Shown here one piece after another: positions 1 to 64,000 of a stretch of DNA of 64,000 bases. Every line of letters starts with the position of its first letter. The first letter of the stretch is position 1. A program made the position numbers and the translations under genes. This stretch comes from Agathobacter sp. (lineage in GTDB: Bacteria > Bacillota > Clostridia > Lachnospirales > Lachnospiraceae): positions 6,807-70,806 of the forward strand of contig JBGVLD010000018.1 in NCBI GenBank assembly GCA_045124075.1, given 5' to 3'. The notes beneath the pieces are model-generated. The model searched no databases. It worked only from the letters and a program-made list of their open reading frames with translations, and was not told where the DNA came from.

Positions 1-1
1 T

Positions 2-94
2 AAAATCTATTATATACATATGAATGACGGCATGACTTTAGATAATATGCAGGATATTAACGAAGTGTTAGATAATCTTGTCTGGGCAGGCTGA
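2..94 (+). CDS. 3' end of a gene entering the window (partial, function unassigned)
   Basis: Open frame from base 2 (KIYYIHMNDGMTLDNMQDINEVLDNLVWAG) to TGA at 92-94; same orientation as the next gene. Confidence 0.5.
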   Translation, partial: KIYYIHMNDGMTLDNMQDINEVLDNLVWAG

Positions 95-139
95 TAATAG
101 ATTGGGATAACAAGAGAAGAATCCATTGAGGAGAAAGTT

Positions 140-1317
140 ATGGAGAAAAAGACCATAGGGCAGTTTATAGCTGCCCTTCGAAAAGCAAATGGGATGACGC
201 AGAAAGAGTTGGCGGCGCGGTTATTTGTTTCGGATAAAGCGGTCAGTCGCTGGGAGAGAAATGAAAGCGCTCCGGATTTAAGTCTGATTCCTGCCATTGC
301 AGAAATATTTGGGGTGACTTCGGATGAAATATTAAGAGGAGAACGGCGAAATCTTCAGAATGAAAATGCAGATGCAAGCAGTGAAAAAGGAAAGAAGCAG
401 ATTACTGTTTTATTGAACAGGAGCAAAATCAAGTTCCAGATGTATAGCATGATTTCCATGGGAATTGCAGGGATTGGTCTGTTAGGCGCAATAATTGGGA
501 ACTTTGTTCTATTAAACGCACGCGTTGGATTTTTCATAGGAAGTATCTTTTATCTGGTTGCAATGATTTGTGAATGTGCATTTTTTATTACTATATTATC
601 TGCGATTGATTTGGAAGAGATAGACAGAACGGAATTGGATGAGGCAAGAAACAATATCATAAAATGGTTTACCAATACGGGGATTATGATTATCTGCGCA
701 TTTGTCTTCTGCTTGCCACTGCTTATTTTGGTAACAGATGGATACTGGGGATTGACAGCAGGTGCCTGGTTCCAGGAAGGCGGTCTGGCCGCTGCAATCC
801 TGTTTGTGCTTTGTATGATAATATCCAGAATCATTTTCTTTGCAAGTAAGAAGATTAACCTTTTTCAATGGTGGGAGGAAAAATCCCAGAAGTATCAGTT
901 ACAATTAATTTATGTGAGAAAAGTCGGGATTGCAGTTTTATTTACATTTATCCTGCAGGGAGTATTTAATTATATTGCAGATCCACCTATGTTCGTTTCC
1001 GGAACCGTGTTTGAAAACTACGAAGATTTTCAAGCATATATGGAAAAAGGAATTCTAGGGAAGAAGCCCTTACGGAATATCTTTACGATGATAACGGTAA
1101 CATTGCGTTAGAGTACAAGTGGCAGAATATGAATGTATCTTCTATGAAATTTGGAAATGAAGATGGTGTACTGCCGATCACTCTTTGGACAAATGAGGAT
1201 TATGAAAAAGGATGCCAGATTTTAAACAACATTAATGTGGTGTGGGTCGCGGCATATGTGGTTGAGATTGCCCTGGGCGCAGTTTTTTATTGGAAAAAGA
1301 AACGAATACATGAATAA
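140..1317 (+). pseudogene. XRE-family HTH regulator fused to a multi-pass membrane domain, split by a 1-nt frameshift
   Basis: ORF 140-1111 has the XRE HTH (GMTQKELAARLFVSDKAVSRWERNESAPD) plus TM segments. The frame of ORF 1129-1317 is open upstream (EEALTEYLYDDNGNIALEYKWQNMNVS). One extra A in the A5 run near 1044-1048, or one extra G near 1058-1060, joins them. Confidence 0.75.
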
Positions 1318-1408
1318 AATTTAGTTTAAGCAGCAGTTTGAGATGAGATTGTTGCTTAATTTTTTTGTTGATATGTCGATACATACTTAAATACAAGGAG
1401 GAAATGTT

Positions 1409-2388
1409 ATGAAATTTCAATTGGAAACACCGAGAGCGGTGGAAGAAGCAAAAAATTCACAGAAAGGATTAAACTGGGCACTGGAATTATTGATATTTGT
1501 GGCAGTGTTTCTTGTGGTAAGTATTGGCGAATCTATCATATTGCTGCCGGTTGAATTATATTTGATGTTTACAAATGAGACTTACATGTCAGCAATAGCA
1601 GCTGGAGATATACAGCTGGCAATGACCGCAGCAACGGAAATTACGAGCTCTCATGTATATACGATAGGAATGTTGTTTGCAAACATCGCTATTATTTTAA
1701 TTGTGATATTGTTTTGTAAACTTATTCAGAAGCGTAAGATGTCAACTCTCGGCTTTGTGAAAAAAGGCATGGGAAAAGAATATGGACTAGGACTTCTTGC
1801 TGGTTTTGTTTTTTCTCAGCAGCAGTACTGCTCTGTGTGGTTACGGGAACATTAGAAATAACCGGTTTATCAGAGACGTTTTCCTGGGGCGTGTTTATTC
1901 TGTTTGCCTTGGGATTTATGATTCAGGGTATGGCAGAGGAAGTACTTTGCCGTAGTTATTTCATGGTATCTATCGCAAGACGTTATCCAATATGGCTTGC
2001 TGTATTACTAAATGCCCTGTTTTTTGCGGCACTTCATTTAGGAAACTCAGGCATTAGTGTGCTGGCATTTTTGAATCTGGTGCTGTTTGGTATTTTCGCA
2101 TCTGTGTACTTCATTAAAAGAGGCAGTATTTGGGGAATTGGAGCATTCCACTCCATCTGGAACTTTGTACAGGGCAATTTCTATGGAATTAAAGTCAGTG
2201 GAATAGAAACCTCCTGTTCCGTATTTGAGAGTCTTTCTGCAGAAGGAGGAACCTTGATGAACGGAGGAAATTTTGGGCTGGAAGGTGGCCTTGGCGTTAC
2301 GATCGTTTTTGTAGTTGGAATCATAATTTTACTGTGTATCCCAGCGAAAAATCAGGAGAAAGTAGTAGAGGGGCAGGCTGAGTCATAA
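1409..2388 (+). pseudogene. CPBP (Abi/CAAX) intramembrane glutamic endopeptidase, frameshifted at a T run
   Basis: EEVLCRSY, FAALH and HSIWN motifs in ORF 1837-2388. N-terminal half is ORF 1409-1855. One extra T in the T6 run at 1809-1814 gives continuous GFVFFSAAVLLCVVTGTLE. Confidence 0.8.
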
Positions 2389-2416
2389 ATTCATAGTGCA
2401 TATGAAGGCAATGGAA

Positions 2417-2462
2417 GGATGTTATAGATTACAAAAAGTAGTCTGTGACATCCTTTTTTTTG
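2417..2462 (+). terminator. Rho-independent terminator
   Basis: Stem GGATGTTATAGATT / AGTCTGTGACATCC (with G-U pairs) followed by a T run. Confidence 0.7.
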
Positions 2463-2527
2463 GTACAGGAAAGACAAATGTTTGCTGGAAGCTTATCCGG
2501 GTCTCTTATATTGTTATGAAAAATTAC

Positions 2528-2576
2528 TTGACAGCTAATTTGAATTAGCTTATAATCTAGCTAATTTAAATTAGCT
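2528..2576 (+). promoter_or_regulatory. SigA promoter overlapped by two TetR-type operators
   Basis: TTGACA (2528-2533), 17-bp spacer, TATAAT (2551-2556). Palindromes AGCTAATT-tg-AATTAGCT (2533-2550) and AGCTAATT-ta-AATTAGCT (2559-2576). Confidence 0.85.
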
Positions 2577-2591
2577 TAATAGGAGAGAAGC

Positions 2592-3209
2592 ATGGATACA
2601 AAGAAAAAAATACTTGATGCCGCTTTAACTTTGTTTTCAGAAAAGGGTTATGGAAATGTGTATGTTGGTCATATTGCAGATGCGGTAGGAATAAAGGCAC
2701 CATCCTTGTACAAGCATTATAAAAGCAAACAGGATATTTTTGATGCAATTCTTGAAGAAATGAAAAAGAGTTATGAGAAACAGGCAGGAAATTTGGGGAT
2801 GAATGGAAATAGTATTGATATGGATGGAAATCTTTTTTCTACTATTTCAGAGGATAAGCTTGTAGAAATGGGAACAGGATTGTTCTTGTATTTTCTGCAT
2901 GATGATTATACGCAAAAATTCAGGAAAATGCTGACAATTGAACAGTTTCATAATTCAGAATTGGCGGGATTGTATTCCAAGCAATATCTAGATGATCCCT
3001 TACAATATCAAACAGGATTGTTTTCATTAATTTCTACTGGGGGAAAATTAAAGCAGTATGATTCCAACATGATGGCGCTTCAATTTTATTCGCCAATCTA
3101 TATGTTACTTACGTTGTGCGATCGCCAGCCGGATCGAGAACCAGAGGCATTACAAATGTTAGAGCAGCATATTAGACAATTTAGCAGAGTGTACAAGGAG
3201 GAAGCCTAA
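2592..3209 (+). CDS. TetR/AcrR-family transcriptional regulator
   Basis: KILDAALTLFSEKGY...IADAVGIKAPSLYKHYKSK N-terminal HTH. Confidence 0.92.
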   Translation: MDTKKKILDAALTLFSEKGYGNVYVGHIADAVGIKAPSLYKHYKSKQDIFDAILEEMKKSYEKQAGNLGMNGNSIDMDGNLFSTISEDKLVEMGTGLFLYFLHDDYTQKFRKMLTIEQFHNSELAGLYSKQYLDDPLQYQTGLFSLISTGGKLKQYDSNMMALQFYSPIYMLLTLCDRQPDREPEALQMLEQHIRQFSRVYKEEA

Positions 3210-3907
3210 TGAAAATTGTATTATTGCACGGTCAAAACCATAAAGGAAGTTCTTACCACATTGGTCGATTGCTGGCTGAGAAATTAGGAAATGAAAATGA
3301 AATATCGGAGTTCTTTTTACCGAAAGACCTAGAGCATTTTTGTCTGGGGTGCTTCCAGTGTATTGATGATGATAGGAAGTGCCCATTTTACGCGGAGAAA
3401 ATGAACATTATGTCTGAACTGGAAAAGGCAGAATTGTTGATTTTCACAACACCGACTTACTGCATGAGGGCTTCGGCAGGAATGAAAGCATTTATGGAGT
3501 TGACGTTTACATACTGGATGTCTCATAGACCAAGAAAATGTATGTTCCATAAAAAAGCAGTTGTTATTTCTACTGTAGCAGGGATGGGAGCAAACTCAGC
3601 AATCAAAGACATCAAGAATATGTTGCAGTATTGGGGCGTCCCTTATATAAAAACCTATGGCATAGCTGTTCAGGCTATGGGGTGGAACAATGTTTCTGAT
3701 AAGAAAAAGGCATTGATTGAAAAAGATATGACAAAACTTGCCCAAAATTTTTCCAACCATAAACCAGCGAAAGCAGGATTCAAAACAAAAGCCCTTTTCA
3801 TGATGATGCGCATGATGCAAAAAAGTGGTATGGGTTCTAGTACCGTTGAAAAGGAATACTGGGAACAGAATGGATGGTTAGGAAAAGAGCGGCCGTGGAA
3901 GGAATAG
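3209..3907 (+). CDS. Flavodoxin-like NAD(P)H-dependent FMN reductase family protein
   Basis: HGQNHKGSS loop, CLGCFQC...C cysteine motif, TPTY motif; start overlaps the TetR stop (TAATG). Confidence 0.8.
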   Translation: MKIVLLHGQNHKGSSYHIGRLLAEKLGNENEISEFFLPKDLEHFCLGCFQCIDDDRKCPFYAEKMNIMSELEKAELLIFTTPTYCMRASAGMKAFMELTFTYWMSHRPRKCMFHKKAVVISTVAGMGANSAIKDIKNMLQYWGVPYIKTYGIAVQAMGWNNVSDKKKALIEKDMTKLAQNFSNHKPAKAGFKTKALFMMMRMMQKSGMGSSTVEKEYWEQNGWLGKERPWKE

Positions 3908-4043
3908 AGTTGTATTGCATAAAAAAAACGTTAGATTGCACAAATTTTACGTTCTTTTTTTGTTACGGGTTACACGATTAACCTATTGTATTTATCAATA
4001 TCAGTGTTAAGATAAAAGCAAGTAAAAAAGGAGTGTGAAAGCT

Positions 4044-4832
4044 ATGGAAAGAAAATTAGTATTGAAAAAAGATATTATAGAAGCATTGGAGAAAGTTGGA
4101 GTAAACCAGGGGCAGACCATTATGGTACATATCTCTCTTAGTAAGTTAGGTTTTGTCTGCGGCGGTGCTCAGGTTATGATCGAGGCTTTGCTGGAAAGTG
4201 TAGGAGCAGATGGAACTATCATGATGCCGACTCAGTCCTGGAAAAACTTAGATCCAACTGCGGGAGTTCATTGGGAAGAACCAGAAGAGTGGTGGCAGGA
4301 AATCCGTGATAATTGGCCTGCTTACAATAAAGATATCACACCAACGAACACAATGGGAGCTGTGGCAGAAATGTTTCGGAAATGGCCGGGAACTCTCAGA
4401 AGTGATCACCCAGCCCGTTCAGTTGCAGCATATGGAAAATGTGCAAAGTATTTAACAGAAAATCATGATCTGTCCAATATTTTTGGAGAGGGTTCTCCTG
4501 TAGCAAAATTGTATGACTTAGATGGATACGTGCTACTGATCGGAGTAGGATATGATAAGAACACATCCCTTCATCTGGCGGATGTAAGAGCAGAATATCC
4601 AAGCAAACATTTATCTGAAGAAAGCAGTGCAATTCTTGTGGATGGCAAAAGGGTATGGAAAACCTATGAGACATTGTATGTAGACGGTGAGGATTTCGAA
4701 GAGATGGGCGAGGCCTTCGAAAAAGCACATAAGGTTTCAAAAGTAACTTTAGGAAATGGCGAGATGATTCTGATGAAGCAGCGGGAATTAGTGGATTTTG
4801 CGGTGGAATGGATCGAAGCGAATCGAAAATAA
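4044..4832 (+). CDS. AAC(3)-family (YokD-like) N-acetyltransferase
   Basis: MVHISLSKLGFVCGG, IMMPTQ, MGAVAE, RSDHPARS and LLIGVGYDKNTSLHLA motifs; RBS AAGGAG about 10 nt before ATG 4044. Confidence 0.85.
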   Translation: MERKLVLKKDIIEALEKVGVNQGQTIMVHISLSKLGFVCGGAQVMIEALLESVGADGTIMMPTQSWKNLDPTAGVHWEEPEEWWQEIRDNWPAYNKDITPTNTMGAVAEMFRKWPGTLRSDHPARSVAAYGKCAKYLTENHDLSNIFGEGSPVAKLYDLDGYVLLIGVGYDKNTSLHLADVRAEYPSKHLSEESSAILVDGKRVWKTYETLYVDGEDFEEMGEAFEKAHKVSKVTLGNGEMILMKQRELVDFAVEWIEANRK

Positions 4833-4839
4833 ATATCCT

Positions 4840-5494
4840 TTATAATCTCTTCTTTTCTAATGGTTTAATATAATTCTTTTTTAATGTGCGCTCATCTGTA
4901 AAGAAATTAGTTTCTGATTTAGACAGATGATGCTGGTTCATTTTTAACTCTGCTAGTTTTAGGGTGCAGACTAAATCAGCAACTTGAAAAAGCCGATATT
5001 CGGAAGGGAGAACCTTTCTGAATTCGACATTATCCAATAAGGTATGAAAAACAGAAGCAAGAATTTTATTTACCTCAATTTGACCGTTATCATAGTAGAC
5101 TTTGACCAAATCAAAAGAGAAAAAGAAGTTATAATTTTGGCGGATGAAATTTGCAATTTGTTTACTGAGTTTTCCAGCAGCTGTAACTTCATCCTCTAGG
5201 TGTTTCTTTTCTATGTACACACTGTTGCATTTAATATCAATCTTGCGCAAAAAGGTCATGAGCCGTTTTAGAATTTTACGGCGTACTCCAATTTCCACAA
5301 ACCGATATTCTGCTTCTTGACGAATGACAGGACCAGCATGAACGCAGTGGTCAGAATATCCCATTTGAGATAACTCGTTATTCAGTTGTTTTAATTCCTC
5401 GGAGATATCAATGCTTTGATTGTGCATTACCATAGAGATGATATAGTAAGGTGAGTGATGGTCGTATTCTCCGAAATTTTAATACCTCATCAAA
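4840..5494 (-). pseudogene. DUF3800-family protein with a damaged 5' end
   Basis: C-terminal YRLFQVADL motif. Upstream of the annotated ATG the frame continues FGEYDHHSPYYIIS, then hits TAA. F-D-E lies in another frame at 5494-5486, with no start codon or RBS. Confidence 0.65.
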
Positions 5495-5527
5495 GAGTTA
5501 TAAACAATATAAATTGATTACCAATAG

Positions 5528-5555
5528 GAACTATGACATAATGTTGTCATAGTTC
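5528..5555. promoter_or_regulatory. Palindromic operator upstream of the YafY-type regulator
   Basis: Perfect 11-bp inverted repeat GAACTATGACA-taatgt-TGTCATAGTTC, about 30 nt before the start. Confidence 0.75.
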
Positions 5556-5586
5556 TTTTGCTATCTTAGAGCAGGAAGGAGGAAAC

Positions 5587-6387
5587 ATGAAAATTGATCG
5601 CCTAATGGGTATTGTTGTTTATTTATTAAATCATGGTCGGACATCTGCGCAGAAGCTGGCAGAAGAGTTTGAGGTTTCCTCACGAACGATCATGAGAGAT
5701 TTGGAATCTTTAGATCAGGCGGGAATTCCTATTCAGTCTTTTTATGGAGCAGAGGGTGGCTATCAGCTTATGGAAGATTTTGTTCTGGAAAAGCAGGTCG
5801 CAACGAACCACCAGTATGATTGGATTCTTACTGCATTAGAGGGGATGGAAGATGATAAAATAAATGAGCAACTTAAGCAATTAGAAAAGGCAATTGAGAA
5901 ACAATGTGTGGTTCGATTTTCTTATACAAATAGCCATGATGAAGCAAAAGAGATACAGGTAGAACCGGTTCAGTTGCAGTATAAATGGTATAACTGGTAT
6001 CTTATCGGATATTACGAAAAATATCGTGATTACTGTATGTTCAAGCTAGTGCGTATGGACAACCTGGAAGTAACGGATATTAGGAATACAAAAATTCATA
6101 ATCCATCAGAGATTCAGTTGAACGAAAACAGTGATCCTGTTATTCATGTTAAACTTCATGGGAAAGCAATCATAAAGTCAAAGTGCAGAGAATACCTGAA
6201 TGGACAGATTACCAGAGAATTTGAAAATGGTGATTTTGAATTTACTTTTTCCGTGCCAGAACATGAGAGCTTTTGGTATGGAGTGCTTCTATCCTTTGGA
6301 AATAAAGTTAAGGTCATCGAGCCACAGGAACTAAAGGAACAAATTTTAAGAACCTGTAAAGAAATACAGGCGGAATATGAGAGGTAG
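5587..6387 (+). CDS. YafY-like HTH-WYL transcriptional regulator, possibly with an in-frame internal deletion
   Basis: MKIDRLMGIV...LAEEFEVSSRTIMRD HTH; VEPVQLQYKWYNWYLIGY...FKLVRM WYL domain. At 266 aa it is short for this family. Confidence 0.85.
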   Translation: MKIDRLMGIVVYLLNHGRTSAQKLAEEFEVSSRTIMRDLESLDQAGIPIQSFYGAEGGYQLMEDFVLEKQVATNHQYDWILTALEGMEDDKINEQLKQLEKAIEKQCVVRFSYTNSHDEAKEIQVEPVQLQYKWYNWYLIGYYEKYRDYCMFKLVRMDNLEVTDIRNTKIHNPSEIQLNENSDPVIHVKLHGKAIIKSKCREYLNGQITREFENGDFEFTFSVPEHESFWYGVLLSFGNKVKVIEPQELKEQILRTCKEIQAEYER

Positions 6388-6393
6388 TAGAAT

Positions 6394-6966
6394 ATGAATA
6401 TTTATGAAAAATGTCCTGAGTTTGAAAATGACAATTTTAAAGTAAGACTGCTTGAAGAAAATGACGTAGATGATTTATGGAGTGTGTATAGCGACAAATT
6501 TGCATTACCATTTTTTAATAGTGATAACTGCAATACCGCCAATTTTTATTGTGCAAAAAGAGAGGATATAGAGAATACTATAAAGTATTGGCTCTTCGAG
6601 TATTATGAGAATAAAGGATTTGTCCGCTTTTCCATTGTAGATAAGAAAAATGGGAAGGTAATTGGAACCATAGAGATGTTTCGGAGAGAGGCAGAAGATT
6701 TCTACAATGATTGCGGAATTTTAAGATTAGATGTGCGAAGTGATTATGAAAAAGCAGAAGCAATCTATGACATTTTATCCTTGATTGCGGAACCATTTTA
6801 TGACTGGTTCGGATGTTCTATGATTGCCACGAAAGCACCTCTTTACGCAGTGGAGCGAATAGAAGCATTAAAGAAAGCGGGATTTAGAAAGTCTGAGGAA
6901 CCATTGATTGGCCATCAACAGCAAATCGCGTATTATGATTATTGGGTTATTGAAAAAGCAAAATAG
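6394..6966 (+). CDS. GNAT (RimJ-like) N-acetyltransferase
   Basis: FENDNFKVRLLEEND start, RFSIVDKKNGKVIGTIEMF strand, ALKKAGF motif. Confidence 0.65.
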   Translation: MNIYEKCPEFENDNFKVRLLEENDVDDLWSVYSDKFALPFFNSDNCNTANFYCAKREDIENTIKYWLFEYYENKGFVRFSIVDKKNGKVIGTIEMFRREAEDFYNDCGILRLDVRSDYEKAEAIYDILSLIAEPFYDWFGCSMIATKAPLYAVERIEALKKAGFRKSEEPLIGHQQQIAYYDYWVIEKAK

Positions 6967-7116
6967 GAAGTAAAGAAGGAGGGGTAGTTCCCAAAGGAAT
7001 GATTAGTTTTTGCAGATTGTTTGGCAAAGCGAGCTGGCATTTGCTGATGTAAGGCTGGTGCAAGTTTAACCTAGTTTTCTAATTCTGAGAATGTGGGGCA
7101 CGACTGAAATTAAGTC

Positions 7117-7242
7117 TGGTATCCCTACAGGAAAAAGTGAGGTGTAGGACACACGGAGAATCCAATGTGGTATCTCTACAGTAAAAAGTGAGATGTAGGA
7201 CCCACGGAGAATCCGATGTGGTATCTCTATAGGAAAAATGAG
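7117..7242. repeat. 51-bp tandem repeat, about 2.5 copies
   Basis: Units start at 7117, 7168 and 7219. Consensus TGGTATCYCTACAGKAAAAAGTGAGRTGTAGGACMCACGGAGAATCCRATG, with an internal hairpin (CCTACA...TGTAGG). Confidence 0.85.
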
Positions 7243-7589
7243 CTGAGAGATACCGCAGAAGGAGAAAAAAGTGATCCGAAAGCAAAGTTTTTCTGTAGAG
7301 ATACTTTCAAGAGATCGAGAGAAGCTTTGTAAGATTTTAAATTGTACGCTTAATGAAGTAATTTGTTTTGATTAAGTTGCGCCCTTGAAATGAGAGGAGT
7401 TTCTCGTTTCTGAGTCGGTTTGAATTTTATTTATTTTTTGAATTGTTGTACATAAGAGAGGTATTATTAGAAGTGGATATTGTATGGTAAATTGAGCTCT
7501 TTTTCGCACAAAAAGAGCTTTTTCCATAAGAAGTATCTTCTTTTCTTTTGCTATAGTATAGAGAACAAAAGAAAGAGAGGCGCTATATT

Positions 7590-8042
7590 ATGGAAAACAA
7601 GAAAGAGAAGGCAATGAGATTGTTTGAAAATGGATGTAATTGTTCACAAGCGGTTTTGCTGGCATTTGCAGACAAATTTGGTTTTGACCAGGAGACGGCA
7701 ATTGCAATATCAGTTCCCTTTGGTGGTGGAATGTCGAAACAGGGAAAAACTTGTGGCTGTTTATCCGGTGCATTAATGGTAATTGGACTGCAATTTGGAG
7801 AAGATTCCACATCACATATTGAAAAAAGAGTAAATTCCTATACAATGGGAAAAGAGTTTATAGAGCAATTCCAAAAAGAATTTGGTGCGACAGATTGCCG
7901 CGAATTGATTTGGCTGGATCTGAATAAAAAGGCGGATTTAGAGCAAGCAAATAAGCACGTGTTTGGGAATCGCTGTAAGAATATGGTTGGAAAAACAGCA
8001 GAGATGCTGCAAGTATTTTTAGAAGAAAAAAGAAGTGATTAA
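7590..8042 (+). CDS. C-GCAxxG-C-C family (seleno/redox-type) protein
   Basis: GCNCSQAV, FGGGM, TCGCLSGA, DCREL and RCK motifs. Confidence 0.85.
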   Translation: MENKKEKAMRLFENGCNCSQAVLLAFADKFGFDQETAIAISVPFGGGMSKQGKTCGCLSGALMVIGLQFGEDSTSHIEKRVNSYTMGKEFIEQFQKEFGATDCRELIWLDLNKKADLEQANKHVFGNRCKNMVGKTAEMLQVFLEEKRSD

Positions 8043-8064
8043 AAAGAGTTATGCGGAGAGCGTT

Positions 8065-8428
8065 ATGAAAGTACCTGAAGATTTTATGGATCGTGGGCAA
8101 AAGAATAAAAAAGCTGAGATATCAGGACTTTGAAGCGGTTATTTCAGAAGGAGAATTTGCAATTTTTCATAAAGGAAATTATATTATGAATCAGATCATC
8201 AGTGATGAACAATATGAGAGTCTGCTTATATTTATGAGTGATGATTTTATGAAAAGGGTTTGCTGTCGGCAAAGAATAAAAGCAGTTCCATATGTGATGG
8301 AGTGTATAGAACTGCTATTTGTCTCCTATTTTGAAAGTGTAGATGATCTGCGATGTGCAGGGAGTGCTTATAAGATTTTTACATTTATACAAAAACAGGA
8401 AGACAGAATATGGAAAAGTGTGCGATAG
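8065..8428 (+). pseudogene. Remnant of an AraC-like regulator N-terminal domain
   Basis: ATG 8065 (MKVPEDFMDRGQKNKKAEISGL*) and a second frame (ISEGEFAIFHKGNYIMNQIISDEQYESLLIFMSDDF) resemble a cupin-type AraC N-terminus; no HTH follows. Confidence 0.4.
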
Positions 8429-8568
8429 AACTCTCCGGCAATACCAAAGCCCAGTACAGAGTACAGGCAGATATAGCCGCCCAGATTCATGGAAAAGTCT
8501 GTATAATCTCAGTAGCGAAGCCCCCATACTGTGTTTAAGAGCCAGCAAATTACAAGCTCAATCACTGA
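8428..8568 (-). pseudogene. Remnant of a CmpB/TMEM229-like putative ABC transporter permease
   Basis: Minus-strand translation SVIELVICWLLNTVWGLRY*DYTDFSMNLGGYICLYSVLGFGIAG. The family W-D-Y...N-L-x-G-x-I-C-L motif has its Trp replaced by TGA (8511-8509). Confidence 0.6.
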
Positions 8569-8724
8569 GCTTAAGGTCAGGGACAGGAAAAAGAAAATAT
8601 ATTTTGCAATAAAAAAATTTTTCGAAAAAATACTTTTTGTTGAAATTTCAACATACTTTACACATAAATTGTATTATTATAGGCTCATAAAACAACAAGA
8701 GATTAGAAAATTGGAGGTATAAAT

Positions 8725-9108
8725 ATGAGCGAAAAGAAATTTTTTATTTGTGAACATTGTGGCAATTTAGTAGAGGTAATCAATGATTCAGGAGTTCCGA
8801 TGATGTGTTGTGGTCAGAAAATGACCAAACTTGAGCCGGGAACCGTTGATGCGAGCTTTGAAAAGCATATTCCAGTTGTTACCGTTGATGGCAACACCGT
8901 AAAGGTTGTTGTTGGATCAGTTGAACATCCAATGTTAGAGGAACACAGCATCCTTTGGATTTATCTTGAGACAGACCGCGGTGGTCAGCGTAAGTTACTG
9001 GAAGTAGGCAAAGCACCAGAAGCAACTTTTGTGCTTGCAGATGAAAAGCCGGTTGCAGCTTATGCATATTGCAATCTTCACGGATTGTGGAAAGCAGATA
9101 TTGAATAA
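8725..9108 (+). CDS. dfx: Desulfoferrodoxin / superoxide reductase
   Basis: CEHCGN...MCCGQ N-terminal centre; EKHIP, HPM, EHSI and CNLHG SOR motifs. Confidence 0.93.
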
Positions 9109-9125
9109 AAACGGAGGTAATTGAT

Positions 9126-9287
9126 ATGAAGAAATATGTATGTGAAGTATGTGGATGGGTATATGATGAAGCCGTAGGCGATCCTGATAACGGAATCGCA
9201 CCAGGAACAAAATTTGAAGATCTTCCGGAAGATTTTGCATGCCCTCTCTGCAGTGTTGGGAAAGACAATTTCAGCGAAGAAGCATAA
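9126..9287 (+). CDS. Rubredoxin (53 aa; not in the ORF track)
   Basis: [53 protein letters not shown]; two CxxC motifs; RBS GGAGG. Confidence 0.95.
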
Positions 9288-9301
9288 TCGAATATACAGA
9301 C

Positions 9302-9343
9302 AAACGGTGACAAGGAGAAATTTCCCTGCCACCGTTTTTTTTA
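9302..9343 (+). terminator. Terminator after dfx-rubredoxin
   Basis: AAACGGTG...CACCGTTT stem followed by a T run. Confidence 0.7.
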
Positions 9344-9348
9344 CATAG

Positions 9349-10308
9349 AAACTGCTGCATGGAAAAGAATATGGGATTACATTTAAATTTTTTGAGACCA
9401 AGTTAAATGAGGATACTGTTGATCTGGCACAGGGATATGATGGTGTATGTGCTTTTGTAAATGATACAGTAAATGCAGAAGTTATCGACCGTTTGGCAGA
9501 GATGGGAGTACAGGTGTTGGCGCTGCGATGTGCAGGTTTTAACAATGTAGATTTGAAACATGCTTTTGGAAAAATTCATGTATTGCGTGTGCCGGCCTAT
9601 TCCCCATATGCAGTTGCGGAGCATGCTATTGCTTTGCTTTTGACCTCCATTCGTCGTATTCATAAGGCCTATATCCGTTCCAAAGATTTTAATTTCAGCC
9701 TGTCAGGTCTTACAGGATTTGATCTTCATGGAAAAACCGTGGGAGTCATTGGAACGGGACGTATTGGAAGAGTATTCATAGATATTTGCAGGGGATTTGG
9801 CATGAAGGTTCTGGCTTACGATAAGTTTCCGGCGGAGGGATTGGATAACGGGGATACGGTAAAATATGTGGAACTAAATGAGTTGTTTGCAAGTAGCGAC
9901 ATCATTTCTCTACACTGCCCTCTGACAGAGGATACGCACCATATTATCAATGAAGACGCACTGAATCAGTGTAAACGAGGTGTGGTGCTTCTGAATACCT
10001 CCAGGGGGGCTTTGGTGGATGCTGAAGCACTTTTGGCCGGTATTAAGTCCCGCAAGGTGGGGGCAGCCTGCCTGGACGTATACGAAGAAGAATCTGACCT
10101 CTTTTTCGAAGATAATTCAGGCCATATCGTGGAGGACGATACGTTGGCTCGCCTCATCTCCATGCCAAATGTGATTGTAACTTCTCATCAGGCATTCCTG
10201 ACAGAGGAGGCACTGGAAAATATCGCAGAGACAACTGTAAAAAATATTGTTGGCTTCTTTGAAACGAAGCAATGTGCAAATGAGGTTTGCCATCACTGTA
10301 GTTGTTAA
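9349..10308 (+). pseudogene. D-lactate / 2-hydroxyacid dehydrogenase lacking its start
   Basis: LRCAGFNNVD, RVPAYSPYAVAE, GTGRIG, NTSRG and TSHQAF motifs. The frame runs upstream through GKEYGITFKFFETKL to a TAG at 9346-9348, with no RBS or ATG for the expected first ~20 aa. Confidence 0.75.
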
Positions 10309-10492
10309 AATGAAATAAGAAATTCAAGTATGTCAATAAAATGAACGACGTAGTATATAACACTAGGCGAAAATGTCCTGGTGTTTTTTGACATTTTTTT
10401 GATAATTTTATGACAGAAAAAAGAAGAATATTCAGTCGTAAAATGATATAATAAATATATTCGAATGCGTGGGATAACAAGGGAGAAATGCA

Positions 10493-10594
10493 ATGTCTAA
10501 AGTAATTTATACGGCAGATGATGAGAAACAATCCCAGGTTGGGAAACCGTATTATGTTGATGGGACTTGGAGGCAGTTATGCCTGCAGAACTAA
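10493..10594 (+). CDS. 33-aa ORF immediately upstream of the TIR gene (small protein or truncated gene)
   Basis: RBS AAGGGAG 7 nt before ATG; MSKVIYTADDEKQSQVGKPYYVDGTWRQLCLQN; stop 17 nt before the TIR start. Confidence 0.4.
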   Translation: MSKVIYTADDEKQSQVGKPYYVDGTWRQLCLQN

Positions 10595-10611
10595 TAAGAG
10601 GAGAAAAAGGG

Positions 10612-13382
10612 ATGCGTTATGATGCTTTTATCAGTTATCGTCACAGCGATTTAGATATGTTCGTGGCAAAAAAGATACATAAGGGGCTTGAAACTTTTAA
10701 GGTTCCAAGAGCGGTAGCAAAAAGATCCGGTAAGAAAAATAAAAAAAGAGTGTTCCGGGATCAGGAAGAACTCCCGATCGGAAGTGATCTTAGTGACAAT
10801 ATCGCAGGAGCGTTGGAAGAGTCAGAATATCTGCTTGTAATCTGTTCTCCAAGAACACCAGAGTCCTACTGGGTAGAAAAGGAAATTAATACTTTTATTA
10901 AGCTTCATGGAAGAGAGCATATACTGGCAATTTTGATTGAGGGAGAACCGGAGGAATCTTTTCCACCACAGCTTTTGGTGGATGATAATGGGAATCCGGT
11001 GGAACCTCTGGCAGCAGATGTGCGAGGCAGTTGCAATAGAGAAGTCGCAAAGAAAATAAAAACAGAGATCCTGCGGCTGGCTGCGCCGATCTTGCACTGT
11101 AGTTATGATGATCTAAAGCAGCGCCATAGAGAACGCCGCATGAAAAGGGCAATGTTTGGTGCTTCTGTTGTAGCAGCCTTAGGTGTGGCATTTGGAGCGT
11201 ATTCTTCTTATAATAACGCTGTCATACGTGAAAATTACCAGGCAAAACAGATCAATCAGTCAAAGTATCTGGCAAAGACATCGCTACAGCTTTTAGAGGA
11301 GGGGGATCGGGAGGCAGCAACCCTGATCGCTTTGGAAGCTTTGCCTTCAGAGGAAAATGACAGACCTTATGTGCCCGCAGCTCAGTACGCTCTTAGCCAG
11401 ACTTTGCATACTTATGATACAGGAAATACCATCAGTATGGATCGAAATTTGAAACATGATCTGCCAGTAAGTGAGTTTTCATTTAATGTAGCAGGAGATC
11501 GCCTGATCTCAAAAGATGATGGGAACAGCATTTATGTCTGGAACGTGGAGAATGGAGAACTTCAGGCAAAAATAGCCCCGGAAATTGGAGAATTAGGTTA
11601 TGTTGTGAGCATTATCGGTGAGTTTTTGTATGAAGATCAAATTGTTATCTGTGATGATGAAAAAATCAGAAGTGTAGATTTTAATGGAGAGTTGGAATGG
11701 TGTATTGAATTTTCAGAAACTGTCGCTTATTGTGAATTTGATAGAGAAAGAAATGTTGCTGTCTGCATTGCAGGAAAATTACTTACTTTTATAGATCTTA
11801 CTACAGGTGAGAAGATAACAGAAGTTGCAAATACACAGGCAGATTCTTTTAGTGGAACTTGTGTATTTAATGAAGATGGCAGTAAATTTGCGGTATCCCA
11901 TATTAAAAGCATGACGGAAGAGGGAGGAGCAGGACTTTTTTCGGTGTATGACTTTCATACCGGCAAACTTACTTCTTATGTGACGAAGGCTGATTTTGTG
12001 ACGGAGTTGGAATTTGCTTCAGATGGCAACCTTGTTGCGGTCAGTGATGTGACGCTGGATTTGTTTAATTTTTCCGGAAACACTGGAATTGGTTATGTGG
12101 AGAAAATAAATAAGGAAACCCACGAGGTGATATGGAGTCAGGAGTTTGAGTACCTGCTTTATGATTTGGAGTCTGCCGGCATTAGCTTAGTAACACGTCA
12201 ATATGAGGATGCATCTACGGGAGAATCATATGATCAGGTGTTAATGTCCGTGGATCAGACAGCCTATACATGGGATGCTTCAACAGGTGAGCTGATCGCG
12301 CAAGTAAATGTAGAAAGCGGCATTCGGGAATTTATGGTATCCTCAACCAGTTGTTATGGATATCTGGCAGAAAGTAATGGAACCATTGCAATCGTGGATA
12401 TGAATACGGGATTGAATTATTCTGCATCAGCAATTGCAACAGGGAAAGAAATTAAAAATGTGCATATTCAAAATGGAGTTTTAGTGCTGCAGGCATATGC
12501 GTCTCCTAATCTAACAATGATGAAATATCAAACCGGAGCTGGAATGGTGGAATTGGAGACATATAACAACTATGTGAATGAAGTATATTATTCCGCCGAT
12601 GAAAACTATTATGCAGTAACAGACTCAGAACATACGGAATTTTATTTCTATCAGACAGAGGATTATGAATTTATAAGCAAATTCAGTCCACAAGAAGCGG
12701 ATTTAAATTCGGTTTGCGGATTTATGGGAGAGGAAACTTTTGTTTATGCAGATGCAAAAGGATTGATCACGTATGTGAACGTTGTCACAGGGGAATCAGA
12801 GGAAATCAAAGTCTGCGAAGAAGCATACTCGCTGACATATGATTTGAATAAATCCTGCACCATGGCTCTTATTATGGGAACAGACAGTGGCAATTCCAGT
12901 CAGGATACGTTTAGAATAGTAGACTTACAAAATCGGAAGATTCTGGTGTCCGGTGGTGCTGGAGAAGAGATTTATGCGGGCGTGATTGCGGAGGATGGAA
13001 GTAAAGCCTATTGTAATAGTGACGATGCGGGGATGATTATTATTTCAAAGTGTATAATTTAAAACAGCAGCAGTATTCTCATATTGAAGCAGATCAGTAC
13101 TATGAGATTACCAAAGTGATTATGGATGAAAAAACCGGAACCATCAGTTTACTCACCATCGTGGACATGATAATTTTAGACAGTGAAAATTATGAAAAGG
13201 TGGCAAGTGCGGAAGCGGGCCTTGCATATTTGCCAAAGACAGGTGCTGTATTCAGTACATATAACCGAACCCTGTATCGTTTCCCTTACATGACGTTGGA
13301 GATGCTGCAGGCAGAAGCAAAAGAACAATTTGGAGAAAAAACATTATCCGATCTGGAACGTACACAGTACAATGTAGAATAG
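10612..13382 (+). pseudogene. TIR domain - hydrophobic helix - WD40-like beta-propeller protein, split near 13030
   Basis: MRYDAFISYRHSD and CSPRTPESYWVEKEI (TIR); AMFGASVVAALGVAFGAYSSY hydrophobic segment; repeated beta-strand units. ORF 13050-13382 supplies the C-terminus; its frame opens only after TAG-TGA at about 13018-13023. Confidence 0.75.
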
Positions 13383-13468
13383 AAATAACTTGAATTCTCA
13401 AAATTTCAGTTCTATTATGTATAATTGAAAGCTTTTACAAATGCATGATATAAAAGGAGCTAATCTAT

Positions 13469-14803
13469 ATGATAAAAGACTTAACAGAAGGAAATCCAAG
13501 TAAGGTCCTGTGGCAGTTTACTCTCCCCATGTTTGTCAGTGTGATTTTCCAGCAGCTGTATAATATTGCCGATAGTGTTATTGTTGGAAATTTTGCCAGG
13601 GAGGGAGAAGAGGCACTGGCAGCAGTAGGGGCATCTTACCCGATTACCATGATTTTTATGGCAATTGCTATGGGATTTAATGTTGGATGTGCAGTTGTGA
13701 TTTCCCAGCTGTTTGGAGCAAAGAACTACAGGGATATGAAAACAGCTGTTTCCACCACGTTGTTAGCATCATTTGCGCTGTCTGTAGTATTGTCTGTATT
13801 GGGAGTGCTGCTTAGTGGTTCTATGCTGTCCCTGATTCGTACTCCAAAAAATATTTTTGGGGATGCAGACATTTATTTGAAAATTTACATTGGTGGTTTC
13901 GTTTTTCTTTTCCTCTATAATGTAGTGACGGGAGTCTTTACCTCTCTGGGAGATTCTAAAACACCGTTGTATTTTCTAATCGGATCATCTCTTAGTAATA
14001 TTCTGTTGGATTGGGTGTTTGTAGCCGTATTCCATTGGGATGTGGCTGGTGTGGCCTGGGCAACTTTTCTCTGTCAGGGAATTGCCTGTATTTTGGCATT
14101 GTTTACCTTAAAGAAACGGTTAAAGGAAGTGGTCTGTGAGGAAAAACCGGATCTGTTTTCCTTTGATATGTTGAAAAAGATTCTGATTTTTGCGATTCCC
14201 AGTGTATTGCAGCAGAGCTTTGTATCCGTAGGAAATATCTTTATACAGAGTCTGGTTAATGGCTTCGGTTCTTCTGTTATTGCAGGGTACTCTGCAGCCA
14301 TTAAAATCAATACCTTTGCAGTTACCTGTTTTAGTACCCTTGGAAATGCGGTTTCCAGTTTCACCGCACAAAATATTGGAGCCGGAAATAATGAAAGGGT
14401 AAAAAAAGGACTTCGTTCAGGGCTTATTATGGGACTGATTATTGGGATTCCATTCTTTCTGTTCTGCTTCTTTAAAGGAGATGGGCTGATTCTGTTATTT
14501 ATGAGTGAAGAATCCTCTCTTGCACTGGATACAGGAATGCAGTTCTTGAAGATCGTTGCACCATTTTATTTTGTAATCTCACTGAAACTGGTAACGGACG
14601 GATTGCTTCGAGGATCAGGCGCTATGAGTAGTTTTATGGTGGCAACCTTCAGTGATCTGATTCTTCGAGTAGCTCTTGGGTATATTCTTTCAGTGCCATT
14701 TGGTTCAACAGGAATCTGGATGTCCTGGCCGATTGGCTGGACATTGGGAACAGCTCTGTCGTTAGCTTTTTATGCAAAAGGCGTTTGGAAAGTAAAAAAT
14801 TAA
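13469..14803 (+). CDS. MATE-family efflux transporter
   Basis: QQLYNIADSVIVG, SQLFGAKN, GDSKTPL and AQNIGAG motifs. Confidence 0.92.
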   Translation: MIKDLTEGNPSKVLWQFTLPMFVSVIFQQLYNIADSVIVGNFAREGEEALAAVGASYPITMIFMAIAMGFNVGCAVVISQLFGAKNYRDMKTAVSTTLLASFALSVVLSVLGVLLSGSMLSLIRTPKNIFGDADIYLKIYIGGFVFLFLYNVVTGVFTSLGDSKTPLYFLIGSSLSNILLDWVFVAVFHWDVAGVAWATFLCQGIACILALFTLKKRLKEVVCEEKPDLFSFDMLKKILIFAIPSVLQQSFVSVGNIFIQSLVNGFGSSVIAGYSAAIKINTFAVTCFSTLGNAVSSFTAQNIGAGNNERVKKGLRSGLIMGLIIGIPFFLFCFFKGDGLILLFMSEESSLALDTGMQFLKIVAPFYFVISLKLVTDGLLRGSGAMSSFMVATFSDLILRVALGYILSVPFGSTGIWMSWPIGWTLGTALSLAFYAKGVWKVKN

Positions 14804-14807
14804 AATG

Positions 14808-14855
14808 AAATCGGGTAGGCATGATAAATGATTTATCATAGCTTACCCGATTTTT
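14808..14855. terminator. Bidirectional terminator between MATE and putP
   Basis: AAATCGGGTAG-gc-ATGATAAAT-g-ATTTATCAT-agc-TTACCCGATTTT nested stem between convergent genes. Confidence 0.7.
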
Positions 14856-14906
14856 GTTGCAAAGTATAAGTTCTTTCTATGTAAAGATTAAAATCTTGAA
14901 TAAATC

Positions 14907-16433
14907 CTACACACTCTCAAATTCTTCTACAATTTCTTTTGAAGGAGGAGGGGTTAAAAGGCTCACAACCAGGATAGTGATGCAGGAGCAGATGAATGCT
15001 GGAAGAAGTTCATAAATACTCCAGATGCCACCTAATGGAGCAATTAGATACTTCCATACGAAGACCATAACACCGCCTACGATCATTCCAGTAAGAGCAC
15101 CATATTTATTGGTACGTTTCCAGAACAGTGAGAACAGCATAATTGGTCCGAATGCAGCACCAAAACCGGCCCAGGCGAAGGATACGATTCCAAATACGGA
15201 GCTGTTTGGATCCCAGGCAATGATAACGCCAATTACAGAAATCAAAACTACGGTAATTCTGGCAGCCCACATGGATGCCTTCTGGGATAATTTAAGTCCA
15301 AGGCAATTCTGCAACAGGTTCTGAGATACGCTGGAGGACGCAGCCAGAAGCTGGGAGTCTGAAGTAGACATGGTGCAGGCAAGAATACCGGCCAGAATTA
15401 GTCCTGCCATAATGATTGCAAGAACACCATGTTCGCTTAAAAGCATAGCCACTTTAATAATTAAGGTTTCGGCCTGAGCAGATCCTTCTAATATTTCAAA
15501 GGCACCGGCTTTTGACATTGAGTAACCGATAATACCAATAAAGATTGCAATGAACATGGAAATCACAACCCATACGGATGCAATTCTTCTGGAAAGTTTT
15601 AATTTGTTCTCATCTTCAATACCCATAAAACGCAGTAAAATATGAGGCATACCAAAGTATCCTAAACCCCATGCCAGGGTAGAAGCAATGGTCAAAGCGC
15701 TGTATGAAGAGGATGAACCTGTGGCTGCATCATGGGAAGCAAATAAGGTCAGGTATCCTTCCAGTGATTTTGCATTGTCGATTACTACATCAAGTCCTCC
15801 TGCAACGTGAATGCCGAAAATTACAACAATGATTAATGCGACGGTCATAACAATACTCTGAATCAGGTCAGTGGTACTTGCAGCGAGGAAGCCGCCTAAA
15901 GCAGTATAAGCTACAATAATGATGGCGCTGACAATCATTGCAGGAACATATGGAATGTCAAACAGTGTGGAGAACAGTTTTCCACAAGCCGCAAATCCGG
16001 AAGCAGTATAAGGTACAAAAAAGACTACAATAAAAATAGCTGAGATAGCTAGTAATGCACGGCTTTTATCCCGATAACGGTTCGAGAAAAAGTCTGGAAG
16101 CGTAATGGAATTATTTGCTTTTGCTGTGTAGCGGCGCAGTCTCTTGGCTACAATCAGCCAGTTCAAGTATGTACCAATAGCCAGTCCGATTGCAGTCCAG
16201 CCGGCTTCTGCACAGCCGGAAAGATAAGCCAGACCAGGTAGACCCATTAACAGCCAGCTGCTCATGTCAGAGGCTTCTGCACTCATTGCAGTGACGATAG
16301 GACCCAGTTTTCGTCCACCAAGATAGAAATCACTGACGTCTTTGTTCTTTTTAGAAAAGTAAAAGCCGATTGCTACCATGGCGATCAGATAAATAACAAT
16401 AACAGTTAATATTCCTATAATTGTACTATTCAT
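14907..16433 (-). CDS. putP: Sodium/proline symporter
   Basis: DFYLGGRKLGP, SAEASDMSSWLLMGLPG, LGYFGMPHIL, MSTSDSQLL and AWAGFGAAFGP motifs. Confidence 0.92.
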   Translation of the reverse strand: MNSTIIGILTVIVIYLIAMVAIGFYFSKKNKDVSDFYLGGRKLGPIVTAMSAEASDMSSWLLMGLPGLAYLSGCAEAGWTAIGLAIGTYLNWLIVAKRLRRYTAKANNSITLPDFFSNRYRDKSRALLAISAIFIVVFFVPYTASGFAACGKLFSTLFDIPYVPAMIVSAIIIVAYTALGGFLAASTTDLIQSIVMTVALIIVVIFGIHVAGGLDVVIDNAKSLEGYLTLFASHDAATGSSSSYSALTIASTLAWGLGYFGMPHILLRFMGIEDENKLKLSRRIASVWVVISMFIAIFIGIIGYSMSKAGAFEILEGSAQAETLIIKVAMLLSEHGVLAIIMAGLILAGILACTMSTSDSQLLAASSSVSQNLLQNCLGLKLSQKASMWAARITVVLISVIGVIIAWDPNSSVFGIVSFAWAGFGAAFGPIMLFSLFWKRTNKYGALTGMIVGGVMVFVWKYLIAPLGGIWSIYELLPAFICSCITILVVSLLTPPPSKEIVEEFESV

Positions 16434-16463
16434 CTTTTCTTTCTCCTTTTTATGTAATTTTAA

Positions 16464-16520
16464 AAAGATTGCGCATCGCGCAATCTTTCAAAGTATACCA
16501 TGAGTAAAAATAAAGTGCAA
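16464..16520 (-). promoter_or_regulatory. putP promoter with a palindrome at the transcription start
   Basis: Minus strand: TTGCAC (16520-16515), 17 bp, TATACT (16497-16492); inverted repeat AAAGATTGCGC-atc-GCGCAATCTTT at 16464-16488. Confidence 0.6.
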
Positions 16521-16543
16521 TTGAATATTAATGAAAAAGCACA

Positions 16544-17824
16544 TTATTCTTCCATTAAATGGATTTTGTATGTATTTTTTCCGGCTCGTTTTGCTTCATA
16601 TAAAACTTTATCTGCAGCTTCGTAAAGATCATAGAAGGTCAGTTCTTTACTGGTTAGAACGGCAACACCTGCACTGCAGTGAATTTCGATCTTATTATCA
16701 TTTTCGTAGTAGTCAAATCGCATATTTTTATGAATTTCTGAAAAACGATTAATACTGTCCTCATAATCTCCGCACAGATATAATACAAATTCATCACCGC
16801 CAAGTCTTCCAAAAACATCGTCCTCGGTTGCTTTTTCTGAAACAATTTGACTGATTTTTCGCAGTAAATCATCTCCAGTCATATGTCCAAAGATATCGTT
16901 TACATTTTTGAAATTGTCAATATCGAATATGATGAAAATGCCTTTTCCATAGCTTTTAATGCGTTTACTAATTAATTCCTCTGCATATCGTCGATTCCAG
17001 ATCTGAGTGAGTGAATCAACTCTGGCATACATTATATTGGTCATTTTCTCTGCCATCTCAACGGAGCAATCTTTCAGAAGGATAAAAACGTTCTCAATGG
17101 AAGTTTCTGAATCGTTTGGAATTAGAGCAAAAACCAATCTCAGCCATATAATTTCATCCGTATCTCGTTGAATTCGAATGTTCGTTTTAATAATATATTC
17201 CTTATTTTTAATTCGTTTTCTCACATCAATAGCACGGAACATATCCATTTTTTCAAGATCATCTTTAATCACATAGGTGGAGCACATTTCCCAGAACCAT
17301 TGATCCATACTAAGAAAATTGGCCTCTTTGTGAAATAGATTCCTGTATTTTTCTTTGCTGAATACAAAGGAATTATCGTTAAAACGATATTCAATAACCA
17401 AATCATACATACAATCCAGCAATTTCTTATAGTTAGAATCCTTCATAACATCAGGATCATATAAAAGAGCTTTGCGTTTTGGATTTGTCATATGGACACA
17501 GGCAAATTCTATGTGTTCACCTTTTAAGGTACAAAGGACGGTAGCATCTACAAGAATACAATTGGAGGAAGGGAGCAATGTGTCTTTGAGTGCCAGACGG
17601 GCTAATACCATACATTGATTAGAATTCTGAATATATCCCTGATAATGCTGGCTCTCAATTTTAAATTCTTCCGTCCAATCTGGCGTGCAAAGTCCAATTA
17701 ATGGGATGTCTTCCATGTTCGAAAGATTTACAAAAGTAGATAAATCTTTATCGATTAAGTACTTCTCGCATGCCTCTTTTACAGATGCAATGGACAAATC
17801 AAATAGCTTTTCTTCTTGGGTCAC
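16544..17824 (-). CDS. Diguanylate cyclase (GGDEF) with SnoaL/PAS-like N-terminal domains
   Basis: DSLTQIWNRR, DIDNFKNVNDIFGHMTGD, intact RLGGDEF, LYEAADKVLYEAK; GTG start with RBS AAGGAG. Confidence 0.9.
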   Translation of the reverse strand: MTQEEKLFDLSIASVKEACEKYLIDKDLSTFVNLSNMEDIPLIGLCTPDWTEEFKIESQHYQGYIQNSNQCMVLARLALKDTLLPSSNCILVDATVLCTLKGEHIEFACVHMTNPKRKALLYDPDVMKDSNYKKLLDCMYDLVIEYRFNDNSFVFSKEKYRNLFHKEANFLSMDQWFWEMCSTYVIKDDLEKMDMFRAIDVRKRIKNKEYIIKTNIRIQRDTDEIIWLRLVFALIPNDSETSIENVFILLKDCSVEMAEKMTNIMYARVDSLTQIWNRRYAEELISKRIKSYGKGIFIIFDIDNFKNVNDIFGHMTGDDLLRKISQIVSEKATEDDVFGRLGGDEFVLYLCGDYEDSINRFSEIHKNMRFDYYENDNKIEIHCSAGVAVLTSKELTFYDLYEAADKVLYEAKRAGKNTYKIHLMEE

Positions 17825-17878
17825 AATATATCTCCTTGAAATAAAATTTTGTCAGTTGTATACCAATTTATTATAACA

Positions 17879-17904
17879 TTTTCATTTACATTCGTAAATG
17901 AAAA
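17879..17904. promoter_or_regulatory. Inverted repeat in the divergent GGDEF/cysK promoter region
   Basis: TTTTCATTTAC-attc-GTAAATGAAAA, perfect 11-bp arms. Confidence 0.45.
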
Positions 17905-18008
17905 GATTCTTTAGATTATAAGATTCTTCTGATTAAAACCTTGCTATGCTATTCTGTTTTTTGTATACTTTTATTTGGAAATAATTAGAAGGTTTCGGAG
18001 GGACAGGA

Positions 18009-18911
18009 ATGTATTATGAAAATATTTTAGATTTAATAGGAAATACACCGTTACTAAGTTTAAAGCAGTCAACAGGATACAATATTTTTGCAAAAGCAGA
18101 GTTCTTAAATCCAGGTGGAAGTATTAAGGATAGAATTGCTTTAAATATGCTGGAAGAGGCTGAAAAAAGTGCAAAATTGAGACCGGGAATGACCATTATT
18201 GAGCCGACATCTGGAAATACCGGTATCGGTCTGGCTTTATGCGGTGTTCGTAAAGGATATAAAGTAATCATTGTAATGCCTGAGAATATGAGTGATGAGA
18301 GAAAGAAGATCATTAGAGCATTAGGTGCGGAATTGGTGCTTACTCCACCGGAGTTAAGTATTGGAGGGGCTGTAGATAAGGCCATGGAAATTGCCTCTTC
18401 TTCTGACGAATATTTTGTGCCACAGCAGTTTGAAAACTCAGCGAATCCATCTGCTCATTATCGCAACACTGCAGCGGAAATTGTGAGTCAGCTGGATCAA
18501 AAGGTAGATGTGTTCGTATCTGGAATTGGAAGTGGTGGAACTTTACAGGGAATTGCCTCCTTACTTCTTGAGAAGAATCCTGATTGCAAGATTGTAGCAG
18601 TTGAGCCTAAGAATGTATCTGCGCTCTTAGGACATGAACCAGGACTGCATCAGATCCAGGGAATTGGAGATGGATTTATCCCAGAGATTTTAGATACCAG
18701 CATTATTACAGATATTGTGGAAGTAACAGATGCGGATGCCATTGCAACAGCGAGAGAATTGGCAAAAGTCCAAGGACTTTTAGTAGGAACTTCTTCAGGA
18801 GCCAATGTCTGGACGGCAAAACAGATGGCAGAGAAATATGGAAAAGATAAGAACATCGTAACCATTCTTGCAGATAGAGCAGAAAGATATTTCAGTACAT
18901 CCTTAATTTAA
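18009..18911 (+). CDS. cysK: Cysteine synthase (O-acetylserine thiol-lyase)
   Basis: KAEFLNPGGSIKDR (PLP Lys), EPTSGNTG, GIGSGGT, IQGIG and GTSSGA motifs. Confidence 0.92.
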   Translation: MYYENILDLIGNTPLLSLKQSTGYNIFAKAEFLNPGGSIKDRIALNMLEEAEKSAKLRPGMTIIEPTSGNTGIGLALCGVRKGYKVIIVMPENMSDERKKIIRALGAELVLTPPELSIGGAVDKAMEIASSSDEYFVPQQFENSANPSAHYRNTAAEIVSQLDQKVDVFVSGIGSGGTLQGIASLLLEKNPDCKIVAVEPKNVSALLGHEPGLHQIQGIGDGFIPEILDTSIITDIVEVTDADAIATARELAKVQGLLVGTSSGANVWTAKQMAEKYGKDKNIVTILADRAERYFSTSLI

Positions 18912-18957
18912 AGATTTGGGGAACTGTAAAATATGAAGCGGTTTTCAAGGGTGAGCC

Positions 18958-20014
18958 ATGCAGATTAAATCCATACAGATTAGAAACTTTAAATCTATTC
19001 GGGAGCTAGAAATACATAACGTCGAAAATTCTCTGATTCTGGTGGGGAAGAATAACACCGGAAAAACAGCCATCTTAGATGCCATTTGTGCAGTTACTGG
19101 GGACTATATCGTCAGAGAAATGGATTTTAATGAGAAAAAGCAGAATATAGAGATTACAATGACTCTAGATATTACGGAAGAAGATCTGCATCAGTTTCAT
19201 GCATATGGAATCGTAAGCTCTTTTAAGCGTTATGAATCATGGAAACGGGATTTTGGCGAAAAGCTACCATCATTTTCTGAAGGAAAGCTTTCTTTTGTCT
19301 GTTCTATCAATCGGAATGGCAAAATTCGTTATGAGGATGGAACACATAAAAATAACCGCTATATCCCAGACATCCTACCCAAGCTTCATTTTATTGATAC
19401 TACCCGGAATCTGGCAACCTTTCAGGAAGATCTTTTGGTGTTTCAGAAAAAAGAAGAATTAGCAAAACTTCGATCTAATGTGTGTATGTTTGATTCTGCA
19501 AAAATCTGTAACCATTGTTTCAGCTGTATAGGTCTGATTAATCAGAAGAAGCCGGAAGAACTTTTACTTAGTGAAACAGCCAGACTTTTAGAATATAAAA
19601 TGTATCAGCTGAACTTGAGTGATTTTTCCCAGAAAGTAAATGAAAATTACTGGAAAAATGGTGGAGTGGAGGAAATTTTTTACACCCTGTCCTGCAACAT
19701 GGATAAAATGTTTTCTGTAGAGGTCAATGCCTGGCATGAAGAATTTAAACGTTTAAGTCCCGTTGAATATCTTGGAAATGGCATGAAAAGCATTTACCAA
19801 GAAAAATCAGGTAATATTTACGACCCATTCCCCCAATATGGTTGCCAATTTTACCAGAGGGCAGATCTGTCAGATGATTTTAGATGAGGATGGTTATTCG
19901 GCTGCCAGGCAGAATACAGCGATTGATGATATATTAAATGACTTGGGTTATACTGCCAATGATTTTTTTAATGTGGATTTTGTGTTTATTGTGGAAGGAA
20001 AACAGGATAGTTAG
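18958..20014 (+). pseudogene. OLD-family ATP-dependent nuclease (ABC ATPase + TOPRIM), internally deleted and 3'-truncated
   Basis: IRNFKSI and GKNNTGKT (Walker A). After GNGMKSI the sequence resumes in another frame as KKNQVIFTTHSP...FVFIVEGKQD and stops at 20012-20014. Walker B and most of TOPRIM are absent. Confidence 0.75.
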
Positions 20015-20039
20015 TATTACCCTTTCAATAAAGATGAAA

Positions 20040-20085
20040 TAAAACTCCCTGTCGGAAGTATGAACCTCTGACAGGGAGTTTTTTT
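20040..20085. terminator. Bidirectional terminator
   Basis: AAAACTCCCTGTC...GACAGGGAGTTTT. Confidence 0.75.
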
Positions 20086-20443
20086 ATTCTGTTACTTTCT
20101 TTAAGGTGGCTAATACTTCTACCTCATCAAAAGGTTTGGTAATAAATTCTTCTGCACCACGTTTTAAAGCTTCAATCATTTTCTCTTTCTGTCCAGCAGC
20201 AGTAATCATAACAACTTTAGCATCTGCATTTTCATGTTTGATTAGGCTGAGACATTCAATTCCGTCCATGGAAGGCATAGTAATATCCATGGTTACCAGA
20301 TCTGGTTTTAATTCTTTATATTTTAAATATCCTTCTTCTCCATTAGAAGCTTCCCCAATGACTTCAAATTCGCCCTTTTCTAAAACTTCTTTTAAGATCT
20401 TTCTGGATGTTCTTGAGTCATCTACGATTAATACGGTCGCCAT
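20084..20443 (-). CDS. Single-domain response regulator (CheY-like)
   Basis: LIVDDS, DLVTMDITMPSMDG (phospho-Asp), VMITA and FITKPF motifs; 119 aa. Confidence 0.9.
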   Translation of the reverse strand: MATVLIVDDSRTSRKILKEVLEKGEFEVIGEASNGEEGYLKYKELKPDLVTMDITMPSMDGIECLSLIKHENADAKVVMITAAGQKEKMIEALKRGAEEFITKPFDEVEVLATLKKVTE

Positions 20444-20457
20444 TTTTTAAATTCCTC

Positions 20458-21327
20458 CTAAATATGTTCTGCAACTGTAAAATATAAAACTTTATTTCCT
20501 ATGTAAATTGGAATACTGCAAATAGTGGATTTTGCCTGAGCATTTACGTCTTCATAACATGGTGGCATTAATTCTAAGAACTTGCCCTGACTGCTTAAGG
20601 AAGATGCATATAAACCATTGATGCAATTTAAAAATTCGCCAGCAGCGTCTAAGGAATCCAGATCCAGCTGTGGAAATTCTTCTCTTCCAAATACGGAGCA
20701 GACGCGAAGCAGAGCACCATCTCCTTCTGAGAAGCAAACAATTAAGCCGTTCTCACCGCTTAATGCCTGACTTACCTGATTGGAGACAGGAATTGCATCA
20801 ACCATTTCTGCTTTTCCAATGGATACATGTCGGTCAATTAATCGAATCAGTGTACGAACAGCAGTAGAAATAATATCTGTAAATGGTTTGCCATCTTCTG
20901 GTATGAATAAAGGAATAATTCGATCTACTTCATCGCTCTTTAAATCTTCTAATTCAGAGTTGCTGTATCCATTAGCCTGACGGAATTCATTCACCAGAGC
21001 GTCAACGTCCTCCATGGCAACATATCCGTTATCTACCAGTGTCTGAATGAACATTAAGTAGCTATTTCCCTGTTTCTTTAAAAGTTTGCCGATTTGTTCA
21101 TCGGTCAGATATCCTTTGGATACGGCAATATCACCAAAACGCTGATCCATAACAGCCTGAAGTCTATTTACTTCATCGGTCTGTTCTAAGCTCATCATAC
21201 CTTCTGCAACTGCGATCAGACCAAGTTTTACCCGGACAGAATCCTGTTTGGTCAGGGTATCGTTTAACTGTTCTGCGGTAATTTTTCCATTGTTTACCAA
21301 GTAATTTCCAAGTATGTACTCTACCAT
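20458..21327 (-). CDS. CheX-like phosphatase with N-terminal MshEN-type repeats
   Basis: C-terminal DAAGEFLNCING (CheC/CheX ExxN motif); three 24-aa xLGxxxVxxG...Q motifs at the N-terminus. Confidence 0.7.
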   Translation of the reverse strand: MVEYILGNYLVNNGKITAEQLNDTLTKQDSVRVKLGLIAVAEGMMSLEQTDEVNRLQAVMDQRFGDIAVSKGYLTDEQIGKLLKKQGNSYLMFIQTLVDNGYVAMEDVDALVNEFRQANGYSNSELEDLKSDEVDRIIPLFIPEDGKPFTDIISTAVRTLIRLIDRHVSIGKAEMVDAIPVSNQVSQALSGENGLIVCFSEGDGALLRVCSVFGREEFPQLDLDSLDAAGEFLNCINGLYASSLSSQGKFLELMPPCYEDVNAQAKSTICSIPIYIGNKVLYFTVAEHI

Positions 21328-21454
21328 ATTTACCCCTCACATAATTAAATTTGTAATTTTTAACAAAAAAACATGATAAAAAATATTTTTTTTGTGCTAA
21401 TTTTCAGTATATACGAAAGATTTAACTGTGTCAAGAAATAAAAGCCAATGATCA

Positions 21455-21483
21455 GAATATTTCTTTAAAAATTTCTCATACTA
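21455..21483 (+). promoter_or_regulatory. Candidate forespore (SigG-type) promoter
   Basis: GAATA-17 bp-CATACTA resembles the Bacillus SigG consensus GHATR-N17/18-CATWHTA, upstream of coat-type genes. Confidence 0.45.
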
Positions 21484-21530
21484 TATTTACCTGCGATTTG
21501 TGGGAAAAATTTTATTTGGAGGTGGTTATC

Positions 21531-21716
21531 ATGACACAGTTGTCAGAAAAAGAATTGGCTTCAATTAAGGATCTTTTATCCGAAGAAGAACTTTTAGTGA
21601 AAAAATTCCAGATGCTTGCAGAGCATGCAGAAACTCCGGAACTGAAAAACAAAATGATGGATATTTCTGAGAAACATCAGGGACATTTTAACGAACTTTA
21701 TTCAAAATTATCATAG
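21531..21716 (+). CDS. Small spore-coat-associated protein (61 aa)
   Basis: MTQLSEKELASIKDLLSEEELLVKKFQ...HQGHFNELYSKL; RBS GGAGGT; in an operon with the Coat F-like gene. Confidence 0.65.
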   Translation: MTQLSEKELASIKDLLSEEELLVKKFQMLAEHAETPELKNKMMDISEKHQGHFNELYSKLS

Positions 21717-21727
21717 GAGGAAAAGTC

Positions 21728-21991
21728 ATGGGCATTTATACAGAAAAAGAAATTTTAGGCGACGCACTTACTACTCAGAAGACTACTACAAACAATTTCA
21801 ATACTTATGCCAATGAATGTGTGCATGAGGATGTGAGACAGACAATGCTTCATATTTTAAGCCAGGAGCACGATATTCAGCAGGATGTGTTCAACATGAT
21901 GCATGAAAAAGGTTATTATCCAACTCCAGCAGCAGAGCAGAAGAAAGTAGACCAGTTAAAACAGCAGTATTGTCAGAGTGCAAAATGCTAA
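21728..21991 (+). CDS. Spore coat protein (Coat F family)
   Basis: EKEILGDALTTQK...YANECVHEDVR...VFNMMHEKGYYP pattern. Confidence 0.8.
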   Translation: MGIYTEKEILGDALTTQKTTTNNFNTYANECVHEDVRQTMLHILSQEHDIQQDVFNMMHEKGYYPTPAAEQKKVDQLKQQYCQSAKC

Positions 21992-22175
21992 AAAACCATA
22001 GCGGACTGAAAATGAGATGACGTAACAAAAATGCAGTAGCCGAATTGGGTTACTGCATTTTTTTGAAAACAAGATAGGATTTTTCTCATTTTTCATAGTA
22101 AACATGATATGATTAAAAGTAGTAAATAGCAGAAATGAATATCTTTCAATAAATGATGTAGAAGGAGGGAATTTT

Positions 22176-23465
22176 ATGGCAATTCAGACAAAAACAGATT
22201 TACGCAATCAGGTCATGTATTCCGTATATGTAAGGAATTACAGTGAAGAAGGCACATTCCAGGCGGTGGAAAAAGACTTAGAACGCATTAAACAACTGGG
22301 AGTAGATATCATCTGGCTTTTGCCGATCCATCCAGTAGGAGAGAAGGCGAGAAAAGGTACTTTGGGAAGTCCGTATGCTATTCGTGATTACAGAAAAGTG
22401 AATCCTGAGTTCGGCACTTTAGAGGATCTGAAATCTCTGGTAAATGCAATTCATGAAAAAGGCATGAAGTGTATTATTGATGTGGTCTATAATCATACTT
22501 CTCCAGATTCATGGTTGGTAGAGAATCATCCAGAATTCTTTTATAAAAAGCCGGATGGATCTATGGGAAATCATGTAGGGGACTGGACCGACATTGTAGA
22601 TTTAGATTATAACAATAAGGCGCTTTGGGATTACCAGATTGAGACCTTAAAAATGTGGGCAGAAATCGTAGATGGATTTCGGTGTGATGTAGCACCGCTA
22701 ATTCCAATTGAGTTCTGGTTAAAGGCGAGGGAAGAAGTAGCAAAAATAAATCCAGATTGTTTCTGGCTTAGTGAATCAGTAGAACCGTCCTTTATTGTGG
22801 AACTGCGTTCCATGGGACTTGTGTGCCATTCAGATTCTGAAATTTTTCAGGCTTTTGATGTATGTTATGATTATGATATCCACAAGATTTTCAGGGATTA
22901 TCTGGAGGCAAAATGTTCCTTAAGTACATATGTGGATCGGATTAATTTACAGGAAGCAATTTATCCGGCTAACTATGTGAAATTAAGATATCTGGAGAAT
23001 CATGATCAGGATCGTGCAAAAGCAATTATTCCAGATCAGGAAGCACTGCTTAACTGGACTGCCTTTATTTATTTCCAGAAAGGACTGACTCTGCTTTACA
23101 ATGGACAGGAAACAGAAAATGACAAGGTCCCAAGTCTTTTCGACAAGGATACGGTTTGCTGGGATACGGGCTATGACCTTTCTGATTATATTAGCAAACT
23201 GTATCAGTTTAAAAAGAATCCAATCCTCACCAACAGTACTTACAAGGTAAAAGCATATGATGAAGAAGACATGATAGTAGGTATACATTTGGCAGGAGAG
23301 AAGAAACTGGTGGGAATTTTCAGTCTGAAAAATAAGAAGGCGGAAGTGCCGGTGGAACTGGCCGATGGAACTTATCAGAATCTGTTGACAGAGGAAGTTG
23401 TGACAGTAGCCGATGGAAAATTATATTGTGATGGAAAACCAATCATTATTGACGTGAACAAATGA
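22176..23465 (+). CDS. GH13 alpha-amylase / cyclomaltodextrinase family glycoside hydrolase
   Basis: IWLLPIHP, GSPYAIRDY, DVVYNH, GFRCDVA and ENHD conserved regions. Confidence 0.9.
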   Translation: MAIQTKTDLRNQVMYSVYVRNYSEEGTFQAVEKDLERIKQLGVDIIWLLPIHPVGEKARKGTLGSPYAIRDYRKVNPEFGTLEDLKSLVNAIHEKGMKCIIDVVYNHTSPDSWLVENHPEFFYKKPDGSMGNHVGDWTDIVDLDYNNKALWDYQIETLKMWAEIVDGFRCDVAPLIPIEFWLKAREEVAKINPDCFWLSESVEPSFIVELRSMGLVCHSDSEIFQAFDVCYDYDIHKIFRDYLEAKCSLSTYVDRINLQEAIYPANYVKLRYLENHDQDRAKAIIPDQEALLNWTAFIYFQKGLTLLYNGQETENDKVPSLFDKDTVCWDTGYDLSDYISKLYQFKKNPILTNSTYKVKAYDEEDMIVGIHLAGEKKLVGIFSLKNKKAEVPVELADGTYQNLLTEEVVTVADGKLYCDGKPIIIDVNK

Positions 23466-23505
23466 TGCTTTAGGCAGATGTTGAAAAATCAGCACCTGCC
23501 TTTTT

Positions 23506-23550
23506 TATATATCAGGAAAGACCTTGTCACGCTAATGCGTGAAAGTCTTT
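23506..23550. repeat. Dispersed hairpin element, copy 1 (copy 2 at 54696)
   Basis: TATATATCAGGAAAGACCTTGTCACGCTAATGCGTGAAAGTCTTT; 41/45 identical to 54696-54740; directly follows the amylase terminator. Confidence 0.75.
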
Positions 23551-23586
23551 TTTAAATAAAACATAATTAGGAAATGACATCACAAA

Positions 23587-24480
23587 TTAGTATTGCAGCA
23601 AACGGATATAATGATTCGCTTCCCGAAGTACGTGATCTGCAAGAAGAGGAAGAATTACGGAGCGAATCTTACATTGGGTAATCCCTTGAGTACCTGCGGT
23701 TTTGAAATCACGGAATCGCAGGGTTTCGTCCAAAGAGGCATTGGTCATGGTCTGCTGATGGGCAAGGTTACAGTTTTCCAGTAAGGCGGAATATTCCTTG
23801 GAAAATTCATCTGCAGTGTCAAAGAGTTCTGTTTCTGCAGGATCTAACAGCCCACGGATGAACATGGCATGTTCCATCATGATCTGATTCCAGAAACACT
23901 CGGTATCTTTCATAGTCCAGTCGGACAAAAATCCCTGATTTTCAAGAGTTTCAATATAGTCTCTGTATAATTTTGCTTCTCGAATAATATGCTCAATGAG
24001 CAGAGGATAATTCATTGTAAACATATCACAGTGCAGCACATTTTCAAGGATGCGTTCTTTAAATGAAATCAGCCCATCAAGAAGTCGGAGAGCTCTTTGA
24101 TTTAATTGTTTTACATGAAGGTGAATTCGTGAATGAACCTCCCATGGCCGGAGCCCACTCTCTAGTCCTCGTTCTCTGGCGGTAATGTCTTTATTGATTC
24201 GGATACCAGTAAATTTTTCTGTTTGCTGTTCTGCCAGAGGAGTAAATTCTGTAATCAGTTCTCCAGAATCTAGCACCGTCTGACTGACAATTCCATTTCC
24301 GAGGATCACAGCCTGAGAAAGGACTCTTTCAAATTCTCGTTTGTACATTTCTGCCTGACTGGAAAATGCCATATTGGCAGGAGTAAATCCCGCTCGTAAA
24401 AAGAGTGCATGTTCTTTCATGATTCGTCCAAAAAAGAGATGCAGCTCTAAGGATTTTTGAATATAGTCTTCGGTCTGCAT
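23587..24480 (-). CDS. DUF2935-domain protein
   Basis: LELHLFFGRIMKEHALFL, FWNQIMMEHAMFIRGLLDP and LLADHVLREANHY tandem His/Glu helical repeats; ATG at 24480. Confidence 0.8.
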   Translation of the reverse strand: MQTEDYIQKSLELHLFFGRIMKEHALFLRAGFTPANMAFSSQAEMYKREFERVLSQAVILGNGIVSQTVLDSGELITEFTPLAEQQTEKFTGIRINKDITARERGLESGLRPWEVHSRIHLHVKQLNQRALRLLDGLISFKERILENVLHCDMFTMNYPLLIEHIIREAKLYRDYIETLENQGFLSDWTMKDTECFWNQIMMEHAMFIRGLLDPAETELFDTADEFSKEYSALLENCNLAHQQTMTNASLDETLRFRDFKTAGTQGITQCKIRSVILPLLADHVLREANHYIRLLQY

Positions 24481-24587
24481 TTTTGCCTCCAAAATAAATA
24501 AAACACATACAATACAGTGTATTTCACAGGGATTGTCTGTGTTCCATTTATTATGTGGGCGATTCTGATGGAAAGCTTTTAACAAAT

Positions 24588-24842
24588 TTATCTTAAGTTC
24601 TTCATGGCATCTGTAAGAATTTTAGGAGTTTCGCTGGATGGATGTAAATTGTTAGATACAGAAGGAGGTGGAACAGGGGGAAGATAAGGGTAAAGTTCTT
24701 CGTAGTTTTCCAGTTCCTCTTTGTCATCTGTAACGGAAGGAATCAGTCCGGTGCAGTCTGTGCAGGATGCTGAAAAAAGATAATCCTCGCCCATGGTTGG
24801 ACTAGTCTTTTTAGAACTGTTTTTTTCGTTTTTATCATTCAT
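24588..24842 (-). CDS. Small hypothetical protein (SCTDCTGLIP motif)
   Basis: 84-aa ORF with RBS AAGGAG; a near-SigG-type motif (GTATT-N18-CATACTA) lies upstream on the minus strand. Confidence 0.6.
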   Translation of the reverse strand: MNDKNEKNSSKKTSPTMGEDYLFSASCTDCTGLIPSVTDDKEELENYEELYPYLPPVPPPSVSNNLHPSSETPKILTDAMKNLR

Positions 24843-24967
24843 TTCTTTGATCTCCTTTAAAAATTTGTATATAGTATGTGCATACCGACTTCAAGGAATA
24901 CTCTTTACACCGAATTTATTTTTTAATATATTAAATATTAGAAAATAATATGGAAAGAAGGGGAAAA

Positions 24968-26571
24968 ATGAAAAGCAAAGGATTAGCATTTTTTTCTGGT
25001 TTTTAATCATAGCAAGTATCCTGCTCCCTTGTCTGAGTGAATTCTCATATGTATTTGAAGATGTAAATCTAAATCCAAATGACTATGCGAGAATAACAGA
25101 TGTGGATTATAAGGCAGTAGTTGTAGATGAACCATTTTCCGAAGGGAAAGTTGTGATAACTGAAAGACTGACTTTCGACGTTCATGCGGCATCAGAGAAT
25201 AATCTGTTCTGGGAATTGTGGAGAGACCTTCCGGAAGACTATGTAGATGGGGTGAAAGTTCACTATAAGGTAAATTCCGTAAAACAGATATTTGACGATG
25301 GAACCGAATTTGTTTATGAGGAAAGTCCAAAGTTATACTGGGATGATGAGGACTATGTGAGTACCAACCCGTTTTATGGACCGGGGAAATGGTATCACAG
25401 TGAGGGACCATACGACGAATCAGATGCCCAATATGAATGCGTCTTTTTCTATGTGGATGGTTTGTATCGTGAAGAAGTTGTTTTTGAAATTGAATACGAA
25501 ATGTACAATGCTGCTTTACGATATAATGATTGTTCAGATCTGTATCTGTCCCTTTATTCCGGGGATACCATCAAGCATTTAGAATCTTTCAAAGCACAGA
25601 TTCTATTTCCCAATGCAGATATGCCGGATGAGGGAAATTATAATGTGTATACATATGGCACCAACGCCAATGAATTTCCTGTTACGGAATCGGCTACCGT
25701 AAATCCGGGATACTATACGTTTTCTTTTGAACTGGATGAAGAACAGCTGCAATTTAAGCCATATAATGAGTATATTGAATTCGATTTAGTATCTTACAAC
25801 GAAGACAAACATATATTTACCGAATATACATTTTACAACGATTATTCCGGTGATAATGTATTAGAGGAAATCTATGAGGAACAGGAAGCATATGCAACGG
25901 CTCCGGAACGCTTTGAGAAAATAAAATGGGTCGTTCTGATTTTAGCTGTTGTGATATCCATTTTCATTATAATCTATGCAGTTAGAAAAGTTTTTGCAAT
26001 CAAAGCAAAGTATACCTTCTATGAACCGGCAATGGAAACGGATTATTATAGAGAGATTGCAGGTGATTTAGATCCGAATTTTGCGGCGGCTTTGGCATTT
26101 TGCAAGCATAAGCCCTTAAAGGATGATTCGGGAGTTTATTCCGCTCTTTTGCTTAGTCTGGCAAGGAAAAATTATATTGAGCTTATGGAAACGGTAAATA
26201 ATGATGTGGTCATTGTTATAAATCAGCGTACCTGGCGAATGCCTCAGCAGGATCCTCTTTCCGGTATAGGAACGCAGGAAAGTATGGAAATTAATGAGAC
26301 GCTGACTCCTAGTGAAGAATATTACTATAATCTGTTGCTTCGTCATGAACAGGGAGGACAGATTTCTATGAGTACTTTACAGAAAAGAGTTTCTTCGGAT
26401 TATGAGTACACAGAATCCTTTGCAAGGAACATTCAAAATGCCATTGTAAATATAGGGGTAAATGGCGGATTTTTCCAGAAAGCCGATTACAGCCAGCCGA
26501 AAAAACAGATAAGTTCCGTGGGAGGCTTCCTTCGTGTTGTAGGAATTATCATTCTAATTCCCAGAGCTTGA
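24968..26571 (+). pseudogene. DUF2207-like membrane protein, frameshifted near the start and 3'-truncated
   Basis: ATG 24968 with RBS goes out of frame in the T7 run at 24989-24995 (T8 restores MKSKGLAFFFWFLIIAS). The body has ELWRDLP, YYREI and ALLLSLARK motifs and ends abruptly at GIIILIP. Confidence 0.65.
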
Positions 26572-26995
26572 GCAGCTTCATTAAATTTTCCTGTTTTCAA
26601 TAAGGAATTCAGATGTTTGTCTTTTTTGAATTGCGTATGCACAAGGTACTCAATTGCGGCCTTTACAAAATGGGAGACCAGTCCGGGGTTATTGCCGTGC
26701 TGTAAAACGATAGGATGTATGTTTACAGATTCGCTATTCTTATATCAATGAGCAGATCACCACTCTTTAAATAGGGTTCGAACACTTCTCTAAAATTCTC
26801 TTTGGTTACTTCATGAACAATAAAATTTGACACCATGCCTCCCAAATTGACATATGCCTCGAATTCAAAACAATCTCTGGTTATGACAAAATATTTATTT
26901 TCATTAAATCGAATTTCTTTGGATATTTTTTCATAAAAACTTTTTCCAACAGCACCAAATCCAAATTGCACAATTTGGCCCTCATACTTTATCAA
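26545..26995 (-). pseudogene. Homospermidine-synthase-like (saccharopine dehydrogenase fold) gene, two remaining fragments
   Basis: N-terminal Rossmann motif VQFGFGAVGKS (ORF 26723-26995). A second frame reads HPIVLQHGNNPGLVSHFVKAAIEYL...EAAQALGIRMI and ends inside the DUF2207 gene near 26545. Confidence 0.7.
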
Positions 26996-27016
26996 ATCTA
27001 TGTACCTCTTTCTCTT

Positions 27017-27655
27017 TCAAAAATGTTTGAAAACAGTAACCTTTTTCGGTGGTTCATATCCTTTCGTCCAAAGAATTTCAAGCTTCTTTTTTTGAAATTC
27101 ATATAGAATCTTCTTTAGATCTTTTGAAAGAGACTCACCTATAATAATGATTTTATGGATTCCATTATCAATAAAATATTCTGCAGATGGCAGATCCTGT
27201 GGATATACGTCCCAGCTATTATCAAAGAGAGAATATTCCATTTTGAATCGGTGCATACGGTTGCTGTCCGTTAGAAATGCAGGTAGTGCCTGATCGCTTA
27301 TTTCCATGTTTTGAAGCTCTGATGCCCCCCATGTTAAAGCAATTCCAACAGATTGATTGTCTACTGTCGCTCTTGCATCCTGCTGTGGAATTGTCCCATT
27401 AAAAATTGGGACAGGCCGATATCCGAATTTTGCCAGAGCAATGCCTTCCTGAACGCTTTGGAACCCGGGCAAATCAACAATAATGGCCGCATCTTCACAA
27501 GTTTCATTCCAAAAATGGATGGTTGGTATTGTAAAATTTGAAACCCGGTGCATTTCTGAATATTCATTAATTGCAACAAAGGGAACAGGGCGAACCCAAT
27601 CCACCCATTTTTTTCCTGCAGGGCTCCATATTTGAAATATTTCTTTACTTGTCAT
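27017..27655 (-). CDS. Uncharacterised protein of the Gsp/HSS cassette
   Basis: 212-aa ORF (IWSP...WVRPVPF, VDLPG, GYRPVPIFNG, FDNSWDVYPQDLPSA); ATG overlaps the end of the Gsp gene. Confidence 0.7.
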   Translation of the reverse strand: MTSKEIFQIWSPAGKKWVDWVRPVPFVAINEYSEMHRVSNFTIPTIHFWNETCEDAAIIVDLPGFQSVQEGIALAKFGYRPVPIFNGTIPQQDARATVDNQSVGIALTWGASELQNMEISDQALPAFLTDSNRMHRFKMEYSLFDNSWDVYPQDLPSAEYFIDNGIHKIIIIGESLSKDLKKILYEFQKKKLEILWTKGYEPPKKVTVFKHF

Positions 27656-28865
27656 TTGGTTCACCTTCAATCAAAACAGGGATATCTGCGGCATTCGAAT
27701 CAATACGGGGAGCATCACTGATTCGGGCATAATAGCCCGCATGTCTTCCATCCACCGTATAAGAGCCTAAGCACACATGGAATTGCTTGCCGTTTTCCCC
27801 TGTTAATGGCTGACTGATAAATTTTTTTTGCGCCAGATATTTTTTCGGATGCCTTTTTACATCGGCAATTATTTTTTTATATTCATCCTGGGAACAGGCT
27901 TCCTTTATAGATATTTTTTCACCCACTCTGCCATATGCCGGTTTATAGATATATCCTTCTTTTCCTTTCGAATCCTTTACTTCAAGAGTTGTGGGAAGTA
28001 ATTCTCGCCAGGTGGACATAAGGATTCCTTTTTCTTCCAGTACATCCCATACAAAAGGAAAACGCTTTGTCTGTGCAAATATGGCAATTGGATGATTGCA
28101 GGACACCGTTGTGGTATCAAAGTAGCCCTGCCATCTTTTGGGTTTTATTTCAGTTAACCATTCTAATGGGGTAAAACGAAAAATGGCATCAATTTTCCCT
28201 TCGTTTCCGTCCAGAATACTGATTGCATGATGGCCCTGAAATCTTAAATGATCAGCCGCAGCATAAATGATCTGAAAGCCTTTTTCTTTTAAGCGGTAAC
28301 CTAGAAACTGCATGACCTGTCGGTCATCACTATAGGAAGTGCAGTGCACCAGCATAATTCGTCCCTGGCTTACGACTTTTTTGGAAACGGCATTCACTAA
28401 TATTTCACCAAAATTTTTATACCAATAATTTGTTCCCTTTAATAATTCCAGTGCGGCCCTTGGCATAAAAGAGGCCTCAGCAAATCCCCCAGGCACATCG
28501 CTGTTTACTTCACTTACCGCCCATTTTCCCTTCACGGTTGGGTGAAAATCATATCTCATAAGCCGAATATGTTTGCTCGGTTCATAATTTTTCATATTCT
28601 TTATCTCATGACGGAGGTTTCGGGGTAAAGCCAGTGGTTTGGCAAGTTCAAGATGACTATTTAAAAATTCTTCTGCAGCTCTTGTTTCTTTATCCAGTTT
28701 TTCTGTTAGTCTTTCTAACTCCTCATGTTCTTTGCGGGTAATGACCAGTGCATATGGTGCGATGGTATTATGATCCAAAAACTGTGGATCCCATTTATAA
28801 CAATCAAACATAAGAGTAAGACGGTATGTTTCATATTGATCTTGGGGGATGGGAATTAGTTTCAT
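27645..28865 (-). CDS. Glutathionylspermidine synthase-family ATP-grasp ligase
   Basis: MRYDF, SEVNSDVPGGFAE, IFRFTPLEWL, YIYKPAYGRVGE, YLAQ and CLGSY ATP-grasp motifs. Confidence 0.8.
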   Translation of the reverse strand: MKLIPIPQDQYETYRLTLMFDCYKWDPQFLDHNTIAPYALVITRKEHEELERLTEKLDKETRAAEEFLNSHLELAKPLALPRNLRHEIKNMKNYEPSKHIRLMRYDFHPTVKGKWAVSEVNSDVPGGFAEASFMPRAALELLKGTNYWYKNFGEILVNAVSKKVVSQGRIMLVHCTSYSDDRQVMQFLGYRLKEKGFQIIYAAADHLRFQGHHAISILDGNEGKIDAIFRFTPLEWLTEIKPKRWQGYFDTTTVSCNHPIAIFAQTKRFPFVWDVLEEKGILMSTWRELLPTTLEVKDSKGKEGYIYKPAYGRVGEKISIKEACSQDEYKKIIADVKRHPKKYLAQKKFISQPLTGENGKQFHVCLGSYTVDGRHAGYYARISDAPRIDSNAADIPVLIEGEPNDK

Positions 28866-28882
28866 GGGTTAACACCTTCTTT

Positions 28883-29028
28883 CTCACAAGCAAAGCCACT
28901 GTCTCAGTGGTTCGCTGTTTCCAATCGCACATCGCCAGAAGCTCGTGCTCTTGGACAGCTATCGCATGGACAGTGCTAATTGCTTCTTCAGTCGCTAACG
29001 CTCCCTCACAAGCAAAGCCACTGTCTCA
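28883..29028. mobile_element. att-like scar: 24-bp direct repeat of the rlmD 3' end enclosing 98 bp
   Basis: CTCACAAGCAAAGCCACTGTCTCA at 28883-28906 and 29005-29028; on the minus strand it encodes ETVALLV of RlmD. Confidence 0.7.
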
Positions 29029-30413
29029 ACATGAGTGGTATGGCAGAACTGGTCGAAGGCTTGTACCTTCTGAAGTTTGTAACCTCCATCTGCAAGAATT
29101 CGAAGGTCTCTTGCTAGAGTGGCAGGATCGCAGCTGACATACACGATTCTTTTTGGCTCCATTTTAAGCATGGTATCCAGGCAGAGACGGTCGCAGCCCT
29201 TTCGTGGCGGGTCTACTACGATTACGTCTGGATGCAACATTTCGCCACTGTTATTTTCATAGAAAGAAGGAAGTACTTCTTCTGCTTTTCCAACAAAAAA
29301 TTCTGCGTTTTTGATATGGTTGAGCTGGGCATTAAGTTTTGCGTCCTCGATGGCTCTTGGAACAATTTCTACACCGTATACTTTCTTGGCTTTCTGGGAT
29401 AGAAACAGGGAAATGGTTCCGATTCCACAGTATAGATCCCATACATATTCTTCGCCTGTTAGACCGGCGTAGGAGAGGGCGGTGCTGTAGAGTTTTTCTG
29501 TCTGCACCGGATTTACCTGATAGAAAGACTGAGGGGAAATCCGGTAAGCAATGGCAGTGTCTGTTACCTGGAAATCGTTTTCACAGTCCCGAAGATGGAT
29601 ATAATCTGTAATATAAGGCTGCCCCCAGATACATTTTGTGGTATTTCCAAGAATGACATTGGTATTTTCCTGATTAGTATTAATAGAAATAGAAGTCATG
29701 CCGGAAATCTTTTCCAGACGGGCAATCAGCTGTTCGGAAGATGGAAGAGATTTTCCATTTATGATCAGACACACCATGATTTCTTTGGTGGTAAAACCAT
29801 AGCGGATTAAAATGTGGCGAATCAGTCCTTTTCCTGTAGATTCGTTGTAAGGAGTTACATGGTATTCGGTCATGTAAGCCTTGATTTCAGAAAGGATGGA
29901 AGAGTTTTCCTGCACTCCCAGCAGGCAGTCCTCCACAGGAATAATGTTGTGGCTTCGAGCGGCATAAAATCCCGTTACAATGTTCTGTTCTTTATCACAG
30001 CCTACCGGAAATTGTGCTTTGTTGCGGTAGCGGAATGGAGTCTCCATACCTACAACCGGCTCCATGATAGAATCAATTTCTTCTGCTGAAAATCCTCCCA
30101 GTCGGATCAGATCATTGCGGACTTTCTGCTCTTTAAATTCCAATTGCTTCTCGTAGGAAAGAGGTTGAATCTGGCAGCCTCCGCATTGGCGGTAAAGAGG
30201 ACAGGAAGGTGCAACACGAAAAGTGGAAGGAGTAATGACTTCTTCCACTCTTGCATATCCATAATTTTTCTTTAATTTGATGGCTTTGGCGAGGATGGTA
30301 TCGCCAATCACGGCATCCTTTACAAAAAAAGTCATGCCATGGTATTTTCCAATTCCTTCCCCGTCGATTCCCATATCAGTAATGGTTAGTTTAAAAATAT
30401 CATTTTTCTGCAT
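28995..30413 (-). CDS. rlmD: 23S rRNA (uracil-1939-C5)-methyltransferase
   Basis: TRAM N-terminus, CxxxxxCGGCQ, SFYQVN, DLYCGIG, VVDPPRKG, YVSC and HVETV motifs. Confidence 0.93.
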   Translation of the reverse strand: MQKNDIFKLTITDMGIDGEGIGKYHGMTFFVKDAVIGDTILAKAIKLKKNYGYARVEEVITPSTFRVAPSCPLYRQCGGCQIQPLSYEKQLEFKEQKVRNDLIRLGGFSAEEIDSIMEPVVGMETPFRYRNKAQFPVGCDKEQNIVTGFYAARSHNIIPVEDCLLGVQENSSILSEIKAYMTEYHVTPYNESTGKGLIRHILIRYGFTTKEIMVCLIINGKSLPSSEQLIARLEKISGMTSISINTNQENTNVILGNTTKCIWGQPYITDYIHLRDCENDFQVTDTAIAYRISPQSFYQVNPVQTEKLYSTALSYAGLTGEEYVWDLYCGIGTISLFLSQKAKKVYGVEIVPRAIEDAKLNAQLNHIKNAEFFVGKAEEVLPSFYENNSGEMLHPDVIVVDPPRKGCDRLCLDTMLKMEPKRIVYVSCDPATLARDLRILADGGYKLQKVQAFDQFCHTTHVETVALLVRER

Positions 30414-30417
30414 AATC

Positions 30418-31362
30418 TTATACACTTGTTTTTCGGAAATTGCTGTCTAAAAGGCGGTTGAATCCCTGCCATTCCAGATTGTTATCCGGTACGTTTGCTA
30501 ACAGTTCTTTTACGGTTTCCATTTTTGCATCCAGATTATCGGCAAAGCTTAAAGCTAAAGCCTCTGCTAAAGCTGGTTTCTTCGGGGAACCATATTCCAG
30601 TTCTCCATGATGGGCCAGAATACAATGTTTTAATTCATTAGCAAGAACTACTGGAAAATCAGGAATCTTTCGGATTTCATCGCCCACCCATTCGGTGCCA
30701 ATTACGATATGTCCCAGAAGTTGTCCTGCGTCGGTATAGTCATTTTCCGGAAAGGTAGATAACTCGCAGAGCTTTCCGACGTCATGGAAAATAGCAGCAG
30801 TAAGCAGTAAGTCACGATTTAAAAATGTATAACATTTTGCAAAGAAATCACAGTTTCTGGTAACACTTACTGTATGCTCTAACAGACCTCCCACGAATCC
30901 GTGATGGACACTTTTGGCTGCAGAGTGGAATTTAAAGCGTTTTTCAAAATCTGCCTTGTCGAAAAAGTTGTGGAGAAGTTTGCTTAAGTAAGGATTTTTC
31001 ACGGAATTGATATATCCCATTAATTCTGTATACATTTCGGTAATGTCTCTCTGGCTCACTGGAAGGTAATCCTTTGGATCATATTCCCCCTCGTCAACTT
31101 TTCTGGCCCGCTTAATGGACATCTGGAGATTTCCCTGGAAGCAGGTTACGTCCCCAGTAACTGCAATGTAATCCATAGCGTCAAACTCATCAATTCCTAC
31201 AGAACCGGGATCCCAAATCTTGGCATCTAAAGTTCCCGTCTTATCCTGTAAAAGTACGTTATCATAAGGCTTTCCTGCTTTGGTAAGAGCTGCCTGTTTG
31301 TATTTTACTAAATAAACTTCTGTTACGCGTTCTCCTTCGCGGAGTGTTTCAATATATTTCAT
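30418..31362 (-). CDS. yhaM: 3'-5' exoribonuclease YhaM family (OB + HD)
   Basis: LQDKTGTLDAKIW OB fold; AAKSVHHGFVGGLLEH, FHDVGK and SFADNLDAK motifs. Confidence 0.85.
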   Translation of the reverse strand: MKYIETLREGERVTEVYLVKYKQAALTKAGKPYDNVLLQDKTGTLDAKIWDPGSVGIDEFDAMDYIAVTGDVTCFQGNLQMSIKRARKVDEGEYDPKDYLPVSQRDITEMYTELMGYINSVKNPYLSKLLHNFFDKADFEKRFKFHSAAKSVHHGFVGGLLEHTVSVTRNCDFFAKCYTFLNRDLLLTAAIFHDVGKLCELSTFPENDYTDAGQLLGHIVIGTEWVGDEIRKIPDFPVVLANELKHCILAHHGELEYGSPKKPALAEALALSFADNLDAKMETVKELLANVPDNNLEWQGFNRLLDSNFRKTSV

Positions 31363-31408
31363 GTAGCCTCCAAATTAAGTATTTTCAAATATAAATGTAT
31401 AAAACTTC

Positions 31409-32707
31409 TTATTGTAAAATGCCGCCAGTCACTTCACAGGATACATCAGTGTAGCCTAAAGCGCCTTGGCGTTTTAATTCTATTTTATAGGTTTCTCCTG
31501 GTTTTAAAGATAGAATCATCCGCTGGTAAGCATCTTCTGTTAAAACCTCTTCTCCTGCAATTTTAACGATCACATCACCGCTTTGAATTCCACCTGCCAT
31601 AGCTGGGGAATCCATAATCACAGATTTTACATAGACACCTTTTGGAAGATCATTTGTCTGAGCAATTTTCTTCGTTACAGTAGAAACCTGCAGTCCAAGA
31701 TAAGGGATGTCTTTTCCGGCAAGCAGCATTTCAATGACTGGTTTTAATTCGGAAATATGAATCGCAGTCAGAGTGTTTTCTGCCTGGGAGGAACTGTAAT
31801 CTTGCATAATAAACCCGATGACTTCTCCATTGGTGTTGATTAGGATTCCACTGTCTTTTTTGCTTCCTACAATATCTGTGGTAAATACGGAATAGTTACC
31901 GTCGGTTGTGGTAATCTGATTGGTGGTAGAGGTAATATTTCCGGTTAATATGGAGTAGCTGGTTCCAAGAGGGCTTCCCAGTGCAATTGCAATAGTTCCT
32001 CGAAGAACGGTGCTGGATGTTCCTAGGACAGCCACACCGATGCAAGTCATAGTGCTTTGCTCCAGCTGATTCTTATCTACAGATAAAATAGCAATGCCAG
32101 TATTCCCATCATATTTTAAAAGCTGAGCTTCTGCAATTTTATCATCAATAAAAGTTACATAGATTTTAGAGGCGTCAGCAATTCCTTTTCGTTGGGTCAG
32201 GATCTGAATCTGGGTATTCGTCTCTGCGATGATGACCCCGGATTCGGTTCCTTCGGTTTCATAAGAATTATTGAACCAGTCTGTATCAGTGACTACACCA
32301 GTAATGGTAACAATGGATTTGTTTGCCTGCCCGCCGATGGTGTAGAGCTGATTCTGAAGAGTCTGGTAATCCGACAGAGTCCAATTTTTTTCTATAATTG
32401 TTACCTCTGCATTGCTTTCTGGACCAGAAGGGACTGTGGATTCTGCAGAGGTCTCTTCGGTAGAAGAGTCTTCCGTAATGTTGTTGGGAAAAAGTTCCGG
32501 CTGGTTGTTCTGACTAGCCAGTTTATCTCCGTATACTTTCGCAATAAGAGAAGAAAAAGCTAGAATCACAATTACCACAGCCAGGGCAAAGACGATGCCG
32601 CATAAGGCAGCTGTTCCCAGACGGTTCAGAAGTTTTTTCTTATTCACTGGTTTTTCTTTTATCTGTTCCCGGATAAAATCAATTTTCGGATTTTCTCTGT
32701 TGTCCAT
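31409..32707 (-). CDS. HtrA/S1C-like membrane protein with a PDZ domain; catalytic residues degenerate
   Basis: TM anchor, trypsin-like region (ALGSPLG, NTNGEVIG), PDZ (PYLGLQ...SPAMAGGIQSGDVI). TNxH reads TQRK and GNSGG reads KDSG. Confidence 0.75.
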   Translation of the reverse strand: MDNRENPKIDFIREQIKEKPVNKKKLLNRLGTAALCGIVFALAVVIVILAFSSLIAKVYGDKLASQNNQPELFPNNITEDSSTEETSAESTVPSGPESNAEVTIIEKNWTLSDYQTLQNQLYTIGGQANKSIVTITGVVTDTDWFNNSYETEGTESGVIIAETNTQIQILTQRKGIADASKIYVTFIDDKIAEAQLLKYDGNTGIAILSVDKNQLEQSTMTCIGVAVLGTSSTVLRGTIAIALGSPLGTSYSILTGNITSTTNQITTTDGNYSVFTTDIVGSKKDSGILINTNGEVIGFIMQDYSSSQAENTLTAIHISELKPVIEMLLAGKDIPYLGLQVSTVTKKIAQTNDLPKGVYVKSVIMDSPAMAGGIQSGDVIVKIAGEEVLTEDAYQRMILSLKPGETYKIELKRQGALGYTDVSCEVTGGILQ

Positions 32708-32867
32708 GAAGAACCCTCACATTCTCTTTACATCAGTAAAACACAATAAAGATAATATATAGCAATTATTATATGCGTATTTGTCCCGGCTTGCAACTAT
32801 TTTTACCTTTCCAGAACGGAAAGAATAGGCTATAATAGGGACAAATGTGTAAATGAGGATATCTATA

Positions 32868-35246
32868 ATGAATGAGAAAGTTTTAAATACATTAGAGTAC
32901 GATAAAATTCTTGCCAAGCTGGCAGAATACGCCTTTTGCGAAGAAACTAAGGAAGCATGTCTTCGTTTAAGGCCGATTACAGATCGGGAAGAAATCGAAT
33001 ATTTACAGAAGACCACTGCAGATGCATTAAGCAGGCTTTTTAAGAATAGTGCCATTAGTTTTTCAGGAGTTCATAATGTGAATGGCTCTTTAAAAAGATT
33101 AGAGATCGGGGGAACCCTAGGAACAACAGAGTTTCTTCGGATATGCAGTTTGTTAGAAGTAGCAAAAAGAGCAAAGGCGTATGACAGAGGGGAAAGAAAT
33201 GAAGAGCAGAAAGACTCTCTGACTCCATTTTTTGCTCAAATTGAACCTTTAACGATCCTTCACGAGGAAATCAGAAGATGTATTATTTCCGAAGAGGAAA
33301 TTGCAGATGAGGCGTCACCAGAACTTCATAGAATTCGAAGATCAATTCAGCGTACCAACGATAAGATTCACAGCCAGATGACCTCTTTAATGAGCAGCCA
33401 TGCGGCGCAGGGAGTACTGCAGGATTCGGTGGTTACCATGAGAGATGGAAGATATTGTCTTCCGGTAAAAGCGGAGGCAAAATCCTCTGTACCGGGCATG
33501 GTTCATGATCAGTCTTCCAGTGGATCTACGTTGTTTATTGAGCCAATGGCAATCGTAAATCTGAATAATGAATTACGGGAATTATTTTTACAGGAACAGG
33601 AAGAAATCAACCATATTCTTATGGTGTTAGGGCAACAGGTGGAGCAGTACAAAGCAGAAATTACAATGGACTATGAAGTGTTGTCACGTCTGGATTTTAT
33701 TTTTGCGAAAGCAAGACTGGCAAAAAGCTATAATGGCGTGGCTCCAGTTTTTAATGACGAAGGAAAAATCAACATTCGAAAAGGACGTCATCCACTGTTG
33801 GATGCAAAGACTGTTGTGCCGATTGATGTATGGCTGGGGGATGAATTCAAGCAGTTAATTGTAACAGGTCCAAATACCGGTGGTAAGACCGTTTCCTTAA
33901 AGACAGTAGGTCTACTGACTTTGATGGGACAGTCCGGTCTTCATATTCCGGCAGGAGACAGGTCAGAACTGGCAATTTTTGAAGAAGTATTTGCTGATAT
34001 CGGAGATGAACAGAGTATTGAGCAGAGCTTAAGTACTTTCTCATCCCATATGACAAATATTGTGAAGATTTTAGATAAAGCAAATGACAAAAGTCTGGTG
34101 CTTTTTGATGAATTATGTTCTGGAACGGATCCAACGGAAGGTGCAGCTCTTGCTATGGCAATTTTGCAAAAACTTCATCAATATGGTTCTGTAGTTATGG
34201 CAACTACCCATTATAGCGAGTTGAAAGTTTACGCCCTTTCTTCTAAGGGAGTAGAAAATGCCTGCTGTGAATTCAATGTGGAGACCTTAAGTCCAACTTA
34301 TCGACTATTGATCGGAATTCCTGGAAAAAGTAATGCTTTTGCAATTTCTACCAAGCTGGGGCTTAGCGAAAATATTATTGAAGACGCCAGAAAACACTTA
34401 AATGAGAAGGACATCAGCTTTGAAGACCTTCTGGCAAATCTGGAAAGTAGCCGTCAGACCATTGAAAAAGAGCAGCTGGAAATCAATCAGTATAAGGCAG
34501 AAATCGAAGAACTGAAGAAGAAATTGGAAAGCAAACAGGAGCGGTTAGATCAGAGTAAGGATAAGATTTTAAGGCAGGCAAATGAAGAAGCTTATCAGAT
34601 TTTAAAAGAAGCCAAGGATCTGGCAGATGAGACCATCCGTAATTTCAATAAATACGGACAGGGCCAAGCTTCCATGAGCCAGATGGAAAAAGAGCGTACC
34701 AATGTGCGTAACAAATTATCCGAGAAAGAAAAGAAACTGTCTGGTTTGAAGAAACAGGAAAATGTAAACCACAAGATTCCGAAGAACTTAAGAGTGGGAG
34801 ATGCGGTAAAAGTACTTTCTATGAACCTGCGAGGTACCGTTCACACCCTACCAAATGCCAAGGGGGATCTGTATGTGCAAATGGGAATTTTACGTTCTCT
34901 GGTGAATATCAAAGATCTGGTGTTGATTGATGAAGATGCGGCAAGTCCTTCTAAGAAAATAAAGGGAAGTGCATCTAAGGTGAAAATGAGCAAATCTTCT
35001 TATGTTTCTACAGAGATCAATCTGATCGGTATGACCACAGATGAAGCAATTGCTAAATTGGATAAATATCTGGATGATGCTTATATTGCGCATTTGCCAT
35101 CTGTGCGTATTGTTCATGGAAAGGGGACAGGAGCTCTTCGGAATGCAGTGGCGGCTCATTTAAAGCGGCAAAAATATGTAAAATCCTTCCATCTGGGAGA
35201 ATTCGGGGAAGGAGACGCTGGTGTGACCATAGCGGAATTTGAGTAG
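32868..35246 (+). CDS. mutS2: Endonuclease MutS2
   Basis: VHDQSSSGSTLFIEP, TGPNTGGKT, DEQSIEQSLSTFSSH, C-terminal Smr (IVHGKGTG). Confidence 0.95.
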   Translation: MNEKVLNTLEYDKILAKLAEYAFCEETKEACLRLRPITDREEIEYLQKTTADALSRLFKNSAISFSGVHNVNGSLKRLEIGGTLGTTEFLRICSLLEVAKRAKAYDRGERNEEQKDSLTPFFAQIEPLTILHEEIRRCIISEEEIADEASPELHRIRRSIQRTNDKIHSQMTSLMSSHAAQGVLQDSVVTMRDGRYCLPVKAEAKSSVPGMVHDQSSSGSTLFIEPMAIVNLNNELRELFLQEQEEINHILMVLGQQVEQYKAEITMDYEVLSRLDFIFAKARLAKSYNGVAPVFNDEGKINIRKGRHPLLDAKTVVPIDVWLGDEFKQLIVTGPNTGGKTVSLKTVGLLTLMGQSGLHIPAGDRSELAIFEEVFADIGDEQSIEQSLSTFSSHMTNIVKILDKANDKSLVLFDELCSGTDPTEGAALAMAILQKLHQYGSVVMATTHYSELKVYALSSKGVENACCEFNVETLSPTYRLLIGIPGKSNAFAISTKLGLSENIIEDARKHLNEKDISFEDLLANLESSRQTIEKEQLEINQYKAEIEELKKKLESKQERLDQSKDKILRQANEEAYQILKEAKDLADETIRNFNKYGQGQASMSQMEKERTNVRNKLSEKEKKLSGLKKQENVNHKIPKNLRVGDAVKVLSMNLRGTVHTLPNAKGDLYVQMGILRSLVNIKDLVLIDEDAASPSKKIKGSASKVKMSKSSYVSTEINLIGMTTDEAIAKLDKYLDDAYIAHLPSVRIVHGKGTGALRNAVAAHLKRQKYVKSFHLGEFGEGDAGVTIAEFE

Positions 35247-35255
35247 GAGGAACAT

Positions 35256-35954
35256 ATGGCAGCTAAACAGAAAATTTTAATTGTAGATGATGATAACAAC
35301 ATTGCAGAGCTGATTTCTCTGTATTTAACAAAAGAATGTTATGACACCCGAATTGTCAATGACGGTGAGGAAGCTTTGATTGCTTATGAGCAGTATAATC
35401 CGAATCTGATTCTTTTGGATTTAATGTTACCGGGGATTGATGGTTATCAGGTATGCCGGGAAATTCGCACCAAGTCCAATGTGCCAATCATTATGCTTTC
35501 TGCAAAAGGAGAGATTTTTGATAAGGTGCTTGGGCTGGAATTAGGCGCGGATGACTATATTTTAAAGCCTTTTGACTCCAAAGAACTGGTGGCAAGAGTT
35601 AAGGCGGTATTAAGAAGATTTGCCCCAGTAAAACAAGAGGTTCCAATGGTGGAAATCAAATGTGTGGAATATCCGGATTTGGTGGTAAATCTGTCCAATT
35701 ATTCTGTTATGTATCAGGGCAGAAATATTGACATGCCGCCAAAAGAACTGGAGTTGTTATATTTTCTGGCATCTTCTCCAAATCAGGTATTTACCAGGGA
35801 GCAGCTTTTAGATCATATCTGGGGCTATGAATATATCGGAGATACCAGAACTGTTGACGTACATGTAAAGAGACTCCGTGAGAAAATTAAAGACCATGAG
35901 ACCTGGCAGATCGCAACTGTTTGGGGGATCGGTTACAAATTCGAGGTAAAATAA
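35256..35954 (+). CDS. OmpR-family response regulator
   Basis: LIVDD, LLDLMLP, ADDYILKPF, winged helix (RTVDVHVKRLREK, TVWGIGY). Confidence 0.93.
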   Translation: MAAKQKILIVDDDNNIAELISLYLTKECYDTRIVNDGEEALIAYEQYNPNLILLDLMLPGIDGYQVCREIRTKSNVPIIMLSAKGEIFDKVLGLELGADDYILKPFDSKELVARVKAVLRRFAPVKQEVPMVEIKCVEYPDLVVNLSNYSVMYQGRNIDMPPKELELLYFLASSPNQVFTREQLLDHIWGYEYIGDTRTVDVHVKRLREKIKDHETWQIATVWGIGYKFEVK

Positions 35955-37387
35955 TGAAAAAAAAATTATATGCCAAGTTTATCCTAGGATATGTGGTATA
36001 TGGAATGATTGCATTTCTGGTGTTATGTACAGTAACACAGTCACTGACCACGAAGCAGAGTCGGGAAAATGAAGCTCAGGCTCTATATAGGGAATCCACG
36101 CTGATGGCTTCTGATTATGCGGCGAATTATTTTAACAGTGAAGTGACGCTGGAAGATGTGCAGAGTCAGATAGAAGCGGTTTCTAAGTATTTGTCCGCAG
36201 AAATCTGGGTAATGGATACAAATGGGAATCTTTTGTTAAATTCCCAGGATGCTTCTGTAGCTGCTCGGGCAACAGAGGGAGAATATCTTCAGTTAGCAGA
36301 TTTTGATATATCCCATTTTGGAAATGCTTTCTATCAGACTGGAGATTTTTATGGGCATTTTAACAAGGATGTACTTTCGGTTTTTTCTACCATAACCATT
36401 AATTATAAAGTAAGAGGTTATGTGCTGATACATAAACCTTTAGAAATTATTGATCATACTGCCAACGGATATATCAATATAAATTTTTTGGCGGTATCAA
36501 TCATTGTCATAATAGCATTGGTAATGATTCTTTTGTTGGCGTATTTTGTTTACCGTCCGTTGATGAAAATTTCCCAGGTCGCAAAGATGTATGCCAAAGG
36601 AAATTTTGATCAGCGGATTGAGGTGCATTCCCAAGATGAAATTGGTTATCTTGCTAACACCATGAACTATATGGCAGAGGAATTAAATACTCTAGAAGAA
36701 GATCAGCGGAAATTCGTATCCAATGTTTCTCATGATTTTCGTTCTCCGCTTACTTCGATTAAAGGTTATATAGAAGCCATGCTGGATGGGACGATTCCAG
36801 TGGAGATGCAGGAAAAATATTTAAAAATCATTCTGTTCGAAACAGAGCGGCTGAATAAGCTAACTCAGAATATTTTGGATCTCAACCAGTTCGGTCATCG
36901 GGGAATGAGGCTGGATATTGCAGATTTTGACATTAACCGGATGATAAGAACTACGATTCGAACATTTGAAGGAACCTGCGGAAAAAAAGGGCTTACTTTT
37001 GATCTTTTTTTGACTGGGAAAGAACTTTTTGTTACAGCGGATATGATTAAAATTCAGCAGGTGCTTTACAATCTGATTGATAATGCCACCAAATTTTCCA
37101 ATACCAATACGGCTATAAAAATTGAAACAAATATACGAAACGAAAAAGTCCTGATCTCTGTAAAGGATTCTGGAATCGGTATTCCAGCTGATAGCATTAA
37201 GAAAATCTGGGAACGTTTCTATAAGACTGATCTATCCCGAGGAAAAGACAAAAAGGGTACGGGGTTGGGACTTGCGATTGTAAGAGAAATTATTCAGGCT
37301 CACGACGAACATATTAATGTGGTAAGTACCGAAGGGGTAGGAACGGAATTTATTTTTACCCTTCCCTTATCGAAAAAGGATGAGTAA
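35954..37387 (+). CDS. HAMP-domain sensor histidine kinase
   Basis: Two TM helices, HAMP (DEIGYLA), H-box SHDFRSPLTSIKG, NLIDNA, DSGIG and GTGLGLAI; ATG overlaps the regulator stop. Confidence 0.92.
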   Translation: MKKKLYAKFILGYVVYGMIAFLVLCTVTQSLTTKQSRENEAQALYRESTLMASDYAANYFNSEVTLEDVQSQIEAVSKYLSAEIWVMDTNGNLLLNSQDASVAARATEGEYLQLADFDISHFGNAFYQTGDFYGHFNKDVLSVFSTITINYKVRGYVLIHKPLEIIDHTANGYININFLAVSIIVIIALVMILLLAYFVYRPLMKISQVAKMYAKGNFDQRIEVHSQDEIGYLANTMNYMAEELNTLEEDQRKFVSNVSHDFRSPLTSIKGYIEAMLDGTIPVEMQEKYLKIILFETERLNKLTQNILDLNQFGHRGMRLDIADFDINRMIRTTIRTFEGTCGKKGLTFDLFLTGKELFVTADMIKIQQVLYNLIDNATKFSNTNTAIKIETNIRNEKVLISVKDSGIGIPADSIKKIWERFYKTDLSRGKDKKGTGLGLAIVREIIQAHDEHINVVSTEGVGTEFIFTLPLSKKDE

Positions 37388-37416
37388 CTCGGGAGTTCAT
37401 AAAGGAGAGTAAGGAA

Positions 37417-38625
37417 ATGTTAAACAGAAAAAAAAGCGCATTTTTATCAGGTGTAATTCTTATGATGGCGTTTGCTGCCTGTGGAACTCCATCCCATGAA
37501 ACAGGGCAGCTGCAGACAGAAATGGAAACTGGAATTCAGGGGAATACAGAAGAAACATCAAAAGATGTTCAAGGAGAAACAGAAGATGCTCAAGGAGGAA
37601 CGGAAGTTGAATCTCAGGAGCCAGAACCTGTTATTACAGAAATCACCATCAGTGCAGTAGGTGATGTGACATTAGGAACGAATCAGAAAACTTCCTATGG
37701 CGGTTCTTTTCATGAGTATTATGATAAATATGGAAAAGATTATTTTCTTCAGAACGTGAAATCAGTCTTTGAGGAAGATGATTTTACTATTATCAATTTT
37801 GAAGGAACTTTGACTAATTCTGATAATATTCGGACAACAAAAGAATGGAACCACAAGGGAAGGCCTGAATATGTGGAGATTCTGACAGGGGCTTCCGTAG
37901 AAGCTGCTACCTTGGGAAATAATCACATTATGGATTATCAGCAGGATGGGGTAAATGATACCATTTCCACTCTCACAAACGCAGGAATTGAATATGCCAT
38001 CAGTGGTACATGGGGAGATCATTATGGATTATATGAGACGAAAGGAATTCAGATTGGTTTTGTCTCTGTCAATGAATATTATGAAGGGAAAAGCGTCTAT
38101 ACCTATTTGGAAGAAGGCTTAAATCTGCTTCGGGAACAGGGGGCAGAGCTGGTGATTGCCTGCACTCACTGGGGTGGAGATAAGGTTCATGAGATTGAGC
38201 AGGATCAGTATGACATGGGCAGATGGTGCATTGATCAGGGATATGATCTGGTGGTAGGCTGTCATCCTCATGTATTGCAGGGAATCGAGTGTTACAAAGG
38301 AAAGTACATTGTATACAGTATGGGAAATTTCTGTTATGGAGGAAGTAAAAATCCGGCAGATAAGGATTCCATGATTTTTCAGCAGACATTCCGTTTTGTA
38401 GATGGAGTTTTAGAGGTTGATCCATTTGCCATCCGGGCCATTCCATGCCGGTTATCTTCCTCTACCAGCAAAAATGATTATTGTCCGGAAATTTTAGAGG
38501 GCAGTGAGGCAGAGTCTGTTATCACAAATTTAAACAAATATTCAAAAGAATTTGGAATTGCTTTTGATGCTCAAGGATATTTGATTTCTGGGGAAGAAAA
38601 TAAAACACAAGATGAGGCAGAATAA
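37417..38625 (+). CDS. CapA-family metallophosphoesterase lipoprotein
   Basis: Lipobox FAAC; GDVTLG, NFEG, LGNNHIMD, HWG, GCHPH and YSMGNF motifs. Confidence 0.85.
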   Translation: MLNRKKSAFLSGVILMMAFAACGTPSHETGQLQTEMETGIQGNTEETSKDVQGETEDAQGGTEVESQEPEPVITEITISAVGDVTLGTNQKTSYGGSFHEYYDKYGKDYFLQNVKSVFEEDDFTIINFEGTLTNSDNIRTTKEWNHKGRPEYVEILTGASVEAATLGNNHIMDYQQDGVNDTISTLTNAGIEYAISGTWGDHYGLYETKGIQIGFVSVNEYYEGKSVYTYLEEGLNLLREQGAELVIACTHWGGDKVHEIEQDQYDMGRWCIDQGYDLVVGCHPHVLQGIECYKGKYIVYSMGNFCYGGSKNPADKDSMIFQQTFRFVDGVLEVDPFAIRAIPCRLSSSTSKNDYCPEILEGSEAESVITNLNKYSKEFGIAFDAQGYLISGEENKTQDEAE

Positions 38626-39761
38626 TGAAAAAAGTAATCGATTTTTTTAAAAAAGAAGTGGTACTTGTGGCAGCTTTTGTATTGGCGGTTATTTCCTGTT
38701 TCTTTGTGAAGCCGTCTTATACATACATAGATTATATAGACTGGCGGGTTTTGGGAATTCTGCTTAGCTTAATGATCGTTATGGAAGGGTTAAAGGAAAA
38801 TGGATTATTTGCTTCTATTGGCAATTTTCTGTTGAAAAAGACAAAGAAAGTCTGGCAGTTATGCGCGGTGTTAGTATTTTTGTGCTTTTTCTTAAGCATG
38901 CTCATAACCAATGATGTGGCATTGATTACATTTGTGCCGTTTGCAATTTATGTACTAAAACAGTCCCATAGAGAAGAATTGGCAGCATTTGTTATTGTTC
39001 TGCAGACGATTGCAGCAAATCTTGGCAGTATGCTGACTCCAATTGGAAATCCTCAGAATCTGTATCTTTATCAGTTGGGTGGATATAAAATGGACGAGTT
39101 TATTAAGGTCATGTTTCCTTTTACAGCAGCTTCTGGAGCTCTCCTGGTGCTTTGTCTGCTGTTTGTTCCAGGCAAAATGCAGGAATTGACAGGTGAGAAC
39201 CTGGATGAAAGTAGAAGACAGTTTGAGAAAAAAGAAAGGCGAAACATCGGAGTCTATCTGCTTTTATTTGTGTTGGCACTTTGTGTGGTACTTCGATTGG
39301 TTCCTTTCTATGCTGTTTTGGGAATTGTTCTTGTGTTAGTTTTTTTTATGGAACGAAAAATACTACGTCAGGTTGATTATTGTTTACTTTTGACGTTTAT
39401 CTGCTTTTTTATCTTTATTGGTAATCTGGGAACACTTCCTGTATTTAAAGAAACCTTAGAACAGGTAGTATCAGGCAGAGAGCTTCTGGCAGGAGTTTTG
39501 TCCAGTCAGGTAGTAAGCAATGTTCCGGCGTCCCTGTTATTATCTTCTTTTACGGATGATTACAATGCGCTGTTGGCGGGAGTGAATCTGGGGGGACTAG
39601 GAACTCTGATTGCTTCCATGGCAAGCCTGATTTCTTATAAGCAGTTTGCAAATACATATAATGCAGAAAAAGGAAAATACTTCCGACTTTTTACACTGCT
39701 TAATCTGCTGTTTCTGGCACTGCTTCTTGTACTGGCAAAAATACAAGGATATTCGTTGTAA
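38625..39761 (+). CDS. SLC13/ArsB-like ion (anion/citrate) permease
   Basis: SMLITND, AANLGSMLTPIGNPQN, SQVVSNVPA and GGLGTLIASMA motifs. Confidence 0.8.
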   Translation: MKKVIDFFKKEVVLVAAFVLAVISCFFVKPSYTYIDYIDWRVLGILLSLMIVMEGLKENGLFASIGNFLLKKTKKVWQLCAVLVFLCFFLSMLITNDVALITFVPFAIYVLKQSHREELAAFVIVLQTIAANLGSMLTPIGNPQNLYLYQLGGYKMDEFIKVMFPFTAASGALLVLCLLFVPGKMQELTGENLDESRRQFEKKERRNIGVYLLLFVLALCVVLRLVPFYAVLGIVLVLVFFMERKILRQVDYCLLLTFICFFIFIGNLGTLPVFKETLEQVVSGRELLAGVLSSQVVSNVPASLLLSSFTDDYNALLAGVNLGGLGTLIASMASLISYKQFANTYNAEKGKYFRLFTLLNLLFLALLLVLAKIQGYSL

Positions 39762-39799
39762 AAGCATATTTAAACATGATAAAATAAATATAGTGATTC

Positions 39800-39878
39800 T
39801 GACTCCAAACAGAGAACCATTTTGTAAGGAGAAAGCATCGGAGAGTTAAGAGTCGCAGTATCTTTGCGGCTTTTTTTT
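39800..39878 (+). promoter_or_regulatory. Terminator with a competing upstream pairing (candidate attenuator) before the hydrogenase maturation operon
   Basis: Stem AGTCGCA/TGCGGCT (39851-39871) plus T8. TGACTC (39800-39805) can pair with GAGTCG (39850-39855), overlapping the left arm. Confidence 0.45.
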
Positions 39879-39895
39879 GTGAGAAAGGAATGTAT

Positions 39896-40144
39896 ATGAA
39901 CACAAGAGTAGCTTTAATTGGAATTATCGTGGAAGATCCAGACTCGGTAGAAGAACTGAATCATCTGCTCCATGAATATGGACCATACATTATTGGCAGA
40001 ATGGGACTGCCATATGAGAAACGGAATGTAAATATTATCAGCGTTGCCATTGACGCGCCGCAGGATGCGATTAATACTCTGGCAGGAAAGATTGGAAAGC
40101 TGGAAGGAATCAGCGCAAAGACCATTTATTCAGATGTAAAATAG
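39896..40144 (+). CDS. TM1266-family iron-only hydrogenase system putative regulator
   Basis: TRVALIGIIVE...LLHEY...IIGRMGLPY...IISVAIDA...LAGKIGKLEG; directly upstream of hydE. Confidence 0.85.
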   Translation: MNTRVALIGIIVEDPDSVEELNHLLHEYGPYIIGRMGLPYEKRNVNIISVAIDAPQDAINTLAGKIGKLEGISAKTIYSDVK

Positions 40145-40168
40145 GAAATAAAATTGGCAGGAAAGACG

Positions 40169-41203
40169 ATGACAGAACTTATTCAGGAAATCAAAGAAAA
40201 ACAGAATATTACCTTAGATCAGTTGAAACAGATTCTTTCAGAAACCAATCAGGAGAAGATACAGCAGCTGTATGATGCCGCTGCCCAAACAGCAGAAGAA
40301 ATTTATGGAAAAAATATTTTTATCCGGGGGCTTATTGAATTTACGAATTATTGTAAAAATGACTGTTTTTACTGTGGAATTCGAAGAAGCAACAAAAACG
40401 CAGACCGATATCGGTTAAGCAAAGAAGAAATTCTTTCCTGCTGTGAAAATGGGTATGAACTGGGATTTCGGACTTTTGTGCTACAAGGCGGGGAAGACCC
40501 ATATTTTACGGATGATGTGATCTGTGATATTGTTTCGGAAATAAGGCGGAACTATCCAGATTGCGCCATTACCCTGTCTATTGGAGAAAAAGAAAAGGAA
40601 AGCTACAGGCGGTATTTCGAAGCGGGAGCCAACCGATATCTCTTGCGCCATGAAACCGCAAATGATTGCCATTACAGAATGCTGCATCCCAAGGAACTTT
40701 CTTTAGAACACCGGAAACAATGTCTTAGAGATTTAAAAGAAATTGGCTATCAGGTGGGTTGTGGATTTATGGTAGGATCTCCGGGACAGACACCTGAAAC
40801 CCTATACCAGGATCTGCAGTTTATCAAAGAATTGCAGCCTCAGATGGTGGGAATCGGGCCTTTTATCCCACAGAAAGATACGCCTTTTGCACAGAAAACA
40901 GCAGGAACCTTGGAAATGACCTTGAAACTTCTCTCCATTATCAGATTGATTCATCCCCATGTTCTATTGCCTTCTACCACGGCGCTTGGAACGATTCATC
41001 CTCTGGGGCGAGAGAAGGGAATTCAGGCAGGAGCCAATGTAGTAATGCCGAATCTTTCCCCTGTGGCAGTTCGGGAGAAATACAAATTATACGACAATAA
41101 AATCTGCACGGGAGACGAAGCTGCCGAGTGCCGATACTGTATGCAGAGGCGCATGGAAAGTATCGGATATCAGGTGGTAGTTGACCGGGGAGATTACAGA
41201 TAA
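40169..41203 (+). CDS. hydE: [FeFe]-hydrogenase maturation radical SAM protein HydE
   Basis: RGLIEFTNYCKNDCFYCGIR, RYLLRHET, GANVVMPNLSP, YKLYDNKIC. Confidence 0.92.
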   Translation: MTELIQEIKEKQNITLDQLKQILSETNQEKIQQLYDAAAQTAEEIYGKNIFIRGLIEFTNYCKNDCFYCGIRRSNKNADRYRLSKEEILSCCENGYELGFRTFVLQGGEDPYFTDDVICDIVSEIRRNYPDCAITLSIGEKEKESYRRYFEAGANRYLLRHETANDCHYRMLHPKELSLEHRKQCLRDLKEIGYQVGCGFMVGSPGQTPETLYQDLQFIKELQPQMVGIGPFIPQKDTPFAQKTAGTLEMTLKLLSIIRLIHPHVLLPSTTALGTIHPLGREKGIQAGANVVMPNLSPVAVREKYKLYDNKICTGDEAAECRYCMQRRMESIGYQVVVDRGDYR

Positions 41204-41232
41204 CAATTATTCATTTTCAAAAATCAATATAT

Positions 41233-41775
41233 TAGGTGATTGCGAAATTTCTTTCGCCAGAGTTTCATAATACATTAGCATTTGTGCATTCCAAGAATTT
41301 CTTTTCAAAGCATTATGACGAAATGCCAGAAATTCCAAGACTTCCTGCCGTTGGCTGTTTTTTGTCTTACCACTCCTTCGACTATCAGCGGCTTAGTGTC
41401 CGCGGGAAAGCTCACCTTAAGAACTTTCTAGTTCCTCTAAGCGTGCGTTCTCACAAAGTCTCTATGAGAATGGTGCGGGCAAAACTCGCTTTATGTTCAT
41501 TGGAAGCAAGAAGTTTATGTGCTCAAACAGTTGCCCTGCACCATTCAGTTTTGTTCGCCCGCACGCGTAAGAGGAACACGAAATTCCTTAAATGGTGATT
41601 GCTTTCTACGCGAACACTAAGCCGCTGATTGTTCGAAGCTTGGGAAGACTAAAATAATCTCATACAGCGGCAGGAAGTCTTATGGAATTTCAGCATTTTG
41701 GCATAGCGAGAAAAGAAATAATTGGAACGCACAAATGAAGTATGATAAGGGGCGAAAAAATTTCGCAATCACCTA
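41233..41775. mobile_element. 543-bp non-autonomous foldback element (MITE-like) with a 12-bp target-site duplication
   Basis: Terminal inverted repeat TAGGTGATTGCGAAATTT; direct repeat AAATCAATATAT at 41221-41232 and 41776-41787; arms complementary along their whole length. Confidence 0.85.
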
Positions 41776-41804
41776 AAATCAATATATATATATAGGAGGA
41801 AATT

Positions 41805-43223
41805 ATGTATAACGCAAAATCATTAAAAGCAGAGGAATTTATTTCTGACGAGGAGATTATGGAGACTCTTGCCTATGCAGATGCCAACAAAGACAACGTG
41901 GAATTAATTGATGAAATCATTGCAAAAGCAAAGTTACAGAAAGGATTAAATCACAGAGAAGCATCTGTGTTGCTGGCTTGTGAGATTCCAGAAAAGATTC
42001 AGGAAGTATATGACCTGGCTAAGAAAATAAAAGAAGATTATTATGGTAACCGTATTGTATTATTCGCACCACTTTATCTTTCCAATTACTGTGTAAACGG
42101 ATGTGTTTATTGCCCTTATCATCTGAAAAATAAACACATTGCAAGAAAGAAACTGACACAGGAAGAAATTGTAAAAGAAGTTACTGCATTACAGGATATG
42201 GGGCATAAGCGTCTGGCTATTGAGTTGGGAGAAGATCCGGTAAATAATCCGATTGATTACGTTTTAGAAAGTATCAAGACGATTTATGGAATCAAACATA
42301 AAAACGGAGCAATCCGTCGTATCAATGTAAATATTGCAGCAACTACCGTAGAGAACTACAGAAAATTAAAAGAAGCAGAAATTGGAACCTATATCCTTTT
42401 TCAGGAGACCTATAACAAAAAGAGTTACGAAGAACTTCATCCAACGGGACCAAAGCATGATTATGCATATCATACAGAAGCTATGGACCGTGCCATGGAA
42501 GGTGGAATTGATGATGTAGGTCTTGGGGTATTATTTGGATTGGAAATGTATCGTTATGAATTTGCAGGACTCTTAATGCATGCAGAACATCTTGAGGCAG
42601 TACATGGAGTTGGACCTCATACTATCAGCGTACCAAGAATCAAGAGAGCAGATGATATCGATCCGGATCAGTTTGACAACGGAATCAGTGATGATATTTT
42701 TGCAAAAATCTGTGCACTCATTCGAGTAGCTGTTCCATATACAGGAATGATTATTTCTACTAGAGAATCTCAGGCTGTCAGAGAAAAAGTATTGCCGCTT
42801 GGAGTTTCTCAGATCAGCGGTGGTTCAAGAACCAGTGTAGGTGGATATGCAGAGCCGGAACCAGAAGAAGATAATTCTGCACAGTTTGATGTCAGTGACC
42901 AGCGTTCTTTAGATGAAGTGGTAGACTGGCTCATTGACTTAGGATATATTCCATCTTTCTGTACGGCCTGCTACAGAGAAGGAAGAACCGGAGATCGTTT
43001 CATGGCATTATGTAAGAACATGCAGATTTTAAACTGCTGTCATCCAAATGCGTTAATGACTTTAAAAGAATATCTGGAAGACTATGCAGGAGAAGAAACC
43101 AGAACGAAAGGTCTGGCACTTATTGATAAGGAACTGGAAAAAATCACTAATCCGAAAGTAAAACAGACTGCTTATGAACATATCCATGATATCGGAGAGG
43201 GAAAGAGAGATTTTCGTTTCTAA
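41805..43223 (+). CDS. hydG: [FeFe]-hydrogenase maturation radical SAM protein HydG
   Basis: APLYLSNYCVNGCVYC, LFQETY, GPHTISVPR, C-terminal SFCTACYR...CHPNA. Confidence 0.95.
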   Translation: MYNAKSLKAEEFISDEEIMETLAYADANKDNVELIDEIIAKAKLQKGLNHREASVLLACEIPEKIQEVYDLAKKIKEDYYGNRIVLFAPLYLSNYCVNGCVYCPYHLKNKHIARKKLTQEEIVKEVTALQDMGHKRLAIELGEDPVNNPIDYVLESIKTIYGIKHKNGAIRRINVNIAATTVENYRKLKEAEIGTYILFQETYNKKSYEELHPTGPKHDYAYHTEAMDRAMEGGIDDVGLGVLFGLEMYRYEFAGLLMHAEHLEAVHGVGPHTISVPRIKRADDIDPDQFDNGISDDIFAKICALIRVAVPYTGMIISTRESQAVREKVLPLGVSQISGGSRTSVGGYAEPEPEEDNSAQFDVSDQRSLDEVVDWLIDLGYIPSFCTACYREGRTGDRFMALCKNMQILNCCHPNALMTLKEYLEDYAGEETRTKGLALIDKELEKITNPKVKQTAYEHIHDIGEGKRDFRF

Positions 43224-43291
43224 TTTCTTTCGAAAATTGTTGGAAATTTTAAGTCAGACGAAGACATTTTCGTAGACAGGGAGGACATCAT

Positions 43292-44530
43292 ATGGCAAAC
43301 ATGAATGAAACACCATCTGCAAACAGACTGCATATTGGAGTCTTTGGAAAGACTAACAGTGGGAAATCATCTTTTATCAATGCTTTTACCGGACAACAGG
43401 TATCTATTGTGGCAGAGGTAGCAGGAACTACCACAGATCCGGTCTATAAGCCAATGGAAATTCATCCTTTGGGACCTTGCGTCATCATTGATACGGCAGG
43501 ATTTGATGATGTAACAGAACTGGGAGAACTTCGTATGGAAAAGACCCGGTTGGTGGCGGAAAAAACAGACATTGCCATATTGCTCATCTCTGTCCCAGTG
43601 GAGGAAATGAACGAAGAAGAATGGCTTTCCTCTCTGGAAAAAGAGAAAAAATGGTGTGAGTACTTTAAAGAGAAGAAAAAACCTGTACTGGTAATTTTAA
43701 GTAAGACAGATATGCTAGGCGAAAGCCAGGAAGCAGTGTATAAGGACGTTTTAAGGAAGCAGTGGAAAAATCCAGTGATTCTCTATAGTGCAGTGACTGG
43801 AAAAGGTTCAGAGGCGGTAAAAGAAGAACTTGCCCGGCTCATACCAGAAAACTATGGAAATGACTATATTACTGGAAATCTTGTGTCAGAAGAAGACTTG
43901 GTGCTCCTTGTTATGCCTCAGGATATTCAGGCTCCAAAGGGCAGATTGATCCTTCCTCAGGTGCAAACCATCCGAGAACTGCTGGATAAAAAATGCCTTG
44001 TGGCAAGTGTGACCACAGATAAGTTCATACCTATGCTTTCTATATTAAAACAAACGCCTAAGCTGATTATTACGGATTCCCAGGTATTTGGCTATGTATA
44101 TGAACACAAACCAAAGGAAAGTATGCTGACTTCTTTTTCTGTACTTTTTGCGGCTTATAAAGGAGATCTGCCATATTATATTGAAGGAGCGAAAACAATT
44201 GATTCTTTAACCGGAGAATCAAAAGTGCTGATTGCAGAATGTTGTACTCATGCACCATTGACAGAGGATATTGGAAGAGAAAAGATTCCTGCTATGTTGA
44301 AAAAACGATTCGGAAATACACTACAGGTGGAGCATGTCAGCGGAACAGATTTTCCACAGGATCTCACAGAGTATGACCTGGTGATCCAGTGCGGCGCCTG
44401 CATGTTCAACAGAACTTACGTGTTGTCTCGGATTGAACGGGCAAAGGAACAGCATGTACCAATGACTAATTATGGGGTAGTAATTGCCCATCTTACAGGC
44501 ATTTTGGATAAAATAACCATCACAAATTAA
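43292..44530 (+). CDS. hydF: [FeFe]-hydrogenase maturation GTPase HydF
   Basis: GKTNSGKSS P-loop, DTAG, PKGRLILPQVQ, ECCTH and QCGACM. Confidence 0.95.
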   Translation: MANMNETPSANRLHIGVFGKTNSGKSSFINAFTGQQVSIVAEVAGTTTDPVYKPMEIHPLGPCVIIDTAGFDDVTELGELRMEKTRLVAEKTDIAILLISVPVEEMNEEEWLSSLEKEKKWCEYFKEKKKPVLVILSKTDMLGESQEAVYKDVLRKQWKNPVILYSAVTGKGSEAVKEELARLIPENYGNDYITGNLVSEEDLVLLVMPQDIQAPKGRLILPQVQTIRELLDKKCLVASVTTDKFIPMLSILKQTPKLIITDSQVFGYVYEHKPKESMLTSFSVLFAAYKGDLPYYIEGAKTIDSLTGESKVLIAECCTHAPLTEDIGREKIPAMLKKRFGNTLQVEHVSGTDFPQDLTEYDLVIQCGACMFNRTYVLSRIERAKEQHVPMTNYGVVIAHLTGILDKITITN

Positions 44531-44623
44531 GAATATTTTTATTTGACTTTCCACCGTAGCATGATAAAGTATAAGTAACGCACGAAGAAGAATAAAGTGT
44601 TATATATACTAAGGGAGAAAATC

Positions 44624-45913
44624 ATGAAAAAAAGCTACAGAAAAGAAGTTATTATTGCAAGAATTATTTTTGCGGCAATTATACTTGTTTTAATCGGACT
44701 TATTGTGTTTGCTGCGTCTTTGGTTTCAAAGAAGATTGGTGGAAAGGAAGAGAAAGATTCTCAGACTCAGATTGAGTCTCAGGTAAGTCAGGAATCTCAG
44801 GACAGCCAAAAGGAAGAATCTGAAATACAGGACAGCCTGCTGACGGATACCCAGGAAACAGAAGTGACAGAGACAACGGAATCAACTGAGCCAGAATCAA
44901 CGGAATCCTCTGAGACTGAGCTACAGAATTCTCAGGAACCGGAAAGCCAGAACTCTGAGTCAGAGCAGTCAGAAAGTAACTCATATGTGTGGGTGACTAT
45001 TGTAAATGTTAATTTCCGTACTGCACCGAATACCACCAGTGAAGTTATTATTGGACTGAATCAGGGAACGGTGGTTGAGATGGTATCGGTAGAAAATGGC
45101 TGGGCAAAAGTAAAGTATGATGGACATACCGGTTATATCCGTTCTGACCTTTTAAAAAAAAAGCCAGTAACTGAGACCACTGGTGAAACTGCTACTGGGG
45201 CAGAGAGTACCAGTCAGAATGGTGCCGGTGAGAATACATCCATAGTTGGAGCAAATAATTCTTCCAGCCAGAGTGGAACCACAGCAGGAAAAGTAGTTGT
45301 TATTGATCCAGGGCATCAGAGAAAGGGAGACAGTAGCAAGGAACCAAACGGACCTGGTTCCTCCACAATGAAAGCACGAGTGACCGGTGGAACTACAGGA
45401 TGGACGACAGGCGTTCCAGAATATGAACTGGCTTTAGAGATCGGCCTTATGTTAGAAACAGAATTAAAGAGTCGTGGTTATACGGTTTATATGACCCGTA
45501 CTACCCATGATGTGAACATTAGTAACAAAGAAAGAGCGCAGTATGCATCTTCTGTCAATGCAGATATCGCAGTTCGCCTCCATGGAAATGGAATTGAGAA
45601 TACTTCTGTTAATGGTGCACTGACATTGTCGCCTTCATCATCTAATTCTTATGTGGCGAATCTGGCAGATTCCAGCATGAAATTGAGCAAATGTGTACTA
45701 AGCGCATACTGTAATGCAACAGGAATGAAAAATAGAGGATGTCAGACATCCGATACCATGACAGGAATTAACTGGAGTACTGTTCCGGTCACGATTCTGG
45801 AAATGGGATATATGACCAATAAATCAGATGATATCAATATGCAGAATGATGCGTACCAGAAGAAAATGGTACAGGGCATTGCAGATGGAATTGATGATTA
45901 TTTTGGAAGATAA
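44624..45913 (+). CDS. Membrane-anchored SH3b + N-acetylmuramoyl-L-alanine amidase (Amidase_3)
   Basis: TM helix, Ser/Glu/Thr-rich linker, VNFRTAP...GWAKV...GYI (SH3), IDPGH, E(Y)ELAL, RLHGN and ILEMGYMTN motifs. Confidence 0.88.
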   Translation: MKKSYRKEVIIARIIFAAIILVLIGLIVFAASLVSKKIGGKEEKDSQTQIESQVSQESQDSQKEESEIQDSLLTDTQETEVTETTESTEPESTESSETELQNSQEPESQNSESEQSESNSYVWVTIVNVNFRTAPNTTSEVIIGLNQGTVVEMVSVENGWAKVKYDGHTGYIRSDLLKKKPVTETTGETATGAESTSQNGAGENTSIVGANNSSSQSGTTAGKVVVIDPGHQRKGDSSKEPNGPGSSTMKARVTGGTTGWTTGVPEYELALEIGLMLETELKSRGYTVYMTRTTHDVNISNKERAQYASSVNADIAVRLHGNGIENTSVNGALTLSPSSSNSYVANLADSSMKLSKCVLSAYCNATGMKNRGCQTSDTMTGINWSTVPVTILEMGYMTNKSDDINMQNDAYQKKMVQGIADGIDDYFGR

Positions 45914-45984
45914 ATACATAAAGGCTGTGAACTGCTTACAGAGCACAGCCTTTTTCTGAATCAAAGGATTAATAGAGGAATAAC

Positions 45985-46875
45985 ATGATTTGGTATGTTT
46001 ATGCATGGATCGCAGCGATTTTAGGAGGATGTGTTGCAGGTCTGTTAAAATTGGGAAACCGCAAAAGTGGATATAAATTAGCAGCAGGAATCTGGTCACT
46101 GGCAATTATGTTCTTGGCGTGTGGTCTGGTTCGTTATCTGGGAGTAGGCAGTGGAATCAGCAGTATTGGAAGTCGAAGCTGGATATTTCTTATTTTCTCA
46201 GGAGCTGCTTTGGGTGGTTCCTGGATTTGTTTGTGTCATGCTTTGGAATGTGGAGAAGCATTAAAAATCACTCCAATAGGTAGAATTACATTAGTGACAA
46301 TCATTCTTCTTTCCAGATGGTTGTTTGGAGATGGAATCCGAATCGACCAGTACGTAGCTATTATTTTTGTAATCATTGGTGCAGTCCTTATGATTACAAA
46401 AAGTAACGGCAGAGATGGCGGTTATGTCTGGCTGTGGCAGGGACTTTTGGCAGGAGGATTTTACTGCCTGGCAAGAATCCTAACACGATATGGAGTTTCA
46501 GGAGTCAATACGTATTTGTCCTGGGGAATTCAGATCGTAATTGCAACCATTGTGATCTGGATTATTGTGCTTGTAACAGGCGGGCATCATAATTTTAAAG
46601 CAGTGAGTTTCCTGGAAGGAATCTTTTTATGTCTGTCAGCATTGGCAGCGGCAGGAGCATTCTGGTTTTATTATCACTGTAAGATAACAGGAAGTAATTA
46701 TATATTGGCTTTAATTTTGCAGTTGTCAATTGTATTCAGTTCCATTTTTTCCTGCTTATTCTTACGAGAGAAAATGACAACAAAAGCATTGATTGGATTG
46801 GTTCTTCTAGTCATTGGTCTTTTACTGCTTCAAATGGAAACATCAATTTTTACATTACTATTTACAAAAATTTAG
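45985..46875 (+). CDS. EamA/DMT-family transporter
   Basis: Two ~140-aa hydrophobic repeats, about 10 TM helices, LFLREK motif. Confidence 0.75.
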   Translation: MIWYVYAWIAAILGGCVAGLLKLGNRKSGYKLAAGIWSLAIMFLACGLVRYLGVGSGISSIGSRSWIFLIFSGAALGGSWICLCHALECGEALKITPIGRITLVTIILLSRWLFGDGIRIDQYVAIIFVIIGAVLMITKSNGRDGGYVWLWQGLLAGGFYCLARILTRYGVSGVNTYLSWGIQIVIATIVIWIIVLVTGGHHNFKAVSFLEGIFLCLSALAAAGAFWFYYHCKITGSNYILALILQLSIVFSSIFSCLFLREKMTTKALIGLVLLVIGLLLLQMETSIFTLLFTKI

Positions 46876-46884
46876 GAGGGTTTT

Positions 46885-49143
46885 ATGGAATTTGGGAAAC
46901 TATTGTCGTGGGAAAAAAATATAAATCAGGTAATTCTTTCCTATGAGAAACAGCAGGCAATCTTGTCTGTAATTAAAGAAGATATTATTAATGTATTTGT
47001 TCCATGTTGGAAAAAGAATCATTACTCCAAGGCAATTGAGGGCGATAAAACTCAGCCTGTAGAATGGAATGTAGCAGAGGATGATGGAAAAATTATTCTT
47101 ACTACTTCAAAGTTAAAAGCAGTTGTGGGAGAAAATTTCTCTGTTGATTTTTACAAAGCAGATGGAACACCTCTTATGCAGGAGTACCATGGAGAGCGTA
47201 AAAAGGGCATGGAATTAAGTCAGAAATCTATCCGCCTTTTAGAGTCAGAAGGTCATGATATTTCTAAATTGACTGGAGAAATCTATCCCCTCATGACCAT
47301 GATGAAGCTGGACAAAGAGGATAAATTCTATGGACTGGGAGACAAGAGTGGTTTCTTAAATAAGAGAAGCTATGAATACATTAACTGGAATTCTGATATT
47401 CCACAGGCTCATAATGAAGATTATCGATCATTATACAAATCTGTTCCATTTTTAATCTGTTTAAAGGAGCAGGGCGTATATGGTGTGTTTTTTGACAATA
47501 CCTTCAGAAGTTGCTTTAACTTGGGAAAAGAGTCTCAGGACTACTTCTTCTATGGGGCTGATGACGGAAATTTAGATTACTATTTCATGGGTGGCAACAG
47601 CATGGCTGAGGTCATTGGAAATTATACCTATCTTACTGGGCGGACACCTTTGCCACAGCTTTGGACCTTAGGATATCAGCAGTCCAGATGGGGCTATGAA
47701 TGTGCAGAAGATATCGAAGAAGTAACAGGAAAATACAGAGAATTGCAGATTCCTTGCGATGTTATTCATTTTGATATTGATTACATGGAAGATTTCAAGG
47801 TGTTTACCTGGGATGAAAAAGAATATAAAGAAAAGGGTCAACTGATCGGAGAACTAAAAGAGAAGGGATTTAAACCAATAACCATTATTGATCCGGGAAC
47901 AAAAGCAGAATCCGGATATTTCATGGATGAGGAAGGCTTGGCAAATGACTATTTTGCAAAAGACACTGAAGGTAATGTTTATGTAAATGAGGTGTGGCCA
48001 GGAGAATCCCATTATCCGGATTTTGGTCGGAAGGAAGTTAGAAAATGGTGGGGGGATCATCATAAATTCCTGACTGATATGGGAGTATGTGGTGTATGGA
48101 ATGATATGAATGAGCCGGCAAGTTTCAAAGGTGAACTTCCATTAGACGTGGTGTTCCATGATGAAGAACGTACCACGAACCACGCAGAAATGCATAATGT
48201 GTATGGTCATTATATGTGTAAGTCCACTTTTGAAGGATTACAGAATCTGACAGGGAAAAGACCATTTGTAATTACAAGAGCCTGTTACGCTGGAACCCAG
48301 AAATATTCTACGGTATGGACAGGAGACAACCAGAGCTTATGGTCTCATTTGCAGATGCTGGTGCCACAGCTTTGTAACCTGGGAATGAGCGGATTTTCTT
48401 TTGCTGGAACCGATATTGGAGGATTTGGTGCAGAAGCGACACCGGAACTGTTATCCCGTTGGATAGAAGCTGCCGTATTTTCTCCATTGTTCCGTAATCA
48501 TTCTGCAAAAGGAGGTAGACGACAGGAACCTTGGCAGTTTGGAGAAGAAGTTATAAATATTAACCGAAAGTATATCGAACTGCGTTATCAGTTCCTGCCA
48601 TATCTGTATGATCTCTTTTATCAGGGAGAGAAGACGGGACTTCCAGTTATGCGTCCATTAGTGCTTCACTATGCGAACGATAAGAATACCCACAATATGA
48701 ACGGAGAGTTCCTGGTAGGAGAAAATATTTTAGTGGCACCAGTATTAGAACAGGGAGCGGATAAAAAGATGGTCTATCTGCCGGAAGGAACCTGGTATGA
48801 TTATTGGACAGGAGAAGCAGTGGAAGGCAGTCAGTATATTCTTCGGGATGCCCCAATTGATGTCTGCCCGATTTATATAAAGGCTGGAAGTATCATTCCA
48901 ATGTATGACTGCGTTCAGTACGTTGGAGAGCAACCATACAATACATTATATCTTCTGACCACTCCGGGAGCAGGAACATACCAGCATTTCCGGGATAATG
49001 GTACGGATTATGAGTATCAGAATGGAAAATACATTTTATATCATTTCTCAAAAGATGAGCAGGGTAATCTGGTAACAGAGGTTGTTCATGATGGTTATGA
49101 GGCCTATAAACAGATTGTAGTTCGTCCACTAGGAAACAAATAA
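46885..49143 (+). CDS. GH31 alpha-glucosidase
   Basis: LGYQQSRW, DIDYM, WNDMNEP (nucleophile), WTGDN (acid/base) and FRNHS motifs. Confidence 0.93.
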   Translation: MEFGKLLSWEKNINQVILSYEKQQAILSVIKEDIINVFVPCWKKNHYSKAIEGDKTQPVEWNVAEDDGKIILTTSKLKAVVGENFSVDFYKADGTPLMQEYHGERKKGMELSQKSIRLLESEGHDISKLTGEIYPLMTMMKLDKEDKFYGLGDKSGFLNKRSYEYINWNSDIPQAHNEDYRSLYKSVPFLICLKEQGVYGVFFDNTFRSCFNLGKESQDYFFYGADDGNLDYYFMGGNSMAEVIGNYTYLTGRTPLPQLWTLGYQQSRWGYECAEDIEEVTGKYRELQIPCDVIHFDIDYMEDFKVFTWDEKEYKEKGQLIGELKEKGFKPITIIDPGTKAESGYFMDEEGLANDYFAKDTEGNVYVNEVWPGESHYPDFGRKEVRKWWGDHHKFLTDMGVCGVWNDMNEPASFKGELPLDVVFHDEERTTNHAEMHNVYGHYMCKSTFEGLQNLTGKRPFVITRACYAGTQKYSTVWTGDNQSLWSHLQMLVPQLCNLGMSGFSFAGTDIGGFGAEATPELLSRWIEAAVFSPLFRNHSAKGGRRQEPWQFGEEVININRKYIELRYQFLPYLYDLFYQGEKTGLPVMRPLVLHYANDKNTHNMNGEFLVGENILVAPVLEQGADKKMVYLPEGTWYDYWTGEAVEGSQYILRDAPIDVCPIYIKAGSIIPMYDCVQYVGEQPYNTLYLLTTPGAGTYQHFRDNGTDYEYQNGKYILYHFSKDEQGNLVTEVVHDGYEAYKQIVVRPLGNK

Positions 49144-49195
49144 TAAAGTCTGCATATCATACAGTAATGAACAAGAGGGGCATTATAATATCGAT

Positions 49196-49687
49196 ATGAT
49201 GGATCAGATGGAAAGTAAGATTCCTTTTTATATGACATATCCCATGCAGAATCTTTACTTAATGGAAATGGAATATGAGAAGGACATGGACAGGATGAAA
49301 CAGCTTTATCCAAAGGAGGTACAGCTGTTTCTTCCAGTTATTGAGAAACATTGTGATGAACTGGAATTTGAGGGCAGTCGAATCTATGATGAAGATCCTG
49401 ATGTATATATGATGAATCAGGAAATGGAACGGGTCTATGAAAAATGTAGAGCTGCTTTTCCAGAATATTTTAAAGAGAGAGAAGCGAACGCACAGAGAAA
49501 TATTACCAGAAACGATTTTTCGTTAGTGCCGCCAGAGGGATTTATTCTACCGAAATCCTCTGACGTATCGATTCAGTCCAGAAGGGGCTGCGACAATGAT
49601 TGGTTGTGTGGGACATTAGGAATTATGTTCCAGAATGAAGTGTATAGGAGACGATGTAGACACAGACGCTGCCATCGCTGGTGGTAA
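49196..49687 (+). CDS. Hypothetical protein (possibly sporulation-related)
   Basis: 163-aa ORF; YP...CDELEFEGSRIYD motif; C-terminal YRRRCRHRR; function not recognised. Confidence 0.6.
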   Translation: MMDQMESKIPFYMTYPMQNLYLMEMEYEKDMDRMKQLYPKEVQLFLPVIEKHCDELEFEGSRIYDEDPDVYMMNQEMERVYEKCRAAFPEYFKEREANAQRNITRNDFSLVPPEGFILPKSSDVSIQSRRGCDNDWLCGTLGIMFQNEVYRRRCRHRRCHRWW

Positions 49688-49771
49688 GTGCAAAGAAGAA
49701 GCAGGAAGTCTTATGGACTTCCTGTTATTATAAGAACGAAACAGTTTGTAAAATTTTTTTGCAAGAGGTAC

Positions 49772-52300
49772 ATGATGAAAAAGAATGTAATCAAGTCAGT
49801 TGTAATGATGACTGTTTTTATAATTTCACTGATTTTTTTCAGTGTACTCACAAATCAGAGTAATGAAGATATGACAGAAAGTATGCAGGAAGCCAGTCTT
49901 CCAGTACTGTGTTTTGTGTATGATGATATAGAGGTAAATGAACTTCATGGATATGTAAATGCTATGGACATTACGGCAATGAGAGATACGATTACTCCGA
50001 TTAAAAATGACAGACTTTTAAATCTGCGAATCTCTTCTTACGGAGAAAAGATCGATGGAATATCCTATGAAATTCGAAGTCTGGATGGAGAAAGACTGGT
50101 GGCCGAAAGTGAAGTTACTGATTATACAACAGACAAGCAGGGAATAAATGCCGTTTTGCAGATGCAGAATCTTTTGACTCAGGATCAGGAATATAATCTG
50201 GTCATCAAATTATATTCTGGGGACAGAGAGATCTATTACTATACTCGGTTAATACAGACAGAAATATGCAGCGCAGAGGAGTGTATGGAATTTGCTTTAA
50301 AATTCCATGATTACACCTTCCGGGAGGATGCTGATACTTTTATTCCAACCTATATGGATCCGGCGACTGGAGATGCTACTACCTTAAATTATGTGGACTT
50401 GACCTGTACCTTGAACCAGATTACCTGGGCTGATTTTGAAGGAGAAAAGCAAAGCGAACCAACCGTAGCGTTTAAAGAAATTAATGATTCTTATAATGTG
50501 GTTATTTTAAAATATATTTTGACTTCCGTGAATGATACTGGAGAAACAGAATACTATAATATAGAAGAATATTATCGTTTGCGTTTAACAGGTACAAGAA
50601 TGTATGTGCTTAATTTTGAACGAACCATGAATCAGATATTTCGTGGAGAAAATGCTTTTTTACAGGAGGGCTCTAATGTTCTTCTGGGAATCCGGGACGG
50701 AAAGGTGGAATACAAAGCCAGTGAGGCTAAAGATGTATTATGCTTTGTTCAGGAAGGGGAGTTATGGTGTTATAATGTAAATGGAGAAAAAATTGTGAAA
50801 GTATTCAGTTTCCTGGAGTCAGAAGGAATTGGAGCCAGAGAAAACTGGGATCAGCATGACATTAAAATTATTCGGGTGGATGAAGCAGGAAGTATAGATT
50901 TTATTGTATATGGATATATGAACCGTGGAATCCATGAAGGGGAAGTAGGAATGGCGGTCTATCATTATGATGGCCTCGCTCACACCTTGGAAGAGGAAGT
51001 ATTCATTCCGTCAACGCAATCCTACGAAATGTTAAAAGCTGAAATGGGTCAGTTCATGTATGAAAACGAGGCTGGGGAATTATACTTAATGATGACAGGA
51101 AATATTATCTGCATTAATTTAAATACCCTGGAAATAGAACTAGTTGTAGAAGGGCTTACACAAGGCTGTTATGCAATTTCGGAGTCCAATCGCTTTTTGG
51201 CATGGGTAGAACCGGATCAGCAGTATTGCAGCAATTCCCTTTCTATCATGGATTTTAAAACAAATCATGTATCTCAGGTAAAGGAAGATGCTACCCGATA
51301 TATCCGCCCTTTGGGATTTATACAGGAGGACCTGATCTATGGAGCCGCCCAGTCTGATAAAGTCATGGCCAATGGAGCTGGAAATATGCAGTTTCCAATG
51401 GATAGCATCCGTATTATGGAAGTAGAAGAACAAAGTAATACAATTGTTAAAACGTACCAGAAGGAGAGACATTATATTATGGGAATTCAGGTGGAAGACT
51501 ATATTATTAATGTGAATCTGGCAATAGCAGAAAATGGTCAGTATGTAATGAGTGGAACAGACACCATTATGAATCATGAGGTAGACGCAGAAGAAAGTGT
51601 CAGAATTAAATCTATCGTAACAGATGTGAAAGAGACTCAGTATGTACTTACTACTTCCAAGAAACCAAAGAGTGTAAAAGTTAAAATGATCATCCCTAAA
51701 GAACTAGTAACAGAAGAACCTAAAGAGATAGAAGTAGATTGGACTAGAGAAGAAGAACGGTTCTATGTTCACGTAAAAGGGGAAATACGTCTGGCAACGA
51801 ACAGTATTACGGAAGCCATTCAGTGTGCCAATAAGGAATTGGGAGTTGTAGTAGATAATAATATGTCATATTTGTGGAAACGGGCGAGAAAAAATTCTCA
51901 GACAGCTTTTTCTAACATTAAAGTCAGCCCAGCCGATGAAAATGGAACTACCATTTCAAAATGTGTCAGTGCCATGCTGATGCGAGAGGGAGAAGAAATC
52001 AGTGTCACAGATCTGGCAGAATTGGGTACTACACCAAAAGATATTTTAGAGAGTACATTAAACGATTCGATGGTCTTGGAACTGACAGGATGCAAGGTAG
52101 AAGATGTACTGTATTATGTAAGCTGTGGCAGTCCAGTTTTTGCTATGACAGGTTCAAAAGATGCAGTGCTGATTACTGGATATTCTTCTAATAAAATATA
52201 CTATTATGATTTTAATGCAAAGGGAACAAAGTCATTAAGTTATGAAGATGCGGAAAAATGGTTTTCATCTGCGGGCAATGTTTTTTTAACTTACCTGTAA
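49772..52300 (+). CDS. Large membrane-anchored hypothetical protein with a C-terminal peptidase-C39-like fold
   Basis: N-terminal TM; ~840 aa; C-terminal YYVSCGSPV...AVLITGY...YYD pattern. Confidence 0.6.
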   Translation: MMKKNVIKSVVMMTVFIISLIFFSVLTNQSNEDMTESMQEASLPVLCFVYDDIEVNELHGYVNAMDITAMRDTITPIKNDRLLNLRISSYGEKIDGISYEIRSLDGERLVAESEVTDYTTDKQGINAVLQMQNLLTQDQEYNLVIKLYSGDREIYYYTRLIQTEICSAEECMEFALKFHDYTFREDADTFIPTYMDPATGDATTLNYVDLTCTLNQITWADFEGEKQSEPTVAFKEINDSYNVVILKYILTSVNDTGETEYYNIEEYYRLRLTGTRMYVLNFERTMNQIFRGENAFLQEGSNVLLGIRDGKVEYKASEAKDVLCFVQEGELWCYNVNGEKIVKVFSFLESEGIGARENWDQHDIKIIRVDEAGSIDFIVYGYMNRGIHEGEVGMAVYHYDGLAHTLEEEVFIPSTQSYEMLKAEMGQFMYENEAGELYLMMTGNIICINLNTLEIELVVEGLTQGCYAISESNRFLAWVEPDQQYCSNSLSIMDFKTNHVSQVKEDATRYIRPLGFIQEDLIYGAAQSDKVMANGAGNMQFPMDSIRIMEVEEQSNTIVKTYQKERHYIMGIQVEDYIINVNLAIAENGQYVMSGTDTIMNHEVDAEESVRIKSIVTDVKETQYVLTTSKKPKSVKVKMIIPKELVTEEPKEIEVDWTREEERFYVHVKGEIRLATNSITEAIQCANKELGVVVDNNMSYLWKRARKNSQTAFSNIKVSPADENGTTISKCVSAMLMREGEEISVTDLAELGTTPKDILESTLNDSMVLELTGCKVEDVLYYVSCGSPVFAMTGSKDAVLITGYSSNKIYYYDFNAKGTKSLSYEDAEKWFSSAGNVFLTYL

Positions 52301-52446
52301 AATCATTGTTAAATTGAACAATAAAGAAAAGTGTTTTTTTAGTTTATCATGAAACTTTAACAGAAATTTTTTCATCTATTGCATTATGATAAAATTTAGG
52401 TTATATTTCAAATTGTATTTATAGTGGGACGAAAAAGGAGAGCATA

Positions 52447-52701
52447 ATGAGTAGGAAAAGTATTGTTGTATCTGATGTGACTCAGGGACATGAGAATCCT
52501 ATTGCGGAATTGGTTCAGGTAGCTTGTCGTTTTGACAGTGAGATTACATTGGAAAGTGAAAACCGTCGCATTAATGCAAAAAGTATTATGGGAATTATGG
52601 CTTTCAATCCTTGTGAAGGAATGTCAATTAACATTGTTACAGAAGGCAAGGATGAGCAGGAAGCTTTAATTGCAATTGAGAATTTTTTAGTATGTCAGTA
52701 G
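52447..52701 (+). CDS. HPr-family protein lacking the canonical His15 motif
   Basis: NAKSIMGIM (Ser46 motif) present; GLHARP replaced by GHENPI. Confidence 0.85.
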   Translation: MSRKSIVVSDVTQGHENPIAELVQVACRFDSEITLESENRRINAKSIMGIMAFNPCEGMSINIVTEGKDEQEALIAIENFLVCQ

Positions 52702-52723
52702 TAAAGAACGGGGAGGAATCGTC

Positions 52724-53128
52724 ATGGCAAGTAAAGTAGTAAAAGCAAAAGCAACTGAGGTAAAGACCGCAGAAGTAAAAACAGAAGTAGCAAAGGAATC
52801 TGCAAAAGTCGCTGAGACTGCTGCAAAGGCAGATGCTGTTGTTGATAAAGCAGAAGAAAAAACAGCTAAGAAAGCACCAGCAAAAAGAACTGCAAAAACA
52901 ACTGCAAAGAAAGCAGTAAAGGAAGAAGCAAAAACAGAAGTTGTTCTTCAGTATCAGACATTAGAAATTAGTGCAGCTGGCGTAGAAGAGAAAGTAAAGG
53001 CTCAGTTCGTTGCAGAAGGACACAGAGCTGGATGCATCAAAACAATGAGTATTTATGTAAAGCCAGAAGAATACAAAGCATATTATGTAATCAATGATAA
53101 ATTTGAAGGATTTGTATGGCTTCCATAA
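52724..53128 (+). CDS. DUF6465-like protein with a Lys/Ala-rich histone-like N-terminus
   Basis: AKKAPAKRTAKTTAKK; C-terminal IYVKPEEYKAYYVIN. Confidence 0.7.
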   Translation: MASKVVKAKATEVKTAEVKTEVAKESAKVAETAAKADAVVDKAEEKTAKKAPAKRTAKTTAKKAVKEEAKTEVVLQYQTLEISAAGVEEKVKAQFVAEGHRAGCIKTMSIYVKPEEYKAYYVINDKFEGFVWLP

Positions 53129-53263
53129 TGAGTGTGTAACAGAATACATAAGCGCTATGTAAATGGCTTGTCCATGTGCATAGCGTTTTTTGGTGTACCA
53201 TGCATGCAGATGTGAACGTTTATCTTAGGGGTTTTTGAAGCGTGCATAAGAGGAAGAAAAGTT

Positions 53264-54406
53264 ATGAAGATATTAATTACAACAGACTTATATACAACTG
53301 CCACAAATGGTGTGGTAACATCTGTAAAAAATTTATTTGATGAACTGAAAGGAAAGGGGCATGATGTTCGTATTCTTACGCTGTCAGACAGTATGAACAG
53401 TTATAGGGATGGAGATGTCTATTATATAAGATCGATGCCAATCGGGGTCTATCCTAATGTAAGGATGCCACTGTCATATAGGCATAAGCTTATAAAAGAG
53501 TTGATAGAATGGAAACCGGATATTATTCATAGTCAATGTGAATTTTTTAGTTTCCAGTTTGCACGGCGTATTTCCAAGCTGACAAATGCACCGTTAGTTC
53601 ATACTTATCATACATTATATGAGAGCTATGTAACTTATGTTATTCCTTCTGAGCGTTTAGGACATTATCTCGTTCGGGCATTATCTAGAAAAAGATTAAA
53701 GAATGTTCAGACGATTATTGCTCCGACCCGTAAAGTAGAGGATACGTTACTTGAATACGGGGTGGGTAATACCATTTGCGTTGTTCCAAGCGGAATAAGC
53801 TTGGAGCAGCATAAGAAAAGGATGGATCTGAAAGAACGCGCAGAGAAGAGAAGGAATCTGGGGATTTCCGACGATCAAATGGTTCTTATCAATTTAGGAA
53901 GACTGGGGACAGAAAAGAATCTTGAAGAGTTAGTGGAGTTATATGCAAAAGCATTAGAAGAAAATGATAATCTGCGATTCGTGATTGTCGGAGATGGACC
54001 GGCAAGAGAATCATTGGAAAAATTATCTGAAGAGCTGGGAATTTCTGACTACGTAATATTTACCGGAATGGTAGATCCGGCTGAAGTGCAGGACTACTAT
54101 CAACTGGGAGACGTCTTCGTCAGTGCTTCTACCAGTGAGACTCAAGGCCTGACCTATATTGAAGCTGCAGCTAATGGTCTGCCCCTTCTATGCCGGAAGG
54201 ATATGTGTCTTCTGGATGTTATCCATCCGGGGGAAAATGGATATGAATACACTTCTGCAATAGAATTTCTAGAGGCTATAGATGAAATTTTAAAAAGTTC
54301 GGAATGGAGAACAGTAGCAGGAAAACGCAGCGAAGAAATTGCGGCATCCTTTGATAAAAGTATGTTTGGAGATGCAGTTGAAAATATTTATCGTTCAGTA
54401 TTATAA
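53264..54406 (+). CDS. GT4 glycosyltransferase (diacylglycerol alpha-glucosyltransferase-like)
   Basis: NGVVTSV, PDIIHSQ, VHTYHTLYE, GRLGTEKN and SETQGLTYIEA motifs. Confidence 0.88.
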   Translation: MKILITTDLYTTATNGVVTSVKNLFDELKGKGHDVRILTLSDSMNSYRDGDVYYIRSMPIGVYPNVRMPLSYRHKLIKELIEWKPDIIHSQCEFFSFQFARRISKLTNAPLVHTYHTLYESYVTYVIPSERLGHYLVRALSRKRLKNVQTIIAPTRKVEDTLLEYGVGNTICVVPSGISLEQHKKRMDLKERAEKRRNLGISDDQMVLINLGRLGTEKNLEELVELYAKALEENDNLRFVIVGDGPARESLEKLSEELGISDYVIFTGMVDPAEVQDYYQLGDVFVSASTSETQGLTYIEAAANGLPLLCRKDMCLLDVIHPGENGYEYTSAIEFLEAIDEILKSSEWRTVAGKRSEEIAASFDKSMFGDAVENIYRSVL

Positions 54407-54409
54407 TAT

Positions 54410-54446
54410 AAAAAAGAAGTCTTGAATAAACAAGACTTCTTTTTTT
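54410..54446. terminator. Bidirectional terminator
   Basis: AAAAAAGAAGTCTTG-aataaa-CAAGACTTCTTTTTT between the convergent GT4 and tRNA genes. Confidence 0.8.
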
Positions 54447-54447
54447 A

Positions 54448-54518
54448 AGCGGGTGATGGGAATCGAACCCACGTATCCAGCTTGGAAGGCTGGTGTTCTA
54501 CCATTGAACTACACCCGC
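54448..54518 (-). tRNA. tRNA-Gly (TCC)
   Basis: GCGGGTGTAGTTCAATGGTAGAACACCAGCCTTCCAAGCTGGATACGTGGGTTCGATTCCCATCACCCGCT; cloverleaf; CCA not encoded. Confidence 0.97.
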
Positions 54519-54527
54519 ATATATAAG

Positions 54528-54600
<73 letters not shown>

Positions 54601-54621
54601 TGGTCATCAGCAACAAAATAG

Positions 54622-54650
54622 ATTATATATGAAAAGAGGACTGGTGTCAA
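54622..54650 (-). promoter_or_regulatory. Consensus SigA promoter of the tRNA pair
   Basis: TTGACA (54650-54645), 17 bp, TATAAT (54627-54622). Confidence 0.9.
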
Positions 54651-54695
54651 GAAAAAAGTTTCATTTTTTTAAACTTTTTTTGCCGGTCCTCTTTT

Positions 54696-54750
54696 TATAT
54701 ATCAGAAAAGACCTTGTCACACTAACGAGTGAAAGTCTTTCTGATATATA
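54696..54750. repeat. Dispersed hairpin element, copy 2 (complete stem)
   Basis: TATATATCAGAAAAGAC-CTTGTCACACTAACGAGTGAAA-GTCTTTCTGATATATA; downstream of the debranching-enzyme gene. Confidence 0.75.
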
Positions 54751-54759
54751 AGAGGTTTG

Positions 54760-56874
54760 TTACTTATTCAAATGTGGAAGAATATCCTGGGTGTAACATC
54801 TTAATATTTCGCCAACGCTCCAAGCCTGGGCATAGCAGCCACGGCAGGTATGAGGGGCATCTCCGTCAAATATTTCGGAAATTGAACCAATACAGCCTTC
54901 GTAAAGGTGCCTGCGAATGCCATTTAGCATGGTATCTGCCTCTTTTGCAGCATCAGCAGAGTAATTGTTTACCCGCATGTAGGCGCTGAAGAAACCTCCT
55001 AATGGATAAGCCCAGGAAGTTCCCTGATGGTAAGCAGCATCTCGTTTTGGAAGAGAACCACAGTAAATTCCATGATATTGTGGATCTTCTGGGGCAAGGG
55101 TGCGAAGTCCTGTATCTGCAAAAAGTTTTTCCTTTACAATAGAAACTACCTGTTTTGCTTTTTCATCATCCAGCATTATATTAGGAAGAGAAACAGCATA
55201 AATCTGGTTTGGCCGGATGCTGGCATCTTTATTGTCTCCATCCACTACATCATATAGACAACCATCTTTTTCGTTCCAGAATTCTTTTAAGAAGGATTCT
55301 TTTACCTGCGAAGCCAGAGATACATATTCAGTTGGTGCATCACCATAGTAATTGGATAATTTAGCCATGACGCAGAGAGCGTGATACCAGAGGGCATTGA
55401 TTTCTACGGGCTTTCCATGGCGAGGAGTTACTACCCAGTCTCCGACACGAACATCCATCCATGTAATTTGATCGATACCGCTGCCAGCATGAATCAGTCC
55501 ATCTTCTTCCATATAAATTGAGAAATCGGTTCCGTTCTTATATGCTGCAATGATTTCCTTTAAACAAGGATAAATGTTTTTCTGGATAAAAGCATAAGCT
55601 TCTGGTGTATCTACATAGGATAAATATTGATCTACTGCGTAGAAATACCAGAGGGAAGCGTCGGCGGTGTTATATAATGGAGCCTGTCCGTTGTCAGGAA
55701 ACATATTTGGAACAAGTCCATTTTTTACATATTTTGCAAAAGTAAGCAGAATTTCTTCTGCTTCCTGAAAGCGTTTGGTTGCCAGTGTCAGTCCGGTAAA
55801 GGCAATCATGGTGTCTCGACCCCAGTCAGTAAACCATGGCAGTCCAGCAAGAACTGTCTTAAGGCCAGTGGAGCTGCGGTGACTTAAAAACTGATTGGAT
55901 GCAAGCACCAGTGCCTGGGCCAGTTCATCATCTAAATCTGCTTGTTTGATAAGATGATCAAGATATTCCTTCTGGCTGGCAATTAAGTCAAAGGCCAGAT
56001 CAGCGGTACATTTTCTGGATGGTACAGGATTTTCTTCTGTAGACACACTGCATATAAAAGAAAAGCGGGTGGTTTTTTCTGCTGGAAGATTGATTTTGAT
56101 ATCATATGGAGTATAGTGGCAGTCTAGTCCAGGAGTCTCATTATCTACTTCAGTTTGTAGCTGCATATCAATATCATAAAGATCTTCTCTGGCTAAAAGA
56201 GTGCCTTCGCTGTACTGACAGAAAATTTCACAGGCAGGATTTGCTTCTGGAATCAGACGAAGAATGTTGGCTGTTTCTTTGATTGTAAATTTCAGATCTT
56301 CTGGTCTGCTGCTTCCACTATGATCACGGAAATTAAAAAGCGGGGTAATGACAGCTTCTGCATTCATGCCATTGTTTACAAATTCATAGGAAATGGCAAC
56401 AGTGTTTTCGTTCTGGACAAGAGCAATCTGTTTTTTTAGCTGTATAGAACCAGCCTCATAGGTAAAAGTAACAGTTCCGTCATAGGTAAAAGAGCTCAGA
56501 TATTTCTGCCCCTCAGTGTAGATTGGTTTTCGAATCACAAAATCTGCTGGTACGAAAACAGTATCTTCCCGACGGTAAGCTTCTGGCAGATCTTCCTGGT
56601 GAATAGTGTCCTGGGAAAGAACCTCTCCAGCATGCTGACAGGTGGTCAGATCATATTCTTTATCACTTAGGATTTTTTCGTTGGTTTTGGAAAATACCAG
56701 ATAACGTTCTACAGGAGGATGCAGGCTGGCAATCAGGTATCCTTGATGAGTACGATTATGAGCACCGATAATAGAGCTTCCTGCATAGCCGCCAATACCA
56801 TTTGTAAGGGCCCACTCCCGGCGAATATTTCCGGTAAAACTGTTTAATGATTCTTTGTTAAATTGAAATTTCAT
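54760..56874 (-). CDS. Amylo-alpha-1,6-glucosidase (glycogen debranching enzyme)
   Basis: REWALTNGIGGYA, AGLPWFTDWGRDTMIA, TWMDV, GKPVEINALW, YHQG and QAWSV motifs. Confidence 0.9.
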   Translation of the reverse strand: MKFQFNKESLNSFTGNIRREWALTNGIGGYAGSSIIGAHNRTHQGYLIASLHPPVERYLVFSKTNEKILSDKEYDLTTCQHAGEVLSQDTIHQEDLPEAYRREDTVFVPADFVIRKPIYTEGQKYLSSFTYDGTVTFTYEAGSIQLKKQIALVQNENTVAISYEFVNNGMNAEAVITPLFNFRDHSGSSRPEDLKFTIKETANILRLIPEANPACEIFCQYSEGTLLAREDLYDIDMQLQTEVDNETPGLDCHYTPYDIKINLPAEKTTRFSFICSVSTEENPVPSRKCTADLAFDLIASQKEYLDHLIKQADLDDELAQALVLASNQFLSHRSSTGLKTVLAGLPWFTDWGRDTMIAFTGLTLATKRFQEAEEILLTFAKYVKNGLVPNMFPDNGQAPLYNTADASLWYFYAVDQYLSYVDTPEAYAFIQKNIYPCLKEIIAAYKNGTDFSIYMEEDGLIHAGSGIDQITWMDVRVGDWVVTPRHGKPVEINALWYHALCVMAKLSNYYGDAPTEYVSLASQVKESFLKEFWNEKDGCLYDVVDGDNKDASIRPNQIYAVSLPNIMLDDEKAKQVVSIVKEKLFADTGLRTLAPEDPQYHGIYCGSLPKRDAAYHQGTSWAYPLGGFFSAYMRVNNYSADAAKEADTMLNGIRRHLYEGCIGSISEIFDGDAPHTCRGCYAQAWSVGEILRCYTQDILPHLNK

Positions 56875-57023
56875 ATTAACCTCCGGTAATAGAAAAATGA
56901 TAACTAAATTGTAATCTACGAATTCAAAAAAATCTATATAATTTCTAAAAAAATGATAATATTTGTGGCAAACTATTTGAAAAAAGGATATAATACCATA
57001 TTATACATAAAGGAGTAGGAAAT

Positions 57024-57533
57024 ATGTTTGAAGTTTTTGTGCTGGTGGAGAAGAAGAAACCAGTGATTGTCCGCATTTTTGCAATTTGTATGCTGATATT
57101 GGGAATCTTTGGAATCCTTTGTTCCTGTATTACCCCGATTTTTATGATGCCAGGATTTCTCTTTATTGTAATCTGGGCTTTGCTTTGGTTCTTTAACAAT
57201 GTAGAATATGAGTATTCTTATTTTGATGGAGATATAAGATTTGCGAAGATCTTGAATAAGAGCAGAAGAAAACGTCTCAAAGGATATGATATGGAAGCGG
57301 TTCAGATTATTGCACCGGCAGGAGATAGAAGCGTTTACAAATACGAGCAGGATTCCAGCATTAAAAGAGTGAATTATACTTCTGGGGACAAAAAAGTACC
57401 ATGTTATCAGATGGTGGTTAAAAATCAGGATGCTGGAATGATTATGATTTCCTTCGAACCGGACGAGAAGTATCTGGATGCGGTATGTGTCAAACATTCT
57501 CAGAAAGTAGTTCGTAGAACAGCAGAACAGTAG
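57024..57533 (+). CDS. DUF6106-like membrane protein
   Basis: Two TM helices, EYEYSY and FEPDEK motifs. Confidence 0.65.
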   Translation: MFEVFVLVEKKKPVIVRIFAICMLILGIFGILCSCITPIFMMPGFLFIVIWALLWFFNNVEYEYSYFDGDIRFAKILNKSRRKRLKGYDMEAVQIIAPAGDRSVYKYEQDSSIKRVNYTSGDKKVPCYQMVVKNQDAGMIMISFEPDEKYLDAVCVKHSQKVVRRTAEQ

Positions 57534-57661
57534 AATAGTAGAATAGCAGAATAGTAGAGAGAGTAGAGAGAGGAAGCTTGACACGGCAGCTTTAACGTAC
57601 AGAATGAAAAATGCACAACAGCGTAGGCTGTTGTGCATATTTGCGTAAAGTAAAATGAAAT

Positions 57662-58087
57662 TTATTTCTTTTTCTTGAAAGAATCTCCAAGATCCAGGAA
57701 ACGCATTCTGGAATCTTCCATGTGGATATCACTTATCGCATAGCCTTTGTTCATGGCGGCAAGTTTCATACATTTTGAACAATATGAACCAAAAGCAATG
57801 GATGCCCCACAGCTTACACAATAATCGGTGGAAATATTTTTAGGCTGCATCTTATATTCAATCCGGCCTTCACGAATCCATTCTTTTACCTGGCGAACTG
57901 GAATGTGAAATTCTTCTGCGACTTGAAATTCGTTTACTTCATTGGCACGGATAAATTCTTTCACTTCATGGAACAATTGGTTTTCGATACAGCGTGGGCA
58001 TAAATTTTCTTCGTAATCCAGGGGAAGAGGACGTTTGCAGAATTCACATTCTTTATAGTTGCCGAAAAGTCTCATGTTATGCGCCAT
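57662..58087 (-). CDS. YvyF-like flagellar-operon-type protein
   Basis: CEFC...CPRC, VKEFIR, VKEWIREGRIE, CVSCG...CSKC. Confidence 0.65.
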   Translation of the reverse strand: MAHNMRLFGNYKECEFCKRPLPLDYEENLCPRCIENQLFHEVKEFIRANEVNEFQVAEEFHIPVRQVKEWIREGRIEYKMQPKNISTDYCVSCGASIAFGSYCSKCMKLAAMNKGYAISDIHMEDSRMRFLDLGDSFKKKK

Positions 58088-58190
58088 ACAAAAACCACCT
58101 CCATTAAAATAATCATTACTTTAAGTATAACACATTATAAAGGGTTGTAAATAATCTTTTTATTATCCCAGAGAAAGAGAGGGAAAAGTA

Positions 58191-58988
58191 TTGGAATACA
58201 TAGGAAAGAAACAGCAACCTATTGCGGTGTTCGATTCCGGAATGGGTGGAATCAGTGTACTGCGGGAACTGGTTTCTGTTATGCCAAATGAAAATTATAT
58301 TTATTTTGGTGATTCAAAAAATGCACCCTATGGTACGAAGTCCAAAGAAGAAGTGCAGAAGCTTACCATGGATCACGCAGAGGAACTTTTTGAGCAGGGG
58401 GCAAAAGGGCTAGTGGTTGCTTGTAACACAGCCACTAGTGCTGCAGTAGCAAAACTTAGGGAACTTTATCCCCAGATCCCCATTGTGGGAATTGAACCAG
58501 CGGTAAAGCCGGCTGTGAACTGTAAGGAAAATCCAAGGGTGTTGGTTATGGCAACACCTATGACTATTCGTGAAGAAAAATTCAAAAAGCTGATGGCACG
58601 ATATGAAGAAAAGGCAGATATTATTCCCCTTCCTTGTCCAGGACTTATGGATTTTGTGGAAAGAGGAGATCTGGATGGAGAAGATCTGCAGAAATATCTG
58701 ACAGAACTTTTGTATGAGTTCAGAGAAGAAAAAGTAGACGCAGCTGTGTTAGGTTGTACGCACTATCCTTTTGTAAGGAAAATGATTCAAAAGACTTTAG
58801 GACCAGAAGTAAAGATTTTTGATGGAGGGGCAGGAACTGCTAGAGAAATGAAACGGAGACTAAAGGAAGCAGCCCTGTTAAATGATTCTGTGTCAAAAGG
58901 GAAAGTGGTTTTCGGTAACAGTCTGCAGGATGATAGAAAGCTGGAACTGGCAAAGAAGCTTTTTGAGATGAAAACAGGAGAAGCTTAA
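58191..58988 (+). CDS. murI: Glutamate racemase
   Basis: FDSGMGG, PYG, VACNTAT, GIEPA and LGCTHY; TTG start. Confidence 0.93.
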   Translation: MEYIGKKQQPIAVFDSGMGGISVLRELVSVMPNENYIYFGDSKNAPYGTKSKEEVQKLTMDHAEELFEQGAKGLVVACNTATSAAVAKLRELYPQIPIVGIEPAVKPAVNCKENPRVLVMATPMTIREEKFKKLMARYEEKADIIPLPCPGLMDFVERGDLDGEDLQKYLTELLYEFREEKVDAAVLGCTHYPFVRKMIQKTLGPEVKIFDGGAGTAREMKRRLKEAALLNDSVSKGKVVFGNSLQDDRKLELAKKLFEMKTGEA

Positions 58989-59001
58989 GAAGGATACGAT
59001 T

Positions 59002-59976
59002 ATGGGAAAACAGAAGCAGAAATTGTTATACATTGCCCAGTATTTAATGGAGCATACAGATGAAAATCATGGAGTTACTATGCCGGAAATTATTGCCCAT
59101 TTGGAGCAGAACGGGATTAAGGCTGAAAGAAAAGGTATCTATGGAGACATGGATGAATTAAAGGATTTCGGAATGGACATTATCTGGAATCGGGGGAAAA
59201 ATGGCGGCTATCGTTTGGCTTCCAGAGATTTTGAACTGGCAGAAGTAAAACTTATGGTAGACTTGGTTCAATCAGCAAAATTCATAACCACAAAGAAATC
59301 CAGAAGCTTGATTAGAAAATTGGAAACGCTGGTAAGTCATAATGATGCCAAGCGTCTCCAGCGTCAAGTAGTGGTGGCGGAGCGGAATAAGACAGAAAAT
59401 GAAAATATCTATTATAATGTAGATGTGATTCATGAAGCAATTGCTGAAAATGCGAAGATTCGTTTTCTGTATTTTGATTGGAACATACACAAAGAAAGAG
59501 TTCTTAGGAACATGGGCGCTTTTTATGAAATCAGCCCATGGCTTTTAACCTGGGATAATGAAAATTATTACCTGGTAGGATATGATGAAATTGCGGGAAT
59601 CATGAAGCACTACCGAGTAGATAAAATGCTTGAAATTGAGACAATAGAGGGTGCCCGTCAGGGAAAAGCAGCCTTTGAAAAAATGGATATTGCAGCTTTT
59701 TCTAAGAAGACATTCGGGATGTTCGCAGGAGAAGAAAAGACCCTGCAGCTTTTGGCAGACAAGTCTATGACTGGCGTTTTGATAGATCGATTTGGGAAGG
59801 ATGTGCCTTTACGGGAGAAAGGGGAGAGTCAGGTGCTTGCCAGAGTATCGGTAGCGGTCAGTAGTCAGTTTTACGGCTGGCTGGCAGGACTAGGAGGCAA
59901 AGTGAAAATATATGCACCAGAAGCGGAACAGGAGGCCTACAGGGCATATCTTGCTAACTTGTTAAAAGAAGTATAG
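59002..59976 (+). CDS. HTH-WYL-WCX transcriptional regulator
   Basis: N-terminal wHTH (AERKGIYGDM), ISPW...YYLVG...HYRVDKM WYL core, DRFG and FYGWL C-terminus. Confidence 0.85.
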   Translation: MGKQKQKLLYIAQYLMEHTDENHGVTMPEIIAHLEQNGIKAERKGIYGDMDELKDFGMDIIWNRGKNGGYRLASRDFELAEVKLMVDLVQSAKFITTKKSRSLIRKLETLVSHNDAKRLQRQVVVAERNKTENENIYYNVDVIHEAIAENAKIRFLYFDWNIHKERVLRNMGAFYEISPWLLTWDNENYYLVGYDEIAGIMKHYRVDKMLEIETIEGARQGKAAFEKMDIAAFSKKTFGMFAGEEKTLQLLADKSMTGVLIDRFGKDVPLREKGESQVLARVSVAVSSQFYGWLAGLGGKVKIYAPEAEQEAYRAYLANLLKEV

Positions 59977-60020
59977 ATTTACTTAAAAATGGAAGTATAT
60001 TTAGAAAAGAGGGATACAGT

Positions 60021-60197
60021 ATGAATTTACCAAAAGATCCAGTTATGTTGCTTAGTGTAGTAAATACCCAGTTAAGAGACAAGTATTCTAGTCTGGAAGA
60101 ACTAGCAGCAGCACATATGATAGATGCAGAAGAAATCAAGGCAAAGCTGGCGCAGATTCAGTACGAATATAATCCAGAGAGAAATCAGTTTGTGTAG
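60021..60197 (+). CDS. DUF4250-like small protein (58 aa; not in the ORF track)
   Basis: MNLPKDPVMLLSVVNTQLRDKYSSLEEL...YEYNPERNQFV. Confidence 0.8.
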   Translation: MNLPKDPVMLLSVVNTQLRDKYSSLEELAAAHMIDAEEIKAKLAQIQYEYNPERNQFV

Positions 60198-60206
60198 AGG
60201 TGGAGT

Positions 60207-60383
60207 ATGGCAGCAAGTTGTGATTTATGTGCATATAATGAGTATGATGAAGACGATGAAGCTTACTATTGTTCTGTAAATATGGACGAGGATGATTTCG
60301 CAAGATTTTTACAGAGTAATTATAAAGAGTGTCCTTACTTTAAATCAGGAGATGAATATGCAGTGGTAAGGCATCAGATGTAA
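60207..60383 (+). CDS. DUF6472-like small Cys/acidic protein (58 aa; not in the ORF track)
   Basis: MAASCDLCAYNEYDEDDEAYYCSVNMDEDD...CPYF...EYAVVRHQM; RBS GGAG. Confidence 0.75.
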   Translation: MAASCDLCAYNEYDEDDEAYYCSVNMDEDDFARFLQSNYKECPYFKSGDEYAVVRHQM

Positions 60384-60480
60384 GAAAAGGAATAGAAATC
60401 TGTTATGACAGGTCTTAAAGAAACAATAAAAACCAGGATGCTATGAAGGCAGTCCTGGTTTTTTAGTCAATGAAGAGGTT

Positions 60481-62085
60481 TTATCGGGTTACTTTGGTAG
60501 AGGCTTCAATAAATCCGTGGAACAGTGGATGAGGGCGGTTAGGTCTGGATTTTAATTCAGGATGAGCTTGGGTTGCTAAGAACCAGGGATGATCTGGAAG
60601 CTCAATCATTTCTACGATTTTTCCATCTGGGGAGGTTCCACAGAGCTTCATGCCTTTCTCGGTAAGAATATTCCGATAATCATTATTTACCTCATAACGG
60701 TGACGGTGACGTTCATGAATTTCTTCACTTTTATATACTTCATAGGCTTTGGAGGTCTTGTCCAGTATACATGGATAAGAGCCAAGTCTTAAAGTGCCTC
60801 CAATATCTTCTACATCGTTCTGATCTGGCATTAAGGCAATGACCGGATGGGAGGTGTTGGAATCCAATTCAATACTGTGGGCATTGTTCAGACCGCACAC
60901 ATGGCGGGCAAATTCAATAATGGAAACCTGCATACCGAGACAGAGTCCCAGGTATGGGATCTTATTCTCCCGGGCATATTTGCAGGCAGAAATCATACCT
61001 TCTACGCCTCTTGTTCCAAATCCTCCTGGAACAATGATGCCTTGTATATCTGCGAAAACCTCTGCAGCATTATCATCATTGATTGCTTCTGAATCGACCC
61101 ATTGTAGATCTACCGTAGCTCGTTCCGCGATTCCCCCATGTTTTAAAGCTTCTACCACAGAAATATATGCATCATGAAGGGCGGTATATTTTCCAACCAA
61201 TGCAATCTTAACGTTTTTATTCGGGTTGCGAAGTGCTTCTACCATATTCTTCCAATCCTCCAGATCTGGCTCTGGACAAGGAAGTTTTAAGCACTCGCAG
61301 GCGACTTTTGCGAGATGTTCTTCTTCCATAAAAAGAGGTGCTTCATAAAGATATTCTACATCCAGATTCTGTAATACATGGGTACTTGGAACATTACAGA
61401 ATAAAGCTATCTTATCCTTAATTCCCTGATCAATTGGCTCCTCGGAACGGCAAACGATGATATCTGGCTGGATACCCATACCCTGTAGTTCTTTTACACT
61501 GGCCTGAGTAGGTTTTGTCTTTAATTCACCAGAAGCTTTGATGTATGGAATTAAAGTAACGTGGCATAAAATTGCATTTTCATGACCGACTTCATGCTGG
61601 AACTGACGAATCGCTTCAAGGAAAGGCTGGCTTTCAATATCTCCAACAGTTCCGCCGACTTCAATAATGGCAATATGCATTTCGGCAGAAGTGTAATTCC
61701 GGTAGAATCGGCTCTTGATTTCATTGGTAATATGGGGAATGACCTGGACTGTACCACCGCCGTAATCTCCTCGGCGTTCTTTCTGAAGAACGGACCAGTA
61801 TACTTTACCAGTAGTAACATTGGACTGTTTGGTAAGACTTTCGTCAATGAATCTTTCATAATGTCCAAGATCCAGATCAGTTTCAGCACCATCATCTGTA
61901 ACGAAAACCTCTCCGTGCTGGATTGGATTCATGGTTCCAGGATCAATATTGATGTATGGATCAAATTTCTGCATGGTTACTTTGTAACCTCTGGCTTTTA
62001 AAAGGCGTCCTAAAGAGGCAGCAGTGATTCCTTTTCCAAGACCCGAAACAACACCGCCGGTAACGAAAACATATTTTACAGGCAT
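60481..62085 (-). CDS. pyrG: CTP synthase
   Basis: [44 protein letters not shown] and HPE motifs. Confidence 0.97.
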
Positions 62086-62104
62086 AATTCTCCTCCTTAT
62101 CTAT

Positions 62105-62120
62105 TATACCCTAGGGTATA
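62105..62120. promoter_or_regulatory. Perfect 16-bp palindrome in the pyrG/ftsH divergent region
   Basis: TATACCCTAGGGTATA, 19 nt upstream of the pyrG start codon. Confidence 0.45.
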
Positions 62121-62319
62121 TAAACTATTTTTTTAAGGTGTTATTATACTGCCGCCTATAAAAATATGCTACATTTTTGGAAGAAAAGTTTATTAAATTT
62201 TTAGAAAAGACGATAAAACTTAACGAAGTAAATGTTGATTTTAGTTTGGCTTTTACATATAATAAGGATATTGTACAAAGAAGCATCTGTGTTATGGGAT
62301 ACAGATGAATGGAGGATAT

Positions 62320-64000
62320 ATGGATAATCAGACACCAAATCAATATAATAACGGTGATCCTTATCATAATGATGATAATTATGGCAATGGAAACAACCGG
62401 GGAAATAAGGGCAATGGAGGAAACAATAATGGAAAGAAGAACCATAATGGTCAGATGATCATGGGGTTCATTCTTGTTGGACTAATTGCTCTGTTTCTGG
62501 TTTCTTTTTTTAGCAGCCAGTTTTCTCAGATGAGTTCCAGAGAAACTACCTATACAGAATTTCTGGAGCAGCTGGAGAAGAAAAATATTAAAACAGTCGA
62601 ATTCGATTCCTATGAGATTGATTATACACTGGTAGAAGATAAGAGCAGATATGAGATCACTTATTATACTGGATATGTAGATGATGAATCTTTGGTAGAA
62701 GAGTTAAAGAATGCTGTTACATCTGAGGGAAAGAAAATTGAAGTTTCAGCAAAAGTGCCGGACAATACATCTACCTTGATCTTAAATATTTTAAGTTTTG
62801 TCATTCCATTTATTTTTATCTGGATTCTGTTTGGTTTCCTGATGAAAAAAATGGGTGGTGGAGCCTTTGGAGCAGGCAAGTCCAATGCTAAGATTCATGT
62901 AGAGAAAGAAACTGGTGTGACTTTTAAGGATGTTGCGGGACAGGATGAAGCCATGGAATCTTTACAGGAAGTGGTTGATTTCCTTCATAATCCAAATAAA
63001 TACAAGGAAATTGGTGCGAAACTTCCAAAGGGAGCTCTTTTGGTAGGACCTCCTGGAACAGGTAAGACCCTTCTTGCTAAGGCTGTAGCGGGAGAAGCAG
63101 GAGTTCCGTTCTTTTCACTGGCAGGTTCTGATTTTGTAGAAATGTTCGTAGGTGTAGGAGCTGCCCGTGTAAGAGATTTGTTTGCAGAAGCACAGAAAAT
63201 GGCACCATGTATTATTTTTATCGATGAGATCGATGCCATTGGTAAGAGTCGTGACAGCCGTTATGGCGGTGGCAATGATGAAAGAGAGCAGACTTTAAAT
63301 CAGTTATTGGCAGAGATGGACGGATTTGATACTTCTAAGGGAATTTTGATCCTGGCAGCAACAAACCGTCCGGAGGTACTGGATAAGGCACTGCTTCGTC
63401 CGGGACGTTTTGACCGAAGAATTATTGTAGATAAGCCGGATTTGAAAGGACGTTTGGAAACATTAAAGGTTCATTCCAAAGACGTGCTGATGGATGAGAC
63501 GGTAGATTTAGATGCAATGGCACTGGCAACAGCGGGATTGGTGGGTTCTGATCTTGCTAATATGATTAATGAAGCCGCTATTAATGCGGTTAAGAGTGGT
63601 AGAAAATGCGTGAACCAGTCCGATCTTTTTGATGCCTTTGAGCTGGTTGCAGTTGGTGGAAAAGAGAAAAAAGACCGTGTTATGAGCGAAAAAGAACGTA
63701 AGATTGTTTCTTATCATGAAGTAGGTCATGCTCTTGTTTCTGCATTACAGAAGAATACAGAACCTGTACAGAAAATTACCATCGTTCCAAGAACTATGGG
63801 GGCACTGGGATATACGTTACAAACTCCAGAAGAGGAAAAATATCTGGAGACAAAAGAGGAGCTTCTTGCAAAGATTACCACTTATATGGCTGGTCGTGCG
63901 GCTGAAATGGTAGTATTTAACTCAGCTACAAGTGGGGCAGCAAATGACATTGAACATGCCAGCAAGATTGCAAGAGCTATGGTTACTATGTACGGTATGT
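62320..64000 (+). CDS. ftsH: ATP-dependent zinc metalloprotease FtsH (partial; runs off the window)
   Basis: RBS GGAGG; Asn/Gly-rich N-terminus, two TM helices, [25 protein letters not shown] and HEVGH. Confidence 0.95.

Follow-up and report, generated by a model that had tools for sequence, protein, structure and literature searches.

Several known MITEs derive from DDE insertion sequences (ISs), among them MIC231/IS231 of Bacillus, the Correia elements of Neisseria and ERIC of enterobacteria. The element described here lies between hydE and hydG in a stretch of 64,000 nucleotides of Agathobacter sp. DNA, the whole of which we call the window. It resembles these MITEs in being short and non-coding and in carrying, at both ends, the terminal inverted repeats found on an autonomous IS (referred to below as the partner IS). 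The window element and its relatives also produce the same target duplication as the partner IS, are multi-copy, intergenic and strain-polymorphic, and could form a hairpin when transcribed. Unlike MIC231/IS231, Correia or ERIC, however, the window element shares only 16 nt with its partner IS, and its entire 543 bp form a single long palindrome, imperfect in its pairing and conserved at the tip. Moreover, the duplications, at 10-14 bp, are long and vary in length, and the family comprises a series of centre-deleted forms reaching down to 34 bp as well as elements that flip in place.

Insertion sequences of the IS1182 family span about 1.3-1.95 kb and carry one ORF between terminal inverted repeats of about 16 bp. 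The partner IS follows this plan, with a length of ~1.75 kb, a single transposase of ~490 aa that has a DUF772 domain and a putative DDE domain, and 16-bp repeats. IS1272, an IS1182-family member of staphylococci, likewise has 16-bp terminal repeats, but it is reported to target and replace stem-loops, leaving no duplication (PMC5678879). In this respect the partner IS differs, as it makes clean 10-14-bp duplications and is flanked by sequences that are not inverted repeats.

Two further groups of elements invite comparison. REP/REPIN sequences, which are mobilised by RAYT (HUH Y1) transposases, and the palindrome-associated elements of the IS200/IS605 type are, like the window element, hairpin-forming, non-coding, dispersed intergenic repeats with co-varying stems that presumably function as hairpins of DNA; yet they lack a target duplication and DDE-type ends, both of which the window element possesses. 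Eukaryotic foldback (FB) transposons have arms built of tandem subrepeats and belong to unrelated transposase lineages. The window element is reminiscent of them in that almost its full length is taken up by the arms and in that the centre tends to invert or to be deleted, but no homology is implied. In the full-text literature we found no description of MITEs in Lachnospiraceae; the IS1182 and MITE literature was covered through the IS1272 paper.

The foldback element and its empty site

The features of the element and of the operon that hosts it are listed in Table 1. An initial annotation of this DNA had drawn the 543 bp as a whole-length foldback with an 18-bp perfect terminal inverted repeat, a 12-bp exact target duplication, complementary blocks along both arms and no encoded transposase, and this description was borne out throughout. 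Folded as a single strand of 543 nt with RNAfold, the element adopts a single rod at -259.6 kcal/mol (z = -18.7), while 100 dinucleotide shuffles averaged -137 (sd 6.6) and in no case (0/100) folded as well. Pairing is continuous from the ends to the tip, and the reverse-strand self-match of the element yields a whole-length arm identity of 71%. A repeat search recovered every arm block that had been listed, with complementarities of 78-94%: 41279-41306 with 41710-41737 (89%), 41337-41353 with 41665-41681 (94%), 41359-41404 with 41609-41654 (78%) and 41468-41479 with 41535-41546 (92%). The terminal repeat extended to 25 nt at 92% complementarity in the same search. The direct repeat was returned as 13 nt (AAAATCAATATAT at 41220-41232 and 41775-41787), a length that counts the element's last A; sequence reading and repeat search together give a clean direct repeat of 12 nt flanking the foldback. 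The sole ORF within the element (41236-41598, 120 aa) matched no NCBIfam family, and plasmid and phage collections, queried by BLAST with the element as well as with its 34-nt end, returned nothing meaningful.

Table 1. Features of the foldback element and its host operon (window coordinates)
Feature	Coordinates	Strand	Evidence or remark
543-bp foldback MITE, the whole inserted unit	41233..41775	.	Absent in listed conspecifics; fold; no protein-family match
Left target-duplication copy AAATCAATATAT	41221..41232	.	Exact direct repeat of 41776-41787
Right target-duplication copy AAATCAATATAT	41776..41787	.	Matches 41221-41232
Left terminal inverted repeat TAGGTGATTGCGAAATTT	41233..41250	+	First 16 nt are the IS-type end
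Right terminal inverted repeat	41758..41775	-	Exact complement of left repeat
Left foldback arm	41251..41479	.	Pairs with 41533-41757
Right foldback arm	41533..41757	.	Pairs with left arm
Conserved apex: AAAACTCGCT, variable 30-nt loop, GCTCAAACAGTT	41481..41532	+	Same motif pair at the tip of family members in genomes G025, G036, G513 and G032
hydE, upstream of insertion	40154..41203	+	NCBIfam TIGR03956, 610 bits
hydG ribosome-binding site AGGAGG	41794..41799	+	Read from sequence; same in empty-site alleles
hydG, downstream of insertion	41805..43223	+	NCBIfam TIGR03955, 930 bits
hydF, next operon gene	43292..44530	+	NCBIfam TIGR03918, 524 bits

An exact look-up of the 472-aa HydG protein in metagenome contigs identified the identical protein in 16 public contigs, 10 of them listed. 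All 10 listed contigs have a hydE-hydG spacer of 42 bp in which the element is absent, reading ..TTCAAAAATTAATATATATAGGAGG.. (in fuller form ...ACAATTATTCATCTTCAAAAATTAATATATATAGGAGGAAATTATG), with the target present once (AAATTAATATAT) and neither the element nor its terminal palindrome leaving any trace. The search for empty sites, which the initial annotation had suggested as a check, therefore gave a positive answer. The window spacer corresponds to the empty spacer plus 543 bp plus a second 12-bp copy of the target. Both duplicate copies in the window carry a C where the empty alleles carry a T (AAATCAAT versus AAATTAAT), which is the pattern expected if one target was duplicated in a slightly different strain, and the (AT)n run beside the site is two units (4 bp) longer in the window than in the empty alleles, which is ordinary microsatellite variation. 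Given that the site is empty in all listed conspecific contigs, the whole foldback is a recent and strain-specific insertion. We also considered that the target might have held a palindrome beforehand, into whose loop a core was inserted, and rejected this for the window copy, as the empty site holds no palindrome. An exact-pattern metagenome scan for the left junction and a look-up of the hydE protein in metagenome contigs yielded no match.

Beyond the species, the element is absent from the hydE-hydG spacers (17-243 bp) of 10 of the 11 other species of the genus that were examined. In the remaining one (genome G013), whose HydG is 85% identical over the first 120 residues, a family member sits within a 541-bp hydE-hydG spacer, with its tip in the opposite orientation, decayed ends (..CACAGAAAATGCGAAAT) and different outer arms. 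As the window copy is missing in conspecific strains, the two insertions are independent of each other, and the simplest reading is that the AT-rich hydE-hydG spacer is a preferred target.

Shared ends and the partner insertion sequence

The initial annotation had also proposed to look for longer copies that have the same ends and carry an ORF, and such copies were found. In single-contig genomes, we identified an IS unit of 1752-1767 bp, bounded by TAGGTAATTGCGAAAC and the complement of TAGGCGTTTGCGAAAC and containing one 490-aa ORF. This unit is present in genomes G529 and G561, on plasmid pCY360 of Butyrivibrio proteoclasticus B316 and on a plasmid of Roseburia sp. 831b. The ORF product scores above the cut-off for Pfam DUF772 (49.7 versus 23.1 bits) and below those for DDE_Tnp_1_6 (20.6 versus 25.1 bits) and DDE_Tnp_1 (18 versus 23 bits). 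Its best NCBIfam family is IS1182 (NF033551), but the score of 74.9 bits falls far below the curated cut-off of 270, so we call the IS IS1182-like and regard the family placement as approximate. More than 3500 public homologues of the transposase exist, named only 'transposase' or left unnamed, and many of them are located on IS-sized contigs of about 1.7-2 kb.

The ends of the window element (TAGGTGATTGCGAAAT) match the IS end (TAGGYRWTTGCGAAAC) at every invariant position, and the consensus of 18 IS ends (TAGG-Y-R-W-TTGCGAAAC) is the same as that of 36 MITE ends. The duplications around IS copies measure 10, 11, 12, 12, 12 and 14 bp and are perfect in 6 of 9 copies, and those around MITEs of 34, 37, 42, 73, 208-211, 543 and 545 bp measure 10-12 bp. 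Considering all 20 duplications, the lengths are distributed as 10 bp (4 cases), 11 bp (7), 12 bp (8) and 14 bp (1), with an A+T content of 80% versus 61% for the genome. Insertion into inverted repeats in the manner of IS1272 was considered for the copies without a duplication and was rejected, their flanks being non-complementary. BLAST of the window element against two IS copies revealed that only the terminal 15-16 nt are shared, with nothing in the interior resembling that of the IS; the element is therefore not a simple deletion derivative of the IS. It thus combines the IS-type ends, duplication length, small size, lack of a transposase and mobility of a MITE with an interior that, contrary to the strict definition, did not arise from the IS by internal deletion.

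We next consider how widespread these ends are. With at most one mismatch allowed, the end motif TAGGTGATTGCGAA was found in 85 of the 151 genomes of the genus that were searched, with up to 65 matches per genome versus 0-3 for the reversed control. In many cases a match lies within about 60-150 nt of a contig end, as is typical of repeats at which assemblies break. Such repeats break metagenome assemblies and may pass for RNA genes, and recognising them improves annotation.

A transposase of this type was present in 5 of 24 sampled relatives within the genus. In the assembly that contains the window (G000, 91% complete), tblastn and a whole-genome search detected none, and the window element is hence an orphan MITE in an assembly without such a transposase. 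Since the insertion is recent, the enzyme must have been available in the lineage; its source is perhaps on DNA left out of the assembly or bin. A half-motif search of the same assembly likewise revealed no autonomous version in which the two tip motifs are widely separated. Two other genes were considered and set aside: the DDE_Tnp_1 IS next to the G025 copy is unrelated, as its ends do not match and it lies inserted within that copy, and for the PD-(D/E)XK 'transposase' gene behind a solo end in G000 there was no evidence of involvement.

Based on these data, we favour, with a probability of roughly 85%, that the element is a MITE mobilised in trans, its DDE transposase being supplied by the ~1.75-kb IS1182-like IS, of a type frequently found in this genus of Lachnospiraceae and in related ones. 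The initial annotation had considered the mobilising enzyme unknown. Its description of the ends stands, but the 12-bp duplication together with the TAGG...GCGAAA ends points to an IS1182-like transposase, which fits both the ends and the duplication length. Its further suggestion of an undescribed family of palindromic mobile elements was not upheld, given that ends and duplications are shared with the 1.75-kb IS. Judging from these sequence features, the 490-aa transposase probably moved the window element. The enzyme would recognise the 16-bp ends and cut in AT-rich intergenic DNA with a stagger of 10-14 bp, after which gap repair would copy the target and so produce the duplication, and one such event would have recently placed the element in the 42-bp hydE-hydG spacer of this strain. 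The interior is not derived from the IS; it forms a long DNA palindrome, imperfect but with a tip that is conserved. This palindrome behaves as a feature at the DNA level, as related copies flip and shed their centres down to 34-42 bp, and the arms are equally complementary on both strands. It is plausible that an extruded or single-stranded hairpin sets both ends side by side for the transposase. The tip apart, the element is of a known kind, namely a foldback MITE of an IS1182-like IS.

Size series, flipping and the conserved tip

Other copies, for which the initial annotation had recommended a search, were found at many loci across the genus. G000 itself has only one full copy, the terminal 14-15 nt of which recur in 34-bp mini-palindromes at C53:22042-22075 and C96:14713-14746 and also as solo ends; the mini-palindrome on C53 is flanked by an exact 10-bp duplication (TCAAAATAAT). 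Genome G032 has four elements with identical ends, of 545, 314, 203 and 42 bp. The 545-bp member forms a whole-length hairpin (-276 kcal/mol) and bears the tip motif of the window element, although its arms cannot be aligned to those of the latter, and the shorter forms keep the outer arms while progressively more of the centre is missing. A shell of 209-211 bp is the commonest form in G523, G555 and G026.

Changes of this type could be followed at a single locus in a related species, where an identical lactate dehydrogenase is encoded on 22 contigs and the spacer after the gene holds a tip-bearing foldback in three states. The first is 646 bp long and has one orientation. In the second (648 bp), the central 440 bp are inverted, with a reverse match of 86% compared to a self-complementarity of 67%. 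The third is a 228-bp allele that has lost the centre. These three states indicate that both centre deletion and in-place flipping occur within populations, and the minis of 34-42 bp are best read as collapsed copies.

A more complex arrangement was observed in G036, where a search for empty sites of the copies returned only assemblies from the same sample. Eight cores in this genome are 85-94% alike, and each lies within its own near-perfect outer palindrome of 24-36 bp that is not alignable between copies. These outer arms fit either nesting in other palindromic elements or homogenisation of both arms. Capture of donor flanks was considered as another origin of the copy-specific arms and was rejected, with 0 arms matching the flank of another copy. 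The MITE model gives no explanation for these near-perfect, copy-specific arms.

The same is true of the tip, about 22 nt of which are conserved across phyla. The exact tip pair (AAAACTCGCT ... GCTCAAACAGTT) occurs in 4 of the 151 genomes of the genus and in 0 of 400 other genera of the family, each sampled with one genome. When a slightly shorter tip pattern was scanned over all species representatives, most matches were due to chance, as expected from its length, but at ~20 loci, with scores of 60-150 in the alignment of the arms, the motif caps a long hairpin. These loci belong to Anaerocolumna jejuensis, a second Anaerocolumna, Lachnoclostridium and other Lachnospiraceae, to unclassified Bacillota, Anaerovibrio and one deltaproteobacterial MAG, and to Rhodoferax, Albitalea, Ideonella, Hydrogenophaga and one Burkholderiaceae MAG. 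These tip-capped hairpins are about 230 nt long and lack IS1182-type ends. We tentatively consider, while judging it unlikely, that the tip, with a variable mini-hairpin between its two motifs, might be a functional module that a conserved multi-phylum protein or enzyme binds when the hairpin DNA is extruded or single-stranded, and that was captured by foldback MITEs or forms their core. If so, the module might promote extrusion and end pairing, keep the palindrome from being cleaved or open up another way of moving. The tip motif, common to unrelated hairpins of other phyla, is the only part of the element that could lead to something new.

These hairpins also bear on an alternative in which the element has two layers, the inner tip hairpin being a separate cross-phylum module nested in, or transported by, an IS1182-type MITE shell that gave only the ends for the jump. 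The inner module could then be a docking site for a conserved protein or enzyme on extruded hairpin DNA, or a hairpin that is mobile on its own. This is what the ~230-nt hairpins without IS1182-type ends (including those of Anaerocolumna jejuensis, several Burkholderiales and Anaerovibrio) would suggest, as would the similar G036 cores inside dissimilar outer palindromes, the occurrence in G032 of a 203-bp form consisting of shell only next to a 545-bp form with core, and the prevalence of the 209-211-bp shell in three genomes. The shorter G032 forms are, however, equally well explained by loss of the palindrome centre, and the window copy pairs from end to tip with no boundary between layers. 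Moreover, we looked for an enzyme, a separate duplication and a specific empty site of the inner module and found none; the sole candidate for an inner duplication (locus L033) overlaps conserved core sequence. We therefore think it improbable that the element is built in two layers.

A probable constraint on the DNA, and the host operon

Considerably less probable still is the idea, raised in the initial annotation, that the element represents a structured RNA, which in its cis-regulatory form would mean that the hairpin is selected within the hydE-hydG transcript and controls the stability or expression of hydG and hydF. The predicted fold is certainly very stable, the element is positioned inside an operon and just upstream of a ribosome-binding site, and G013 carries a second family member in the same spacer. 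The stems also show compensatory changes: the covariation analysis of the arms that had been proposed as a check revealed compensatory double changes in 17 of 172 predicted pairs among seven G036 copies, concentrated in the outer stem, with the inner 290 columns hardly varying. However, the element is absent in conspecifics with identical HydG as well as in nearly all other species of the genus examined (10 of 11), the loop of the G013 copy has the opposite orientation, other copies adjoin unrelated genes, and a related element flips between strains. Neither strand is favoured by base pairing, as the G-U pairs summed over 16 full-length members oriented by the tip amount to 176 and 182 on the two strands, or by fold energy, which is alike on both strands of these members. 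A search of the element against Rfam 15 returned only a chance microRNA model (E = 0.42) among matches up to E = 1, and eight related loci likewise matched no family. The lack of strand bias, the in-place flipping and the absence of an Rfam match mean that the hairpin is best read as a property of the DNA, and we favour a constraint or homogenising process that acts on the DNA palindrome and not on a strand-specific RNA.

The least credible alternative is that the insertion is a product of site-specific or microhomology-mediated recombination with the 12-bp repeat as att core or microhomology, for even though tyrosine-recombinase integration also yields a 12-13-bp direct repeat around the insert and filled and empty alleles have (AT)n runs that are 4 bp apart in length, the duplications at 20 independent insertions with the same ends differ in sequence and length (10-14 bp) and so bear the signature of a staggered cut instead of a single att core, the elements have no associated recombinase, and the matching autonomous element encodes a DDE transposase.

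In the host operon, a TM1266-family regulator is encoded upstream, and this protein as well as HydE, HydG and HydF far exceed their NCBIfam cut-offs. The left side of the element lies 29 nt past the hydE stop codon and its right end 18 nt before the AGGAGG of hydG. A promoter and terminator scan found no excess of promoter-like or terminator-like sites in the element over shuffles, and no U-tract lies 3' of the rod; hence, there is no evidence of an element-borne promoter or intrinsic terminator. A read-through operon transcript would nevertheless be predicted to carry a stem of ~250 bp. Long stems of this kind are cleaved by RNase III, and such cleavage could part the hydE message from the hydG-hydF message, the uncoupling that the initial annotation had proposed. 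For hydG and hydF, we infer a neutral or mildly polar effect of the insertion.

Taken as a pair, the filled and empty hydE-hydG spacers offer a clean natural before/after comparison for an abundant and unannotated IS/MITE family of gut and rumen Lachnospiraceae. At the same time, a potential double-stranded RNA stem of ~250 bp within an [FeFe]-hydrogenase maturase operon offers a naturally occurring test case for operon polarity in a gut bacterium that produces hydrogen.

Family members in the hydE-hydG and ldh spacers

In another species of the genus (genome G013), the hydE-hydG spacer also holds a member of the foldback family, with its tip (the conserved apex of the hairpin) in the orientation opposite to that of the window copy and with decayed ends. 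This second member is older than the window copy, and the two are independent insertions into the same spacer. The hydE-hydG spacer of genome G009 carries a tandem duplication of approximately 100 bp, which repeats the 3' end of hydE and has no relation to the MITE. At a different locus, the spacer after an ldh gene in a related species (L252-L261), three alleles were found in public metagenomes.

Coordinates and sizes of the features described here
Feature	Location	Size	Description
ldh-spacer allele 1		646 bp	foldback, one orientation
ldh-spacer allele 2		648 bp	allele-1 foldback with centre inverted
ldh-spacer allele 3		228 bp	centre lost
hydE-hydG spacer, G013	L041, G013:C111	541 bp	second family member
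hydE-hydG spacer, G009	L049	243 bp	tandem duplication
Copies with right-arm insertion, G036	L029, L031, L036		
Interrupted family copy, G025:C53	L192:396-900		
Adjacent IS copies, pCY360	L230:429-474		
Tip-capped hairpins	L118:6640-7202, L133, L092, L137, L122, L121, L102	~230 nt	
Tip-capped hairpins, further loci	L132, L114, L098, L134, L083, L140	~230 nt	
Solo end	G000:C91:4375-4393		TAGGTGATTGCGAAAGGAG
Solo end	G000:C59:28006-28024		TAGGTGATTGCGAAAGGAG

Nested and adjoining insertions

Three of the eight copies in genome G036 contain an extra insertion of approximately 90 nt, in the right arm only, which consists of two hairpins and appears to be a further small palindromic element lodged inside the copy. 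One family copy in genome G025 is broken up at two points: a nested palindromic insertion of 158 bp lies at one, and an unrelated IS with a 445-aa DDE_Tnp_1 transposase at the other. On pCY360 of Butyrivibrio proteoclasticus B316, a gap of 14 bp separates one copy of the IS1182-like IS from the end of a second copy, and the gap sequence (CATTTATTTATAAA) is repeated on the far side of the inserted copy; the duplication indicates that the IS inserted immediately next to a pre-existing end.

Tip motifs and solo ends at other loci

The tip motif pair AAACTCGCT..GCTCAAACAG also tops hairpins without IS1182-type ends in Anaerocolumna, Lachnoclostridium, several Burkholderiales, a deltaproteobacterial MAG and Anaerovibrio, and Rfam 15 holds no entry for any of those at the tabulated loci. 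In Anaerocolumna jejuensis, a repeated unit of 616 bp contains two such hairpins in a head-to-head arrangement. Single IS1182-type ends without a partner (solo ends) are located directly 5' of two start codons in the source assembly (G000), both outside the window. The genes behind them encode a PD-(D/E)XK 'transposase' (PF12784) and a 100-aa membrane protein, and the solo end plus GGAG may serve as the ribosome-binding site of both.
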